DNA from: an uncultured bacterium
Lineage (GTDB): Bacteria; Zixibacteria; MSB-5A5; CAIYYT01
Length of the DNA: 64,000 nt
NCBI GenBank assembly: GCA_963726455.1
Contig: CAVSCK010000003.1
Location: 416,001-480,000, forward strand
Direction of reading: 5' to 3'
Part shown: positions 1 to 64,000 of the stretch, piece after piece
How the letters are laid out: each line of letters opens with the position of its first letter
How positions within the stretch are numbered: the stretch's first letter is position 1
The notes under the pieces: generated by a model
Seen by the model: the letters and a program-made list of their open reading frames with translations, nothing else
Database searches by the model: none
Told to the model about the DNA's origin: nothing
Position numbers and translations under genes: made by a program

Positions 1-1
1 C

Positions 2-1558
2 AATCAGGCGAGTTTGGCCAGGTCGGCCGGCATCGTTTCGGCGGCGACATTCGTTTCGCGCCTGCTGGGATTGATCCGCGAGCAGGTCACGGCGTACCTG
101 TTCGGCGCTTCCGACCAGGTTGATGCCTTCAAGTCGGCGTTTCGAATCCCTAATCTGTTGCGTGACATGTTCGCCGAAGGGGCATTGTCGGCGGGGTTCG
201 TTCCGATCTTCTCCGAAAAACTCCGCACCGGCACCAAGGAAGACGCGATTCGGTTCGCCGGGATGGTATTCGGCGCGCTGACGGCGATCGTGTCAGTGAT
301 CGTGCTCCTGATGATGGTCTTTACGCCGGAAATCGCGACGGTGCTGGCCGAAGGGTTCGAGAAAATTCCGGGAAAACTGGATAACACGATTCTGATGGGC
401 CGGGTGATGATGCCGTTCCTGTTGATGATGGCACTGGCGGCGCTGTTGATGGGGATTTCCAACTCACTCGGCTATTTCGGGATTCCGGCACTGGCGCCGG
501 TGATGCTCAATGTCGGCATGATCATCTGCTCGATCGTGCTGTCGCCATTCGTGCATCCTCCGGTATTGAGCATAGCTGTCGGAGTGCTGGTCGGCGGCGC
601 GGGACAGTTTGTGATGCAGTACGTGGCGCTGCACAAGATCGGGTTTCGATTTCGAATCATTTTCGATTTGTTCAATCCTGACCTGCTGCGACTTCTGCTC
701 TTGATCTTGCCTACTGCCATCGGGCTGGCAGCTACCCAGATCAACGTCGCCGTCATCACGAGGATTGCCTCCAACGATTCCGGCGCGGTTTCATACCTAG
801 ACTACGCCTTCCGGCTGCTGCATCTGCCGCTGGGATTATTCGCCATTGCGATTGCGACAGTCGCCCTGCCCAAATTGGCGAGCGAGGCCGCGGGCGGGAA
901 TCACGTCGAATTCAATCGAATTCATTCGAGCGCGTTGCGGCTGGGGTTGTTCCTGAGTATACCGGCAGCGATCACTATGATCCTGCTCTCGCGCGAGGTC
1001 TGTGGCGCGGTTTACCAATACGGCAAGTTCACGTCGGAAGACACCATTCAGACCGGACGGGCTCTGGCGATGTATTGCCTGGGGCTGCCGTTCTTCACAT
1101 TGGTGCGCATTACGGTGCCGGCATTTTATGCGCTGAAAGACACGCGCACGCCGGCGTTGATTTCGATCTTCAGCGTGGCACTAAACATTTTCTTCTGTTT
1201 TCAATTGCGCGCCAACTATGGATTTGTCGGGCTGGCGCTGGCGGCGTCGCTGGCGGGAGTAGCGAATTTCACGTTGTTGACCTATCTATTGCGAAGTCGC
1301 ATTCAGATCACCGGCATGAGACAAGACCTGATCGCTATCGGCAAGATTGTGATTGCATCGTTGGTGGCCGGAGCGATTGTTTGGGTGGCGAAGCACTATG
1401 TCGGCGCCGAAATGCACCAGTCGCGATTGGCGAATCTGGGCGCGGTAACGTTAATGTTGGGTGTTGCCGCCGTCGCATATCTGGCAATTTGCAAGCTGTT
1501 CAAGATGGAAGAGTGGGATCGGCTTTCGAACGCATTTTTGAGGCGGTTCAGGCGATAG
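2..1558 (+). CDS. murJ: Lipid II flippase MurJ (MviN); frame is open to the window edge, so the true start may lie upstream
   Basis: SRLLGLIRE, AFRIPNLLRDMFAEGALSAGFVP and LPLGLFAIAIATVALP motifs; many TM segments. Confidence 0.95.
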   Translation, partial: NQASLARSAGIVSAATFVSRLLGLIREQVTAYLFGASDQVDAFKSAFRIPNLLRDMFAEGALSAGFVPIFSEKLRTGTKEDAIRFAGMVFGALTAIVSVIVLLMMVFTPEIATVLAEGFEKIPGKLDNTILMGRVMMPFLLMMALAALLMGISNSLGYFGIPALAPVMLNVGMIICSIVLSPFVHPPVLSIAVGVLVGGAGQFVMQYVALHKIGFRFRIIFDLFNPDLLRLLLLILPTAIGLAATQINVAVITRIASNDSGAVSYLDYAFRLLHLPLGLFAIAIATVALPKLASEAAGGNHVEFNRIHSSALRLGLFLSIPAAITMILLSREVCGAVYQYGKFTSEDTIQTGRALAMYCLGLPFFTLVRITVPAFYALKDTRTPALISIFSVALNIFFCFQLRANYGFVGLALAASLAGVANFTLLTYLLRSRIQITGMRQDLIAIGKIVIASLVAGAIVWVAKHYVGAEMHQSRLANLGAVTLMLGVAAVAYLAICKLFKMEEWDRLSNAFLRRFRR

Positions 1559-1574
1559 TTTAACGGAGGGGTAA

Positions 1575-3803
1575 TTGCGCACACCGGCGCTTTATGCGCT
1601 GATCTTTTTTGCCGGGGGGATATTGCTGGCAGTCAACACCGAACTGCCTGCGATGATCTATCTGGGCGTAGCGGTTATTGCTGCGGCGCTGGCAGTGATC
1701 GTCTATCTCACGGGCAAAGCGCTTATCAGTCGTGCCCTGATTTGTGCAGCGATGGTTGCGGGCGGCGCGTTTCTCACCGAATTGCAGAGCGCGGAGTTTC
1801 CATCTAATCACATCTCGCGGTTCGCATCCGCCAGCCAGATTATGACCGTCACCGGAACGGTTGTCTCTGAGCCGGACATCCGGCCGGACAAGACGTTTCT
1901 GACGGTCGAGGTTGATTCCTTGCGGTACCGTGAACGGGCGATTCCCTCCTGCGGGCGACTGCGGCTGCAAGTTCAGGAACCGACCACGGCATTCGGCTAC
2001 CGCGATCGCATCATGTTTACCGGCTACATGAATCTGCCGCAGAGCGGACGCAATCCGGGCGCGTTCGACTACCGCCGTTACCTCGCGATTCGGCAGATCA
2101 GCGCCATTGTCACGATTAACAGCGCCAGTCGCATTACGATTCTGCAGTCGGGCGGCAGTGAGCCATTCGTGCGAGGCGTTATTACGCCCGTGCGTGAATA
2201 TATCGCTTCGGTTTTCGAGCACTATCTGCCGGCTGAACAAGCGGCAGTGATGAAAGGATTTTTGATCGGCGACGTGCGCTACATATCGCGCGATGTTTAC
2301 CAGCGTTTCAAGGACACCGGCACGTTGCACGTGCTGGCAGCATCGGGAGCAAACGTTGCATATGTCATCTCGGCGCTGTTTCTCGGCATCCGGCTGTTTC
2401 GCCTGGCTCGGCAATATCGAGTCTACCTGCTGATCGCAGGTGTCGTCGTGTTCTCGTTTCTGGCATACAACCAGCCGTCGGTGGTGCGCGCCTCAGTTAT
2501 GGCCGTGGTGACGCTGATCGGAGTCGCGCTGTATCGCGACACCAACTGGGTTAATAACATCTCGGTTGCGGGTTTGATTATTCTGGCATTCCGGCCGCTG
2601 TATCTCTATGACCTGGGCTTCCAACTGTCGTTCGGTGCGGCTTTCGCGTTGATACTGTTCATGCCGGCGCTGGAACGATTTCTGCCGCGCCCACAGGGCA
2701 TACTGAAGAAGAGTGGCCGCTATTTCCTGTTAATACTCAATGGCAGCGTTGTCGCACAGTTGGGCGTGATTCCGGTTTTGATCTACAATTTCCACACGGT
2801 GCCGCTGGTCAGTTTCCTGGCCAACCTTGTGGTCGTGCCGTTGGTGGGGATTTCGACAACGCTGGGTATCATTCTAGTGTTTTTGTCCGCGATTCCCGTG
2901 GTGTCGACGCTGCTCGGAACGGTGCTGACGCTGTCGCTGAAATTGACGCTGACCTCCATCGACTATTTCTATGCGCTGCCGATTCCACAATTGCGGCTGG
3001 CCGCGCCGCATATTTTGTTGATCATCTGCTACTATCTCGGACTGCAGATTATCTTCTCCTCGATTATGAAAAGGCGGTTGGCGGCACTGTTTCCGGTGTT
3101 GCTATTGGTCTGCCTGAACACACTGGTCTGGAAAGATGTGATTGCGGGAGAGAATCCACGAACGGAGGTCACGTTCCTGGATACACGTGACATGACGACA
3201 GTTTTTATCAAAGAACCTGACGGCACATCCACCCTGATCAATGGCGGTGGCGCCGACGTGTCGACAAATCGGGGCGAGACAACGGTGTTGCCGTTCCTGC
3301 TGGCCAAAGGCGTCAGCCACTTGGACGAGGTTCGAGTCACTACCGACGGAGCGGGCAACCGTGAGTCGATCAGGTCAGTTATGGCAGGTCTGCGACAGCG
3401 TTGGCCGGGAGACGGTGACAGGACGGCTGACGACCTCGATCTCGATGAGATGATCGCAGCAACAGACTCACTGCCGATTTTGTATTCCGGCGATTTTACG
3501 ATTGCTTTGCTGGCGGGCGAAGTTCCTGTGCAAAATCTGAACAATCTGCCGCCCAACGTCCAGGTTTTGGCTGCCGATTGGCGCTATTTGAAACAATCCG
3601 AGTTCGCGGGCTTCCTGAAATTGCTTCACGTTGAAACACTAATACTTACGAACTACCCCAGCTATTACACGGCGAGAGAGCCGCTGCGCCTATTGCGCGA
3701 GTCAATGCCTGAATCCGAAATCTACTCGGTACTGGAATCAGGCGGAATCGTAGTCAGCATATATACAGACGGTTACCGTGTATCGGCAACAGCCAATAGG
3801 TGA
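1575..3803 (+). CDS. comEC: ComEC/Rec2 competence DNA-uptake channel with degenerate C-terminal metallo-beta-lactamase-like domain
   Basis: RNPGAFDYRRYL, GTLHVLAASGANV, PSVVRASVMA and GFQLSF motifs. Confidence 0.9.
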   Translation: MRTPALYALIFFAGGILLAVNTELPAMIYLGVAVIAAALAVIVYLTGKALISRALICAAMVAGGAFLTELQSAEFPSNHISRFASASQIMTVTGTVVSEPDIRPDKTFLTVEVDSLRYRERAIPSCGRLRLQVQEPTTAFGYRDRIMFTGYMNLPQSGRNPGAFDYRRYLAIRQISAIVTINSASRITILQSGGSEPFVRGVITPVREYIASVFEHYLPAEQAAVMKGFLIGDVRYISRDVYQRFKDTGTLHVLAASGANVAYVISALFLGIRLFRLARQYRVYLLIAGVVVFSFLAYNQPSVVRASVMAVVTLIGVALYRDTNWVNNISVAGLIILAFRPLYLYDLGFQLSFGAAFALILFMPALERFLPRPQGILKKSGRYFLLILNGSVVAQLGVIPVLIYNFHTVPLVSFLANLVVVPLVGISTTLGIILVFLSAIPVVSTLLGTVLTLSLKLTLTSIDYFYALPIPQLRLAAPHILLIICYYLGLQIIFSSIMKRRLAALFPVLLLVCLNTLVWKDVIAGENPRTEVTFLDTRDMTTVFIKEPDGTSTLINGGGADVSTNRGETTVLPFLLAKGVSHLDEVRVTTDGAGNRESIRSVMAGLRQRWPGDGDRTADDLDLDEMIAATDSLPILYSGDFTIALLAGEVPVQNLNNLPPNVQVLAADWRYLKQSEFAGFLKLLHVETLILTNYPSYYTAREPLRLLRESMPESEIYSVLESGGIVVSIYTDGYRVSATANR

Positions 3804-3858
3804 CCGTAGAAACGGGTTATCCCACATAGGCCTAAACAGGCCAAAAACCAAATCCTCT

Positions 3859-3886
3859 TAAAGTATTAGCCGAATCCACCCGATAA
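3859..3886 (+). promoter_or_regulatory. Possible sigma-28 (FliA)-like promoter for the mgl/pil cluster
   Basis: TAAAGT...CCCGATAA; spacer after TAAA is 16 nt versus the canonical TAAA-N15-GCCGATAA. Confidence 0.35.
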
Positions 3887-3965
3887 AGAATATGAATTGG
3901 ACTGCGCGGGAGTATTCCCGTCGTGAAATATTGAACAGCTAACAGGTTCTTAAAAAGCTCGAGAC

Positions 3966-5156
3966 ATGAGTTTTACCGGTAATCTGCAGACGGTGGCATT
4001 TTCCGATCTGCTCCAGCTTTTCTCTGCCGGAAAAAAGACGGGCACCGTCACCATTGTGCGTGGCAACATCCGCAAGGAGCTCGTCTTCAGAGACGGCAAT
4101 ATCATCAGCGCGACCTCGCATGATGCTGAGGAAGACTATCTGGGACAGATCCTCTTGAAAGCCGGCCGCATTTCGAAAACCGACCTTCAACGGGCAGTCT
4201 ATATGCACAAGACCTCGGGCAAGCGCATGGGGCAAGTGCTGGTAGAGATGAAGCTCGTGAGCCGCGATGAACTGGGGTTGTATCTGCGGCAGCAGATCGA
4301 AGAGATCATCTACAACCTGTTCAGTTGGAAAGAGGGAGAATTCATCTTCCGTGAGGGGCAACTGCCGGCCACGCGCGAGGGCCTGGTCGAATTGAACACG
4401 ATGAACGTGATTATGGAGGGCACGCGGCGCATCGACGAATGGGTCGAGATCCAGAAAGTATTGCCACGCGACAACCAGATTCTCTGCGTCTCGCCGCTCA
4501 TCCAGTCCAAGAATGACGAAGTGACGCTGTCGCTCGATGAGTTCAAGGTGATAACGCTGGTGGACGGCAAACGGACGTTGCCGGAAATTCTGGAATCGTC
4601 GCCGTTGGGCGAATTCGTGACCTCACGCGCGATCTACAAGCTGATTAACTCCGGGTTGGTCGAGACCACGATGGTCAAGGAAACCGAGATTAACGACCCG
4701 CGCGAAGAGGATTCCTTGTTCTGGCTGTTGCTGCGCGTGTATGCCTCCGCGTTCAGCCAGATTCAGAAGGTGCTGGAACGCAAACTCGGACCGGAAAACG
4801 AAAAACTGCAATCTACGCTGTCAGGATTTCGCAAAGGCATCTGGCAGTGTTTCGTCGGCGTGAATCATTCGGACTTCCCGACCAACTTTGAGTCGATCAA
4901 ACGCGCGATGGCGAAGATACCCAAGGAAGTCAGAGTCTTGAGATTAGTCAGCGGGCTGAACCAGATTCTGGAGGAACAGCTCGCGTTCGTATACTCATAT
5001 CTCGGTATAGAGGTTCGTCGCCAGGTCGCGGCAGATATCAAGAAAGAAGTGGCGTTGCCGTTGGCGGAGCGCCGCGAAGTTGATAAGAAGTACGACGTCG
5101 GCAACGAGCTGTACCGGATTCTCAAAGAAGTCAAATTGACCAAAGCGGTCTTGTGA
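3966..5156 (+). CDS. DUF4388 (PATAN-like) domain protein
   Basis: N-terminal SFTGNLQTVAFSDLLQL, LGQILLKAGRI, LFSWKEGEFIF and MEGTRRIDEW patterns typical of DUF4388 proteins. Confidence 0.8.
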   Translation: MSFTGNLQTVAFSDLLQLFSAGKKTGTVTIVRGNIRKELVFRDGNIISATSHDAEEDYLGQILLKAGRISKTDLQRAVYMHKTSGKRMGQVLVEMKLVSRDELGLYLRQQIEEIIYNLFSWKEGEFIFREGQLPATREGLVELNTMNVIMEGTRRIDEWVEIQKVLPRDNQILCVSPLIQSKNDEVTLSLDEFKVITLVDGKRTLPEILESSPLGEFVTSRAIYKLINSGLVETTMVKETEINDPREEDSLFWLLLRVYASAFSQIQKVLERKLGPENEKLQSTLSGFRKGIWQCFVGVNHSDFPTNFESIKRAMAKIPKEVRVLRLVSGLNQILEEQLAFVYSYLGIEVRRQVAADIKKEVALPLAERREVDKKYDVGNELYRILKEVKLTKAVL

Positions 5157-5163
5157 GGTAGCT

Positions 5164-5538
5164 ATGAGAAAAATCGCGTGTGGGTTAATCGTGACGCTGA
5201 TGGCACTCCCCTTCTCCGGAGCGCTGGCCGAGCCACTGGCGAAGTCAAGCGATGTGACGGCGATGGGTGTGGCAATCGACATCATTCTGCTGGCCGCCGG
5301 TCTGCTTTGTTTCGTGCTGTGTTTGAGAATATTCGCGTTGCTCCGGGGCGGCGAACTTTCACCGGGCTGGCAGGTGCTGGCCATTTCGTTTCTGATCTTC
5401 TCGCTCGGAGAGCTTCTGAGCGTAGCCATCAAGCTGGACATCGTCACCGTGCAGAAGAACGCCATCGGCGTTCTGCAATTACTGGCGTTGTTCTTGGTGG
5501 CTATCGGTGTAGCGAAGATTAAGAAGAGTTTGACGTAA
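5164..5538 (+). CDS. Small membrane protein (signal peptide plus about 3 TM helices)
   Basis: RBS GAGG, hydrophobic segments, operon spacing. Confidence 0.7.
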   Translation: MRKIACGLIVTLMALPFSGALAEPLAKSSDVTAMGVAIDIILLAAGLLCFVLCLRIFALLRGGELSPGWQVLAISFLIFSLGELLSVAIKLDIVTVQKNAIGVLQLLALFLVAIGVAKIKKSLT

Positions 5539-5560
5539 AACCGCATTCCCAAGGGTCTGT

Positions 5561-6424
5561 ATGATGGAAGCAGCAACAATAGCCGAGCGGATTGACCAGT
5601 GCGAACGAATTCTCAAAGAGAATTCGCGCTCACAGGTCTTTGCCGCATTGGCCGATGCTTTGCGCCTTAACGGCGACCTGGAAAAGGCATTCCGGGTATG
5701 TCGCCAGGGATTGCGAATTCATCCCGACTACGGCGCCGGCCATCTGGTGATGGCAAAGATCAGTCTCGGCCGCAAGATGTACGATTGGGCAGAGCAAGAG
5801 CTGACGAAAGCAGTGGAATTCGATGGCGAGACTCGCGCCACGGAGCAATTACGGGTCGAGATACTGATTGGCAAGGGGAGTTACTCTGAGGCAGACGCGG
5901 CCATACGCAAGCTCAGGGTAGCGGGCGCCAATCCCCTGCTCGTTACGGATTTGCACCAGCGACTGGAACGCCAGAAGAAGGAATCCAAGCGCCGTAACAT
6001 CGATCAATCGACCGGTGCTCCAAGGGGGAAAGGTTCCGAGGCCAAGACGGCCGCCCCTGTTGCAAAGCCGAAGACTCCACTGACACTGGGACAAGCGCTG
6101 GATCAATTGGCGGCGTTGCCATTTGTGGATTCGATAGTCTGCGCCCACACTGACGGCACACCGGTTGATCATCGCGGCGATTCGCCGCAGGATATCAACG
6201 AGACTGCGGCCTTTGGTGTGGAGATGTGCCGCATTGCCGAGACGGAGAATGCGATTGCCAATTTCGGGGAGGCACAACAGATCGCCGTCGAGAACGGCGA
6301 ACGCACGATTGTGATCATGAAATTCAGCCGTTACAACCTGGTGATCTATTGCCAGAAAGGGATCAACCTGGGCGCCATGCGGATGCGGCTTGAAGACATT
6401 AGAGATAACTTGCAGGACGGCTAG
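5561..6424 (+). CDS. TPR-repeat protein fused to a C-terminal Roadblock/LC7-like domain
   Basis: TPR pattern FAALADALRLNGDLEKAFRVCRQGLRIHPDY; C-terminal INLGAMRMRL resembles the roadblock ending INMGLIRLEI of 7363..7698. Confidence 0.75.
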   Translation: MMEAATIAERIDQCERILKENSRSQVFAALADALRLNGDLEKAFRVCRQGLRIHPDYGAGHLVMAKISLGRKMYDWAEQELTKAVEFDGETRATEQLRVEILIGKGSYSEADAAIRKLRVAGANPLLVTDLHQRLERQKKESKRRNIDQSTGAPRGKGSEAKTAAPVAKPKTPLTLGQALDQLAALPFVDSIVCAHTDGTPVDHRGDSPQDINETAAFGVEMCRIAETENAIANFGEAQQIAVENGERTIVIMKFSRYNLVIYCQKGINLGAMRMRLEDIRDNLQDG

Positions 6425-6440
6425 GAAGTGAGAGGCATGT

Positions 6441-7382
6441 ATGGATTGGACAATTAGGAATAATCGCCATGTAGCTCTGATAGCGTTGATAGTAGCCGCG
6501 CTTCCAATGCTGATCTATCCCAATACTTTTGGCGTCACGTTTGACATGAGCTGGAAGTGGTACGTTCCGTTGGAGGGAACTTACTTCTTTGCGGTGGGGC
6601 TGATTCTCTATCGCCGCCGCTCTCTGGGCTACACGATAGTGGCGACTTTGTTTGCCATCGTAGGCCGGCTCGTTCTGTCCGGCATCTTCATGGCATTGCT
6701 GATGGCGCTGGAACAAATGCCCGCGTCTGACGCTTTCCCAACCGCGTTTGAGACGTTCCGGCCGGCAGTCTTGCTGGCGGGTGTCACCGCGCCATTGCTG
6801 TTCAGCCCGGTTATTAAGTCGATTTTGCCGAGCCGGATTCGCAGACGGCATTTGCAGAGACATGAAGCAGCACCGGTCATTTACACGTCGACTGCGACGC
6901 CGGTGAATCGACCGGCGGCTCCGGCAGCGGCACCGACGCCGACGAACGAGCGCGTAACTGCGGATTTTTACGACCATTCGTTCAACGGAGCGGTGCAACA
7001 CATCGGCAGCTACTCGGGCGTGCGTTGCGCGCTGCTGATCGATCAGGAAGGCCTGCCGATTGCGAGCTGGAATCGCGGTGAATGGGATCAGGAAATGTGG
7101 GGTGCGTTGACGAAGCGGATCGTGGATGATCTTCAGGATCTCAACGCCAAAGCTGGAACTTTACCACTGAGCACGATCGAGTTCAAGTCGGGCGGACATC
7201 GGTTCAGTCTCTATCGGGCGGCCGATATGTGGTTGTTGTCCGTTGCGGACGCCGACTCGGATGAACTCGAAAAGATACGGTTACTTCAGGCCGCCGAAAT
7301 GATCGAGCGGCATTGCGAAGAAAAATATGCCAATGTTCATAGCAGCGAAATAGGGAGAAAATATGCGGGAAGTACTGTCTGA
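6441..7382 (+). CDS. Membrane-anchored (about 4 TM) Roadblock/LC7 domain protein
   Basis: Hydrophobic N-terminal half, Ala/Pro linker, then SGVRCALLIDQEGLPIAS roadblock signature. Confidence 0.75.
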   Translation: MDWTIRNNRHVALIALIVAALPMLIYPNTFGVTFDMSWKWYVPLEGTYFFAVGLILYRRRSLGYTIVATLFAIVGRLVLSGIFMALLMALEQMPASDAFPTAFETFRPAVLLAGVTAPLLFSPVIKSILPSRIRRRHLQRHEAAPVIYTSTATPVNRPAAPAAAPTPTNERVTADFYDHSFNGAVQHIGSYSGVRCALLIDQEGLPIASWNRGEWDQEMWGALTKRIVDDLQDLNAKAGTLPLSTIEFKSGGHRFSLYRAADMWLLSVADADSDELEKIRLLQAAEMIERHCEEKYANVHSSEIGRKYAGSTV

Positions 7383-7698
7383 GTTAAACAAGACTTCCGG
7401 TATTACCGGCAGCATGCTAGTCGGTCACGACGGCATCGTTATTGCCGCGGACCTGAATAGTCAATTCGACGATGACACCATCGGGGCCCTGGCCGGATCG
7501 ATCAGCTCGACCGTGGCCAAGAGTCTGGAGCGGCTGCAACAGTCGCCACTCACACAATTGACTATTGAGGCCGCCAAAGGAAAACTGTTCATCACGGAAA
7601 CCCCCGTGGGCTACCTGGTGGTGACAACGGAAGACAAGATCAACATGGGACTGATCCGGCTGGAGATCAAGAACGCGATATCGCATATCAGCTTGTAA
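7363..7698 (+). CDS. Stand-alone Roadblock/LC7 protein (MglB/MglC-like)
   Basis: SGITGSMLVGHDGIVIA...INMGLIRLEI. Confidence 0.85.
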   Translation: MREVLSELNKTSGITGSMLVGHDGIVIAADLNSQFDDDTIGALAGSISSTVAKSLERLQQSPLTQLTIEAAKGKLFITETPVGYLVVTTEDKINMGLIRLEIKNAISHISL

Positions 7699-7719
7699 CA
7701 AGCCGGCGGGGAGACTGAC

Positions 7720-8832
7720 ATGGTTTCGATAAACTACTCAAACCGGGAAGTGAGCTGTAAGATCGTTTACTACGGCCCCGGTTTGTCAGGGAAGACAACG
7801 AACCTGCAATACGTGCATGCGAAGGTCCCGAAAAAGACGCGGGGCGATTTGATCAGTCTGGCGACTGACGCCGATCGCACGCTGTACTTCGATTTCCTGC
7901 CGATCAACATCGGCGCGATCAACGGTTTTGCGACCAAGTTCCAGTTGTACACGGTGCCCGGACAGGTCTTTTACAACGCCACCCGCAAGCTGGTATTGCG
8001 CGGTGTGGACGGACTGGTGTTTGTGGCGGATTCGCAGCGTTCGAAGCGCGACGAAAATATCGAATCGCTCAACAATCTAAAGGAAAACCTGATCGAGTAC
8101 GGCTATGACATCAACTCGCTACCGATAGTCCTTCAGTACAACAAGCGTGACCTCCCGGAAGTGATGGGGCTAGACGAACTCCAGAAGGATCTCAATTGGA
8201 ATAACCTCGCCTATTTCGAAGCCTCGGCGGTGAAGGGTGTGGGTGTATTCGACACGTTGAAAATGATAACGAAACTCGTGCTCAATACCGCTCGCCGAGT
8301 GGAGCAGCCGGTGGCCGCGACCACAACGGCGGCTGCGGCAGCCCCGGCGATGATGCCCATGCAGCATGAGACTCTGGGAACTGCGGTAGATCATCATTCG
8401 ATGACGGATTCGATGCCACAGCGCGAAGCGGCGTCGTCAGCTACGACTGTTGCTCCACCACCTCCGGTTCCGGTCGAGAAGCCGCGCCGGATCGAGGTAC
8501 GTGACATTGTGAACGATTCAGACTGGGGTACACGCGAAGCCGCGAAACATGATCCACCTCCGCCGATGGCGGCCGAGCCGTCAGCGCTTCCGAAGCGTCC
8601 CAGCTTGGCTGAAATCGAGAGCAAGTTGCGGCAAGTTGACAACAACCATATGGATCCCATAAAGGACCCAGCAGCTCCCAAGCCGGTGGCAGAAGCCGAC
8701 GAAGCGGCACGGGCGCAGTTTGCGGACGCGTTTGAGGTCCCGCGCATGGCCATCATGCAGAAGAGTCTGAAGCCCAAAAAGAGAAAATCAAAGTTCTTCT
8801 TATTCCGCTGGTTCAGCGGAGGAAATGATTAG
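7720..8832 (+). CDS. mglA: MglA small GTPase with a long C-terminal extension
   Basis: KIVYYGPGLSGKTTNL, DRTLYFDFLP, LYTVPGQVFY and QYNKRD motifs. Confidence 0.92.
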   Translation: MVSINYSNREVSCKIVYYGPGLSGKTTNLQYVHAKVPKKTRGDLISLATDADRTLYFDFLPINIGAINGFATKFQLYTVPGQVFYNATRKLVLRGVDGLVFVADSQRSKRDENIESLNNLKENLIEYGYDINSLPIVLQYNKRDLPEVMGLDELQKDLNWNNLAYFEASAVKGVGVFDTLKMITKLVLNTARRVEQPVAATTTAAAAAPAMMPMQHETLGTAVDHHSMTDSMPQREAASSATTVAPPPPVPVEKPRRIEVRDIVNDSDWGTREAAKHDPPPPMAAEPSALPKRPSLAEIESKLRQVDNNHMDPIKDPAAPKPVAEADEAARAQFADAFEVPRMAIMQKSLKPKKRKSKFFLFRWFSGGND

Positions 8833-8846
8833 TCAGGAGGTATGAC

Positions 8847-9335
8847 GTGGCTGGTGAAAAGCTGATCGTATACTGGGATGACACGGAAAAGATCGACGGT
8901 GTCATGACCAAGCTTCTCAAGGGCGCGGAAGCGAAATGTGCGCTCCTGGTCGATAAGGATGGTCACCTCATCGCCCGGCATGGTTTCACCCAGACGCTCG
9001 ACACTACGGCTTTGGCGGCTTTGATGGCCGGCAGTTTTGCCTCGACCTCAGAGATAGCCAAGCTGGTGGGCGAGCCGGAGTTTTCAGTGCTGTTCCATCA
9101 GGGACGCAAAGACCACATCCACATGTGCCTGGTCGGCGACCGCTCGATCCTGGCCGTCGTCTTTGACGACCGTACGACGATCGGCATGGTACGTCTGTAC
9201 GCCAAGGAAGCGGCCGAGGAATTGCAGAAGATTTTCGAAGTCGTGCTGCGCAAAGTAAACAGTTCCGAGCAGGGATTGTCCGAGGAGTTTACGAATTCCG
9301 CTGAAAACAAGCTGGAGGACATCTTCCGCGACTGA
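8847..9335 (+). CDS. mglB: MglB, roadblock-fold GAP of MglA
   Basis: ALLVDKDGHLIA, EFSVLFHQG and FDDRTTIGMVRL motifs as in Myxococcus/Thermus MglB. Confidence 0.9.
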   Translation: MAGEKLIVYWDDTEKIDGVMTKLLKGAEAKCALLVDKDGHLIARHGFTQTLDTTALAALMAGSFASTSEIAKLVGEPEFSVLFHQGRKDHIHMCLVGDRSILAVVFDDRTTIGMVRLYAKEAAEELQKIFEVVLRKVNSSEQGLSEEFTNSAENKLEDIFRD

Positions 9336-9375
9336 GGCGGGCCGGCAATAAGCGCAGACGGTATTGAGAAGGTAT

Positions 9376-11073
9376 ATGCCTAATTCCAAAGAACTAGGGA
9401 CCATGCTGGTCGAAGCCGGCAAAATCAGCAACGAGCAGCTGACGCAGGCCCTTACCTTGATGGACAAAAACAAGGGTCGCCTCGAGCAGATCCTTGTTAC
9501 GATGGGCGCGGTTACCGATGAAGAGGAAATTACCACTTTCATCGGCAAGCAGCTCAATATCGGCGCGATCCGTCTGTCTGACCTGGAACTTAATGCTGAC
9601 GTAGTCAAACTCATTCCGCATGACATCGCTCGCAAGTTCAACGTTATATCTGTCAGCAAATTCGGCAAGACGCTGGTGGTGGCCATCAGCGACCCGAACA
9701 ACATCTATGTCCTCGATGCGATAAAATTCATCACCGGCTGCGTTGTGCAACCGGTGATCTCGCCCGAGCCGGCAATTCAGAAAGCCATCGAGCACTATTA
9801 CAACGAATCGTCGCAGTATTCGGAAATCCTGCGCGGCCTCGAAGAGTCGGAACTCGAGGTCATTTCCACCAGCGATGACGCGGTCAATGAGCTCGAATTA
9901 CAGTCGGCGGTGCAGGACAAGCCGCTGGTCAAGCTGGTGGACTCGATTATCAGCGAGGCAATCCGCAAGGGGGCCTCGGATATTCATATCGAGACCTACG
10001 AGAAGAAGATTCGCGTTCGCTATCGTATCGACGGTTCGCTGCAGGAAATGGCGCCGTTGCCGTTCAAGTATCGCGCGGCGATTGTCAGCCGCGTAAAGAT
10101 CATGGCCGACCTGGATATTTCCGAGCGGCGTCTGCCACAGGACGGGCGCATCAAGATCAAAGTCGGCGATCGCGCGGTTGATCTGCGCGTATCAGTGCTG
10201 CCGACAATCTTCGGGGAAAAGGTCGTGATGCGTATTCTTGACCCGAAGTCACTGATGCACGACCTGACCAATCTCGGTTTCCCGGAGTGGTCACTCAAGC
10301 AATTTCAACGCGCCATCACTCTCCCCTACGGGATTGTGCTGGTCACCGGTCCGACCGGTTCAGGAAAGACCACGACGCTGTATTCGGCGCTCAAGACGAT
10401 CAATCAGCCGGATGTCAACATCATGACGGCCGAAGATCCCGTCGAGTTCAACTTCGAAGGCATCAATCAGGTGGCGGTGCGTTCGGATATCGGGCTGACG
10501 TTCGCCGCCGCGCTGCGGTCGTTCTTGCGCCAGGACCCGGATATCATCATGGTCGGTGAGATTCGTGACGGCGAGACCGCCGAAATTGCGATCCGCGCAT
10601 CACTGACGGGACACCTGGTATTCAGCACCTTGCATACGAACGATGCTCCGTCATCGATCAACCGCCTGATCGACATGGGAATCCCAAGTTACCTGGTGGC
10701 GTCGGCGTCCAAGCTAATCATGGCGCAACGTATGGTGCGCAAGATCTGCAAGCGCTGTAAAGAAGAAGTCAAAGTCGAGGAAGAAATTCTGGTAAGTCTG
10801 GGAGTCCCGGAAGCAGAGCTAAAGACCTTCAAGGCCTATCAGGGCAAGGGCTGTTCCGACTGCAACAATATCGGATTTTCCGGACGAACGGGTTTGTTCG
10901 AAGTCATGCCGGTCACACCGGAAATCGAAAAGCTCATTATAGCCAATGTGCCGACACCGGAGATCACGGCTCAGGCCGTTAAGGAAGGTATGATGACGCT
11001 GCGCGTGGCCGGAGTAGACAAGGTCCGTAAAGGCATAACCACTGTCGAAGAAGTTATCGCGGAGACATCGTAG
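9376..11073 (+). CDS. pilB: Type IV pilus assembly ATPase PilB
   Basis: MshEN-like N-terminus, GASDIHIE, RLPQDGRI, GPTGSGKTTTLY, tetra-Cys motif. Confidence 0.95.
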   Translation: MPNSKELGTMLVEAGKISNEQLTQALTLMDKNKGRLEQILVTMGAVTDEEEITTFIGKQLNIGAIRLSDLELNADVVKLIPHDIARKFNVISVSKFGKTLVVAISDPNNIYVLDAIKFITGCVVQPVISPEPAIQKAIEHYYNESSQYSEILRGLEESELEVISTSDDAVNELELQSAVQDKPLVKLVDSIISEAIRKGASDIHIETYEKKIRVRYRIDGSLQEMAPLPFKYRAAIVSRVKIMADLDISERRLPQDGRIKIKVGDRAVDLRVSVLPTIFGEKVVMRILDPKSLMHDLTNLGFPEWSLKQFQRAITLPYGIVLVTGPTGSGKTTTLYSALKTINQPDVNIMTAEDPVEFNFEGINQVAVRSDIGLTFAAALRSFLRQDPDIIMVGEIRDGETAEIAIRASLTGHLVFSTLHTNDAPSSINRLIDMGIPSYLVASASKLIMAQRMVRKICKRCKEEVKVEEEILVSLGVPEAELKTFKAYQGKGCSDCNNIGFSGRTGLFEVMPVTPEIEKLIIANVPTPEITAQAVKEGMMTLRVAGVDKVRKGITTVEEVIAETS

Positions 11074-11130
11074 CGGCAAGGCCGCTGCATTTGATGGTGA
11101 AAATTATACTCGAATGTACTGGAGCAATAA

Positions 11131-12213
11131 ATGGTAAACCTGCGTGAACTTCTGGAAATTCTGATCGAGAAGAACGCCTCCGATCTGCATCTCGCAGTCG
11201 GCTCGCCGCCACAGATCAGAGTCGACGGTCGTTTAACGACTCTCGATATGGATGCGCTTACGCCTGAAGCCACCAAGAAACTGGCATACAGCATGATGTC
11301 CGAGAAGCAAAAACAGCGTTTTGAAGAATGTTCGGAACTGGACATGTCATTCGGCATCGAGAACATGAGCCGTTTCCGCTGCAACGTTTTTATGCAGCGC
11401 GGCAATATCTCGGTGGCATTGCGGCAGATTCCCTACAAAGTGCCGACGTTCGAGGAATTAGGCATCGACAAGGCGATCGTGGAAATGGCCAATCTGCCGC
11501 GTGGACTGGTGCTTGTCACCGGCCCGACCGGCTCGGGCAAATCCACCACGCTGGCGGCTTTGATCGATAAGGTCAATCGGGAACGGCACGCGCACATTCT
11601 CACGGTTGAGGATCCTATCGAGTACCTGCACCGGCATCAAAACTGCCTGATCAATCAGCGCGAAGTTGGCGCCGACACCAAGTCATTTGCCACGGCGCTG
11701 AAATACGCGTTGCGGCAGGACCCCGACGTGGTTCTGGTGGGCGAGATGAGAGACCTGGAAACAGTTTCCGAGGCATTGAATATTTCGGAAACCGGCCATC
11801 TGACATTCGCCACGTTGCACACCAACTCCTGCGCTGAAACGATCAATCGTATCGTCGACGTCTTCCCTACCAACCAGCAGGAACAGGTGCGGGTAACGTT
11901 GTCGTTCGTGTTGCAGGGCGTCGTGTCGCAGCAATTGGTGCCGAAGATCGGCGGCGGCAGATCGCTGGCCACCGAAGTGATGATCTGTACTCCAGCCGTC
12001 CGTGCCCTGGTTCGTGACGACAAGATTCACCAGATATATAGCATGATTCAGTCAGGCCAGAAGTATGGCATGAGGACAATGAATATGTCCCTTGCCGACC
12101 TCTACCTGTCGCGGAAAATCACGATCGGCGAGGCGATGGCGCGCTCCTCGAACGTGCAGGAGTTGAACGAGATGCTGTCGCGGGTTCAGGCCACGGCGGA
12201 AGCCCGCTACTAG
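11131..12213 (+). CDS. pilT: Type IV pilus retraction ATPase PilT
   Basis: ASDLHL, GPTGSGKSTTLAA, ALRQDPDV and AVRALVRDDKIHQI (AIRNLIRE-type) motifs. Confidence 0.95.
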   Translation: MVNLRELLEILIEKNASDLHLAVGSPPQIRVDGRLTTLDMDALTPEATKKLAYSMMSEKQKQRFEECSELDMSFGIENMSRFRCNVFMQRGNISVALRQIPYKVPTFEELGIDKAIVEMANLPRGLVLVTGPTGSGKSTTLAALIDKVNRERHAHILTVEDPIEYLHRHQNCLINQREVGADTKSFATALKYALRQDPDVVLVGEMRDLETVSEALNISETGHLTFATLHTNSCAETINRIVDVFPTNQQEQVRVTLSFVLQGVVSQQLVPKIGGGRSLATEVMICTPAVRALVRDDKIHQIYSMIQSGQKYGMRTMNMSLADLYLSRKITIGEAMARSSNVQELNEMLSRVQATAEARY

Positions 12214-12234
12214 TGCGGAAGAACGGAGGTTGCC

Positions 12235-13434
12235 ATGCCAATCTTTGAATATAAGGGCAAGACAGTTACCGGTTCGCCGGTCGAGGGCGAGCTTAAGGCG
12301 AAGGACCGGGGAGAACTCGAACGTATTCTGAGGCGCAACAAGGTTCTCGTAGACAAGATTTCCAAGAAGCCGTCTCAGATAAATATCCGCATCGGCAGCG
12401 GCATCAAGAAAGTACATATCTCCCGCTTCACACGGCAATTCGCCACGATGATCGGCGCGGGCCTGCCGATGGTGCAGTGCCTGGATATTCTGTCCAAGCA
12501 GATGGAGTCTCAGGAATTCTGCAAAGTCATTAATGAGATCAAGGATTCCGTGTCGTCAGGATCAACGCTTTCCGAGGCCATGAAGAAACACAAGAAAGCG
12601 TTCGATGACCTTTATGTGAACATGGTCGAAGCGGGTGAAATGGGCGGCGCGCTCGATACGATTCTGGTGCGTTTGGCCAACTATCGTGAAAAGGCCGACA
12701 CTCTGAATCGCAAGATTCGCAGCGCCATGGCGTATCCGGCGGTGATATCCGTAGTCGCGACCGGCATCACCATCGCCATGCTGACTTTTATCGTGCCGGT
12801 ATTTGCCAAGATGTTTGCGGGCTTGGGCGCTGAACTTCCGGCGCCGACTCAGTTCGTATTGACTGTTTCGGGGATAATCAAGAGCTACATCCTGGTGTGG
12901 CTGGGCGCTATGGTGGCGTTCATTGTCGCATTCCGCATGGTTCTGAAAAATGAGAAAGGTCGATACTACTTCGACAAGTTTATGCTAAGGACACCGGTGT
13001 TCGGAAATCTCGTGCGGAAAGCGGCCGTGGCAAGATTCACGAGAACGCTGGGGACATTGATTCAGTCGGGTGTTACGATTCTTGACGCACTCGAAATCAC
13101 GGCCAAAACTGCAGGCAACAAAGTCCTGCAACTGGCGATCCGGAAGTCAGTAGTTTCGATCGCCGAGGGCGACACGATCACGAATCCGCTGAAAGAATCG
13201 GGAGTGTTTCCGCCGATGGTTATTCAGATGATCGGTGTCGGCGAGAAGACGGGCGGCTTGGACGAAATGCTATCGAAGATCGCAGATTTCTATGATGACG
13301 AAGTTGATGCCGCCGTGAGTGCATTGACTGCGCTGATCGAGCCGGTGGTTATCGTCTTGATGGGCGCCGTTATCGGCGGTCTGTTGATCGCCATGTATCT
13401 GCCGATGTTCGACATTATCGGTAAAATCAACTGA
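12235..13434 (+). CDS. pilC: Type IV pilus platform protein PilC (GspF family)
   Basis: FTRQFATMIGAGLP, AGEMGGALD and AMYLPMFDI motifs. Confidence 0.95.
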   Translation: MPIFEYKGKTVTGSPVEGELKAKDRGELERILRRNKVLVDKISKKPSQINIRIGSGIKKVHISRFTRQFATMIGAGLPMVQCLDILSKQMESQEFCKVINEIKDSVSSGSTLSEAMKKHKKAFDDLYVNMVEAGEMGGALDTILVRLANYREKADTLNRKIRSAMAYPAVISVVATGITIAMLTFIVPVFAKMFAGLGAELPAPTQFVLTVSGIIKSYILVWLGAMVAFIVAFRMVLKNEKGRYYFDKFMLRTPVFGNLVRKAAVARFTRTLGTLIQSGVTILDALEITAKTAGNKVLQLAIRKSVVSIAEGDTITNPLKESGVFPPMVIQMIGVGEKTGGLDEMLSKIADFYDDEVDAAVSALTALIEPVVIVLMGAVIGGLLIAMYLPMFDIIGKIN

Positions 13435-13499
13435 CGTTTGGGGTTTAGGGTCACTACGAAGCCACCTCTGCACTCACAGGGGTGGCTTTAACTATTATT

Positions 13500-15254
13500 A
13501 TGCCATTAAGTCGTCGACGCAAACTCAAGGAAGAGCTGAAAAGCTCGTGGTTCTTGCCACTGCGCTTATCAATCTTCCTGCTCGTATTCGGCGCGGTCGT
13601 CCTCTCCGGGGCCAGCCAGTCGGGTAATTTCCAACCGTTTCTGATCTACTCGATCACAACGCTGGTCTTCCTGCTGGTGATCGAATTCAATGTGCCGTTC
13701 ATCCGACCGCGTGTACTGAGCTTCATTATATTATCACAGATAGTTCTGGAATTGGCTGCCGAAGGAACCGTAATTCGCGGCGCCGGACACCTGACGTCAC
13801 AATATTCGGTGCTCTTCCTGTTGACCATCGTGTCGGCGAGTCTGGTCTATCGACTGTCGGGAACGCTTTCCGTCGGCACCTTGGCGTCGCTGATCTACGC
13901 TTTCACATCGACAACTCAGGGGTACCCCGGCGGGATATTCGATCTGGCACAATTGCAGAAGGCGTATCAGGCCAATGACGAGCTGTTCTACGCGGTGTTT
14001 CTGCATGTGTGCACGTTCTATCTCGTGGCATTTATTTCCGGTTTTCTGGCTGCCAAGCTGAGGGTCAAGGAAGGCGAGCTGTCGCATACCTCGGAGAGAT
14101 TGGAGCGCGTACAGCTCGACACGGACGACATTCTGCATAACTTGCATTCGGGCCTGATTACCGTCGACAACCGAGGGCGCATCGTTTACTTCAACCGCGC
14201 GGCCGAGACGATTCTGGGTGTGAGCCAGGAGGAAGCGAGGGGCCGCGATTTTCTTGAAGTATTTGCCGATCGAATGCCGGAATTCTGCGAAAGTGTGCTT
14301 TCGGTGCTGAGAATGGCAAAACCGAACTTGCGGTCGGAAATTGAGATTGTCGGCCGGGACGGAAGAGCCATGCCGTTGGGGCTTACCACATCTGTCCTTG
14401 GAGACGAGCAAACCGGAATCCGTGGCGTGATCGCAATCTTTCAGGACCTGACTGTCGCCAAGAAGATGGAGCAGGCACTGATGAAAGCCGACCGGTTGGC
14501 AGCCGTCGGTGAACTGTCTGCGCGTATCGCGCACGAAATTCGTAATCCGCTGGCGTCGATCTCCGGGTCGGTTGAAGTGCTCAAGAATGAGATTGAGCTG
14601 TCAGGCGAGAATGTGCGGCTGATGGAATTGATCGTCAAAGAGTCGGAACGTCTGTCGCGCGTGCTGAACGATTTTCTGGTTTACGCGCGCACGTCTCCGG
14701 TGCACAGCACCAAAGTGGAATTGGTCTCGCTGGTCGGTGATGTAGTTGAGCTCTTGAAGCACAATCCCCTATTCCCTGCCGGACTGGCGATCAACTTCGA
14801 GACCGAACAACCGACGGCGTACATTGTGGCTGCCGAAGATCAGGTCCGCCAGATCGTGATTAACATAGTGACAAACGCGGTTGAGGCAGTCGATCCGGCA
14901 GCGGGTACTGTCGACATCAGGATATCCTCTCCCTCATCGTCATTGGGCCTGCTGACATCAATGTGGGTAGCCCTGAAAGTTACTGACAATGGCTGCGGAA
15001 TAACAGGTTCCGAGAGAGAAAAGATGTTCGAGCCATTCTATTCGAGAAAGAAAGGTGGTACCGGTCTGGGGCTGGCGATTGTCAGGCGCTGCGTAGACAA
15101 CATTGATGCTCGCGTCGATGTCGAATCGACACCTGACAAGGGGACCACTTTTACATTCCTATTCAAGAAGTACATGAATCCGCACGACACCGGCAAGATC
15201 AACATCCCGGCTGGCGAGCAATCTGAAAGTCAGTCGGCTGCCCGCCGCTCTTGA
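13500..15254 (+). CDS. pilS: PilS-like PAS sensor histidine kinase
   Basis: TM region, PAS domain, H-box AHEIRNPLASI, G-boxes DNGCGI and GTGLGLAI; lies after pilC. Confidence 0.8.
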   Translation: MPLSRRRKLKEELKSSWFLPLRLSIFLLVFGAVVLSGASQSGNFQPFLIYSITTLVFLLVIEFNVPFIRPRVLSFIILSQIVLELAAEGTVIRGAGHLTSQYSVLFLLTIVSASLVYRLSGTLSVGTLASLIYAFTSTTQGYPGGIFDLAQLQKAYQANDELFYAVFLHVCTFYLVAFISGFLAAKLRVKEGELSHTSERLERVQLDTDDILHNLHSGLITVDNRGRIVYFNRAAETILGVSQEEARGRDFLEVFADRMPEFCESVLSVLRMAKPNLRSEIEIVGRDGRAMPLGLTTSVLGDEQTGIRGVIAIFQDLTVAKKMEQALMKADRLAAVGELSARIAHEIRNPLASISGSVEVLKNEIELSGENVRLMELIVKESERLSRVLNDFLVYARTSPVHSTKVELVSLVGDVVELLKHNPLFPAGLAINFETEQPTAYIVAAEDQVRQIVINIVTNAVEAVDPAAGTVDIRISSPSSSLGLLTSMWVALKVTDNGCGITGSEREKMFEPFYSRKKGGTGLGLAIVRRCVDNIDARVDVESTPDKGTTFTFLFKKYMNPHDTGKINIPAGEQSESQSAARRS

Positions 15255-15305
15255 AACCGTTTCAGCTTCCTTACGAATCAGATCGCACTGGCACGTATAT
15301 CCAAC

Positions 15306-17378
15306 GTGATTGCGCATCAGAACCGGCTGGCCCGCGAGACTTCCCCCTATCTGCTCCAACACGCCGCCAATCCGGTCGATTGGTATCCGTGGAGCGCTGA
15401 GGCACTAGACAGAGCGAAGACGGAGAACAAGCCGATCTTTCTGTCGATCGGTTATTCCGCGTGCCATTGGTGCCACGTGATGGAGCGGGAATCTTTCGAG
15501 AACGAAGCCATCGCGGAAATAATGAACCGGTATTTCGTCAACATCAAGGTCGACCGTGAAGAGCGGCCTGATCTGGATGACTACTTCATGATGTTCGTGC
15601 AAATGACGACGGGAAGTGGCGGCTGGCCAATGTCGGTCTTCCTCACTCCGGATGGGAAACCGTTCTTCGGCGGCACGTATTTTCCGCCCGAGGATGCCTA
15701 TAGCAGACGCGGTTTCGCGGCGATTCTTCACGCGGTCGCAAAAACCTGGGAAAAACAGCGGCAACGAGTTTTGGATGGCACGGCATCATTGCTGGAGATG
15801 CTGAAGACAAATCTGACCAGATCGGAAGCGGCAGTCAAGATCGATCCCGGCATTGTAGACACGGCGGTGGAACAAATGCTGGAGCGTTATGATCCGGTCG
15901 ACGGCGGCTTCGGAGAGGCGCCCAAGTTTCCGCCGAGCTATGCTTTATCGCTGATGATGCGGCAATATTACCGCCAGCGTGATGCGCGCGTACTTCATGC
16001 GATCACGCACACTCTGAACAAGATGGCAGCCGGCGGTATTTACGATCAACTGGGCGGCGGATTTCACCGCTATTCGACCGACGCGCACTGGCTCGTGCCG
16101 CATTTTGAGAAGATGTTATATGACAATGCGCTATTGGCGGTCACATATTGCGAGGCCTTCCAGCTCACTCAAAATACACTCTATCGGCAGGTTGCCTGCG
16201 ATACGCTGGATTATTTGTTGCGCGATATGCGAGACCCTGTTGGCGGATTCTATTCGTCCGAGGATGCTGACAGCGAAGGCGTGGAAGGAAAGTTCTACGT
16301 CTGGACACCGGAAGAAGTCATCACCGTACTCGGAAGCGAAGACGGAAAGCTATTCTGCGATTACTACGACGTGACAAATGCGGGGAATTTCGAAGGCCGT
16401 CAGTCGATACTTCACGTTCGCGCGGACATCGAGCAGTTCGCCAAAGAGTACAAAATGACTCCGGGTGAGTTGAATGATAAACTGGCGTCCCTGCGGCTGA
16501 GACTGCTGCAATTTCGGGCCACGAGAGTTCGGCCGCCACAGGATGACAAAGTGCTCGCGGAGTGGAACGGATTGATGCTGTCGGCGCTGTGCAAAGGATA
16601 TCAGGCCACCGCGAATGTTAAGTACCTCGATGCTGCAGTCGAATGTGCAAGTTTCATCGAAAAGCAAATGTATTCGCCGTCGGGTCTACTTCGGATCTAT
16701 CGTCGCGGGCAGGCCAAGCAGCCGGGATTTCTGAGCGATTATGCCTTTATCGCAAATGGGCTGATTGACCTTTATGAATCATCTTTTGATATCCACTGGC
16801 TGAAATTCGCCGAGCAATTGGCGCAGGAAATGATCTCAAATTTCGCAGACGCGGATCACGGCGGATTCTTCACAACTCGTACCGACCAACTCGATCTGCC
16901 GATCCGCCAGAAGGATTCCTACGACGGCGCAGTTCCGTCGGGCAATTCAGCGGCCGCGATCGTTTTGCTTCGACTCGCAGTGCTGCTGGACAAGAAGCAA
17001 TATCGCGGGATGGCGGATCAAACGATTGCGACTTTGGGGGGAAATATCGAGAAGATGCCGACGGCCTACATGAACATGTTAAATGCATATGATCTGAGCC
17101 AAAACGGCTCACGAGAGATCGCAATTATCGGACGTCGATCTGATGTGCGCACTCTTGAACTGATCAGAACCGCTCACTCCATGTATCTTCCCCACAAAAC
17201 AGTCGCCCTGCTCGATCCTGGCTCCGAAAACGCGGCGGAAACGCAAGCTCTACTCCCACTACTCCAAAATCGCAAAATGATTGATGGCAAAGCAACTGCC
17301 TGTGTGTGCAGGGACTACTCCTGCAGACTTCCGGTCACGACTGTGGAGGATTTAGTACTACAGCTCAATGAAGATTGA
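15306..17378 (+). CDS. YyaL/SSP411 family protein (thioredoxin-like DUF255 plus six-hairpin glycosidase-like domain)
   Basis: [33 protein letters not shown] and [12 protein letters not shown] motifs. Confidence 0.92.
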
Positions 17379-17474
17379 GACGGCGAAGAGGGCAGTCGAG
17401 GATTTTCTTCGCAATAATTCGGAAGCTGTTGCGAATTATGGTATTCTCTCATCTACAATTTTACGATTATGTTC

Positions 17475-17502
17475 TTGACATGGCAGTGACCACTCATATA
17501 TT
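17475..17502 (+). promoter_or_regulatory. Sigma-70 promoter of the atp operon
   Basis: TTGACA-16 nt-TATATT upstream of the first atp gene. Confidence 0.6.
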
Positions 17503-17526
17503 TGTCACGCTCCGGGAGGAACGTTT

Positions 17527-17757
17527 GTGCTGAAGCAAAGTGACGATAAGTCACAGCTAGTTAGGCAGTTGGCTCTTTTCGGAGTGATACCGGTCATGAT
17601 GGCCGTCGGGCCATTGGTCGGATTCATCATCGGCAAGCTGCTCGATGGGTGGTTAGGAACGGCGCCCTACCTGATGATCTTATTCATCGTGCTGGGGTTC
17701 GTCGCGGCAGGAAAAGAAGTTTACGGATTGATCCGTAAGGTCACGAAGGATTTGTAG
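17527..17757 (+). CDS. AtpZ/AtpI family F0F1 accessory protein
   Basis: GFIIGKLLDGWLGTAPYLM pattern; first gene of the atp operon. Confidence 0.85.
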   Translation: MLKQSDDKSQLVRQLALFGVIPVMMAVGPLVGFIIGKLLDGWLGTAPYLMILFIVLGFVAAGKEVYGLIRKVTKDL

Positions 17758-17772
17758 CGCACTTCACCAATC

Positions 17773-18177
17773 ATGGGTCTGGAATTCATAACTCGGCTGA
17801 TTAAAACGACAGCAGTGCTGGCGCTCGTTGTCGCACTCTATCTGGTGATGTATTACTCCGGAATGATCGCCGTGGGATTCCTGATCGGTGTGGCCTGGAG
17901 CTTGATCAATCTCTTCTTTATCAGAGGCCTGGTTATCCAGCTCATCAATCCCGACAAGCCGCGCAAGGATATTGCCGTGGTGCTCGGCATGGTCAAGTTT
18001 CCGATACTATATGTTGTCGGATACTTCATCGTGGCATCGGATTACTTTTCGGTGTACGCACTCCTCAGCGGCTTCTCCCTGATTTTCCCGGTCGCATTGC
18101 TAAAGGTGCTGGGGAGAATATTCCTCGGTCTGGATGCGTTTGGTTTTGAAAAGAAACATGTCGAGGGTGCCCATTGA
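17773..18177 (+). CDS. atpI: ATP synthase protein I
   Basis: 4-TM protein directly before atpB. Confidence 0.75.
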   Translation: MGLEFITRLIKTTAVLALVVALYLVMYYSGMIAVGFLIGVAWSLINLFFIRGLVIQLINPDKPRKDIAVVLGMVKFPILYVVGYFIVASDYFSVYALLSGFSLIFPVALLKVLGRIFLGLDAFGFEKKHVEGAH

Positions 18178-19034
18178 TTCTTGACAAACTTGCGTTCTCG
18201 GTTCTCGCGATGACCGAACAAGCCGGTCACGTCGCGGATACTGTTGCGCACGGCGGTAGCCATGGGGAATCAGCGGCGCCCGAACTTCCCAACATCATAC
18301 AGATGTTGTATCTCAGTTTCGGCGACACCTTCAAGAGCATATATCATTGGGAAAATGTGATCTTCGCATTTCTGGTCGCGATATTCATCTGCATTATATC
18401 ATTCCGTGTCTATTCCCGACGCGAACTCATTCCCGGCAAACTGCAAAATGCCGTGGAGATGATCGTCGAAGCGCTGGATAACTTCTTTACCGGAATACTG
18501 GGCCACCATGCGCGTAGATACACGCCGTTTCTCGGCACACTCTTCATTTATATATTGCTGATGAACTGGCTGGGGCTCATACCATTCCTCAAGGCCCCGA
18601 ACTCGAACAGCGCAATGATTCCGGTATCGCTGGCGCTGGTCGTTTTCGTTTACGTTCAGTATACCGGTTTTCGCCGGCTCGGCGTTGGGGGCTGGGTTTT
18701 CCACCTGATGGGTTCGCCGAGGGATGCAGTAAGCTGGGCACTGGTGCCACTAAATCTGCCGATTCATTTCATCGGCGAACTGGCCAAGCCGTTGTCACTT
18801 TCCTTGCGTCTATTCGGTAACATCACCGGCGAGGATGTGCTGATCGCCGCCTTCACCGGGCTGGGCGTTATGGTGCTTTCATTTTCGCATTTGCCTTTCG
18901 GCATCCCGCTGCAATTACCGTTTTACGTGCTGGGATTGCTGATGTCAACGATACAAGCTCTCGTGTTCACGTCATTGGCGACCATTTACATTGCCATGAT
19001 GCTGCCGCACGAAGAACATGAAGAAGAACATTAG
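18174..19034 (+). CDS. atpB: ATP synthase Fo subunit a
   Basis: PGKLQN, KPLSLSLRLFGNI and IQALVFTSL motifs. Confidence 0.95.
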   Translation: MILDKLAFSVLAMTEQAGHVADTVAHGGSHGESAAPELPNIIQMLYLSFGDTFKSIYHWENVIFAFLVAIFICIISFRVYSRRELIPGKLQNAVEMIVEALDNFFTGILGHHARRYTPFLGTLFIYILLMNWLGLIPFLKAPNSNSAMIPVSLALVVFVYVQYTGFRRLGVGGWVFHLMGSPRDAVSWALVPLNLPIHFIGELAKPLSLSLRLFGNITGEDVLIAAFTGLGVMVLSFSHLPFGIPLQLPFYVLGLLMSTIQALVFTSLATIYIAMMLPHEEHEEEH

Positions 19035-19064
19035 TCATTTAACTTGTCTCTCGCAGGAGGAATA

Positions 19065-19298
19065 ATGGATTTCAAATTTGCACTGGCATTGTCGCTGCCG
19101 TTGGCAATCGGCCTGGCGGCAATCGGGTCCGGTTTCGGACTGGGCCGTGCGGTTGGACAGGCGATGGAAGCCATCGGCCGTCAACCCGAGGCAGCCGCGA
19201 AGATTCAGGTGGCCATGATCATCGGTAGCGCCTTCATCGAAGCGCTCACCATCTACGCGTTGGTTGCCTTCTTCATTCTTATGGGCAAGATCGGCTAG
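19065..19298 (+). CDS. atpE: ATP synthase Fo subunit c (H+-type)
   Basis: GRQPEA and FIEALTIY motifs; RBS AGGAGG. Confidence 0.95.
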   Translation: MDFKFALALSLPLAIGLAAIGSGFGLGRAVGQAMEAIGRQPEAAAKIQVAMIIGSAFIEALTIYALVAFFILMGKIG

Positions 19299-19309
19299 AT
19301 CACGAAATT

Positions 19310-19337
19310 GCGGGCGGATCACAAACGTTCCGCCCGC
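19310..19337 (+). promoter_or_regulatory. Intercistronic stem-loop after atpE
   Basis: GCGGGCGGA...TCCGCCCGC inverted repeat without a U-tract. Confidence 0.5.
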
Positions 19338-19368
19338 TTGATCACCATCGGATAAGGCGAGGATAAGA

Positions 19369-19878
19369 TTGCTTAGTCAAATACTCGAAGCTCTGAAGAT
19401 AGAAATCCCGCAGCTGATCACGCACATCATCGGCTTCCTGATTCTGTTGTGGCTCGCCAAGCGTTATGCCTGGAAACCGCTGCTGGCGCTCCTTGACGAA
19501 CGACGCGAACGGATCAAGAATAGTTTCGCCGAAATCGAGACCAAGCATAAGCAGGCGGATGCCCTCAATGCCGAATATCAGTCGAGACTGAAGGACATCG
19601 ACAGTGAGGCGCGCAAACGTTTGACCGAGGCCGTCAGTGAAGGCGAAAAGATCGCGGCCAAGATCAAAGAAGATGCCCGCGGCGAGGCCAAGGACATACT
19701 GGTCCGCGCCAAGGCCGAGATCGATCAGGATCTGGCCAAGGCCCGCGTGCAGTTGAAAAATGATGTTGTGGATATGACCATTGTTGCGGCGGAAAAGATT
19801 ATTCATGAACGGCTTGATGCGCCGAAACATCGGGAATTAATCGGCCGGTTCATTGACGACATTGAGAAAGTAAAGTAA
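19369..19878 (+). CDS. atpF: ATP synthase Fo subunit b
   Basis: TM helix, AWKPLLALLDERRERI, coiled coil. Confidence 0.93.
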   Translation: MLSQILEALKIEIPQLITHIIGFLILLWLAKRYAWKPLLALLDERRERIKNSFAEIETKHKQADALNAEYQSRLKDIDSEARKRLTEAVSEGEKIAAKIKEDARGEAKDILVRAKAEIDQDLAKARVQLKNDVVDMTIVAAEKIIHERLDAPKHRELIGRFIDDIEKVK

Positions 19879-19887
19879 CAGAAACGC

Positions 19888-20436
19888 ATGGAATCGCAGC
19901 AAGTTGCCGAACGATACGCTCGTGGTCTGTTTGAACTGACCGAGCAACTCAAGAATACCGATACGGTCCATCAGGATTTCGACGATCTGGCCGGCATCCT
20001 GAAACAGGATGATGCCCTAATTCGGTTTCTGGCGGCGCCGCAGATTCTCGACAGCGACAAGATTGCCGTCATGGAGAAAATATTCAAAGGCAAAGTTGCC
20101 GACCCGCTCTATCACTTGCTGCAACTGGTCGTCGCGAAACGCCGCACGGATTTCCTGGCGAATATCGCGGCAGAATACGACAACTTATATAATGATAGCA
20201 AAGGAATTGTCGCGACCCGCCTGGTCAGCGCCGTCCCGTTTACGGCTGAGGAAATCAACGGCATCAGGACACGGCTGAACAAGTTGACGGGAAAATCCAT
20301 TGATATCGAAACCGAAGTCGATCCCGCAATTATTGGCGGAGTTATCGCTTTCGTCGGTGATAAGATTATTGACGTATCGATTCGTCACGAGCTGCAGATT
20401 TTGCGCGAAAAACTGCTGGAGCTCAAGGTTAACTGA
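19888..20436 (+). CDS. atpH: ATP synthase F1 subunit delta
   Basis: VAERYARGLF and VDPAIIGG motifs. Confidence 0.93.
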   Translation: MESQQVAERYARGLFELTEQLKNTDTVHQDFDDLAGILKQDDALIRFLAAPQILDSDKIAVMEKIFKGKVADPLYHLLQLVVAKRRTDFLANIAAEYDNLYNDSKGIVATRLVSAVPFTAEEINGIRTRLNKLTGKSIDIETEVDPAIIGGVIAFVGDKIIDVSIRHELQILREKLLELKVN

Positions 20437-20476
20437 TTTTGAATAATGATATTTGACGATATGGGAGTCGAATGGC

Positions 20477-21988
20477 ATGGCGTTAAAACCTGAAGAAGTA
20501 AGTGCGATAATCAAACAGCAGATTTCCGGCTATGAAACCAAGCTGGAAATGGAGTCCGTCGGTACGGTGCTGCAGGTCGGCGACGGCATTGCGCGCGTCT
20601 GGGGACTGCGCGATGTCATGATGTCGGAACTGGTCACCTTCCCCGGTGACGTCACCGGCGTCGTGCTCAACCTGGAATCCGACAACGTCGGTATTGCCGT
20701 GATGGGTGATGACCGCAACATTAATGAAGGCGACACGGTCAGACGCACGGGCCGTATTGCTTCGGTTCCGGTCGGTGATGCTCTGGTCGGCCGCGTAGTA
20801 AATCCGTTGGGCGAGCCGTTGGACGGCAAAGGCCCGATCGCGACGACCAAGTTCCGCAATATTGAATCCGTTGCTCCCAACGTGGTACAACGCCAGCCAG
20901 TGAAAGAACCGCTGCAGACCGGCCTGAAAGCCATTGACTCCATGATTCCCATTGGCCGCGGCCAGCGCGAACTGATCATTGGCGACCGCCAGACCGGCAA
21001 GACCGCAATCGCCCTTGACACGATTATCAACCAGAAGAACACTGACGTCTTCTGTATCTATGTCGCCATCGGGCAGAAATCGTCGACGGTCGCGCAGGTA
21101 GTCGGTATTCTTGAAGATCACGATGCCATGAAATATACGACGGTTGTCGCAGCCGAGGCATCGGCGCCGGCGCCGCTGCAGTTCCTGGCGCCTTATGCCG
21201 GCGTGGCTATGGGCGAAGAATTCATGTATTCCAAGCGGCACGTCGTTGTCATCTATGACGACTTGTCCAAGCATGCCCAGTCGTACCGCCAGCTATCACT
21301 GCTGCTGAGACGGCCGCCGGGACGTGAAGCGTATCCGGGCGACGTGTTCTATTTGCATTCGCGCCTGTTGGAGCGTGCGGCAAAGCTTTCGGACGAACTC
21401 GGTGGCGGATCGCTGACCGCGTTGCCGGTTATCGAAACGCAGGCCGGTGACGTTTCGGCATACATTCCGACCAACGTGATCTCGATCACGGACGGACAGA
21501 TCTTCCTCGAATCCGACTTGTTCTATGCCGGCATTCGTCCCGGCATTAACGTCGGTATTTCGGTGTCGCGCGTCGGCGGTAACGCCCAGACCAAGGCGAT
21601 GAAGAAAGTTGCCGGCAGACTTCGTCTCGATCTGGCTCAGTATCGCGAACTGGCTGCATTCGCGCAGTTCGGCTCCGACCTCGACGAGGCCACGCAGGCG
21701 CAGTTGACTAGAGGTGCGCGCATGACGGAGATTCTCAAGCAGGGCCAGTACGTCCCGATGCCGCTGGAGCGCCAGGTGATGATCGTTTGGTCGGCGGTCA
21801 ACGGTTATCTCGACAATTTACCGTTGGACAAAGTCAAACCGTTTGAAGACGGTTTCTACCCGTACATCGACAAGAATTACCCCGACATCCCGCATACGAT
21901 TGCCGACAAGAAGGTGATCGATGACGCATTGGAAGCGAAGCTGAAGGAAGCGGTCGGAAAATACAAAGCGGAGTTTTTGAAAAAGTAG
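20477..21988 (+). CDS. atpA: ATP synthase F1 subunit alpha
   Basis: GDRQTGKT and [23 protein letters not shown] motifs. Confidence 0.98.
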
Positions 21989-22847
21989 ATGCCTACACCT
22001 CGCGACATACGCAAGCGCATCCGCGCCGTTACCAACATCAGCCAGATCACGCGGGCGATGCAAATGGTGGCTGCGGCACGACTGCGCAAGGCGCAGATGA
22101 TGGTCGAACAATCACGCCCCTATTCTGAAAAGATGCGGCTGATTCTCGAACAGATTTCGTCGGCTTCGGCTGAGGTTGAACATCCGTTCTTCGAGCAGCG
22201 CGAAGTCAACAAGCGCGTTCTGGTAGTCTTTACTTCCGATCGCGGCATGTGCGGCTCGTACAATTCGAACGTAGTTCGGCAAGCAGTCCGAATGCTGCGC
22301 GAACCGGGCGGCGAGAACATCCAGTTGGTGTTGGTCGGCAAGAAGGCGGAAGATTTCTTCCGTCGCCAAAGCTGGCCGGTTCTGAAAATCTACAAGGGCC
22401 TGCAGGGACGCATGAACCTCGACGTCGTGCGCGACCTGACGAATTACCTGATCAGTCTTTTCGTTTCCGCACGAAGTCGACAAGGTGCAACTGCTTTACA
22501 CGCGATTTATCTCGATGGTGTCATACAAGCTGGGAGTCGCTGATTTCCTGCCTATCGTTCCGCCCGCGGCGGACAAGGCGGGCAACCGGCAGTATATATT
22601 CGAACCCGATCCGAAACAGATTTTCGATTCGCTGATGCCGGCCTTTGCGCTGACAATCGTGCAGATGGCTCTGGCGGATTCTTTGGCGTCCGAACATGGC
22701 ACGCGCATGATCGCAATGAGTCTGTCGACGCGCAACGCCGAGGAAATGATTGACACCTTGACGATGCAGTACAACAAAGCCCGACAGTCGGCGATCACGA
22801 AGGAATTGCTGGAAATCGTCTCCGGTGCGGAGGCGTTGCGGGGCTAG
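21989..22847 (+). CDS. atpG: ATP synthase F1 subunit gamma, split by a +1 frameshift near 22469 (probable sequence error)
   Basis: QITRAMQMVAAA in one frame; SEHGTRMIAM...YNKARQSAITKEL in the next frame. Confidence 0.93.
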
Positions 22848-22906
22848 CCGGACCATTGGTTCGGCGCTGAACTGGAAGAATAATGCTTAGCTGCTTAGGA
22901 GAATAG

Positions 22907-24320
<1,414 letters not shown>

Positions 24321-24323
24321 GCG

Positions 24324-24725
24324 ATGTTTCGGCTGGCAATCGTCTCGCCTGAACGCACGCTGTTTGAAGACAGCGTGGAATCGTTGATAGTCCCCGGAGG
24401 CGAGGGCTATCTGGGAATTTTGTCGAACCATGCCCCGCTGATCTCGACGCTCAAAGTCGGCGAGATTGCCTTCCGCGATAAAGAGAAGAAAGAGATCTTC
24501 ATGGCAACCAGCGGCGGCTTTGTGGAAGTGTCGAACAATGTCGCTACGCTTCTGGTGGACACGGCCGAATTCGTGAATGAAATTGACCTGAATCGCGCCG
24601 AAAGTGAACTGAAAAGGGCGGAAGAAATGCTCAACCTCCCCATCTCCGGCAGCGATCTGGAGCTGGCGCGCCATTCCAAGGAAAAGGCGCGAAACCGCAT
24701 TAATCTGGTCAAGAAATACAGGTAG
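24324..24725 (+). CDS. atpC: ATP synthase F1 subunit epsilon
   Basis: IVSPER, GILSNHAPLI and SGGFVEV motifs. Confidence 0.95.
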   Translation: MFRLAIVSPERTLFEDSVESLIVPGGEGYLGILSNHAPLISTLKVGEIAFRDKEKKEIFMATSGGFVEVSNNVATLLVDTAEFVNEIDLNRAESELKRAEEMLNLPISGSDLELARHSKEKARNRINLVKKYR

Positions 24726-24880
24726 CTTCGCAAGCGCTTTCGAGCCGATAGCAACCTCTCATTTGCTGCCTCTCCCCTATCGACTTTCTGCAAACCCATT
24801 CGAGCATTTTTTGTTGCGCTCGGAGTCCTCGACCGCCGTTCTTATGGTATCTGTAAGAAATATTCTAAAGGAGGTACAAG

Positions 24881-25870
24881 ATGATCAGGCCACTGCTAAT
24901 CCTCTCCGCACTTTTGGTGATACTAAGTTCAGGTCTTATTGCCGGACAGGAAACAACCTCGCCGATGGAACGTGTCAACACTTACTCGATAGTGGCGTAC
25001 GACAGTGCCACCGGGCAATTCGGCGCCGCCGTGCAGTCGCATTACTTCAAGGTCGCGGATGTCATCTGGCTGGAGCCGGGCGTCGGCGCAGTGGCAACAC
25101 AGTCGCTGGTTGATTTCGCCTACGGGCCGCTTGGCCTCGATATGATGTTAAACGGCAAATCCGCAAGTGACGCTTTGAAGGGATTGCTGGCCAGTGATTC
25201 TTTGAACCGGGTGCGGCAGGTTTCGATGATCGACAGAAACGGAACGGTAGCGACTCATACGGGCAGTAAGTGCATTGCCTATGCGGGGCATCATATGGGC
25301 AAGTTCTATTCCTGTCAGGCCAATCTGATGCGGGATTCCACCGTCTGGGGCGCGATGGCGAAAGCATTTGAAAGCACGACCGGCGAACTGGCTGACCGAA
25401 TGATGGCGGCGCTGGAAGCGGCGCAGGGCCAAGGCGGCGACATCCGCGGTATGCAATCGGCAGCGATGGTGGTGGTGACTGGCAAACCGACGGGAATGTC
25501 GTGGAAGGATCGCCAGATTGACATCCGCGTGGACGATTCGCCGCAGCCGCTGATAGAGCTGAAACGACTGCTCGATTTGACGCGCGCCTACGAACACATG
25601 AACAACGGCGATGACGCGATTGCGGTCAAGAATTGGGATAAAGCCGGTCAGGAATATGGTACCGCCGCGAAACTGGCGCCGGGAAATCTGGAAGTCATGT
25701 ACTGGTATGCGGTATCGCTGGTTACGGCGAATCAGGTTGATAAGGCGCTGCCGATATTCAAAGACATCTTCAAACAGGACGCGAGTTGGCGGACACTGAT
25801 TCCGCGCCTGGTTGACGCCGACCAGTTGCCAAACAAGCCGGATGTGATCAAACAGATCATGGCGCAGTAA
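24881..25870 (+). CDS. Secreted DUF1028 (Ntn-hydrolase-like) protein with C-terminal TPR
   Basis: Signal peptide, TYSIVAYD, GVGAVATQ, GGDIRGMQSAA and RVDDSPQP motifs. Confidence 0.85.
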   Translation: MIRPLLILSALLVILSSGLIAGQETTSPMERVNTYSIVAYDSATGQFGAAVQSHYFKVADVIWLEPGVGAVATQSLVDFAYGPLGLDMMLNGKSASDALKGLLASDSLNRVRQVSMIDRNGTVATHTGSKCIAYAGHHMGKFYSCQANLMRDSTVWGAMAKAFESTTGELADRMMAALEAAQGQGGDIRGMQSAAMVVVTGKPTGMSWKDRQIDIRVDDSPQPLIELKRLLDLTRAYEHMNNGDDAIAVKNWDKAGQEYGTAAKLAPGNLEVMYWYAVSLVTANQVDKALPIFKDIFKQDASWRTLIPRLVDADQLPNKPDVIKQIMAQ

Positions 25871-25880
25871 CAAACGTTAC

Positions 25881-25909
25881 GGGGCGTGGTGGCCACGCCC
25901 CTTCTTTTT
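25881..25909 (+). terminator. Rho-independent terminator
   Basis: GGGGCGTGG-TGG-CCACGCCCC followed by TTCTTTTT. Confidence 0.85.
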
Positions 25910-26009
25910 GGCGAATCCATTGAACAAATGGACCTGCCTATCCGTCTTCAAATATTGAATACATACGCCTACGTGGCAGTTGGTTGCCACAGCCCAGGGA
26001 GGACGGAAT

Positions 26010-26444
26010 ATGCTTAGACTCATCATTCTGGCGTCCGCGATTTGTGTCGTATTCGCCATATTTGCGTGTGGCGACCACGGCACGACGCCAAAATCTGACT
26101 CGCACATTTTCCAGATTGGCCGGTGCCAGGGCACCGTCGGCTCCGCTGCATTGTCGGCGGATTCGTGTTTTGTATGGTCGTTCGGCCAAACGCTGCTGAT
26201 TGATTTTTGTGTGGCGGCCAACTGCTGTCCCGACACGAATCGATTTGCGCTCAGCAGCCAAATACGGAACGACACGATTCTGATCTCGGTGACCGACACT
26301 GCGGCCAGTCTGTGCAGTTGCGATTGCGGTTACATAATTCGGGCGGAATTTGATAGTGCGCCGGAGTACGTCTACCAGGTAATGGTGTATTATGGCGGAT
26401 CGTTACTTTATAGTCGCGAGATAAATCGTTATATCATCTTCTGA
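26010..26444 (+). CDS. Cys-rich hypothetical lipoprotein
   Basis: Lipobox IFAC; ANCC and LCSCDC motifs; RBS GGAGG. Confidence 0.7.
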   Translation: MLRLIILASAICVVFAIFACGDHGTTPKSDSHIFQIGRCQGTVGSAALSADSCFVWSFGQTLLIDFCVAANCCPDTNRFALSSQIRNDTILISVTDTAASLCSCDCGYIIRAEFDSAPEYVYQVMVYYGGSLLYSREINRYIIF

Positions 26445-26484
26445 CCCTTTCAACACGATCTCATGCCACTAACCGCCAGTCCTA

Positions 26485-26943
26485 TCACGCCGCTTTCTCC
26501 AGGTGCGTGAGAATCTTCATAATCAGTTCGTTCTGTCGTTCCAGGTGCAGGAGAATCGCTTCAATCTCGCGTTCGGCCTTGACATTGACCTCGAAATCTG
26601 ACTCCGCCCGCACTTCGGCATGTCGTCCCTGAAGGTTCTGCCCGATCATGATCAGCGGCATCAGGAAGATCTGTAGCATATTGGAAATGAAGAGCCACAG
26701 CACAAAGGCCGGAAAGGGATCGAATCGCATACTTGCCGGACCGAGAGTATTCCAGCCGAGCCAACACATGGTCCAGACCAGAATGATCAGAAAGAATCCC
26801 ATCGAACCAACCTGATCGGTGATTACGACGGCGAATCGTTCAAGCGGACTCAGCCGCTGATTGTGTACGACGTTGACATTGATGATCGGCTTGCGAAGTC
26901 TCTTTAGTTCCTCGTGCGACAGTGCTTGGGTCTTGTTACTCAT
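26485..26943 (-). CDS. DUF1003 membrane protein
   Basis: VGSMGFF, FDPFPAFVL and PLIMIGQN motifs. Confidence 0.85.
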   Translation of the reverse strand: MSNKTQALSHEELKRLRKPIINVNVVHNQRLSPLERFAVVITDQVGSMGFFLIILVWTMCWLGWNTLGPASMRFDPFPAFVLWLFISNMLQIFLMPLIMIGQNLQGRHAEVRAESDFEVNVKAEREIEAILLHLERQNELIMKILTHLEKAA

Positions 26944-27150
26944 ATTATTCTCCGGCGTTTCGTGATTACCTCTTTCATTGATGATTGTATAGTCAGCGAT
27001 TGGTTAAGATCAGTGATTGAAAGTTGCCGGACAAGGGGGTTCGCACCGACAATTCTGGAACGTGGCCTGGATTAGTACATTTTGCTCCATCCAGAATTCG
27101 TTTCGCCCGTATACTTTTTGTGAGCGTCAACCCTGGCAAAAGGAGCAATA

Positions 27151-27543
27151 ATGGCTTACAAAGGGTACTTAACGTTTGCTGTCGTGCTATTGGCCTTATT
27201 AACGGCATGCGGCAATAATTCGCTGGCCCCGTTCCAGCCCGAGATTAACAACAAGCCGGACAATTTTCAGTTTCAGGCAACCGGCATATCTAATGTCACG
27301 ACCACGCTCGACTACAACTGGCAGAATTCAGGCACGACGGCCAATATCAATCAGGCCTGTTCCGTCAAGGGCGGCAACGCTGCAGTGACTGTTTATGATG
27401 CGAACGGCGTCCAGGTATATTCTCGGAATCTCGCCGACAACGGAACTTTCCCGACGATTGCGGGCGCTGCGGGAACATGGCTCATTCGTGTCACGCTAAC
27501 GGGTTTGTCGGGTACGCTCAATTTCCGCGCGCAGAAGCCATAA
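27151..27543 (+). CDS. Hypothetical lipoprotein
   Basis: Lipobox LTAC; beta-rich mature domain; RBS AGGAG. Confidence 0.75.
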   Translation: MAYKGYLTFAVVLLALLTACGNNSLAPFQPEINNKPDNFQFQATGISNVTTTLDYNWQNSGTTANINQACSVKGGNAAVTVYDANGVQVYSRNLADNGTFPTIAGAAGTWLIRVTLTGLSGTLNFRAQKP

Positions 27544-27642
27544 CCGCGAGCGCCCTCACCTTCTGTCCCACGCCAACGTGGTGAGGCAAGAAGCTTGCGC
27601 GCCAATCAGTTCAAAATGAGCGTTAATTCCTGTAAAAACGGC

Positions 27643-27671
27643 TTGGATAATTTAACTTTAGTTCGTATATT
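27643..27671 (+). promoter_or_regulatory. Sigma-70 promoter of typA, followed by a ~140-nt leader
   Basis: TTGGAT-17 nt-TATATT. Confidence 0.55.
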
Positions 27672-27816
27672 AGGGGCTGTCCATGAGCCCGGCGGCGAGG
27701 AGCTACCGGGCGACTTCTTAATTGATCTCCCTCTCATTGATACCGTCAGGGGGCTTCAGTGTGGAGAGTTTAAGCACTGCGGGATGCACCCGCGCCGGAA
27801 GAGGTTTATTCGTCCT

Positions 27817-29692
27817 ATGATTCCTGTCAAACGCATTCGCAACCTTGCGATCATCGCCCATATCGACCACGGTAAAACCACCCTGATTGATTCGATCTTT
27901 CGCGCCACCCGGACCTTCCGCGATAATCAGCAGGTGGCGGAACGACTGATGGACAACAACGACCTCGAACGGGAGCGCGGGATTACGATTCGCGCCAAGC
28001 ATTGCACGGTTAATTGGAAAGATTATCTCATCAATATCATCGATACGCCCGGGCATGCCGATTTCTCCGGCGAGGTGGAACGCGTCCTCTCGATGGTTGA
28101 CTCGGTGTTGCTGTTGGTGGACGCCAACGAAGGCCCGATGCCGCAAACACGCTACGTTCTGATGCGCTCACTGCGGCTGGGTCTGCGCCCGATCGTCATA
28201 ATCAACAAAGTCGATCGCCCGAACGCTCGCCCCGATTTCGCACTCGACAAAACCTTTGATCTGTTTATCGAACTGGGCGCCACCGACGAACAGGCGCACT
28301 TCCCCGTTCTCTATGGTTCCGGGCTTGACGGCTGGTTTGTCAAGGATCTGGACAAGGACGAGCACGAAGGAATGGATGCGCTGTTCGAGACGGTGATCAA
28401 GAAAGTTCCGCATCCGAAAGCCAATCAGGACGGCCCGTTTCTGATGCAGGTCAGCACGCTCGCCTGGAGTGATTATATCGGCCAGATCGGCTGCGGCCGC
28501 GTGCTCAGCGGTACGCTGGACAAAGGCGCGGATTTTACGCGCCATACCGTGCAGTGGAAGGACGCCTTAAATCAGGATGCCGGCTGGGATATTGTCAGTT
28601 CATCCAAGGAAAAAGGCGTGCATCTATGGGTGACGCGCGGACTGCAACGAGTTGAAGCGGAAAAGATCAGCGCCGGCGATATTGTCTGGCTGGCAGGCCC
28701 AAGCGAAATCGGTATTGGTGATACATTCTCGGCGATTGAAGAACCCTCGGCGGCACTCAAGCCATTGGAAATCGAAGAACCGACAGTATCGATGTTCTTC
28801 CTCGTCAATACCGGCCCCTTCTCCGGCAGCGACGGCACGGCAATCACGCTGCGCCAGTTGAAAGAACGCCTGACGCGCGAACTGCGCGTCAATGTCGCAT
28901 TGCGTATGGAAGACTTGGGTCGCAGCGACGGTGTGAAAGTGTCGGGGCGTGGCGAGTTGCATCTGGCAATTTTGATCGAAGAAATGCGCCGCGAAGGTCT
29001 GGAGTTTTGCATCTCGCGTCCGGAAGTCATCACACGCCAGGACGACGAAGGCAATACACTGGAACCGGTCGAACAACTGATCATCGACGTGCCCGAGCAA
29101 TATCAGGGCGTCATCATCGAGAAGCTGGCGCGCCGCAAAGGCGAACTGCGCAGCATCGAAAACGCCGGCACCAATTTGATCCGCATCGAGTTTGAAATCA
29201 CCACCCGCGGCCTGATCGGCTATCGGTCTGAGTTTATGACCGACACGCGCGGCCTCGGGAATCATGGCGTCGCGCTTTACCGGCTATGGTCCGTGGAAGG
29301 GCGAAATCAACCCGCGCAACCGTGGTTCCGTGGTCAGCATGGAGACCGGCCCGGCGACCGCCTATGCGATTGAAGGCCTGCAGGAACGGGCGACCATTTT
29401 TGTCGACCCGACCGAACGCGTCTACACTGGCCAGATCGTGGGCGAAAATTCGCGCCCCGATGATCTTCCCTGCAATCCGACCAAACGCAAGAACCTGACC
29501 AATCATCGCTCATCCACCAAAGATATCGGCGTGGCGCTCGACGTGCCGCGCAAGATGTCGTTGGAACAGGCGATGGAATGGATCGCGGCCGATGAATTGG
29601 TGGAAGTCACCCCCAAAGCCATCCGCATGCGCAAGACGATTCTCAATTACGAACAGCGCCGACGCGCCGAAAAAGACCGCACCGCGGCGTAA
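27817..29692 (+). CDS. typA: Translational GTPase TypA/BipA, +1 frameshift near 29260 (probable sequence error)
   Basis: [17 protein letters not shown] and [19 protein letters not shown]; C-terminal [15 protein letters not shown] in the next frame. Confidence 0.95.
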
Positions 29693-29736
29693 GTTGCCTG
29701 CGAACCCGCCGCGAATGTCTACGAAGCTGCTCATTC

Positions 29737-30123
29737 CCCTCTTGAGAGGGGAACTAAAGGGGTGTGTTCCGTGTCCCAACGCAGCACCCGACTTCCGTAG
29801 ATACCGTCCTTCACGTCACTGGTATTAGGTCAATACCGCTTCGGTTTTTACACTTTATGAATTTGCGCCGTCAGGAATCCCTTCCTGACGGAATCATCTC
29901 GCATGTCCCGGAGCTATGTCATTCCCGCGAAGGCGGGAATCCAGGCTGATTGAATGTTGCGGTAGGTCAGGAGCCCAACTCAAGAATGGGGAAAAGCTTG
30001 GTACCATCAACCTCCTGTCACAACGAACAACCCCAATTGCTCAATTGAGGGCTCCTGACATTCTCATTCCCGATTCATGAGACTTCCGTAGGTCGGGTTC
30101 CCAGCGCAGCGCGGAACCCGACA
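29737..30123. repeat. Cluster of several different palindromic REP-like elements
   Basis: CCCCTCTTGAGAGGGG; CCGTCAGGAA-N4-TTCCTGACGG; ATTCCC-N8-GGGAAT; GTAGGTCAGGAGCCC...GGGCTCCTGACA; GTAGGTCGGGTTCC...GGAACCCGAC. Confidence 0.75.
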
Positions 30124-30144
30124 TGCTTGTTAAGCTAGAGGTGC

Positions 30145-30252
30145 GAAGGTCGGCGTTCCGAGTCCCCTGCCTCACTGCCGCCAACTCCTATTGCAGCTTC
30201 CGCCCATATCTTTCGACACGCTTCCTATTCACCACGGGACGAGAAACCCGAC
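30145..30252 (+). repeat. ~110-bp dispersed repeat with imperfect terminal inverted repeats, copy 1
   Basis: Ends GGTCGGCGTTCCGAGTCCC and CACCACGGGACGAGAAACCCGAC recur reverse-complemented at 36504 and 38998. Confidence 0.8.
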
Positions 30253-30351
30253 ATTTTCCACTGAATTGCCCGCCCACAAAAAAGGTGATTGACCGCAACT
30301 TTTCGGCTGCTATATTTCGATAGTATCGTTCGCTAATCTTGATGAGGAGGC

Positions 30352-30489
30352 ATGACCGTAAGCACCGGCGGAATTCGCAAGTTGATCATCCCGCCTCATC
30401 TTGCCTATGGGCAACACGGATGGGGCGAAGTCGTTCCGCCGAACGCCGCGTTGATAATTGAGGTGGAGCTGTTGGAGGTGAGAGAGTGA
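30352..30489 (+). pseudogene. C-terminal half of an FKBP-type peptidyl-prolyl isomerase (45 aa; not in the ORF track)
   Basis: Translates as MTVSTGGIRKLIIPPHLAYGQHGWGEVVPPNAALIIEVELLEVRE*; RBS GAGGAGG. Confidence 0.75.
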
Positions 30490-30592
30490 TGAGAGGAAGA
30501 TGGGAAGGTGCCAAACGGGCCACAGGGTATTTTGGCGTCAAGAGTATTTCGAGAGGTTTTGGAACTACTGACCTGAAGTCGAGGGGTATTCC

Positions 30593-32032
30593 ATGGATTC
30601 TATAGACTACGAACATCGGCCGCCGCGAATTAGAGAGGAGTGTCTAGGTCTCGTACCGCCCGACAATTGGCAAGTGATACTCAGCGCTGATGGCTGCCAC
30701 GTAGCATTAGTCGTCCGACATCGGAACAAGTGGATGGTATCGGTTGACGGCAAGCAAGGGCCAGAGTTTGATATGATTGGTAAAGGCTCAATTAGATTTA
30801 GTGCTGACGGGATGCATGTGGTATACGTAGCTGCGAGAAACGATAAGTGGACGGTCGTCGTCGATGGCCAGTCTGGCCCAGAGTACGACGCTATTCTCAA
30901 GGACTTTCTTATGTTCAGCCCTGTAGGATATCGACTCGCGTACGGAGCAAGAAGGAGCGAGAGGTCGATAGTAGTATTGGATGGCAGGCCAGACTGTGAG
31001 TATGACGGCATAATGGAGGGTTCGCTAAAATTCAGTTCTGACGGTAAGCATGTAGCATATGCTGCTAAGAAATGTCACAAGTGGATGGTGGTGTTGGACG
31101 GGCAGCCGGGACCAGAACATGACGGGATAGGAGAGGGCTCAATTGGATTTAGTGCTGACGGGATGCATATGGTATACGTAGCTGCGAGAAACGATAAGTG
31201 GACGGTCGTCGTCGATGGCCAGTCTGGCCCAGAGTACGACACGATCTTCAAGGACTCAATGATATTCAGTCCTGTAGGACATCGTTTGGCGTATGGTGCA
31301 AAGAGGGGCGAGAGGTCGATAGTTGTATTGGATGGCAGGCCAGACTGTGAATATGACGGCATAATGGAGGGTTCACTAAAATTCAGCTCTGACGGTAAGC
31401 GTGTAGCATATGCTGCCAAGAAGGGCCAAAAGTGGATGGTGGTGTTGGACGGGCAGCAGGGAATAGAGTATGAGGGGATTGGCAAGGGCTACCCGATAAT
31501 CAGTCCTGGCGGTAAGCACGTTGCTTACAGCGCCCACGAGTATGCTAAGCAGATAATGGTAGTGGACGGTCAGCCGGGGCCCAAATATGACGCCGTCCTT
31601 GGGCTCAGCTTCAGTCCTAACGGTGAGCGAGTATCTTACTCCGCAGCGAAGGAAGGAAAGACGGTAGTTGTGACGGACGGTCTGGCTGGGCCGGAGTATG
31701 ACATGATAATAGGTTCCCCAACATTCAGTTCTGACTCCAAGCGGGTTGCATACATTGCAGGGAAGGATTGGAAAATGGTTCTGGTGGTAGATGGTGTTCC
31801 TGGTCCGGAGTATACAGCGATTTGCCCGGGTACACATATGTTCAGTCCCGACGGACAGCACGTGGCGTTCGTTGCGTGGAAGGGTGAAAAGAAGATCGTA
31901 GTAATGGACAACCTGTCAGGCCCGGAATATGACGCTGTGGGAAAAGGCGGCCCGACTTTTCACTCCGACGGAACGCTAGAATTCTCGGCCGTCAAGTATA
32001 ACGAGCTATATCGCGTAAGGTACCTGCCGTAA
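30593..32032 (+). CDS. TolB/PD40-like repeat beta-propeller protein
   Basis: About 11 repeats of ~39 aa with consensus FSxDGxHVAYxAxxxxKWxVVxDGxxGPEYD. Confidence 0.8.
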   Translation: MDSIDYEHRPPRIREECLGLVPPDNWQVILSADGCHVALVVRHRNKWMVSVDGKQGPEFDMIGKGSIRFSADGMHVVYVAARNDKWTVVVDGQSGPEYDAILKDFLMFSPVGYRLAYGARRSERSIVVLDGRPDCEYDGIMEGSLKFSSDGKHVAYAAKKCHKWMVVLDGQPGPEHDGIGEGSIGFSADGMHMVYVAARNDKWTVVVDGQSGPEYDTIFKDSMIFSPVGHRLAYGAKRGERSIVVLDGRPDCEYDGIMEGSLKFSSDGKRVAYAAKKGQKWMVVLDGQQGIEYEGIGKGYPIISPGGKHVAYSAHEYAKQIMVVDGQPGPKYDAVLGLSFSPNGERVSYSAAKEGKTVVVTDGLAGPEYDMIIGSPTFSSDSKRVAYIAGKDWKMVLVVDGVPGPEYTAICPGTHMFSPDGQHVAFVAWKGEKKIVVMDNLSGPEYDAVGKGGPTFHSDGTLEFSAVKYNELYRVRYLP

Positions 32033-32153
32033 CCTGCAATAATAGTATTCAGTTTAGTATCCAAAGTAAGGCGCCAAGTTATTCTAACGATTCATGTGTA
32101 TTGGCTAGAATAGAGTGCAGAGTCAGTCGAGTGAGATATAAAGTGGCCAGTTG

Positions 32154-33308
32154 TCAGATTTGCACGCCATAAGACTTGATTGCTTTCATGGTTAGCATTC
32201 GCCCTTGTGGAGTGCGTTCTAGGAACCCTGCATATTCGAGACGAGGTTCAATAACCTGCTCGAGGTCCATTCGGGATGTCTGAGCCGCACTGGCAAGTGC
32301 AGTGACTCCCATTGGTTCATTGTTTCGTTCCAGCAATGCCTTGACAACCCTCAAGTCGACATTGTGCAATCCATTCTCGTCAATGCCAATCAAGCTGAAC
32401 CAGTAATTGACTGAGCTATTATCGAGTAGTTCGTAAGGATTTTGACAGTTACATACAGCCTGGAAGTGTCTCGTAATGCGCAAAGCTATGCGGGGATTAC
32501 CGAGTGATCTTCTCGCAATTTCACGTTTAATCCAGTCCGGGATCAGAACATCGCTTCCTATTGAAAGATTCCTGGCATGTAATTCTATGACTGCCAGAGC
32601 TTTCCTCTGTCCGATGTAAGCTTCAGATCCATTAGAGTGTGCGTCTATAACCTCGACGAGTTCACCTTCATTCAGAGGTTCTAATTCGATTATTATCGGG
32701 AACCTGTCAAGAAATGGCTTATTGACTTCTCCCAGAATGGTAGTCGCGCCGACCATAGTAAATGGCGGGACGTCAACAATCCGCCCATCCCTGTCGATGC
32801 CTTTGAAGTCTTGAAGAAGAGAGTACAGAGACTCTTCGACAACCCGTGACAACCCGTGAATTTCGTCAATAAACATGAGACAATGCCTGTTTGCTGGATT
32901 CAGTAACTTGCCTATAAAGGAAAATACATCTTCTCTTGAAGACAGGTTCAAGGGGGTATAATTCGATAGTCGAACGTCCTTATTGGAGTAACGTCCTGCA
33001 TAAACACGAATCAAGCCTGCAAGCTTCGTCTTCCCTACTCCCGGTGGTCCGTAAAGCAGTGTATGTGGAAAAGTTTTGGTAGAGTGGTGACTCAATATCT
33101 GATCGTCTCCTGATTGGTTTGATTCCGGGATGGGCTTCCAGGTTCCACGATCGTCCCACAACCAATCGGAGAGGAGTATCGGCTTCGAATTGCAAGGGAC
33201 CTTGATTATGGTCGATAGTTTACACCTGGGACAACGTAATCGCTTGCCCTCAAAATGACTCGGGACTTCACAGCCCACGTCTCCACAATAGTCGCAACAT
33301 ACATACAC
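32154..33308 (-). CDS. Divergent RuvB-like AAA+ ATPase with N-terminal Zn-ribbon
   Basis: HTLLYGPPGVGKT, FIDEIH, PPFTMVGATT, DRF, IARRSLGNPR and IEPRL...GFLERTPQGR motifs; N-terminal CDYC...CPRC. Confidence 0.8.
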   Translation of the reverse strand: MYVCCDYCGDVGCEVPSHFEGKRLRCPRCKLSTIIKVPCNSKPILLSDWLWDDRGTWKPIPESNQSGDDQILSHHSTKTFPHTLLYGPPGVGKTKLAGLIRVYAGRYSNKDVRLSNYTPLNLSSREDVFSFIGKLLNPANRHCLMFIDEIHGLSRVVEESLYSLLQDFKGIDRDGRIVDVPPFTMVGATTILGEVNKPFLDRFPIIIELEPLNEGELVEVIDAHSNGSEAYIGQRKALAVIELHARNLSIGSDVLIPDWIKREIARRSLGNPRIALRITRHFQAVCNCQNPYELLDNSSVNYWFSLIGIDENGLHNVDLRVVKALLERNNEPMGVTALASAAQTSRMDLEQVIEPRLEYAGFLERTPQGRMLTMKAIKSYGVQI

Positions 33309-33400
33309 TCAACTCAATATAGGCAGCCATCCCATGTTAGTCAAGATGCAGTCAAGTAGGTCAAGAACGTTCAGTCTTGACGATCTCGTTGACAACGCTG

Positions 33401-35214
33401 CTACTCCCCTTCCCGGTCGATCTGCAGTACCGCGAGGAAGGCTTCCTGCGGGAGTTCGACTTTGCCGATCTGCTTCATCTTGCGTCTTGCCCTCTTTCTG
33501 GCGTTCGATCAGCTTGCGTTTGCGGGTGATGTCGCCGCCGTAGCATTTGGCGGTGACGTTCTTGCGCATGGCACGGACGGTGTCGCGCGCGACGATGCGT
33601 GAGCCGATGGCCGCCTGAATGACGACCTCGAACATCTGCCGCGGTATCAGTTCCTGCAGTTTGTGACAGAGTTTGCGCCCCCAGACCGCGGCGCGTTCCT
33701 GATGAATCAGGCACGAGAGCGCATCGACCGGCTCGGAGTTGAGCAGGATGTCGAGTTTGACCAGCTTGCTCTGGCGCATGCCGAGGAAGTCGTAATCCAG
33801 CGATGCGTAGCCGCGCGAAATCGACTTGAGCTTGTCGTGGAAATCGAAAATGATTTCGGAAAGCGGCAGATTGAAAGTCGATCGTGGCGCGCGAAGTGTC
33901 GGGATAATGCGTGTCCTTAAATTCGCCGCGACGGTCGGAGATCAGTTTCATGATGTTGCCGATGTAATCCACCGGCGTGATGATCTGCGCGGCGACGTAG
34001 GGTTCCTCGATGTATTCCACTGATCCCGGCGGCGGCATCTTGGCGGGGTTGTCGACCTTGACCAGCTCACCCTTATGGGTGTGCACGTGGTATTCGACGT
34101 TGGGAACGGTGTTGACGATGGTGCAGTTGAACTCGCGCTCGAGACGTTCGTGAATGATCTCCAGATGCAACAATCCGAGAAAGCCGCAGCGGAAACCGAA
34201 TCCGAGCGCCAGTGACGATTCGGGCTCGAAGGTCAGTGAGGCGTCGTTGAGTTTAAGTTTCTCCAATGCTTCCCGGAGTTGTTCGTAACGTTCGGTCGCG
34301 GCCGGGTAGATGCCGGAATAGACCATCGACTTGATTTCTTTGTAGCCGGGACAGGGCGCGATGCAGCCGCCGACGGCGTACGTGATCGTGTCGCCGACCT
34401 TGGCATCGGCGACCGTGCGGATGTTGCAGACGATGTAGCCGACCTCGCCGGCGGAGAGTTTGTCGGCGGGAATGCGATCCATGATCAGGTAGCCGACCTC
34501 GTCGACTTCGTACTGAATGCCGGTCGAGAAAAACTTGATCCGGTCGCCCTTCTTGACTTCGCCGTCCATCAGCCGCACATAAGGCACGGCGCCACGATAG
34601 CTGTCGAATTTGGAATCGAAGATCATCGCCTTGAGCGGCCACTGCGGATTGGCCAGCGGCGGCGGAATGCGTGTGACGATGGCTTCGAGCACCGCTTCGA
34701 TGCCGATCCCCTTCTTGGCGGACACGAGAATGATTTCCTCGCGCGGACAGCCGATCAGGTTGCAGATCGATTCGGCGACTTTCTCCGGTTCGGCGTGCGG
34801 CAGATCGATTTTATTGATCACGGGAATGATTTCGAGGTTGGCATCAAGCGCCTTGTATAGATTCGACAACGTCTGCGCCTCGATTCCCTGCGAAGCATCG
34901 ACGACCAGCAGCGCGCCCTCACAAGCGGCAATCGAGCGGGAGACTTCGTAGGAGAAATCGACATGGCCGGGCGTGTCGATCAGGTTGAGGATGTAATCCT
35001 GTTTGTCGGCGGCGCGGTATTTCATGCGGATGGCGTGCGCCTTGATGGTGATGCCGCGCTCCTGTTCCAGCGGCATGTCGTCAAGCACCTGCTTTTGCAT
35101 TTTGGACATTTCAATCGTGTGCGTGAGTTCCAGCAGGCGGTCGGCCAGCGTCGATTTGCCATGGTCGATATGGGCAATGATAGAGAAGTTGCGGATATGC
35201 TCGATGCGCTTCAT
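33401..35214 (-). CDS. lepA: Elongation factor 4 (LepA), +1 frameshifts near 33875 and 33485 (probable sequence errors)
   Basis: [20 protein letters not shown] and [11 protein letters not shown]; then [13 protein letters not shown]; then [19 protein letters not shown] in successive frames. Confidence 0.95.
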
Positions 35215-35232
35215 AGGTACAGCTTTCGCAGA

Positions 35233-36408
35233 TTACTTTTTCTGCAGATCGTTTTCGGAAGACAAAACCGGTTTGGCGATGATTTCATGCGGGTCGGCGC
35301 CGGGTTCGGTCGGTGGATCGCCGAGCCGTTCGCCATCCTCGCACTTGCGAAGGTAGATGAACGTGATCAATTGCGAACAAGTAATGATATTGAGACCGTA
35401 TGTGATAACTACAATCCAGACGACGATCAGAGTGATCAGGATTATCAGCGAGGCGATGGCCCCGCCGGTTGGTTCGGAGCCGAGATTGAATTCGAGGCCT
35501 TTGGTCGCGGAATTCATCCAGTCGATATGCGAACCGGGATAAAGCGATGTGAAGAACCGCAAGCCATCCTGAATCGGCGATAATGCGAAGTAACCGTTGG
35601 ATATGACCGTTTTGATTTTCTCCCCTGCAACCAGCGATGTCGTGAAGTTTGTCAGTTGCAGCGCGCGCATCATGAAATAGCCGAAAACGAAAATGCCGAC
35701 CTTGGCCATGATCAAGCCGATGACAGTTTGCGTAAACCAGCGCAGCGGTTGGGTCCAGATGACATTATATATATAGAACGTCACGCCGAAGGCATCCTTC
35801 TCCCTCGCCGTCACGATCGCCGGCAGTGACAGCACACCGGTGATCAGGCCGAACGCCAAAAACACAACGAACAACGACCACAGCACAAACGGCACAGCGT
35901 ACAGAATCGAGTATATGATTGGGCCGATGCCGGGAATCAAACCGACCAGTCCGATCACACCCTGAATGGCGGAAAGCACGACGATCAGAATCAATATCAG
36001 CGCGCCGGCAACCCAGAGCGGCCGCAGGTTGCTGCGCGCTTCGCGGGCAGCATCACGGCGTGCGTAGAAGGGATTGCCCTTGAGTTCTTCGAGCGCAAGT
36101 TTGGCGACGGTGAGGTTGCCGTAGTCATAGAAGGCGCCGGCGAGAACGATACCGAGAATCCAGATCACCCAGCCATACCAGTGCTCGAGGCCGAGGTGCG
36201 TGAACGGCACCAGATTGTAGGTTTCCCAGAGTTCGCCAAGAGTGCCGCGGCCTTCGACGAGCATGGCCTGGTAGGTGAAAATGAGATAGACGATGTAGCC
36301 GTAGAGCAGCGGCCGCGCCTGCGCCAGCAAGTATTTGCCGGAGAGCGCCATGCGCGGTGCTTTGAAAGTATCCCAGAAATCGTAACGGAGCGTACTTGTC
36401 TTGTTCAT
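35233..36408 (-). CDS. Hypothetical multi-pass membrane protein
   Basis: About 6 hydrophobic segments; start placed at MNKTST because the longer ORF runs through repeat DNA. Confidence 0.7.
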   Translation of the reverse strand: MNKTSTLRYDFWDTFKAPRMALSGKYLLAQARPLLYGYIVYLIFTYQAMLVEGRGTLGELWETYNLVPFTHLGLEHWYGWVIWILGIVLAGAFYDYGNLTVAKLALEELKGNPFYARRDAAREARSNLRPLWVAGALILILIVVLSAIQGVIGLVGLIPGIGPIIYSILYAVPFVLWSLFVVFLAFGLITGVLSLPAIVTAREKDAFGVTFYIYNVIWTQPLRWFTQTVIGLIMAKVGIFVFGYFMMRALQLTNFTTSLVAGEKIKTVISNGYFALSPIQDGLRFFTSLYPGSHIDWMNSATKGLEFNLGSEPTGGAIASLIILITLIVVWIVVITYGLNIITCSQLITFIYLRKCEDGERLGDPPTEPGADPHEIIAKPVLSSENDLQKK

Positions 36409-36503
36409 AATCACCCGGGGCGAATGGTAGATTTGAAAAACGGTATTGTCAAGGAATGATTTGCGGAGCGCCGTCAGGAAAGGGTTCTTGACGGAGCTGG
36501 AGA

Positions 36504-36612
36504 GTCGGGTTTCTCGTCCCGTGGTGTTGGCGATGCGTAGCAATCGACCGAAGCGCATGTAGTCTGCGGTCACTGAGATGGTAGAGAAAAGGGACTCGGA
36601 ACGCCGACCTAC
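36504..36612 (-). repeat. ~110-bp dispersed repeat, copy 2
   Basis: GTCGGGTTTCTCGTCCCGTGGTG...GGGACTCGGAACGCCGACCTAC. Confidence 0.85.
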
Positions 36613-36808
36613 GGCGCTCCCAAAGGGAGAGGGAGGAAACGGAGACTCACAAGGAGAGAAGGAAGAACGGGGTTGCGAAATTGGATGGCGCGCACTATCT
36701 TAGCAACAGACGGGTGTGGGTAACATCAGAATCAAAGGGGCTTGCCGGGCGACCCACCAAACAGGCGGGCGCAATTGGAATTTACGTGACAGGACGGAGG
36801 CAATAGCC

Positions 36809-38671
36809 ATGAAAACGGGTAAGGCATTCATGTGGGCAGCTTTCTTGGTGCTGCTGGCGCTGTGCCAGAATCTGGGAGCAGTCGACGGCAACGGTTTAGT
36901 ATCGAAGTACAACGAGGGACAAGTCAGGACGACGATCATCAGCGAACAGCCGGTGAGGGTGCAAGTCGCCAATCAGATGGAGAAGATGAGCTATGCAGAT
37001 TTTGACAAAGTTCTGAGAGAGGCAGCGGGACCCAGGTCTGTTGTCCAGTTTTTGCATCCGGCACTGGGGGATGGCGGTGGCGGGTTGATGGCGAAACTGT
37101 ATGAAAATCATGACGGGGTGTCACCGTCCGGATTGATCTTTATCTCGGGATCGAATAATTATGGTTTGAACTGGAGCGATAGCACCTGGGCAGATATGCC
37201 GGACGCGAAGTATCCCTCTCTCGACTATTGGGGATCAGGCACGCATTTCTTCGCGGCCGTAGTTCCGCCGTTGACCTTCTGGAACGGAGCGGCATTCGTG
37301 CTGATAACCATTCCCGACCCGATGAATAGAAGTACCTGGTATGCAGAGTACTCCTCCCCTGCGCCTCTGGGCTGGCATGATATGAGGATGGCGGAGATCG
37401 CCAGCGACGACGGCCAGCAAAGCTGGAACTGGGGGTTTCAATCTGCAATTATGAGCAGAACTTCGATGAGTGAAAATCTTGTTGATGCGCCATGGATCTT
37501 CGGGCTGCAAAATGGGCAACCAATGGGCAGCTATTATACTCTTTTCGAGCATTGTCTAACCACGACTGCCGATATCGATTCGTCAAACGGCAAGACCTAC
37601 GCGGTATACGATATGTACAATCCCGCGAGAGACCAGTACCGACTTTTGCTGAGACAGGATTTCCAGTACAATTGGGAGTTGTTGGCGGATGGCGCGCTGA
37701 AGGAATTCGCCGATACCAACCAGCACGTTAGATATCCGGCGGTGGCAGCCAATGACGAAAATCTGCTGGTGGTAGCGGCGACCTATCATGATGACGACTC
37801 CGCGAACAAGGATATCGTTTGCTGGTACACCGCGACGGGTGATGTTGACAGTCTGAATCATATGAGTACAATCGCTGCCGGAACTGATGCCGAGAATTAC
37901 CCGGAGCTGGCGCATCGCGCGGCGGGTGACTTCGTGTGCACCTATATCAAGCAGCGAGCGCTGTATGCGTGCTGGTCGACGGACGCGGGAGCGAGTTGGT
38001 CATCGCCCGTCAAGATAAGTTCAACCTCGGAACAGGTGGTTGAAGAATATCGCAGTGCGGACATCGGCGATGGCGGCAAGTACGTCATGTACGAATACCA
38101 GATCGTAGGCGACAGCACGGTTCATCTGGCAATCAAACCATTGATATATATGGACAGCGACGGTGACGGAATTGTCGATGGGTTGGACAATTGTCCGACA
38201 ATCGCGAATCCGACGCAGGCGGATGCTGATGCTGACGGCGTCGGAGATGCGTGCGACAACTGTCCGGGCGTTGCTAATGTTGATCAGGCGGACGCCGATG
38301 GAGATGGAATCGGCAATGCCTGTGATAATTGCACCGATACGGATGGCGACGGCTACGGCAATCCGGGATACCCGGCAAATACCTGTCCGGTCGACAACTG
38401 TCCGAATGTCGCCAATCCATTGCAGACGGATAGCAACAGCAATGGCGCCGGCGATGCGTGTGACTTTTGCGGCAATGCCGATGGCTCGGACGCGGTTGAT
38501 ATTTCCGATGTGGTGTTTCTGATCGCTTACATTTTTTCAGGTGGAGCGGCGCCGAATCCGATTACGATCGGCGATGCCAATTGCGATCTGTCGGTTGACA
38601 TCTCGGATGCGGTATACTTGATCCAGTATATTTTCAGCGGTGGTTTCGCGCCGTGCGCGGGGTGTAAGTAG
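36809..38671 (+). CDS. Secreted protein with thrombospondin type-3 Ca-binding repeats and C-terminal dockerin-like domain
   Basis: Signal peptide; DNCPxxxNPxQxDxDxDGxGDACD repeats; duplicated GxAxxxxxVDISDxVxLIxYIFSGGxAP. Confidence 0.85.
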   Translation: MKTGKAFMWAAFLVLLALCQNLGAVDGNGLVSKYNEGQVRTTIISEQPVRVQVANQMEKMSYADFDKVLREAAGPRSVVQFLHPALGDGGGGLMAKLYENHDGVSPSGLIFISGSNNYGLNWSDSTWADMPDAKYPSLDYWGSGTHFFAAVVPPLTFWNGAAFVLITIPDPMNRSTWYAEYSSPAPLGWHDMRMAEIASDDGQQSWNWGFQSAIMSRTSMSENLVDAPWIFGLQNGQPMGSYYTLFEHCLTTTADIDSSNGKTYAVYDMYNPARDQYRLLLRQDFQYNWELLADGALKEFADTNQHVRYPAVAANDENLLVVAATYHDDDSANKDIVCWYTATGDVDSLNHMSTIAAGTDAENYPELAHRAAGDFVCTYIKQRALYACWSTDAGASWSSPVKISSTSEQVVEEYRSADIGDGGKYVMYEYQIVGDSTVHLAIKPLIYMDSDGDGIVDGLDNCPTIANPTQADADADGVGDACDNCPGVANVDQADADGDGIGNACDNCTDTDGDGYGNPGYPANTCPVDNCPNVANPLQTDSNSNGAGDACDFCGNADGSDAVDISDVVFLIAYIFSGGAAPNPITIGDANCDLSVDISDAVYLIQYIFSGGFAPCAGCK

Positions 38672-38997
38672 GGAGACGACGAAATGCCGTTAGGAATGGA
38701 TTCCTGACGGCGCAAGGAAGCAAGTCCTGCCGTAGCTTCCGAGCACGTCACTGTGTTGCGTCGGTTCCTGATTTCGCGCGGCCCTTCGCAACGCAGTAAC
38801 ACCAACGATCCCCCAGCGCGAAATTGTGAACCGACGCATCTCGGCTTTACAGAACAGAAACTCTTGAGGCAGTCATAACTGGAGCTGCCATGCTGACGAT
38901 CTTTTCGACATGGAAGTTGCTAGACTGATTCGCGGCAGGACCTGACGCAACAGAAATCTGGTTCGGGCAGGAAGTGATTTCTGCCCGCGCTTTTGAA

Positions 38998-39104
38998 GTC
39001 GGGTTTCTCGTCCCGTGGTGTTGGCAAAGCGTTGCAGGAGACCGAAGCGCAGGTAGTCTGCGGGTAATGAGATGATGGCGAGAAGGGACTCGGAACGCCG
39101 ACCT
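38998..39104 (-). repeat. ~110-bp dispersed repeat, copy 3
   Basis: Colinear with copy 2 along its whole length. Confidence 0.85.
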
Positions 39105-39406
39105 AAAACCATTGACATGAAGGACAGCATCTACGGAACTCTGCGACATGCACAGATGGAATGTCATTTCTGTGTCACGGAATAAAGGGATGGGCGATGC
39201 GGGAAATGCCTGTATTTTCTGCAATTCAGGAGCGCGGTCGGTAAGATCACGCGCATCTTTAGGTTAGCGTTTGCTAACTGAAATGACCGAAAAGATATAG
39301 GGAACTTGAGCCAAAACGCGGGAGGCATATTTTCAAAAAAGACTTGACAATTTCAGGCCTGTTATTTAATTGCGCGCTATTTGGTGGGTGACTGAGGAGA
39401 AAGCAT

Positions 39407-39424
39407 TTGTGAAGGAAATCACAT
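39407..39424. promoter_or_regulatory. Rex/CRP-type palindromic operator upstream of nuoA
   Basis: TTGTGAAGGAAATCACAT fits TGTGA-N6-TCACA and has 2 mismatches to Rex TTGTGAANNNNTTCACAA; TTGACA lies upstream at 39344. Confidence 0.6.
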
Positions 39425-39452
39425 TGTCGGCCACCCTGGAGTTGCAGATTAG

Positions 39453-39812
39453 ATGAGCATCAATAGCTTCGCACCAGTCGGAATTTTCATGGTTCTGGGA
39501 TTGGTGTTTGTGGTTGTCACCGTCTGGATCGCGAAATTCATCCGCCCGCACAGACCCTCCGAGGAAAAACTGAACAACTACGAGTGCGGCGAACCACCGA
39601 TCGGTTCGGCCTGGATTCAGTTCAATCCGAGGTTCTATATTTTCGCGCTGATCTTCGTGATCTTTGACGTCGAAGTGGTATTCCTCTTCCCGTGGGCGGT
39701 GGCGTACAAGTCGCTCGGCATTTTCGCGCTGATCGAGATGCTTATCTTTATCGCGATATTACTGGTGGGGCTGTATTGGGCGTGGAAGAAAGGTATTCTT
39801 AAATGGGTGTAA
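39453..39812 (+). CDS. nuoA: NADH-quinone oxidoreductase subunit A
   Basis: YECGEPP and [12 protein letters not shown] motifs. Confidence 0.95.
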
Positions 39813-40324
39813 TCTCCAAGGTGCCGGTGATCGTGGAACGCGTTCCCGGCGGCGCCATTGTTGCGACTTCGCTGGAGAAAGTCCTCAACATCACACGCGC
39901 TTCGTCGATGTGGTACCTTCTGTTCGGGACGGCCTGTTGCGCCATCGAGATGATGTGCACGGGCGCGTCGCGCTATGATTTTGATCGATTCGGCATGTTT
40001 TTCCGCGCGTCGCCACGTCAGGCCGACCTGATGTTCGTCGCCGGAACCATAACCTATAAGATGGCCCCGCGCGTAAAGCGGCTGTATGAGCAGATGGCGG
40101 AACCGCGCTATGTGATCGCGATGGGCGGTTGTGCGGTCGGCGGTGGGCCGTTCTATTATGATTCGTATGCCGTGCTCAAGGGCGTTGATTTGATTATCCC
40201 TGTCGATGTATACCTTCCCGGCTGTCCACCAAGACCGGAGTCGTTGATGGAGGCCTGTATCAAGCTGCAAGAGAAGATCAAGCGCGAGAAGTTGCAGGAT
40301 TGGAGTTCCGACAAGCGTGGCTGA
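39803..40324 (+). CDS. nuoB: NADH-quinone oxidoreductase subunit B
   Basis: [15 protein letters not shown] and PGCPPRPE motifs. Confidence 0.95.
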
Positions 40325-40796
40325 TTGGGATACCATGATCAAGCTGCTTGTCGACAAGTTCTCATCTTCCGTCGAGGCGATCGAGCTATCCCCCAAGCAG
40401 AATGCGGTGCAAATCGATCCGAAGATCGTGGTACCGTTTTTCGAATTTCTCTATTCACATCCAGAACTGAAAATGACGTACCTGTCGTCGATCTCGGGCG
40501 TGGATACGACGACCAATATCGATATCGTTTATTTTGTGTCTTCACTGGAATACAAGCATAAGCTGACAGTCCGCACTAAAGTCGACCGCCTCGGCGGCAA
40601 GATTGACACGATATCCAGCGTGATCAAGGGCGCCAACTGGTTCGAGCGCGAGATCTGGGAATTGTTCGGCGTGGATTTCGTCGGGCATCCGAATTTGAAG
40701 CAGTTCCTGCTTCCGGATGACTGGGATGAAGGCAATCCGATGCTCCGTGACTGGACAGGACGGAATTTCGTGAAGATGCCGGAGATTGGCGGATGA
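40317..40796 (+). CDS. nuoC: NADH-quinone oxidoreductase subunit C
   Basis: [22 protein letters not shown] motif. Confidence 0.93.
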
Positions 40797-41905
40797 GAGA
40801 ACCCGCGGGCGCATACACCGAGGAATTCGAAGTCAACATGGGGCCGCAGCACCCGTCAACGCACGGCGTGCTACGATTGAAACTGGTGATGGACGGCGAG
40901 TATATCAAGGACGCCGAGCCACATATCGGATACCTCCATCGCGCCATCGAAAAGATATGCGAGAATCGGACGTACGCACAGTGCATTCCGATCCTTGACC
41001 GCTTTGAGTACGTGACATCGATGTCGACGGAAGAGGTATTCTGCCTGGCGTCGGAACGAATCGCCGGAATCGAAGTTCCGGAGCGCGCCGAGTATCTGCG
41101 CGTGATTATGCTGGAGCTCGACCGGATTGCCTCGCATCTGATCTTTCTCGGGACATTCTCGCTGGATTTGGGCGCGATCACGCCATTCCTTTATTGCCTG
41201 CGCGAACGCGAGATGATCATGGATCTGTTCGAGATGACGAGCGGACAGCGGTTGACGTACAATTACATTCGTATCGGCGGCGTAGCTCACGATATTCCTG
41301 AGCAGTTCTTACCGCTGGCGCGCAAGTTTGTGGACACGTTCCAGGCACGCGTCGATGATTATGAAGCGATACTGACACAGAATCCGATTTTCCTGGCGCG
41401 AACCAAGGATGTCGGCATTGTAAACAAGCAAGTCTGTTTGGATTATGCGGCGTCCGGCCCGGTGCTGAGAGCAGCGGGTGTTGACTGGGATTTGCGCCGC
41501 GACGATCCCTATTCGATATATAATCGTTTCAAGTTCGAGATTCCGACCGGCACCGTCGGCGACGTTTGGGATCGCTACATGGTGCGCGTGAAGGAAATGC
41601 GGCAGTCGAACGAGATCGTGCGGCAGGCGCTGGACCAGTTGCCGGAGGGCGAAATCAAGGCCAAGACGAAGCCGAGTTTCAAACCACCGGTGGGTGAGAT
41701 ATATGTGCGCGTCGAGAATTCGCGAGGTGAGATGGGCTGCCATCTTATTTCCGATGGTTCGGCAAAGCCCTATCGGCTGAAATTGAGAGGCGGATCGTTC
41801 TGCCATACACAATTGATTCCCGAAGTCGCCAAGGGTCTGATGATAGCCGACCTCGTAGCGACATTTGCCTCCCTGGACGTGATTCTGCCAGAGGTTGATC
41901 GATGA
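40793..41905 (+). CDS. nuoD: NADH-quinone oxidoreductase subunit D
   Basis: NMGPQHPSTHGVLRL, GYLHR and C-terminal EVDR; no NiFe CxxC motifs. Confidence 0.95.
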   Translation: MREPAGAYTEEFEVNMGPQHPSTHGVLRLKLVMDGEYIKDAEPHIGYLHRAIEKICENRTYAQCIPILDRFEYVTSMSTEEVFCLASERIAGIEVPERAEYLRVIMLELDRIASHLIFLGTFSLDLGAITPFLYCLREREMIMDLFEMTSGQRLTYNYIRIGGVAHDIPEQFLPLARKFVDTFQARVDDYEAILTQNPIFLARTKDVGIVNKQVCLDYAASGPVLRAAGVDWDLRRDDPYSIYNRFKFEIPTGTVGDVWDRYMVRVKEMRQSNEIVRQALDQLPEGEIKAKTKPSFKPPVGEIYVRVENSRGEMGCHLISDGSAKPYRLKLRGGSFCHTQLIPEVAKGLMIADLVATFASLDVILPEVDR

Positions 41906-42924
41906 AACTCGAGCTTTCGACGCTCCTCAAATTGATCGACCAGTGGTTGTCAACGCTCGGGCTGCCTACCTGGCTGGTGGACTTGATTGAAATGCTGGGC
42001 GCCGCTGTGATGGTGCTCGCGATGGCATTTCTGATCATCCTATTCCTGGTTTGGTGGGAGCGCAAACTATCGGGTCATTTCCAGCAACGTCTCGGGCCGA
42101 TGCGCACGGGCTGGCATGGCGTTCTTCAGACCGTCGCGGACGGCATCAAGCTATTTCAGAAAGAAGACATTATACCGCGATCGGTTGACCGCAAGGTGTT
42201 CTACTGGGCGCCGGTGATTTGTTTTGCGTCGTCATTTGCGGCCTTTGCGGCGATGCCGTGGGGTAAGGGACTGTGGCCGACGGATCTCAATATTGGGATT
42301 CTCTATATTTTCGCGGTCACCACGTTCGTGGTGATATCGCTGTTGATGGCGGGTTGGAGCTCGAACAACAAGTATGCCCTGCTGGGGGGCATGCGCTCGG
42401 CGGCGCAGATCATCAGCTACGAAGTGCCGTTGACATTGTCGGTGCTGGGTGTAGTGATGGTGGCTCAATCGCTGTCGATGGTGTCGATTGTCGAAGCGCA
42501 GGATAAGGTCTACAAGTGGTTCATATTCCGGCAGCCGCTGGGTTTCATAATATATCTCATAGCCGCAACCGCTGAGACCAACCGCGCGCCGTTCGATATT
42601 CCGGAAGCGGAACAGGAATTGGTCGCCGGATTCAATATCGAATACTCGGGCATGAAATTCGCGATGTTCTTCATGGCAGAATTTCTGAATCTGTTCCTGG
42701 TATCGGCAATTGCGGCGACGTTGTTCCTGGGCGGCTGGCACGGACCGTTCCTGCCGTCGTGGCTGTGGTTTTTGGGAAAGACATTCTTTATCGTGTTCAT
42801 AATAATCTGGTTCAAATGGACATACCCCCGCCTGCGCGTGGATCAACTGATGGAATTCTGTTGGAAGTTCCTGCTGCCGCTGGCGTTTTTGAACCTGATC
42901 ATCGCGGGATTCATTTTTAGGTAG
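41902..42924 (+). CDS. nuoH: NADH-quinone oxidoreductase subunit H
   Basis: ERKL...RLGP and AETNRAPFDIPEAEQELVAGF motifs. Confidence 0.95.
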   Translation: MKLELSTLLKLIDQWLSTLGLPTWLVDLIEMLGAAVMVLAMAFLIILFLVWWERKLSGHFQQRLGPMRTGWHGVLQTVADGIKLFQKEDIIPRSVDRKVFYWAPVICFASSFAAFAAMPWGKGLWPTDLNIGILYIFAVTTFVVISLLMAGWSSNNKYALLGGMRSAAQIISYEVPLTLSVLGVVMVAQSLSMVSIVEAQDKVYKWFIFRQPLGFIIYLIAATAETNRAPFDIPEAEQELVAGFNIEYSGMKFAMFFMAEFLNLFLVSAIAATLFLGGWHGPFLPSWLWFLGKTFFIVFIIIWFKWTYPRLRVDQLMEFCWKFLLPLAFLNLIIAGFIFR

Positions 42925-42928
42925 GCGC

Positions 42929-43516
42929 ATGGCATATAATCTTCCGGTTTTCCGCGGCATACTGAATCTACTTATCGGCCTCAAGGTGACATTACGCCAT
43001 CTGTTCAGCCATGCAATTACGTTGCAGTATCCGACCGAACGTTGGACAATGCCGGAACGCTCACGCGGCGTGGTCGTGCTGTTGTCCAACAAGGAAACGG
43101 GCGAGCTGAATTGCACGGCTTGCATACTTTGCGCGAAGGCCTGCCCGACGGCGGCGATCATTATCGAGCGACATCGCGGCGATGACAAGAAATGGAAGGT
43201 CGATTCCTTCAAGGTTGACAACAGCATTTGCTGCTATTGCGGACTGTGCGAAGAGGCGTGCAATTTCGACGCGATCAAGCTGACACCGAAGTACGAATTT
43301 TCGACTTATGACAAGCCAAGTCTCGTCTATGACGTTCACAAACTTCAGGAACTGGGACGAGACGTTGAGTATACACCGAGAGTCAAGAAGGCCTCGGCAG
43401 CCATTGCAACTGCGACTGCTACCACAGCTACGGCTACGGTAGTTGCTCCGGCGGCAGCGCCGACACCGACTATTGAGACTCCGGCAAATCCGGAAGAGAA
43501 AGGAGAAGGTGCATGA
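42929..43516 (+). CDS. nuoI: NADH-quinone oxidoreductase subunit I with Ala/Thr-rich tail
   Basis: Two ferredoxin-type motifs, CTACILCAKACP and CCYCGLCEEAC. Confidence 0.93.
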   Translation: MAYNLPVFRGILNLLIGLKVTLRHLFSHAITLQYPTERWTMPERSRGVVVLLSNKETGELNCTACILCAKACPTAAIIIERHRGDDKKWKVDSFKVDNSICCYCGLCEEACNFDAIKLTPKYEFSTYDKPSLVYDVHKLQELGRDVEYTPRVKKASAAIATATATTATATVVAPAAAPTPTIETPANPEEKGEGA

Positions 43517-44013
43517 CGGAATCGGCTATTGTCCCCTATCTGTTTTACATTTTCTCTTTCGTAGTAATTGTTTCCGGAATTCTGGTCGTCGTGGCGAAGA
43601 ATATATTCCACTGCGCGCTGTTCCTGATACTCTGCCTCTTTTCGGTAGCCGGTATCTATGTACTACTGGGCGCGGATTTTATCGCGGCGGTACAAGTTTT
43701 GCTATATGTAGGCGCCATTGCAGTACTGATGATATTCGCGATAATGTTAACGGCCAAAGTTTCGGGCATAGGTATTAAGCAGCAAAACGAGCAAGTGCCG
43801 GTGGCCATCATCACCACTGTCGCCTTTGTAGCTATTGCTCTGTTTGGACTGGGCAAGACGATCTGGAATGTCAAAGATACTGACATACCAGCCAATGCCA
43901 CGATGTCGATCGGCAAGCTGTTGCTGACGACCTACGTGGTGCCGTTCGAGATCGTTTCAGTGGTGTTGCTGACGGCCTTGATCGGCGCAATCGTGATTGC
44001 GAGGAGAGACTAG
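43513..44013 (+). CDS. nuoJ: NADH-quinone oxidoreductase subunit J
   Basis: QVLLYVGAIAVL and PFEIVSVVLL motifs. Confidence 0.93.
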   Translation: MTESAIVPYLFYIFSFVVIVSGILVVVAKNIFHCALFLILCLFSVAGIYVLLGADFIAAVQVLLYVGAIAVLMIFAIMLTAKVSGIGIKQQNEQVPVAIITTVAFVAIALFGLGKTIWNVKDTDIPANATMSIGKLLLTTYVVPFEIVSVVLLTALIGAIVIARRD

Positions 44014-44324
44014 TGACAATCGGATTGATGCACTACCTGGCGCTGGCGGCGATTCTGTTCGGGATCGGGATGTTCGGCGTGCTGACGCGCCGGAATGCGA
44101 TCGGGATATTGATGTCGATTGAGCTGATGTTCAACGCGGTCAACATCAACCTGGTGGCATTCAATCGCTTCGTAACGCCGGCTGATTTTACCGGACAGAT
44201 TTTTTCGATTTTTACGATAGTCGTGGCCGCCGCGGAAGCAACCGTGGGGCTGGCGATTGTGCTTTTGATATATCGCAATTTCCGCGACATCTTTGTTGAT
44301 AACATTAATCTGATGAAATGGTGA
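44013..44324 (+). CDS. nuoK: NADH-quinone oxidoreductase subunit K
   Basis: MSIELMFNAVN and VAAAEATVGLA motifs. Confidence 0.95.
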   Translation: MTIGLMHYLALAAILFGIGMFGVLTRRNAIGILMSIELMFNAVNINLVAFNRFVTPADFTGQIFSIFTIVVAAAEATVGLAIVLLIYRNFRDIFVDNINLMKW

Positions 44325-44327
44325 GCC

Positions 44328-46247
44328 GTGCGCGAACTTAGCTGGATCATACCGTTGTTGCCGCTGTTGTCGTTTGCGGTAATCGTTCTGTTCACCCGGA
44401 ACAATCGCACACTCTCTTCGGGGATTTCAATCGGCGCGATCGGCATCGGCTTCATTTATGCGGTCTCGTTGTTGATTCGGCAACTGGGCGACAACTCGGA
44501 TTTCGAGATGCGGTTTGCCTGGGCGGTATTCCCGACTATAAAGCTTGAAGTCGGGATACTGATCGACTCACTGACGACGATGATGCTGGTGGTGGTTACC
44601 ACGGTGTCGATGCTGGTGCAGATTTATTCGCTGGGCTATATGAAAGGCGACCCGAGGTTCTCGCGTTATTACGCCTATCTGTCGCTGTTTACGTTTTCGA
44701 TGCTGGGGCTGGTGCTGTCGAACAACTTCTTCCTGATCTTCATATTCTGGGAGTTGGTCGGCCTGACCTCCTATCTGTTGATCGGTTTCTGGTTTGAAAA
44801 GAAAACGGCTGCCGACGCGGGCAAGAAGGCATTTATCACGACCCGCATCGGTGATCTTGGATTCATCGTCGGCATATTACTGCTGAGCATTTACGCGGGA
44901 ACTCTCAATTTCAAAGAGGTCTTCGCACAGGCGGCCGGTGGCGTCATACCAACGGCGGCGTTGTCGTTGGCAGGCATATTTATTTTCTGCGGCGCGGTCG
45001 GCAAGTCGGCGCAGTTCCCGCTGCATGTCTGGTTGCCGGACGCCATGGAAGGCCCAACACCGGTGTCGGCATTGATTCATGCCGCGACGATGGTGGCGGC
45101 CGGTGTGTATCTGGTAGCGCGCTCGATGGCGATTTACATCAACGCTCCGGATGCCGGAATGGTTGTGGCGGTGATTGGAATCACGACGGCGTTATTGGCG
45201 GCGTCAATCGCACTGGTGCAAAACGATATTAAGAGAATTCTGGCTTATTCCACGGTGAGCCAACTTGGCTATATGATCATGGCGCTGGGACTGGGGTCGT
45301 TCACGGCCGGCACCCTGCATCTGATGACGCATGCGTTCTTCAAAGCCCTACTGTTCCTCTGCGCGGGCTCGGTGATACATGCCGTACACACGCAGGATAT
45401 TCAGCAGATGGGCGGCCTGCGCAACAAGATGAAGATTACGTTCTGGGCGATGTTCATTGCCTCACTGTCGATCGCGGGCATACCTCCCCTATCGGGATTC
45501 TGGTCGAAGGATGAGATTGTCACGGCGACGATGGGACATCCGGTATTCATGGTGTTGACGCTGCTCGTGGCGTTCATGACCGCGTTCTACATGTTCCGAC
45601 TGATCTTCCTGACGTTCTTCGGCAATCCGCGTGACCAGCATGCATACGACCACGCGCATGAGTCTCCGCGCACGATGACGACGCCGCTGCAAATTCTGGC
45701 GGTGCTTTCGATCTGCGCCGGCTGGGTGGCGATTCCCTGGCTCAAAGAAGGTTACTCGATGTTCGTTTACTATCACGAGCCGGAGGAAACCAGCCCGCAT
45801 TATCTGATCATGCTGGTTTCGAGCGTGGTGGCGCTCAGTGGAATGGGCTTGTCGTACCTGGTGTACTTCAAACGGAGCATTTCGGCGGACGCGCTGGCGG
45901 CGAAATTCAAGCCGGTGTATACGCTTTTCTACAATAAGTGGTATTTCGATGAGATCTACGACCGCGTGATAATCCAGCCGGTGCTGAGATTGACTTCGGG
46001 ACTCTGGACGTTCGATGGCGGTGTGATCGATTGGGTCGTCAATTTCTTTGGCAAGTTCACGATCTGGGTGTCGGACGTCAAACAATGGTTCGACGTGCAC
46101 ATCGTTGACGGCGCCGTCAACGGGCTTGGATACACGATCTGGAACACGGGAGCGCTGCTACGTCAGGTTCAGACCGGACGCGTGCAGACATACGGCTTCA
46201 TTATAGTATTGGGCATCGTGCTAATGTTGGCTTTCAAAGTGGTATAA
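44328..46247 (+). CDS. nuoL: NADH-quinone oxidoreductase subunit L
   Basis: GKSAQFPLHVWLPDAMEGPTPVSALIHAATMV motif. Confidence 0.95.
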   Translation: MRELSWIIPLLPLLSFAVIVLFTRNNRTLSSGISIGAIGIGFIYAVSLLIRQLGDNSDFEMRFAWAVFPTIKLEVGILIDSLTTMMLVVVTTVSMLVQIYSLGYMKGDPRFSRYYAYLSLFTFSMLGLVLSNNFFLIFIFWELVGLTSYLLIGFWFEKKTAADAGKKAFITTRIGDLGFIVGILLLSIYAGTLNFKEVFAQAAGGVIPTAALSLAGIFIFCGAVGKSAQFPLHVWLPDAMEGPTPVSALIHAATMVAAGVYLVARSMAIYINAPDAGMVVAVIGITTALLAASIALVQNDIKRILAYSTVSQLGYMIMALGLGSFTAGTLHLMTHAFFKALLFLCAGSVIHAVHTQDIQQMGGLRNKMKITFWAMFIASLSIAGIPPLSGFWSKDEIVTATMGHPVFMVLTLLVAFMTAFYMFRLIFLTFFGNPRDQHAYDHAHESPRTMTTPLQILAVLSICAGWVAIPWLKEGYSMFVYYHEPEETSPHYLIMLVSSVVALSGMGLSYLVYFKRSISADALAAKFKPVYTLFYNKWYFDEIYDRVIIQPVLRLTSGLWTFDGGVIDWVVNFFGKFTIWVSDVKQWFDVHIVDGAVNGLGYTIWNTGALLRQVQTGRVQTYGFIIVLGIVLMLAFKVV

Positions 46248-46269
46248 GCAGACTGCAGGAGCAATAAGT

Positions 46270-47766
46270 ATGGGATTTCCAATTCTAAGTTTGATGATCT
46301 TCACCCCGCTAATCGGCATGGTGGTGGTGATGATGCTCAACAAGGACAACTTCAAGTTGATCCGCTGGGTGTCGACCGGCATCAGCATTATTCCGCTGAT
46401 CCTGTCAATCATTCTCGCTGCCGGGTACGACTCATCCACCAGCGCCATGCAATTTGTCGAAAAAGCCAGTTGGATTCCCTCGCTGTCGATCCAGTATTTC
46501 CTCGGAGTCGACGGTTTATCAGTGCCGATGCTGTTCCTGACCACTCTGCTGTCCACTATTTCGTTGATTGTATCTTTCAATATCACCAACCGCGTGAAAG
46601 AATATTTCGCCTTCTTCCTCTTGCTGGAAGCGGGTATGCTGGGCGTGTTTGCTTCGCTGGACTTCTTCCTGTTCTACATCTTCTGGGAAGTAATGCTGGT
46701 GCCGATGTACTTCCTGATCGGTATCTGGGGCGGTCCGCGCAAGGAATACGCGGCGATCAAGTTCTTCCTGTATACGCTGTTCGGTTCGATCTTCATGCTG
46801 GTCGGCATATTGGTCATGTACCTGTCGACCACGCCGCACACGCTGGATATGATGGAGTTGATCGCCAGGGGATCGACGTACACACATTCGATGCAGTTAC
46901 TGGTCTGGGTGTTCTTCTTCCTGGCGTTTGCGATCAAGGTGCCGATTTTCCCCTTCCACACGTGGTTGCCGGACGCACACGTGGAGGCGCCCACGGCGGT
47001 TTCGATCATTCTTGCCGGCGTCTTGTTGAAAATGGGAACGTATGGATTCCTGCGAATCAGCTATCCGATGCTGCCATACGGCACGAATTACTTCGCGTAT
47101 CCGTTCGCCATTCTGGGTTTGATCGGTATCATCTACGGCGCGCTGGTTTCGATGGCGCAGAAGGATTTGAAGAAGCTGGTCGCGTACTCGTCGGTGTCGC
47201 ACATGGGATACTGCATTCTGGGAATGGCCGTGTTCTTCATCGATCAAGCATCAGGCAAGCCGCATATCACCGGACTTGCGGGCGCGTACTTTCAGATGTT
47301 CAGCCACGGATTGATTACGGGCGCGCTGTTCTTGCTGGTCGGCGTACTTTATGATCGCGCGCATACCAGAGAGATCGCGGCCTTCGGCGGATTGGGCGCC
47401 AAGCTGCCGGTGTACACGGCGTTTATGACGGTCTTTGCGATGGCATCACTCGGACTGCCAGGAATGTCAGGATTTGTCGCAGAGTTCATGGTGTTCCTGG
47501 GAGCATTCCCGAAATACCCGATTGTCACGGGTTTGGCAGTAGTTGGTGTCGTGCTGACCGCGGGGTATATCCTGCGGATGGTGCAGAAGATGTTCCTGGG
47601 AGAATTCAATACGAAATGGTCTGCGCTAACTGAGATCAATGCACGGGAAATAATCGCGGTAACGCCGCTGTTGGTGCTGACGATTGCGCTGGGCGTTTAC
47701 CCCAAGCCGCTGGTTGATATGATTTCATCGACGCTATCGAATATAGTGGTACAGGTGATGAGGTAA
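46270..47766 (+). CDS. nuoM: NADH-quinone oxidoreductase subunit M
   Basis: PFHTWLPDAHVEAPT and AYSSVSHMG motifs. Confidence 0.95.
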   Translation: MGFPILSLMIFTPLIGMVVVMMLNKDNFKLIRWVSTGISIIPLILSIILAAGYDSSTSAMQFVEKASWIPSLSIQYFLGVDGLSVPMLFLTTLLSTISLIVSFNITNRVKEYFAFFLLLEAGMLGVFASLDFFLFYIFWEVMLVPMYFLIGIWGGPRKEYAAIKFFLYTLFGSIFMLVGILVMYLSTTPHTLDMMELIARGSTYTHSMQLLVWVFFFLAFAIKVPIFPFHTWLPDAHVEAPTAVSIILAGVLLKMGTYGFLRISYPMLPYGTNYFAYPFAILGLIGIIYGALVSMAQKDLKKLVAYSSVSHMGYCILGMAVFFIDQASGKPHITGLAGAYFQMFSHGLITGALFLLVGVLYDRAHTREIAAFGGLGAKLPVYTAFMTVFAMASLGLPGMSGFVAEFMVFLGAFPKYPIVTGLAVVGVVLTAGYILRMVQKMFLGEFNTKWSALTEINAREIIAVTPLLVLTIALGVYPKPLVDMISSTLSNIVVQVMR

Positions 47767-49239
47767 ATGATGCCTGACCTGAAGTTGATGTTGCCGGAGC
47801 TGTTCCTGTTTATCTGGGCAGTGGTTGTCCTGGTGTTCGGAATCAGCCGGAAGGAACGCAGCCGTGACAGCTTGATCTATTTGACATTGGCCGGGCTGGT
47901 CATTACGGGTGTTCTCATTCCGATTGCAGGTTACGGCAGTCTCTTCGGGGAAACGTTCATCGTCGACAAATACGCGGTCTTCTTCAAAATAGTATTCTTG
48001 AGTGCGGCATTCCTTGCCGTGTCATCGTCGCGCGAGTTCGTGGGCAAATTGCCGGCGGATAAGGGCGAGTTCTTTTCGCTGATTCTGCTTTCGACCATCG
48101 GCATGATGTTCCTGACTTCGACGGCCGAGTTGATCACACTTTACGTGTCATTGGAATTGACAACAATTCCGCTGTTCGTACTGGCGGCGTATCGCAAGGA
48201 CCGGCTCAATTCGTCCGAGGCCGGACTGAAGTATCTGATTCTGGGCGCGGTATCGTCGGCGATTCTGCTGTATGGTATCTCGCTGGTCTACGGTTTGACC
48301 GGCACGACCTTCCTGAAGCCGGCGTTGAGCAGACTCATTGAGCAGTCGGTGCCGATGTTGCTGGCGAGTGGAAATCTCAACATGGCGGCGGTGATTGCCA
48401 TGATTATGATGCTGGCGGGTTTCGGTTTCAAACTGGCGCTGGTGCCGTTCCACATGTGGGCGCCGGACGTTTACGAAGGCGCTCCGACCCCGATTACTTC
48501 ATTTCTGTCGGTGGCATCCAAAGGCGCCGGCGTCGCAGCGTTGGCGCGGGTGTTTTATTCTACACTGCCGATGTTCCATGACGCACAGTGGTCGACTTAC
48601 GTAGCCGTACTGGCCGCTCTGGCGATGATAATTGGCAACATCACAGCGGTAATGCAATCCAATATCAAGCGCATGCTGGCGTTTTCGTCGATTGCGCATG
48701 CTGGATACGTGTTGGTTGGATTCGTCGCGCTTCCGCAAGGCAAGGCGGCGACCCCGTACGGACCGGCTTCGATTTTGGTTTACATGATGGCTTATCTTTT
48801 CACCAATATGGGCGCCTTCGCGTGCGCGATTGCGTTCGCAAAAAACTACGGATCATATGAGATCAAGGATTATGAGGGCCTGTCGAAGAACTCCCCCGGA
48901 CTCGCGTTGTTGTTCACGATATTTCTGTTGTCGCTGGCGGGCATTCCGCCGTTAGCCGGCTTTGTGGCGAAGTACAATGTATTTCTGGCCTGCTGGAGCC
49001 AGTTCCCGTGGCTGGTCATGGTGGGTGTGCTGACCTCAGTGATAGCACTCTTCTACTATGCCAATATCATCAAGCAAATGTATTTCAATCGCCAGGAAAC
49101 CAAACTGGCCAGAGCCGTTTATGATCGCCCGCTTGCCCTGACATTGGTGCTGACCACGCTGGGAACGATTGCGGTTGGTGTCTATCCCGAGCCGATCGTG
49201 CGTTTTGCCACTGAAGCGGTCAGGGTATTCCCCTTTTAG
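47767..49239 (+). CDS. nuoN: NADH-quinone oxidoreductase subunit N
   Basis: EAGLKY and PFHMWAPDVYEGAPTP motifs. Confidence 0.95.
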   Translation: MMPDLKLMLPELFLFIWAVVVLVFGISRKERSRDSLIYLTLAGLVITGVLIPIAGYGSLFGETFIVDKYAVFFKIVFLSAAFLAVSSSREFVGKLPADKGEFFSLILLSTIGMMFLTSTAELITLYVSLELTTIPLFVLAAYRKDRLNSSEAGLKYLILGAVSSAILLYGISLVYGLTGTTFLKPALSRLIEQSVPMLLASGNLNMAAVIAMIMMLAGFGFKLALVPFHMWAPDVYEGAPTPITSFLSVASKGAGVAALARVFYSTLPMFHDAQWSTYVAVLAALAMIIGNITAVMQSNIKRMLAFSSIAHAGYVLVGFVALPQGKAATPYGPASILVYMMAYLFTNMGAFACAIAFAKNYGSYEIKDYEGLSKNSPGLALLFTIFLLSLAGIPPLAGFVAKYNVFLACWSQFPWLVMVGVLTSVIALFYYANIIKQMYFNRQETKLARAVYDRPLALTLVLTTLGTIAVGVYPEPIVRFATEAVRVFPF

Positions 49240-49240
49240 G

Positions 49241-49269
49241 TTGACATCCCGATCTGCATTGTTTACACT
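49241..49269 (+). promoter_or_regulatory. Sigma-70 promoter for the DUF502 operon
   Basis: TTGACA-17 nt-TACACT immediately after the nuoN stop. Confidence 0.65.
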
Positions 49270-49298
49270 CTGACGCGGTCAAGCTGCGCTCAAAAACT

Positions 49299-49937
49299 AT
49301 GAACATTCTGGGCTACATCAAAAGCAGTATCAAGCGTTACTTTCTAGCCGGCATCCTCGTTATCGTGCCGCTAATCATTACGTACGTTGTCCTGAAATTC
49401 TTCCTGACCTCGATCGACGGCATCCTGTCGCCGCTGGTAGCCAAGTATCTGGGCTACGAGATTCCCGGGCTGGGAGTCGTAATCACCATCATCATAATTT
49501 TCGGAGCCGGCGTCCTGACGCGTGGCGTTTTCGGACGTGGCGCTGTGAAGATGTGGGAGCGGTTTCTGACGACGTTACCTCTGGTCAAGACAATATACGG
49601 CGCCTCCAAGCAATTGCTGGCTTCGGTTGCCGAACCGAGGGAGTCTACCTTTCAGCGAGTCGTTATTATACCCTACCCGAGATTGGGAGTGTACTGCTTT
49701 GCATTTGCGGCCAGCGAGGTGACACTTGACATTCATGACTTGGGCAGCGATTATGTTGCTGTGTTTATTCCATCGACGCCAACACCTTTCACCGGCTTTG
49801 TCGTGATGGTTAAAAAAGCTGAGGTTTATCCGACAAATATAAGTGTGGAGCAGGCCGTCAAATTCATTGTCTCGGGAGGTGTAGTAACCCCGGAGATGTT
49901 GACGCCGCGCCTTAATGGAATAGACGGCCCTGCATGA
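49299..49937 (+). CDS. DUF502 membrane protein
   Basis: YFLAGILVIVP, LPLVKTIYG, VFIPSTPTPFTGF and FIVSGG motifs. Confidence 0.88.
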   Translation: MNILGYIKSSIKRYFLAGILVIVPLIITYVVLKFFLTSIDGILSPLVAKYLGYEIPGLGVVITIIIIFGAGVLTRGVFGRGAVKMWERFLTTLPLVKTIYGASKQLLASVAEPRESTFQRVVIIPYPRLGVYCFAFAASEVTLDIHDLGSDYVAVFIPSTPTPFTGFVVMVKKAEVYPTNISVEQAVKFIVSGGVVTPEMLTPRLNGIDGPA

Positions 49938-50839
49938 GACTCTCCGCACTTCTTTCCGAAGAACTTGTTCTCGCCGACATGGCGGCCAACACCAAGGCCG
50001 AGGCCCTCACAACGTTGCTGGGCCAATTGGGCAGGCGGTTTCCATTTCTGGATATGGAGAGTATCGCCGAAGCCATTGATGAGCGGGAGCGGATCGAGAA
50101 CACGTCGTATGGGCATGGTTATGCGTTTCCGCACGCGCGCACGGATGCAGTCGAACGGATGTATATCGCAATCGGCGTGAGCAAGAAGGGCCTGTCGGAT
50201 AAGACACCGGACGATGTTGCATTGCGCGTGGTTTGTTTGATGCTGACTCCTTCGAACATATCGCAACTTTATTTGCAGACGCTTTCGGCATTCGCGCGCT
50301 TTGCTAGAGACACCGCGAATCTCAAGAAGTTGCTGGAGGCCAAGAATTCGGCGCAGGTAATCGAAGCCATTTATCAATCGAATGTGGTAGTCGACCGGGA
50401 GTTGCTCGTGCGGGACATAATGGTGGAGCGAGTGATAAGCGTCACGACGAACCAGTCTTTGAAGGAAGTCGCCAATCTCTTCTATCGACACCGAATCGGC
50501 GAAATGCCCGTTGTTGACGGGCAGAACCGGGTGGTCGGACAGATTTCCAACCGTGATCTGATCAAGGCCGCACTCACCGACTACAATACTTTGCTAGGCA
50601 AACCGGACACCAACGAGGATTCGGCTCTGCTTGACGATCTGCTTAAGACCCAGGAACGAATGACCGTCAATCAAGTCATGCTGCGCGAACTGACCACCAC
50701 GACGGAGGATACGCCCGTAGTACAACTGGCGACAACAATGCTCAACAAGAGTCTCCGGATGGTGCCGGTAGTGCGCGAGGAAAAGCTAGTGGGTGTCGTG
50801 GTTATGTCCGACATAGTCTCCAAGATTATCCGTGGGTAA
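49934..50839 (+). CDS. PTS EIIA (Ntr/Fru-type) domain fused to a CBS pair
   Basis: ERERIENTSYGHGYAFPHAR phospho-His motif; two CBS domains (VRDIM...MPVVD; VPVV...LVGVV...DI). Confidence 0.85.
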   Translation: MRLSALLSEELVLADMAANTKAEALTTLLGQLGRRFPFLDMESIAEAIDERERIENTSYGHGYAFPHARTDAVERMYIAIGVSKKGLSDKTPDDVALRVVCLMLTPSNISQLYLQTLSAFARFARDTANLKKLLEAKNSAQVIEAIYQSNVVVDRELLVRDIMVERVISVTTNQSLKEVANLFYRHRIGEMPVVDGQNRVVGQISNRDLIKAALTDYNTLLGKPDTNEDSALLDDLLKTQERMTVNQVMLRELTTTTEDTPVVQLATTMLNKSLRMVPVVREEKLVGVVVMSDIVSKIIRG

Positions 50840-50878
50840 CAAGTTACCTTCCTCACCAGAAGCGCGAGAGGTGACTCG

Positions 50879-51833
50879 GTGAATGCGTTTCTCCTTTGGG
50901 GCGGATTCGTGCTGTTCGTCCTGGTGATGATCACTATCGATCTGGGACTGTTTCATCGTCATGCCCATTCGGTCAAGCCGAAAGAAGCGTTAATCTGGTG
51001 CGCTGTCTGGGTAGGCCTGGCGCTGCTATTCAATGCCGGGGTCTACCATTACACCGATTCGCAACACGCGGTCGAGTTTCTTACCGGTTACCTGATTGAG
51101 CTATCGCTGAGTCTGGACAATCTGTTTGTCTTCCTGCTCATCTTCATGTTCTTCCGGGTTCCGAAACAATTACAGCATAAGGTTCTTTACTGGGGCATTC
51201 TCGGGGCACTGGTCATGCGCGCGATAATGATTGTCACGGGCATCGCACTGATCAACACTTTCCACTGGATCATTTATGTCTTCGGCGCGTTCCTGATCTA
51301 TACCGGCGTCAAGATGTTCGTTACCGGGGACAAACAGATTGAACCGGAGGCCAATCCCGTGATCAAATTGGCGCGGAAGGTCTTTCCGATCACTCATGAA
51401 TTTCACGGCAATCATTTCTTCGTGCGATCGGAAACCGGCCTGCTGGCAACACCCATGTTCCTGGTGTTGCTGGTGATTGAAACGACGGATCTCGTATTCG
51501 CGGTCGATTCGATACCGGCGATTCTGGCTATCACGCGTGACACGTTTATCGTATACACGTCCAACGTATTCGCAATACTTGGCTTGCGGTCGTTCTACTT
51601 CGCGCTGGCGGGCATGTTCGAAAAGTTCCGGTTTCTCAAAGTCGGGCTGTCGTTCGTGCTTAGCTTCGTGGGCGTGAAGATGTTGATCGCGGACTTCTTT
51701 CAAAATACCCACGCTCGTATCTCTGGCGGTGATTGCCGTGGCGATCGGGACATCAATACTGATATCATTCTTCGTACCCGACAAATCAGTAACAGTCGAT
51801 GCTAAAGACGGCAAGGATCATACGAAGAAGTGA
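50879..51833 (+). CDS. terC: TerC/Alx family metal-homeostasis membrane protein, +1 frameshift near 51699
   Basis: GYLIELSLSLDNLFVF, DLVFAVDSIPA and SNVFAILGLR; last TM helix (KIPTLVSLAVIAVAI) in the next frame. Confidence 0.88.
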
Positions 51834-51846
51834 CCTTGCCGCAGAG

Positions 51847-52422
51847 CTATTCTGCGGGCTGCTCTGATTCTGTCAATACCTTCCAGGTTTTCGAAGATTG
51901 CAGCCGCTGGATTTCCTGATCGCGTTGGCCATCATCAAACTTCAGGAAAGCATTGTCATTGGCATAGCGTTCATCCTCACTTTCCTCAAGCGACAACAAC
52001 CGCCGAAGCATCAAATAGGCCTCGTCGCATACGCGACGATGCGGAGGTCTCTGATCGGACGACGTGAAGGCGGCTGCCGAGTCGGACTCACGCGTGTCTG
52101 AAAGCATTTTCTCCAAGGTTCCAGTCAGGCGGGCGCGATTCGCAAGGTGAACGACGAGCGCGGCCCTAACGTCCCAAACGTAATCTTCCGGAGGATCATT
52201 CTGCAATGAATCCAGCAACGGGTCGGCGGTGAGTGTACTCAAACGGAGTAACACTGCAGAGGCGGTAGCTCGGGTGTTGTTATCATCGGCGTGGGCAAGC
52301 CGCACAACTTCCCTGGGCTCTTTGAGTGACTTGTCTTTGATCGCGGTCGCCAGACTGTCGATCGACTGTTCGTCGTTCGGCTGTGTCTGCATTATGGTTT
52401 CGCTGACGGTTCGGTACGGCAT
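51847..52422 (-). CDS. Hypothetical helical (HEAT-like) protein; candidate immunity/partner protein
   Basis: RBS GAGGTG; helical repeats and RVCDEAY motif; directly follows a putative effector. Confidence 0.55.
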   Translation of the reverse strand: MPYRTVSETIMQTQPNDEQSIDSLATAIKDKSLKEPREVVRLAHADDNNTRATASAVLLRLSTLTADPLLDSLQNDPPEDYVWDVRAALVVHLANRARLTGTLEKMLSDTRESDSAAAFTSSDQRPPHRRVCDEAYLMLRRLLSLEESEDERYANDNAFLKFDDGQRDQEIQRLQSSKTWKVLTESEQPAE

Positions 52423-52437
52423 GTATTCACCTCTGAC

Positions 52438-53602
52438 TCAATATATTTCGTAGCCCAATCGATTTGCATTCAACTGGATGTTGGTGCGCCGCTTGGCTTC
52501 CTGAAGACTTTTCCACCACGATTCATTGGCGTTCTCTTTAGGAAATTTCATCCAGTTAGTCAGCCACATGGCCGCTGTATCTCCAACGGAGAAGTTCGTT
52601 GTGAAGTAGGCGAATCGGTCCGTGGGGGGATCGTCACGTTTCCAGCCCTTGTAGGCGTCGCGCCTGATGACCTCCCAATAGTGGAGGCGAGAACTGCACC
52701 CGAAATGACAGAATACTCTGCACTTGAAGTCGAGCGCACCGAGATCGAAGGGATCGTTCACGGTGCTGACCCAATCGGCGTAGACGACAATGTTGTCAAG
52801 GCCGCCAAGCTTGAGGCCATAGTATTGATTGTTGTCAGATTCGTAATAAGGGGCAACCTGTCCGGTCAAATCGTCGGGAAGAGTGATCTTGCCGACCTGG
52901 CGCCTGATGTCGGGATGACGATATGCCATTTCGGGCAGACCGTCGGCGGCAGCGACGGGACGAAACTGGTAGCCGTGGTGTTCGATGTCCTTCAATTCAA
53001 CCGGCAGCACGGGATAGCCGAGGCGAAACAATCCGTTGTCGTTTGTCGTACCGTCTTCCCACTGTTCGCCCTGAGGGGTAAATTCACCGCTATACTGATC
53101 GAAGCAGGCGCCGCGGCCATAGCGTGAGTGTCCCTCGTAGATGACCTGGATGCCTTCGGTTTCCAACGCGGCTTTGAACTCGGACTTCGTGCGCACGGCC
53201 TTCACTTTGAAATACACCAATTGCGCATCGCAGACGTATTCACCTTCGTCATCCGAAAGTCGCGTGTAGCCATCGACGTGTTGTTCGAGATATTCCTGAA
53301 GTGGTGTTTCTATACTTTTGCGTAGTCCGCGCGCAATACCTTTAAGAACGGCTGGAGTTCTTTGAAATGGCGCCAGGCCCCGGCCAAATTGCTTTTCCAA
53401 CTCCTGCGAAACCTGTTCGACTTGTTCGGGCGTCGGGTCGTTTTCCAGCGTGTCCGCCCATCTCTTGATTTTGACGGCGCGGGCGCGCTTGTCGCTATCG
53501 TGGAATTCGATGCCTTGAGCGACGATGACATCGCGCTCTTCGTAGCCATCGACAAAACATGCCAAGCTCACCGGTGCCGGTCGGTGTGCCGTTTGCGCCC
53601 AT
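52438..53602 (-). CDS. Hypothetical protein, candidate clan CD (caspase/gingipain-fold) cysteine peptidase; likely true ATG at 53602 with a +1 frameshift near 53580
   Basis: VIYEGHSRYG and FCHFGCSS strand-His / strand-Cys motifs; TAGATG coupling to the upstream gene. Confidence 0.5.
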
Positions 53603-54496
53603 CTACTTCTCCAACATTACGCCCTTGGCATGGTGAAACTTGATTACACACTTCCCCGGAGGAAGACTCTCTAACTTCGCGTAACCATTCTGATCGAGTT
53701 GCCCCTGTTGAGTCGTGCCGTCAGGCAGCTCTACTGTATACTGCTCGTTGGCGCCAACCTGGCCTTTGCGATCACGAAGGGTGATCTCGATCGAGTCGCA
53801 AAACACCACAAAGCCCGATTCCTGTCTTCGGCCGAATTCCTGATTGTCGATTTTGACTGTGAAGAAGTATTTCGGAGATGCGTACTTGCGGCCATAGCGC
53901 TGCAAATCCGATTGGGTGGGTATTTCCTCGGTATTGTCCGGGTAATCAAATGCCCACTCGAGGGCGACCTTCTTGTTCTCGACTGTAGCTGCAATCTCGG
54001 CGATTTTATCATGGGCGCCGTCGGCGTCAAATTCGTAGACGATGGTTTTCACCGCGGCGGAGCCGGGAACATTCTCGATTTTCGCATTCAGAGTCAGGAC
54101 ATCGCCCCGGTGAACTTCTTGAGCACTCCAATGCATATCGGTCACCAGAATTGGCGGAACGACAGCGACTGAGTTCGATTTAGCGCTTAAGCCATTCTTC
54201 GGCAATTGGACGTCGAAGTAGACCAACTCTCCTGTCTTGACATCGGGAGGAATCGCAAATGCGCCGATAAATTTGTTTCCGCGAATCTTGCCGGTAACTT
54301 TGCCGAGACTCTTCCCCTTGCTGCTCTTGCCCTTGACTTCAACCGGAGCGCCTTGACCGACAAAAAGGGTGCCGATTTCGAAAAACGCCTGCTGGCCCGC
54401 CGGAGCATATGACTGCTGCCATTCGGCATAAACGAGCATTGATGACAGCGTCAGTTTCTCCTTGCTGTCGGTAGCTTTTGTGAATTTGAGAGCCAT
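53603..54496 (-). CDS. Adaptor-like beta-sandwich protein with C-terminal transthyretin/carboxypeptidase-regulatory-like domain (paralog A)
   Basis: C-terminal ANEQYTVELPDGTTQQGQLDQNGYAKLESLPPGKCVIKF; colinear with 58868..59899. Confidence 0.65.
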   Translation of the reverse strand: MALKFTKATDSKEKLTLSSMLVYAEWQQSYAPAGQQAFFEIGTLFVGQGAPVEVKGKSSKGKSLGKVTGKIRGNKFIGAFAIPPDVKTGELVYFDVQLPKNGLSAKSNSVAVVPPILVTDMHWSAQEVHRGDVLTLNAKIENVPGSAAVKTIVYEFDADGAHDKIAEIAATVENKKVALEWAFDYPDNTEEIPTQSDLQRYGRKYASPKYFFTVKIDNQEFGRRQESGFVVFCDSIEITLRDRKGQVGANEQYTVELPDGTTQQGQLDQNGYAKLESLPPGKCVIKFHHAKGVMLEK

Positions 54497-54759
54497 GTAT
54501 ACACCCCCAGGATTTGCCTGGTTATGACCACCCCTTACGGGGAGTTGCCAACATTCTTGTGAGTGATACGAAGGCAGAGATTCTTTGAAGTGACCTAAAT
54601 TGGTCCAGGATCATGTCGGCAGCGGATTTGTAGCCCGCGACATCAGATAGGCGGACCGGCCTGAATCCGCAAAAGCGGGTGAATTCGGCGGGAATATTCC
54701 GCCGGCCAGCTTGTAATTCTGGCAGAGTATTCATTTCCATGACTGAACAGGAGGAGATT

Positions 54760-56411
54760 ATGAAGCACCTCATAGCTGTAATGGCGATGGTTGCGCTGAT
54801 AGTCGCGCAGGCCACGGGGGCGCCACAGCCCGTCAAATCCGAGATCAAGAAGGTAACCGTCTTCCCCGACCGGGCACAGGTATCGAGAGTGGCATCGGCC
54901 AATCTCGACCAAGGAGAGCGACAGCTTGTCTTCGAGGATTTGCCGCTGGAGGCGGACGACGCGTCATTTCACGCAGTTGTCCATGGTGACGACGGTATCC
55001 TGTTTCTGGGACTGACACACAAAGTCGTTCAGCACTTGGAATCTCGCCAGACCCGGATAGCTGAGGTTGAGAAGAAGATCGCTGATATCGAAAAGAATCA
55101 GCGCGAACCAGCCAATCACCGGCAAAACATCTTCTGGCAAGAAAGGGAACTACTTCTCGCTTTGGGCAAGGCAGGCGGCGAACAGATGAACGGCCAGATG
55201 AAGGGTGGCGCGATGGATGTTAAGAGCTGGGAATCCGCATACAATTTCTTCAGTCGGGAATTCGCTGCGATAAGTGATTCACTGCGTTTAGTAGGGCAGA
55301 TCAAGGCCGAAGCGGACACACAGCTCACCCTACTCAAGAATGAATTGCAGGAGATTCGCGGTAGCGGCAGCCGCAATACCAAGACCATTCAGGTGGATTT
55401 GCAGCTGGCGAAAGCGGGAGCCGTGGATGTGACGTTGGACTATGTCGTACCGAACGCCGTCTGGGTGCCAATATATGATGCGCGCCTGAACGCCGACGAA
55501 CAGGTTGACCTCAGCTATTCCGCAGATGTTCAGCAGCGAACGGGTGAAGACTGGAATGACGTTAATCTGACACTGTCGACGGCCAGACCGGCGGAAGGGA
55601 TTACACCGGGAGACATTTCTCCCTGGGTGTTGGTCATTTTCCGACCGGCAATGGAGACGATGAATTTCGGCAGCATTCAGGCGTTGCGGACGAAGAGTTG
55701 CTATTGATGGCACTCAAATTAGGGATCCGTTGGGAATGAGAGGCGGCAGGGATTCGGAAATGGCAAAGCCGATGCTGGCGCAGGTAACTCAGAATCTGGC
55801 TGCCGTCTCGACCTGCTATGTCATTCAGCGCAAGATGACGATTCTCTCGGGTAGGGAAGCCGCACGGGTACCGATCGGGCAATGGACACTGAAGGGAGAC
55901 ATGAAATTGGTTTGTCGTCCACGAAACCATGAAGGTGTCTTTCGGTTTGCGACTTTGACAAATCAAGAGGAAACGCCCTTGCTGCCGGGACCGGTGAATA
56001 TCTTCGCCGGTAACGAATTTCTGGGCACAACCATATTTCGGGACTTGATCGCAGTAAGCCAGAGTTTCGAATTGCCGTTCGGACCGGATAATCGAATCAC
56101 CGTAAAGCGGGAGATTTTATCGCGCAAGACTACCGTCGGAGACGATAATGAAACGCGGCAGGAGACGGTTGCGATCACGCTTACGAATCACGGCAAGGAC
56201 AGCCGTATTGTTACGCTGGAGGAATCATTGCCGACTTCAACCGATAGCCGCATAAAGATCAAGATGGGAGATGTTGTGCCGGAGCCTCGAGTCCAAAGAC
56301 GTCAAAGGAAAGGCATCGTGGTCGTTGACGCTGGCGCCGGGTTCGGAGACAACCGTTCAGATTCCGTACAAGATTGAATTTCCGGTCGGGATGCTCGTGT
56401 CAGGATTCTAG
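54760..56411 (+). CDS. DUF4139/DUF4140 (MuiA-like) exported protein, +1 frameshifts near 55690 and 56287
   Basis: Signal peptide, IKKVTVFPDRAQVSR, WVPIYDARL, QRTGEDWNDVNLTLSTARP and PLLPGPVNIF; C-terminal WSLTLAPG...YKIEFP in a third frame. Confidence 0.85.
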
Positions 56412-56442
56412 GTGCGTTGGCTCAGTATCGGTCGCGGATAAT

Positions 56443-56470
56443 GAAGGGAAGGAGCGCACTCCTTCCCTTC
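56443..56470. terminator. Hairpin between convergent genes, probable bidirectional terminator
   Basis: GAAGGGAAGGAG-CGCA-CTCCTTCCCTTC, a perfect 12-bp stem. Confidence 0.7.
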
Positions 56471-56480
56471 GCATTTCAAC

Positions 56481-58871
56481 TCAGCCGCGAACGCCCCAGG
56501 AGGGCATGTCGGCCCATTCGTCGGATTCGAAGTCGTAGTCACGGTCAACGTTGATCATGATGTTAGCGTGTTCGACAAGCTGTTCCAGATGAAAGGCCAG
56601 TCCATCGTGCGGGACGGTGAATTCTGAGTGGCCAAATGGCTGACAATTGAGCCATGCCTGTCCGGTAGTGATGCCGTCCTCGAGTCTGAGGTTTATCTCA
56701 ATCTCGTAACTATCTCCGGATGTCCGAACACAGAAATTGGCCGAAATTACGGCGCGTCCGCTTACCGAGGGGACGGTAAAATCACGGTAATGCTCGGTAT
56801 TCCGGGACGGAAACTGAAGTGTGAATTTTGTACGAAAAGTGGCGCCATTGGCATTTCCGAACTCGCAGCGAAAGACAAACTTGGCCGCGTCGGGCAGGAA
56901 CTTGGTGGTAATTTTGATCTCGCACACACGCGTGACCGTGTCGAACATGTGGCAAACCGTGTACTTGTGGCAGCAATTGATCAGTGAGTTGAGCTGCATC
57001 TTGAGTCCCGCATCGTCGGCGCGCCAGGCCTCGTAACGTCCGTCAGCCCACGGCGCCTGACTGCCTTCACCCGGAGTCTTGCCCCACATACATCGAGCGG
57101 CGAAGATTTCCAGATCACTATCCGAGCAGGCCATCACAATTACGGCGCCGGCAGCGGAAATCAGACCAATGACGGCGCCGGCTGGACCGCCGACGCTGCC
57201 GCCATATGCCATGCAGTAGAGCACCAAGCTTAACTCGGCGATGCCCGCACCCACGACGATGGCATTTCCGACCATCGCGTCATAGTCATCCATCCGCCAG
57301 CGATCAGCAGCTCCGCTGCTGCTGCCATAAATGTCGAAGATGTTCTTTACGACCATGGCCTTCATGGCCAAGCCGGTCGCGCCTCTCAGCATAGCCAGAT
57401 TGGCGAGACTGTCGAAAACGTTGGTGATGCGACCAGCATTGACGTCGCCGTCGAGAATTCCCTTTAGTTCCCCGAGACCGCTGGCAATTCGATAGATGCT
57501 GGCAACCTTCACCAATTTCTGCTCGATATCGCTCGTGCGTCCGACTGCCCTAATGTAGCGGCTGGCGGTGTCGCGTATTTCCGTCAGTTCGTCCAGGTAA
57601 TCTCTAAAACCGGACGGACGCCCGACATAATATTTCAGGAGAGCATATGTTGCTACCGTGAAAACTGACGCGATCATTTCCGCAGCGTCAACCTGGCTGA
57701 ACGAGGTTTTCCAGGCAGCGGCCAGAGCAGTATCCTGATTGGTCCCTCTTCCCAATGAGGCCTTGTAGAAAGCAGCCCAGGCATTCTCGCCGGTGTTTTC
57801 TTCCGCGAGTTCGGATAAGTAGTCGGACAATAGTGCGTGATCGCCGGCGATGCTGGTCACGGGAAGCATAATCTGCAGCCAAACCTTGCCATCAAGACGC
57901 AAGCCGTCTTCCTCGTAAATCATGAATTGCTTCTGGAGGTCCTTCATGATCGGACGTGTTAACATATTGTACAGGTTGTCGATCAGAAAGGCCTTGCGAG
58001 TCGCATAGTCGGCGTAGCGGTTGAAATCAGAATCAAGACGTCCCATCTCAAAATCATCGGCGACAGAGCTGTCCTGGTCGGCAAGTTGCTTGCAGAGACA
58101 GGCGAGGATTCCCTTGTAGCGAAGCCGCCTTTCTGCGGTGCTGAGGCGCGGCATGGAAACTCGCGCGTCAACAATCGACGCCAATCGCGAATAGACGCCT
58201 GCGGCATCTACCGTGTGCTCGATAACATAGCCGGGATCAAACACAATCAGACGACCTTCTCCGGGTCCCTGGTCGTTTTCGCGATTGAGCAATCGCAAAC
58301 GACTAAATCTTAGGAAATCGGAAAGTGCACCGTAGGAGCCGGAGAAGATCATATCGGCGGTCTTCGCATTGATTTGGCCGGGCAGCGCAATTGCATAGCA
58401 GTCCGGCAAATCGGCGCGCAGCAGACTGAACAAACTGTTGTCGGAACCTACGCTACGCACCGGCTCGAAATCGCCATCGCCGTTGCGGGTGAACTCGGTC
58501 GAATCCCAGTTGGTGATCCCTCTGTATTCGATTTCCCAGAGCGTCTCACGAGGCTGACAATAGATGTAGACCCAGCGGCCGGTCGCTTCCGATGTTAACG
58601 GGCGAAAGAGCGCGGGAATGTCGACAACGTGATCGTCGTGGAAGAGCGCCAGGAGATTATCCTGATTTTCTACATAGAAGAAGGGCCCACCGGAACCACC
58701 AAGTATCCGCGCAATGAAAGCAAGAACACCCTGGCCGAGATTGCTGCCTAATCGCTCATAGACCACATAGTTGAAGCGTGACAAGACCACCTGGACACGA
58801 TTGGACAGACGGTTTTGCTGGTAGCTTCCCGTAGCGACCTGATGGGTTGAATCCTGATTTCCACCGCTCAT
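56481..58871 (-). CDS. Candidate MIX-like/VasX-like pore-forming effector
   Basis: N-terminal GRWVYIY...LWEIEY; Gly/Ala-rich hydrophobic hairpin followed by DSDLEIFAARCMWGK; no signal peptide. Confidence 0.55.
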   Translation of the reverse strand: MSGGNQDSTHQVATGSYQQNRLSNRVQVVLSRFNYVVYERLGSNLGQGVLAFIARILGGSGGPFFYVENQDNLLALFHDDHVVDIPALFRPLTSEATGRWVYIYCQPRETLWEIEYRGITNWDSTEFTRNGDGDFEPVRSVGSDNSLFSLLRADLPDCYAIALPGQINAKTADMIFSGSYGALSDFLRFSRLRLLNRENDQGPGEGRLIVFDPGYVIEHTVDAAGVYSRLASIVDARVSMPRLSTAERRLRYKGILACLCKQLADQDSSVADDFEMGRLDSDFNRYADYATRKAFLIDNLYNMLTRPIMKDLQKQFMIYEEDGLRLDGKVWLQIMLPVTSIAGDHALLSDYLSELAEENTGENAWAAFYKASLGRGTNQDTALAAAWKTSFSQVDAAEMIASVFTVATYALLKYYVGRPSGFRDYLDELTEIRDTASRYIRAVGRTSDIEQKLVKVASIYRIASGLGELKGILDGDVNAGRITNVFDSLANLAMLRGATGLAMKAMVVKNIFDIYGSSSGAADRWRMDDYDAMVGNAIVVGAGIAELSLVLYCMAYGGSVGGPAGAVIGLISAAGAVIVMACSDSDLEIFAARCMWGKTPGEGSQAPWADGRYEAWRADDAGLKMQLNSLINCCHKYTVCHMFDTVTRVCEIKITTKFLPDAAKFVFRCEFGNANGATFRTKFTLQFPSRNTEHYRDFTVPSVSGRAVISANFCVRTSGDSYEIEINLRLEDGITTGQAWLNCQPFGHSEFTVPHDGLAFHLEQLVEHANIMINVDRDYDFESDEWADMPSWGVRG

Positions 58872-59899
58872 GTGTTCACCGTTGGCGCATCATCAACGTC
58901 TGTCTCCGAGGCGCTTTCAACTTCAGAAGGTTCTTCTATCTGGCTGCTGTCTGCGACATCAAGTTCCGGATCACTCACGGCACTCGTATCGTTGATGCCC
59001 GTATGCTCTTCCTGATTCACTGCCGGCAAGGCGCCCGGGTAGGTTATCGTCACCTCGCCGGGAGGAATATCCTCCAGCCGTACCCTGCCGTTGTCATCGA
59101 GGTCACCTTCGCGGGTGGTGCCATCGGGAAGCGTGACGACATAATGTTGATTTGGCACCGAGTCATGTTGATCGTCGACCAACTGAATCTCGATCCAATC
59201 CTTGAACAGCAGCAGACCCGATTCCTGCCGTCTGCCGAACTCCTGGTTGTCAACCTTTACGGTGAAGAAGTACTCCGGCGGATTGTAGCTTCTGCCATAC
59301 CGTTGCATTTCCTCGTCGGTGGGGATTTCATCGGTATCTTCGTGATATTCGTAGGCCCACTGCAATTCTATTTTCTTGGAAGTCACAGTTGCCGGCAACT
59401 CGACGATCTTGTCATGGGCGCCGTCCTGATCGTACTCGTAAATGATGACCTTGACCTGTGCTCCTTCGGGAAGGTTCTCAACCGACGCCTTCAACGTAAG
59501 AACTTCACCCCGGCGCGCTTCGGAAGCGCTCCAGGACAAGTCAGATACGATGATCGGCGGAACGGCTGCGACATGATTGGAAGTGGTGCTCAATCCGTTC
59601 TTGGGAAGTTTGACATCGAAAGATACCATGTCGCCTATCTTGGTATCCGAGGGAATCGTAAATTCGCCGATGAACTTATTGGCCCTGACCTTTCCGGTAA
59701 CGGTGCCGAGATTCTTCCCCTTCTTGCTTTTTCCCTTGGCCTGGACCGGCGCGCCCTGCCCGACAAAGATCGTTCCGATCTCAAATGATGCCTTCTGGCC
59801 AACACAGGCGTAGGATTGTTGCCACTCCGCATAGACGATGGAAGCCGTGAGCGTGACTTTCTCTTTGGCATCGGTGGATTTGGTGAATCTCAGTGGCAT
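58868..59899 (-). CDS. Adaptor-like beta-sandwich protein with transthyretin-like domain and acidic tail (paralog B)
   Basis: WIEIQLVDDQHDSVPNQHYVVTLPDGTTREGDLDDNGRVRLEDIPPGEVTITYP; paralog of 53603..54496. Confidence 0.65.
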   Translation of the reverse strand: MPLRFTKSTDAKEKVTLTASIVYAEWQQSYACVGQKASFEIGTIFVGQGAPVQAKGKSKKGKNLGTVTGKVRANKFIGEFTIPSDTKIGDMVSFDVKLPKNGLSTTSNHVAAVPPIIVSDLSWSASEARRGEVLTLKASVENLPEGAQVKVIIYEYDQDGAHDKIVELPATVTSKKIELQWAYEYHEDTDEIPTDEEMQRYGRSYNPPEYFFTVKVDNQEFGRRQESGLLLFKDWIEIQLVDDQHDSVPNQHYVVTLPDGTTREGDLDDNGRVRLEDIPPGEVTITYPGALPAVNQEEHTGINDTSAVSDPELDVADSSQIEEPSEVESASETDVDDAPTVNT

Positions 59900-59919
59900 G
59901 ACAATACCCTGCGCTCGTG

Positions 59920-60345
59920 CTAAGTTTCCAGAGTGAAGTTTTCGATCATGCGATCTACTTCGATACCGATCGTCTTGAAAGTTTGTTTCGTGAAGTTGGC
60001 GGTGAACGTGTAGCCGCGATCACCAACGATCACGTAGACATGTTTCTTGAACACCGCTTTGCCGTCGCCGAGGACCATCTTATAGACCCATTCGTAGGCC
60101 TTGACACCGGTTGCGAAAGTGCGCTCTTCTTCTTTCAGGGTTTCGATCCCTGCCATCGAGTCTTTGATCGGCTGCATTCTGTCGAGAGCAAATTCCTTGA
60201 GATCATTGTCTGCCAGATTACGGTCAACGACGAGGTTCAGAATGTGCCGGTACCCATTCACCTCAGGGCCCATGAAGATGTACGCGGTTTGGTCCTCCCA
60301 GCCATCGGGCAACCGCAAGAGAAATCGGGAATTTGTTCCTGCCAT
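59920..60345 (-). CDS. DcrB/DUF1795 (Mog1p/PsbP-fold, Eag-type adaptor) family protein
   Basis: LRLPDGWEDQT N-terminus, ~140 aa, GYTFTANF...MIENFTL C-terminus. Confidence 0.7.
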   Translation of the reverse strand: MAGTNSRFLLRLPDGWEDQTAYIFMGPEVNGYRHILNLVVDRNLADNDLKEFALDRMQPIKDSMAGIETLKEEERTFATGVKAYEWVYKMVLGDGKAVFKKHVYVIVGDRGYTFTANFTKQTFKTIGIEVDRMIENFTLET

Positions 60346-60378
60346 TCGCAGCTCACTTTCTATCTACGGCTGATTGTT

Positions 60379-61697
60379 CTAATGGGCCGTCGTTATCTCG
60401 TAGAGTCCGGCAGTGGTACCGACTACAAGCGTACCTTTCTTGAGTTCGACCACCGGCGTCGTAATACTGCCCTCAAAACCCATCACGGCGAACCGTTCCT
60501 TGCCGTCGGCAGTGAGTGCAACGATGCGGCTTCCGCCGCTAACCACCAGGCAATCGTTGAACAAGGTTGCATAGATGCCGGCGCTCCGGGTGACACCAAG
60601 AGGATATTGCCAAAGACTTTGTCCCGCTACATCGTAGGCCGCCACGCCTTCCTCACCAACGACGTAGATCTTGCCATCAGTTGCAGCCAACGGCGGGCAG
60701 ATTACTTTACCTACCGCTTTGGGAATGACCGCCTTGAAACGGCTGTGGCCATCGGAGGTGAAAGCGAAAAGCTGGTCGGTATCCCCAACGGCGGCGCTAA
60801 GAAATATTTCGGAGTTCAAGCCCGCTGAGGCAAAGCTCGGAACGAAGTCTCCGACGATCACGCGTTGGACCTTGAGATCGTAGTTTAGCACTACTATCCC
60901 CTTCCTGATTGGCTGGACGATCTGCTCGGTGAGGAACACCGGCACGATGAAGAGATCGTCGAAATAGGCAGCCATCTTTTCCTCGCGAATGTCGCTCAAA
61001 TTGAGACTGCCGGCGGGCGGCAGAACATCCTTGATCTTGAACATGCGCAGGAAGGCGGACTGATCACGACGGTCGGGCATCATTTGATATGTATGACAGC
61101 CGGCGATGATAAATCGGTCGCCAATGACGTTGGCCTCATAGAAATGCAACTGTTGAGCGCCGCTGATTATGATCTCACTCAGTTGCTTTCCGTCGGAATC
61201 GTATTCGCACAGGTCATCCCCCAGCGAGTACAGTTTTCCGTTGCTGACGCTGAGGTAGCTGTCGCGACCCCACCAGCGTTGCTCCCGAATCAGGCGCAAG
61301 CTGTCCCGCTCATAGATGCGAAACACGCCCTGGGATTCGACGATGAGTTTCGGTCCGTTAAGATAGAGCGCTCTGACCTCGGCGTCTCCAACTCTTTTCA
61401 CTAAATAGTCAGCTTCTGAGGGATAGTCAAACTTCTGGTAGCAGTTGCCGTTGCGCAACGGGTTAACAAAGCGACAGGTGAAACCGACCGGCGGAGCCGC
61501 AACGGGCTGAGGTTCAGACGCGGAGGTGGACGGCTGGAGCTCTATTATTGGGAACGACTCAGGGATCACATGCCTTTCGTCACCCACGAACAACCAGTTA
61601 TCATAAATGCGCACGTCCATCTTAGCTCCTTGACATGAGACCAAAGCACTCAAAAAAAAAGAACCCCTAACAGAACCAGTCGCGAATATTTAGGCAA
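60379..61697 (-). CDS. Lipoprotein with PQQ-like beta-propeller C-terminus; signal peptide interrupted at a T9 tract
   Basis: With 10 T the N-terminus reads MPKYSRLVLLGVLFFLSALVSC; repeats such as AFTSDGHSRF, AYDVAGQSLW, ALTADGKERF. Confidence 0.6.
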
Positions 61698-64000
61698 GTT
61701 TCACCGTCCCGTTGGGCACAAAGTCACCGACGGCAAAGTTGGTGGCACTTGGAGTCTGTCCATTGGTCAATCCAACCATCTCTGCGAAATACTTCCAAAA
61801 ATCAGTGGAATCTGCGACAGCCAGGTCCAATTCGCCCGGATCGTCGTCGAAATCATCCCACTCGCTCGTGCCGGAATTGGCGACGTCTATCTCATAATGC
61901 GGTTGCGCCTCTGGCTGCGTCAATATCCAATCCCTCTGGGCATTATATTTTCCGGCCGTGTCAAGTCTGGCGGAATAGGTAGCCGCATATTCGGGCGTAT
62001 AGTTATTCACCAGGTAGCGTGGCTGAAACTGCACCAGGGTCTCCGTATAGGGGGCGTCTCCGCAAATCTTTATGACATTATTATCTGCGAATTGTCTGGT
62101 GATGCCAAGATCGATTTTGCCGAGCGAATCGACAATCTGAGCCATGGTGGCGGAGGCACCGATAAGCGGGTCCCAGTACTGTAGACGCAGGTTGACCTTG
62201 ACGACTAGTAGCGCCGTAAATTTCTTCAGAATTCGTGGCAACGCCTGGCTGTAACGGTCTTCGCCGAGAGGATACAGATAGAGGTTGAATCTTCCCGTGC
62301 CGCTAACCGAGTTTGATCGATTGTTCTCCTGTTTGCTCGGATAATTAAGGTAGTGATCGGCATCGGTACCAACGTCGGCGGGGTCCCAGGTGAGCGTTGG
62401 GTTGAAGGGAAGTTTATAATCAGGAGCGCTCCACTTACTAATAATGAAATCGTACTTCTTGCCGGCTGTTAGTCGAGTTCGCAACCATTCAGCATAGTGC
62501 CAATAATGGCGGGCGCGAATGTAAAGGTTGCTCATCATCATCGAACCGCTGTCGGCATTGTATGGCGCTCCCGGCTTGAAATCCGGAAGCCCCATCATTC
62601 CATAGCAACAGTTGTCCCATTTTTCGTGATAGTCATCGTCCAAACTACTGGCGTGTCCGGTCTCGTGGGCGGCAGTCAACTGAGTTCCGACCCCGGCCCT
62701 GGCGGTCTGATTGGATCTGATCTCGCCTTTGTCCCGGCTCATGAAAGAACGACCGGCAGCGCCGGCAGGATGAACCGAAATGATCGTATGCTGCTGAGGG
62801 AGATCGACGTGCTGAATATAGAATCGGATATTGACACGCTGCTTGGTTAGTTCGTTCGACGCAAAAAGTGAAACCAGCCGGGTGCCGCCGTCTTCGAAGT
62901 CGTTCCAGGCATTCGTTATGTTCTTTAGGGAATCGTCGATCCACGTCGGGGTGACGACGGGACTGGTGGCAACTTTATCCTGAAGGTGCCACCTGAAGTA
63001 ACTGAAGATGTATGAGATTTCCTCGCCGTCCTTGTAGCCTTTTTCGCGAAGAAGATAGCAATCGAAATTCCCTAGCGACCAATTCCAATTAGTCTTGTTC
63101 TCCCGCACGCGGTAGTGTCGTTGTTGAAAGCTCGCAACAAAAGTGCATTTGGTGGCGTGATTGTACACCGCGGCTCGATGGCCCAGACGCTGCCCGGCGG
63201 TAAGGCGGTCTTTGAATGTGGCGTACAACTTGTTCTGCGCGACGACACCGCCGATAGGAGTGCCGAAGAATGGCAGGTAGGATGAAACCATTAATCCCGT
63301 CGTGATTTCGCCGTCGGCCGCCACCGTGCCGGCGATCTTCTCGGTGTAGTAACTTTGATGGTTTGTAGCGTCCGGGTTGATAACGCCGAATTTATCGTCG
63401 AGAACTGCTATGCGCTGCATGACCGGAATGTTCTCCGGCGCGAGATTGGCGGCCGTGAGAACCAGATCATCCAGTGAAAACACGATCGGCTTGGCCGGCT
63501 GCGTAATTCGACCACCAAACGGCTTGAACTTGTCTGCCGCGGGGCTCGCGGAAGTAAACAAGAAGCGGAAGACATACTTCTTGTCCTGATTCTTGGTCAC
63601 GTCGTCAAGGGTGACGCCACCGCCCGCCTGATTTTGAGGCCTGGCGCACCAATCATCGGATATCCATTTTGCCGGAAGATCGTAGTATTTCCATTTTTCT
63701 TCGGCATCGCTCTTATTCGCATCGCGCAAATCTTTCAGGGCTTTCTGCATCTCAGCATCGGTGACTATCTTGCCGGCATCGTCAGCGCTGGATTTGAAGA
63801 TCCACTTGCCCGCCGCTTCAAAGACGAATTGCAGTTTAGATCGGGTCGGATCAGTAAGGCGATTTCCGAAGTTCACCTTGAGACTGTAGACGCCGTCTTT
63901 CCACTTGCACTTGGACGGCAATGGCGCGCCGTCGTTTTCAGAAACCTGAAACTGCAGGCCGTCGGGTGCACTGTCGAGTTTCCCATATTTTAGATGGTAG
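61690..64000 (-). CDS. Large protein (5'-truncated by the window edge) with a zincin metalloprotease domain
   Basis: AAHETGHASSLDDDY plus downstream GSMM (Met-turn-like); reading frame open to position 63999. Confidence 0.65.
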   Translation of the reverse strand, partial: YHLKYGKLDSAPDGLQFQVSENDGAPLPSKCKWKDGVYSLKVNFGNRLTDPTRSKLQFVFEAAGKWIFKSSADDAGKIVTDAEMQKALKDLRDANKSDAEEKWKYYDLPAKWISDDWCARPQNQAGGGVTLDDVTKNQDKKYVFRFLFTSASPAADKFKPFGGRITQPAKPIVFSLDDLVLTAANLAPENIPVMQRIAVLDDKFGVINPDATNHQSYYTEKIAGTVAADGEITTGLMVSSYLPFFGTPIGGVVAQNKLYATFKDRLTAGQRLGHRAAVYNHATKCTFVASFQQRHYRVRENKTNWNWSLGNFDCYLLREKGYKDGEEISYIFSYFRWHLQDKVATSPVVTPTWIDDSLKNITNAWNDFEDGGTRLVSLFASNELTKQRVNIRFYIQHVDLPQQHTIISVHPAGAAGRSFMSRDKGEIRSNQTARAGVGTQLTAAHETGHASSLDDDYHEKWDNCCYGMMGLPDFKPGAPYNADSGSMMMSNLYIRARHYWHYAEWLRTRLTAGKKYDFIISKWSAPDYKLPFNPTLTWDPADVGTDADHYLNYPSKQENNRSNSVSGTGRFNLYLYPLGEDRYSQALPRILKKFTALLVVKVNLRLQYWDPLIGASATMAQIVDSLGKIDLGITRQFADNNVIKICGDAPYTETLVQFQPRYLVNNYTPEYAATYSARLDTAGKYNAQRDWILTQPEAQPHYEIDVANSGTSEWDDFDDDPGELDLAVADSTDFWKYFAEMVGLTNGQTPSATNFAVGDFVPNGTVKLA

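Follow-up and report, generated by a model that had tools for sequence, protein, structure and literature searches.

Introduction

Transthyretin-like (TTR) extensions at the C-terminus of PAAR and VgrG proteins are reportedly internal adaptors, as attributed to Shneider et al. in 2013 and Flaugnatti et al. in 2016. In the array described here, which lies in a 64,000-nucleotide stretch of DNA (the window), the PAAR protein encoded at the head likewise bears a TTR-type extension, with a cargo gene behind it. However, this extension has three parts (TTR'-D2-TTR), and it also exists in a PAAR-less form with a different head, D1.

The RIX-TTR adaptors of Vibrio (Kanarek et al. 2023; PMC10435454) lack a toxin domain, end in a TTR domain and are encoded at the start of an operon that continues with the effector and immunity genes. 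According to that paper, the TTR, effector and immunity module is elsewhere fused to PAAR or VgrG, diverse toxins are joined to relatives of the RIX N-terminal domain, and binding of effector residues 1-25 by the TTR domain, through barrel completion, is predicted. The present array shares with that arrangement a toxin-less adaptor with a putative TTR domain at its end and downstream cargo, the same module on a PAAR protein, and toxin fusions. It differs in that the short arginine-rich RIX head is replaced by two beta-sandwich domains, D1 and D2, without a Pfam model; in that an Eag-like gene accompanies the adaptor; and in that the secretion system is T6SS-iii-like, in Zixibacteria, rather than the T6SS-i of Vibrionaceae. 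A preliminary description of this DNA had proposed a candidate undescribed system, a claim that is not supported in that form, since the logic of a stand-alone TTR adaptor with cargo and immunity protein is already in print for RIX-TTR (PMC10435454).

In Bacteroides fragilis, the GA3 V2 spike cargo complex BtpeA-BtaeB-BtapC on VgrG has been solved (PDB 9JDH and 9JG8; Li et al., Cell Host Microbe 2025, as cited in PMC13699834 and PMC13402684). The N-terminal domain of BtaeB was the top structural (Foldseek) match of the present adaptor, although it was tied with generic beta-sandwiches, namely macroglobulin domains, and there was no detectable sequence similarity between the adaptor and BtaeB. 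In BtaeB the toxin is part of the protein itself; in the present array the N-terminal module is encoded separately and has a TTR domain added to it, and the accessory protein is Eag/DUF1795-like.

In the DUF4123 Tap adaptors (Colautti et al. 2024; PMC11582642), the lobe that binds VgrG is conserved and the effector lobe varies. They are comparable in that a conserved accessory protein encoded beside unrelated effectors tethers these to the spike. In contrast, the fold and family are unrelated, Tap itself is not known to be toxin-fused, and the present adaptor is conserved almost throughout, with only its C-terminal tail varying with the cargo. Elsewhere in the same genome, a DUF4123-Rhs fusion adjoins a second PAAR gene.

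Results

Gene organisation of the array

The minus-strand gene order given in the preliminary description was borne out by the list of open reading frames (Table 1), and when the contig was read beyond position 64,000 a PAAR gene was found directly upstream of the array, its stop overlapping the gene of cluster c8 by 4 nt. Paralogs A and B are indeed colinear, with 62% identity over 287 aa in a gapless alignment (E 7e-142), which is far beyond chance. The genes coupled behind them are unrelated, as had been proposed, with no mutual BLAST match at E 1e-6 and membership of separate clusters. The protein behind paralog A is present, but is 377 aa long from its GTG start rather than about 388 aa. 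In agreement with the suggested lack of signal peptides, a Kyte-Doolittle scan revealed no N-terminal hydrophobic segment in either paralog or in the 796-aa and 377-aa proteins.

Table 1. Features of the array and neighbouring genes (window positions)
Feature	Position	Strand	Remarks
PAAR-extension gene, 358 aa	window-equivalent 65073-66149 (G000:C3:481073-482149)	-	array head, beyond window
Zinc-peptidase-like gene (HExxH), cluster c8, 1128 aa	61690-64000, extends past window to 65076	-	window holds 3' two thirds
Beta-propeller protein, 424 aa	60379-61653	-	BLAST to cluster c9
DUF1795/Eag-like protein, 141 aa, cluster c1	59920-60345	-	Pfam DcrB/DUF1795, below cut-off
Paralog B, 343 aa	58868-59899	-	D1-D2-TTR plus 53-aa acidic C-terminal tail
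796-aa protein, cluster c17	56481-58871	-	4-nt overlap with paralog B
MuiA-family (DUF4140/DUF4139) gene in two ORFs	54679-55707, 55730-56377	+	TIGR02231 and Pfam
Paralog A, 297 aa	53603-54496	-	minimal adaptor: D1 1-115, D2 116-235, TTR 236-290
377-aa protein (GTG start), cluster c20	52438-53571	-
191-aa protein, cluster c37	51847-52422	-

A split, plus-strand MuiA-family gene that was absent from the preliminary description sits between the two modules, convergent with the 796-aa gene. TIGR02231 positions 1-281 match its first ORF and positions 308-494 its second. This gene is no part of the loading system.

The PAAR head and the first cargo slot

The PAAR protein matched PF05488 at 80 bits (cut-off 27) and the NCBIfam T6SS_PAAR_dom model weakly. 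Its C-terminal part matches positions 234-290 and 118-288 of the adaptor family, corresponding to TTR' followed by D2 and TTR, so that a D2-TTR module is common to the PAAR protein and the adaptors.

Of the 45 PAAR-extension genes seen in related loci, 22 have a cluster c8 gene behind them. The 1128-aa member has an HExxHxxGxxD-type site and a downstream Met, with H804, E805, G807, H808, D814 and M847 at least 95% conserved among 27 aligned homologues; inspection by eye shows G811 in most homologues but S at that place in the window copy. Searches for Pfam, NCBIfam and PDB sequence matches to this protein were negative. Judged by its motif, it is a metzincin-like zinc peptidase and the putative slot-1 cargo.

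The 424-aa protein that follows has 33% identity over 424 aa to a 444-aa homologue by BLAST, and one c9 member matches PQQ_2/BamB-like models. It had been described as a lipoprotein, which is borne out in part, and it probably is one: by eye, most c9 members begin with a lipoprotein-type signal, and the window copy has a lipobox, LVSC, in frame right behind the upstream gene's stop. However, no canonical start codon lies far enough upstream of LVSC, the only start being a TTG six residues before the Cys. Its position makes the protein a candidate for immunity to the metzincin-like cargo.

The adaptor family

The search for relatives of the paralogs yielded 782 homologues, and neither Pfam nor NCBIfam has a model for the family. 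Three beta-sandwich domains are seen in the AF2 model of the adaptor, that at residues 236-290 being small. Pfam matches of this putative TTR region were below threshold (CarboxypepD_reg, 16.1 bits vs 32.3; SpaA, 20.1 vs 23.1), some relatives exceed the CarboxypepD_reg cut-off, and the adaptor profile matches a prealbumin-like Bap domain (E 2e-4).

The adaptor had been called stand-alone. It is a separate gene here, but in many relatives a toxin domain is fused to it; behind the adaptor, these fused forms have lysozyme, AHH, PG-binding/OmpA, metallo-beta-lactamase, amidohydrolase and beta-lactamase-like domains. By eye, the tail of paralog B is homologous to the linker between adaptor and AHH nuclease in fused proteins, and c17 likewise follows those. 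Tail length follows the cargo family, being 37-180 aa in all six other c17-linked adaptors and 3-12 aa in c20 partners.

Synteny and co-occurrence with the T6SS

In a phylum sample of 151 genomes, this TssC type was present in 79, of which 76 held the adaptor, usually as one copy per genome; none of the 72 genomes without this TssC held it. In 79 related loci the canonical order was PAAR-extension, slot 1, Eag-like, adaptor, slot 2, clpV-N, clpV-C, tssB, tssC, tssD, vgrG and tssE, and core T6SS genes lay within 10 kb of the adaptor in 43 of 71 cases.

These data bear on whether the paralogs might be surface or adhesin-type Ig-like proteins that are unrelated to the T6SS and only incidentally near it. 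Their fold is a chain of common beta-sandwich domains, and the Foldseek matches include intimin and invasin arrays as well as complement and alpha-2-macroglobulin. Such an identity is nevertheless highly improbable and close to refuted, given the strict T6SS co-occurrence, the fixed place within the T6SS locus, the D2-TTR module common to the PAAR protein and the toxin-domain fusions; the N-terminus is also unlike a signal peptide.

Variability of the cargo behind the adaptor

The second slot, behind the adaptor, held 33 protein clusters in 65 occupied positions; 42 of the 65 cargo genes began no more than 30 nt from the adaptor stop and 12 overlapped the adaptor. Pfam domains among 44 representatives were PAD (arginine deiminase), Metallophos (phosphoesterase, adjoining a pentapeptide-repeat protein), Zn phospholipase C, PG_binding with Amidase_2 (peptidoglycan amidase) and LysM. 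For approximately 30 of these 44, Pfam gave no match, and most of the cargo has no recognisable toxin domain. Near-identical adaptors were followed by different cargo (L051/L065, L019/L048, L044/L064 and L079/L080), and the cargo label switched 46 times on a 72-row tree.

The preliminary description had named two observations that would count against it: genomes with the paralogs but without T6SS genes, and invariant non-toxin genes downstream of homologues. Neither was made, because T6SS genes were found in all 76 adaptor-bearing genomes and the tabulated downstream genes were highly variable, in keeping with swappable cargo.

The pattern SG.{1,6}[RK], which was picked after viewing the data, occurred within the first 40 residues in 20 of 28 slot-2 cargo clusters vs 9 of 194 background clusters. 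It was not replicated when applied, as a pre-set pattern, to nine new cargo clusters from metagenome loci that have no homologue in the first set (2/9 vs 26/282 background, p 0.21). A version relaxed after viewing the data matched 5/9 of the new clusters vs 32/282. In slot 1 the motif was present in only 2 of 11 cargos, despite the same D2-TTR module preceding them.

The missing slot-1 motif would suit a different role for D1-D2-TTR, as an obligatory structural piece of the spike like BtaeB/Bte3 of B. fragilis, needed for T6SS function and no carrier for the next gene's product; the slot would then be a variable region whose products are loaded via Hcp, the PAAR extension or direct binding to VgrG. 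The degree of conservation, 45-50% identity across Zixibacteria, Ignavibacteria-labelled and Krumholzibacteriota records, is unusual for an adaptor and points the same way, as do the usually single copy in nearly every TssC-positive genome, the closest solved structure being an effector N-terminal domain within a spike cargo complex, and the loss of B. fragilis T6SS function reported on deletion of bfe5/bfe7 (PMC13402684). Against this, the adaptor tail follows the cargo family, the adaptor is duplicated here together with a second cargo, fused adaptor-toxin forms exist, and the cargo genes lie close to or overlap the adaptor. A purely structural role is considered unlikely, and the structural and carrier roles do not exclude each other.

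The Eag-like partner protein

Eag chaperones shield the N-terminal transmembrane helices of prePAAR effectors, and the prePAAR motif together with such helices defines their known clients. The 141-aa window copy matched Pfam DcrB (PF08786) with an E of 3.7e-5 and 24.3 bits, below the cut-off of 27.2, and a homologue reached 41.2 bits, above it. The profile of the 31 members of cluster c1 matched P. aeruginosa EagT6 (6xrf, 1tu1; E 3.2e-4), and SciW weakly. In 50 of 71 cases the gene directly precedes that of the adaptor, to which it is tied whatever the cargo, and one database protein (P0132) is a DcrB-adaptor fusion. By sequence, the 141-aa protein is DUF1795/Eag-like and a conserved partner of the adaptor, resembling EagT6, EagR and SciW both in its family profile, which matches EagT6, and in being encoded in a T6SS effector locus. 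In contrast to the clients of those chaperones, neither the PAAR protein nor either paralog has a hydrophobic segment in a hydropathy scan, the helices of Eag clients not being found there; the AARxxDxxxH-like start of the PAAR protein leads, by eye, straight into the PAAR domain.

Cargo and immunity candidates behind the paralogs

The 796-aa gene is translationally coupled to paralog B by their overlap. Its product has two glycine-rich hydrophobic helices side by side, at 532-556 and 560-585, and region 511-609 matched NF041559 (T6SS effector BTH_I2691) at 19.9 bits, below the curated cut-off of 150 bits for membership of that family; these features suggest that the cargo is probably membrane-active. 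Cluster c17 was found behind the adaptor in six other loci. In three of these (L050, L058 and L065) clpV follows directly with no intervening ORF of at least 60 aa, whereas in the window a convergent gene follows; in several loci c17 has no adjacent immunity gene.

The 377-aa cargo is possibly a caspase-like (clan CD) cysteine peptidase. Cluster c37 follows c20 in three of the five other loci that hold c20. The 191-aa c37 protein has no hydrophobic N-terminus and no Pfam or NCBIfam match, and from its position is a candidate cytoplasmic immunity protein for c20.

The T6SS apparatus and its frameshifts

The preliminary description had linked the array to a contractile injection apparatus, and profile searches of the genome did find T6SS genes, in a cluster 235 kb from the array (C3:703-718.5 kb). 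This cluster encodes ClpV (two genes), VipA/TssB, TssC pieces (PF17541), a TssD piece (PF17642) and VgrG, together with weak TssK/baseplate-J matches and TssK/F-like genes; a 115-aa ORF without a Pfam or NCBIfam match stands where relatives encode TssE. PF05943, PF05638 and PF05936 were not found in this genome. Relatives encode an intact 476-aa TssC (242.7 bits), TssD, VgrG and gp25/TssE. As assigned from the TssC and TssD families, the system is of the Bacteroidota type (T6SS-iii-like).

Compared with a same-genus genome at 86% nucleotide identity, tssC has five single-base insertions and tssD one, none in a homopolymer and each shifting the frame by +1. Internal stops were absent from the 78 remaining genomes with a TssC match, of which 77 had a full-length open frame. 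The array might be a relic in this strain, with broken sheath and tube genes, nothing fired and effector genes heading to decay, a reading that concerns function and not gene identity. It is rather doubtful: the eight array genes all have open frames, as do clpV, vgrG and the baseplate genes, and each frame piece of the broken tssC still reads as conserved protein. The MuiA-like gene is another one-base frameshift in this 5-contig assembly, and such frameshifts fit local consensus errors. If the insertions are real, the T6SS apparatus is dead in this strain.

Discussion

The array probably serves to load effectors into a Bacteroidota-type (subtype iii-like) T6SS of a Zixibacteria-type bacterium, and the original interpretation, an adaptor with swappable cargo, was largely right and is partly supported. 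The array is encoded 235 kb from the sheath, tube and baseplate genes and would comprise two kinds of platform with one common module. In the first, the PAAR tip with its TTR'-D2-TTR extension would cap VgrG and carry the product of the next gene, here the metzincin-like peptidase, followed by the beta-propeller, lipoprotein-like candidate immunity protein. In the second, the PAAR-less D1-D2-TTR carrier, encoded after the Eag/DUF1795-like protein, would carry the product of the gene behind it. This carrier is duplicated in the genome, carrier B presumably pairing with the 796-aa protein and its transmembrane hairpin, and carrier A with the possibly caspase-like protein, followed by the 191-aa immunity candidate.

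Homologies of the individual parts, synteny, T6SS co-occurrence, variability of the cargo slot and carrier-toxin fusions were all observed. Beyond these observations, we infer that D2-TTR is the cargo platform and that the downstream proteins are toxins. By analogy with RIX-TTR/Rte1, an N-terminal strand of the cargo would dock on the TTR domain, and D1 and the Eag-like protein may attach the carrier to the VgrG spike, by analogy with the N-terminal domain of BtaeB in PDB 9JG8. The principle is already known from RIX-TTR and BtpeA-BtaeB-BtapC; the three-domain carrier family itself is unnamed.

Gene content of the array and its surroundings

ORF calling identified eight minus-strand ORFs between positions 51847 and 64000 of the window, and the gene row given in the preliminary description was confirmed. 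An ungapped alignment of the putative adaptor paralogs A and B over 287 residues showed 62% identity, and the genes coupled behind them were unrelated: the 796-aa and 377-aa proteins gave no BLAST match to each other at E 1e-6 and fell into separate clusters. The same description had stated that the paralogs and their partners lack signal peptides; in agreement, no N-terminal hydrophobic segment was found in these proteins by a hydrophobicity scan. It had missed a MuiA-family gene that lies on the plus strand, convergent, between the two adaptor modules. The start of this gene resembles a signal peptide, and its division into two ORFs suggests a frameshift.

Coordinates of the array genes and of related features. 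Plain numbers are window positions, G000 is the own genome, in which the window corresponds to G000:C3:416001-480000, and L-numbers are the homologous loci compared.
Feature	Position	Strand	Remark
191-aa protein	51847-52422	-	ORF
377-aa protein	52438-53571	-	ORF
Paralog A, 297 aa	53603-54496	-	ORF
MuiA-family (DUF4140/DUF4139) gene	54679-56377	+	Two ORFs
796-aa protein	56481-58871	-	ORF; 4-nt overlap with B
Paralog B, 343 aa	58868-59899	-	ORF
141-aa protein	59920-60345	-	ORF
424-aa protein	60379-61653	-	ORF
HExxH-motif protein	61690 to past window end	-	ORF; full length 1128 aa, continues to window-equivalent 65076
189-aa protein	Window-equivalent 66332-66901 (L001:3333-3902)	-	Just upstream of PAAR gene
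T6SS cluster	G000:C3:703-718.5 kb		
tssC/tssD insertions	G000:C3:713559-715497 (L008:1560-3498)		Outside window
Two-gene ClpV	G000:C3:715987-718517		
Second effector locus	G000:C5:30491-34546 (L009:6491-10546)	-	
Adaptor-AHH nuclease fusions	L013, L016, L029: adaptor genes 10001-11413		Followed by the 795-aa cargo family of paralog B

Upstream, a gene for a 358-aa PAAR protein (PF05488, 80 bits) has its stop inside a 4-nt overlap with the 1128-aa gene. The 189-aa protein encoded next to the PAAR gene has a hydrophobic N-terminus and was without a family match; equal-sized proteins occupy the same position in the two closest genomes (L010 and L011).

A putative adaptor family with a TTR-like domain

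A word-based search returned 782 adaptor homologues, among which Pfam domains were nearly absent and the named members belonged to Zixibacteria or the FCB group. With an exhaustive HMMER search at E ≤0.001, 957 cluster representatives were obtained. The family is not covered by any model of Pfam or NCBIfam. Alignment and HMM matches divided the adaptor into D1 (residues 1-115), D2 (116-235) and a small TTR-like domain (236-290). [quoted passage not shown] That D1 might be a degenerate PAAR domain or a repeat of D2 was ruled out by hhalign comparisons of D1 with D2, TTR and the PAAR N-terminal region, all of which gave probabilities below 3%. When the family profile was searched against the sequences of solved structures, the sole match was a prealbumin-like Bap domain, and Foldseek with the adaptor model returned complement and alpha-2-macroglobulin arrays only, at TM ≤0.29.

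In many representatives the adaptor family formed the N-terminal part of the protein and was followed by 100-900 extra residues. The fused C-termini of 34 proteins were scanned and included phage lysozyme, AHH nuclease, PG_binding_1/OmpA, metallo-beta-lactamase, amidohydrolase and a beta-lactamase-like domain; a fusion of DcrB and the adaptor was also seen in one protein.

A T6SS cluster in the same genome

The preliminary description had proposed a search for genes of a contractile injection apparatus beyond position 64000 and in the whole genome, and such genes were found in both places: the PAAR gene adjoins the array, and a T6SS cluster lies 235 kb from it in the same genome (3.64 Mb in 5 contigs, completeness score 100%). 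This genome had no match to Pfam's classical TssC, Hcp, phage sheath and TssK models, and the cluster was reached by a VgrG search. It encodes ClpV (two genes), TssB, TssC of the Bacteroidota type (PF17541), TssD (PF17642) and VgrG, together with proteins that are weakly TssF/K-like and a 115-aa ORF, itself without a family match, at the position of TssE in the relatives.

The two ClpV genes encode the N-domain with AAA1 (~485 aa) and AAA2 (~366 aa). Most of the T6SS loci compared have this form (clusters c5/c2, L012-L087) and a few have one gene of ~840 aa; the two-gene form is a conserved arrangement and not an error. At the second effector locus, a 123-aa PAAR protein adjoins a 1206-aa protein in which a DUF4123 (Tap adaptor) domain is fused to Rhs repeats; a 133-aa ORF comes next.

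Compared with a same-genus genome (86% nucleotide identity), single-base insertions were present in tssC (five) and tssD (one). Each of the six insertions shifts the frame by +1, none lies in a homopolymer, and the adjoining clpV and vgrG are intact. Real decay of these genes and assembly error are both possible. None of the 78 further genomes in which TssC was matched had internal stops, and 77 had a full-length open frame; the same assembly has a further one-base frameshift in the muiA-like gene of the window. The array region was 70-76% identical to the same-genus genome with compensated gaps, a divergence that makes the comparison there uninformative on assembly errors.

Conserved gene order and co-occurrence with the T6SS

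An alignment-based scan of species-representative genomes yielded 79 loci, labelled as Zixibacteria, 'Ignavibacteria', Krumholzibacteriota, GN15 and one Acidoferrum record; a single-protein scan yielded no relative. The 1297 proteins obtained by ORF calling at these loci were clustered. The recurrent order was PAAR-extension gene, slot 1 (the putative cargo gene after it), the Eag-like gene of the 141-aa family (c1), adaptor, slot 2 (the putative cargo gene after the adaptor), ClpV-N, ClpV-C, TssB, TssC, TssD, VgrG and TssE, with gene identities checked by Pfam on representative loci. Stand-alone adaptors numbered 71 in 68 loci. The c1 gene was directly upstream of the adaptor in 50/71, and core T6SS genes lay inside the 10-kb flank for 43 of the 71. 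In the family to which the window belongs, the same-genus genome included, the effector module is separated from the core cluster.

A same-strand gene followed the adaptor in 65/71 cases, and 42 of these 65 genes started ≤30 nt from the adaptor stop. Tabulation of the genes behind the homologues, which the preliminary description had put forward as a check, gave 33 clusters in the 65 slots. Slot 1 was less variable than slot 2: after 45 PAAR-extension genes, the 1128-aa family (c8) was found 22 times, mostly with the beta-propeller family c9, cluster c18 was found six times, and a dozen others made up the remainder.

A Ser/Thr kinase gene was often divergent and upstream of the T6SS effector module. 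The divergent set upstream of the PAAR-extension gene comprised this kinase (c12), two unknown proteins (c13 and c11) and c26, which has a T9SS sorting tail; it was present in L018, L021, L035, L049, L084, L085 and others, and may be a regulatory unit.

Co-occurrence was assessed in 151 genomes sampled evenly in the phylum, using PF17541 for TssC and E ≤1e-20 for the adaptor family; since the sampled genomes are mutually related, the figures are descriptive. TssC was present in 79/151 genomes and the adaptor family in 76/151, all 76 of which were TssC-positive; the three TssC-positive genomes without an adaptor were G056, G079 and G107, and none of the 72 TssC-negative genomes had one. Within family f2, TssC and the adaptor went together in presence and absence (34 and 32 of 55). 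Most genomes had two adaptor-family matches (one adaptor and one PAAR extension); the own genome had three.

Related adaptors precede unrelated putative cargo

When 72 adaptors were placed in a tree, A and B fell in one clade with adaptors of the two closest genomes (SH-aLRT 99), which identifies them as lineage-specific paralogs. Their respective cargo families, c20 (377 aa) and c17 (796 aa), were also found behind distantly related adaptors; conversely, closely related adaptors preceded differing cargo in the pairs L051/L065, L019/L048, L044/L064 and L079/L080. At least 46 changes of cargo label were counted on the tree.

The C-terminal tail of the adaptor tracked the cargo. It was 53 aa long in B and 37-180 aa in all six other adaptors linked to c17, and 3-12 aa in those linked to c20. 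The tail of B was similar to the linker of the adaptor-AHH nuclease fusions, which also precede c17; the acidic tail of B looks like this linker minus the nuclease.

The 1128-aa family carried HExxHxxGxxD and a downstream Met in 27/27 sequences, corresponding to a metzincin-type zinc site. Sequence searches of solved structures gave no match for the 1128-aa protein or the 377-aa family, and Foldseek gave none for the 377-aa model. The c9 family that follows the 1128-aa cargo is PQQ/beta-propeller-like, with lipoprotein-type signals in most members. The 424-aa copy in the window has a lipobox and lacks a canonical start far enough upstream. This ORF is in frame with the 1128-aa gene and begins right after its single stop (61653-61700, minus strand), and translation of its lipoprotein-like signal (…GSFFLSALVSC) would depend on read-through or on a non-canonical start.

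The 796-aa protein has a glycine-rich transmembrane hairpin and only two relatives in the word-based search. Its sole link to the BTH_I2691 effector family was a match far below threshold. Among 44 representatives of other slot-2 cargo, about 30 had no Pfam match; the informative matches were PAD, Zn phospholipase C, PG_binding with Amidase_2, and LysM. A metallophosphoesterase match was also obtained for slot 2, adjoining a pentapeptide-repeat protein.

A candidate N-terminal motif in slot-2 cargo

Many unrelated slot-2 cargo proteins, when read by eye, had 'SG' and then a basic, alternating run of residues at positions ~5-25. The pattern SG.{1,6}[RK] in the first 40 residues was found in 20/28 slot-2 cargo clusters compared with 9/194 background clusters, and in 2/11 of slot 1. 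This pattern was picked after inspection of the data, and 80 metagenome loci served as the test set, in which 43/53 downstream genes were homologous to the first set and nine clusters were new. The strict pattern occurred in 2/9 new clusters and in 26/282 of the background (p = 0.21); once relaxed after inspection, it occurred in 5/9 and 32/282, respectively. Because the pattern was chosen post hoc and the strict form was found in only two of the nine new clusters, the motif is treated as a lead and not as a result. In adaptor-toxin fusions, it lay behind the TTR domain in 5/24, which gives no sign of its retention under covalent attachment of the toxin.

Discussion

The array is best described as putative loading machinery of a contractile injection system, in which one adaptor is reused with exchangeable cargo. 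The preliminary description was right in substance on this point; mechanisms of this kind have been described before. The Vibrio RIX-TTR protein is described as a secreted adaptor. Residues 1-25 of the effector encoded downstream are the predicted binding site of its TTR domain, and its TTR module is reported fused to PAAR or VgrG (PMC10435454). The logic is alike; the head domain and the T6SS subtype differ. In B. fragilis, BtapC is reported to mediate co-secretion of BtaeB and the PAAR-fused BtpeA (PMC13699834, PMC13402684). A 2026 review describes T6SS-iii as confined to Bacteroidota (PMC13584744), and a full-text literature search found no paper treating T6SS in Zixibacteria, the co-mentions being incidental. 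The novelty lies in the protein family and the Eag-like protein that accompanies it, in the phyletic setting and in the large number of putative cargo families. About half of the phylum sample (79/151) has such a T6SS, accompanied by a conserved, unannotated carrier family. Because the carrier marks a slot occupied by dozens of uncharacterised families, it offers a handle in the search for new antibacterial toxins and immunity proteins from uncultured sediment bacteria. The adaptor may join two recent loading schemes in one protein, the RIX-TTR tethers and the BtaeB spike complex of Bacteroides, and it provides a natural test case for the loading of unrelated cargo by a nearly invariant adaptor.

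A broader reading, which is considered rather unlikely at present, is that the D1-D2-TTR family acts as a general code for cargo loading in a branch of T6SS-iii that is widespread outside classical Bacteroidota, in Zixibacteria, Krumholzibacteriota and Ignavibacteria-labelled lineages. Unrelated toxins would be recognised by a short N-terminal 'SG + basic beta-strand' that completes the TTR barrel of the adaptor, and the Eag-type chaperone would have changed its role, from the shielding of transmembrane helices to keeping a soluble carrier on the spike. If this loading code is true, the gene after every adaptor is a predictable toxin, with 33 families in the 65 slots, most of them without a known domain.
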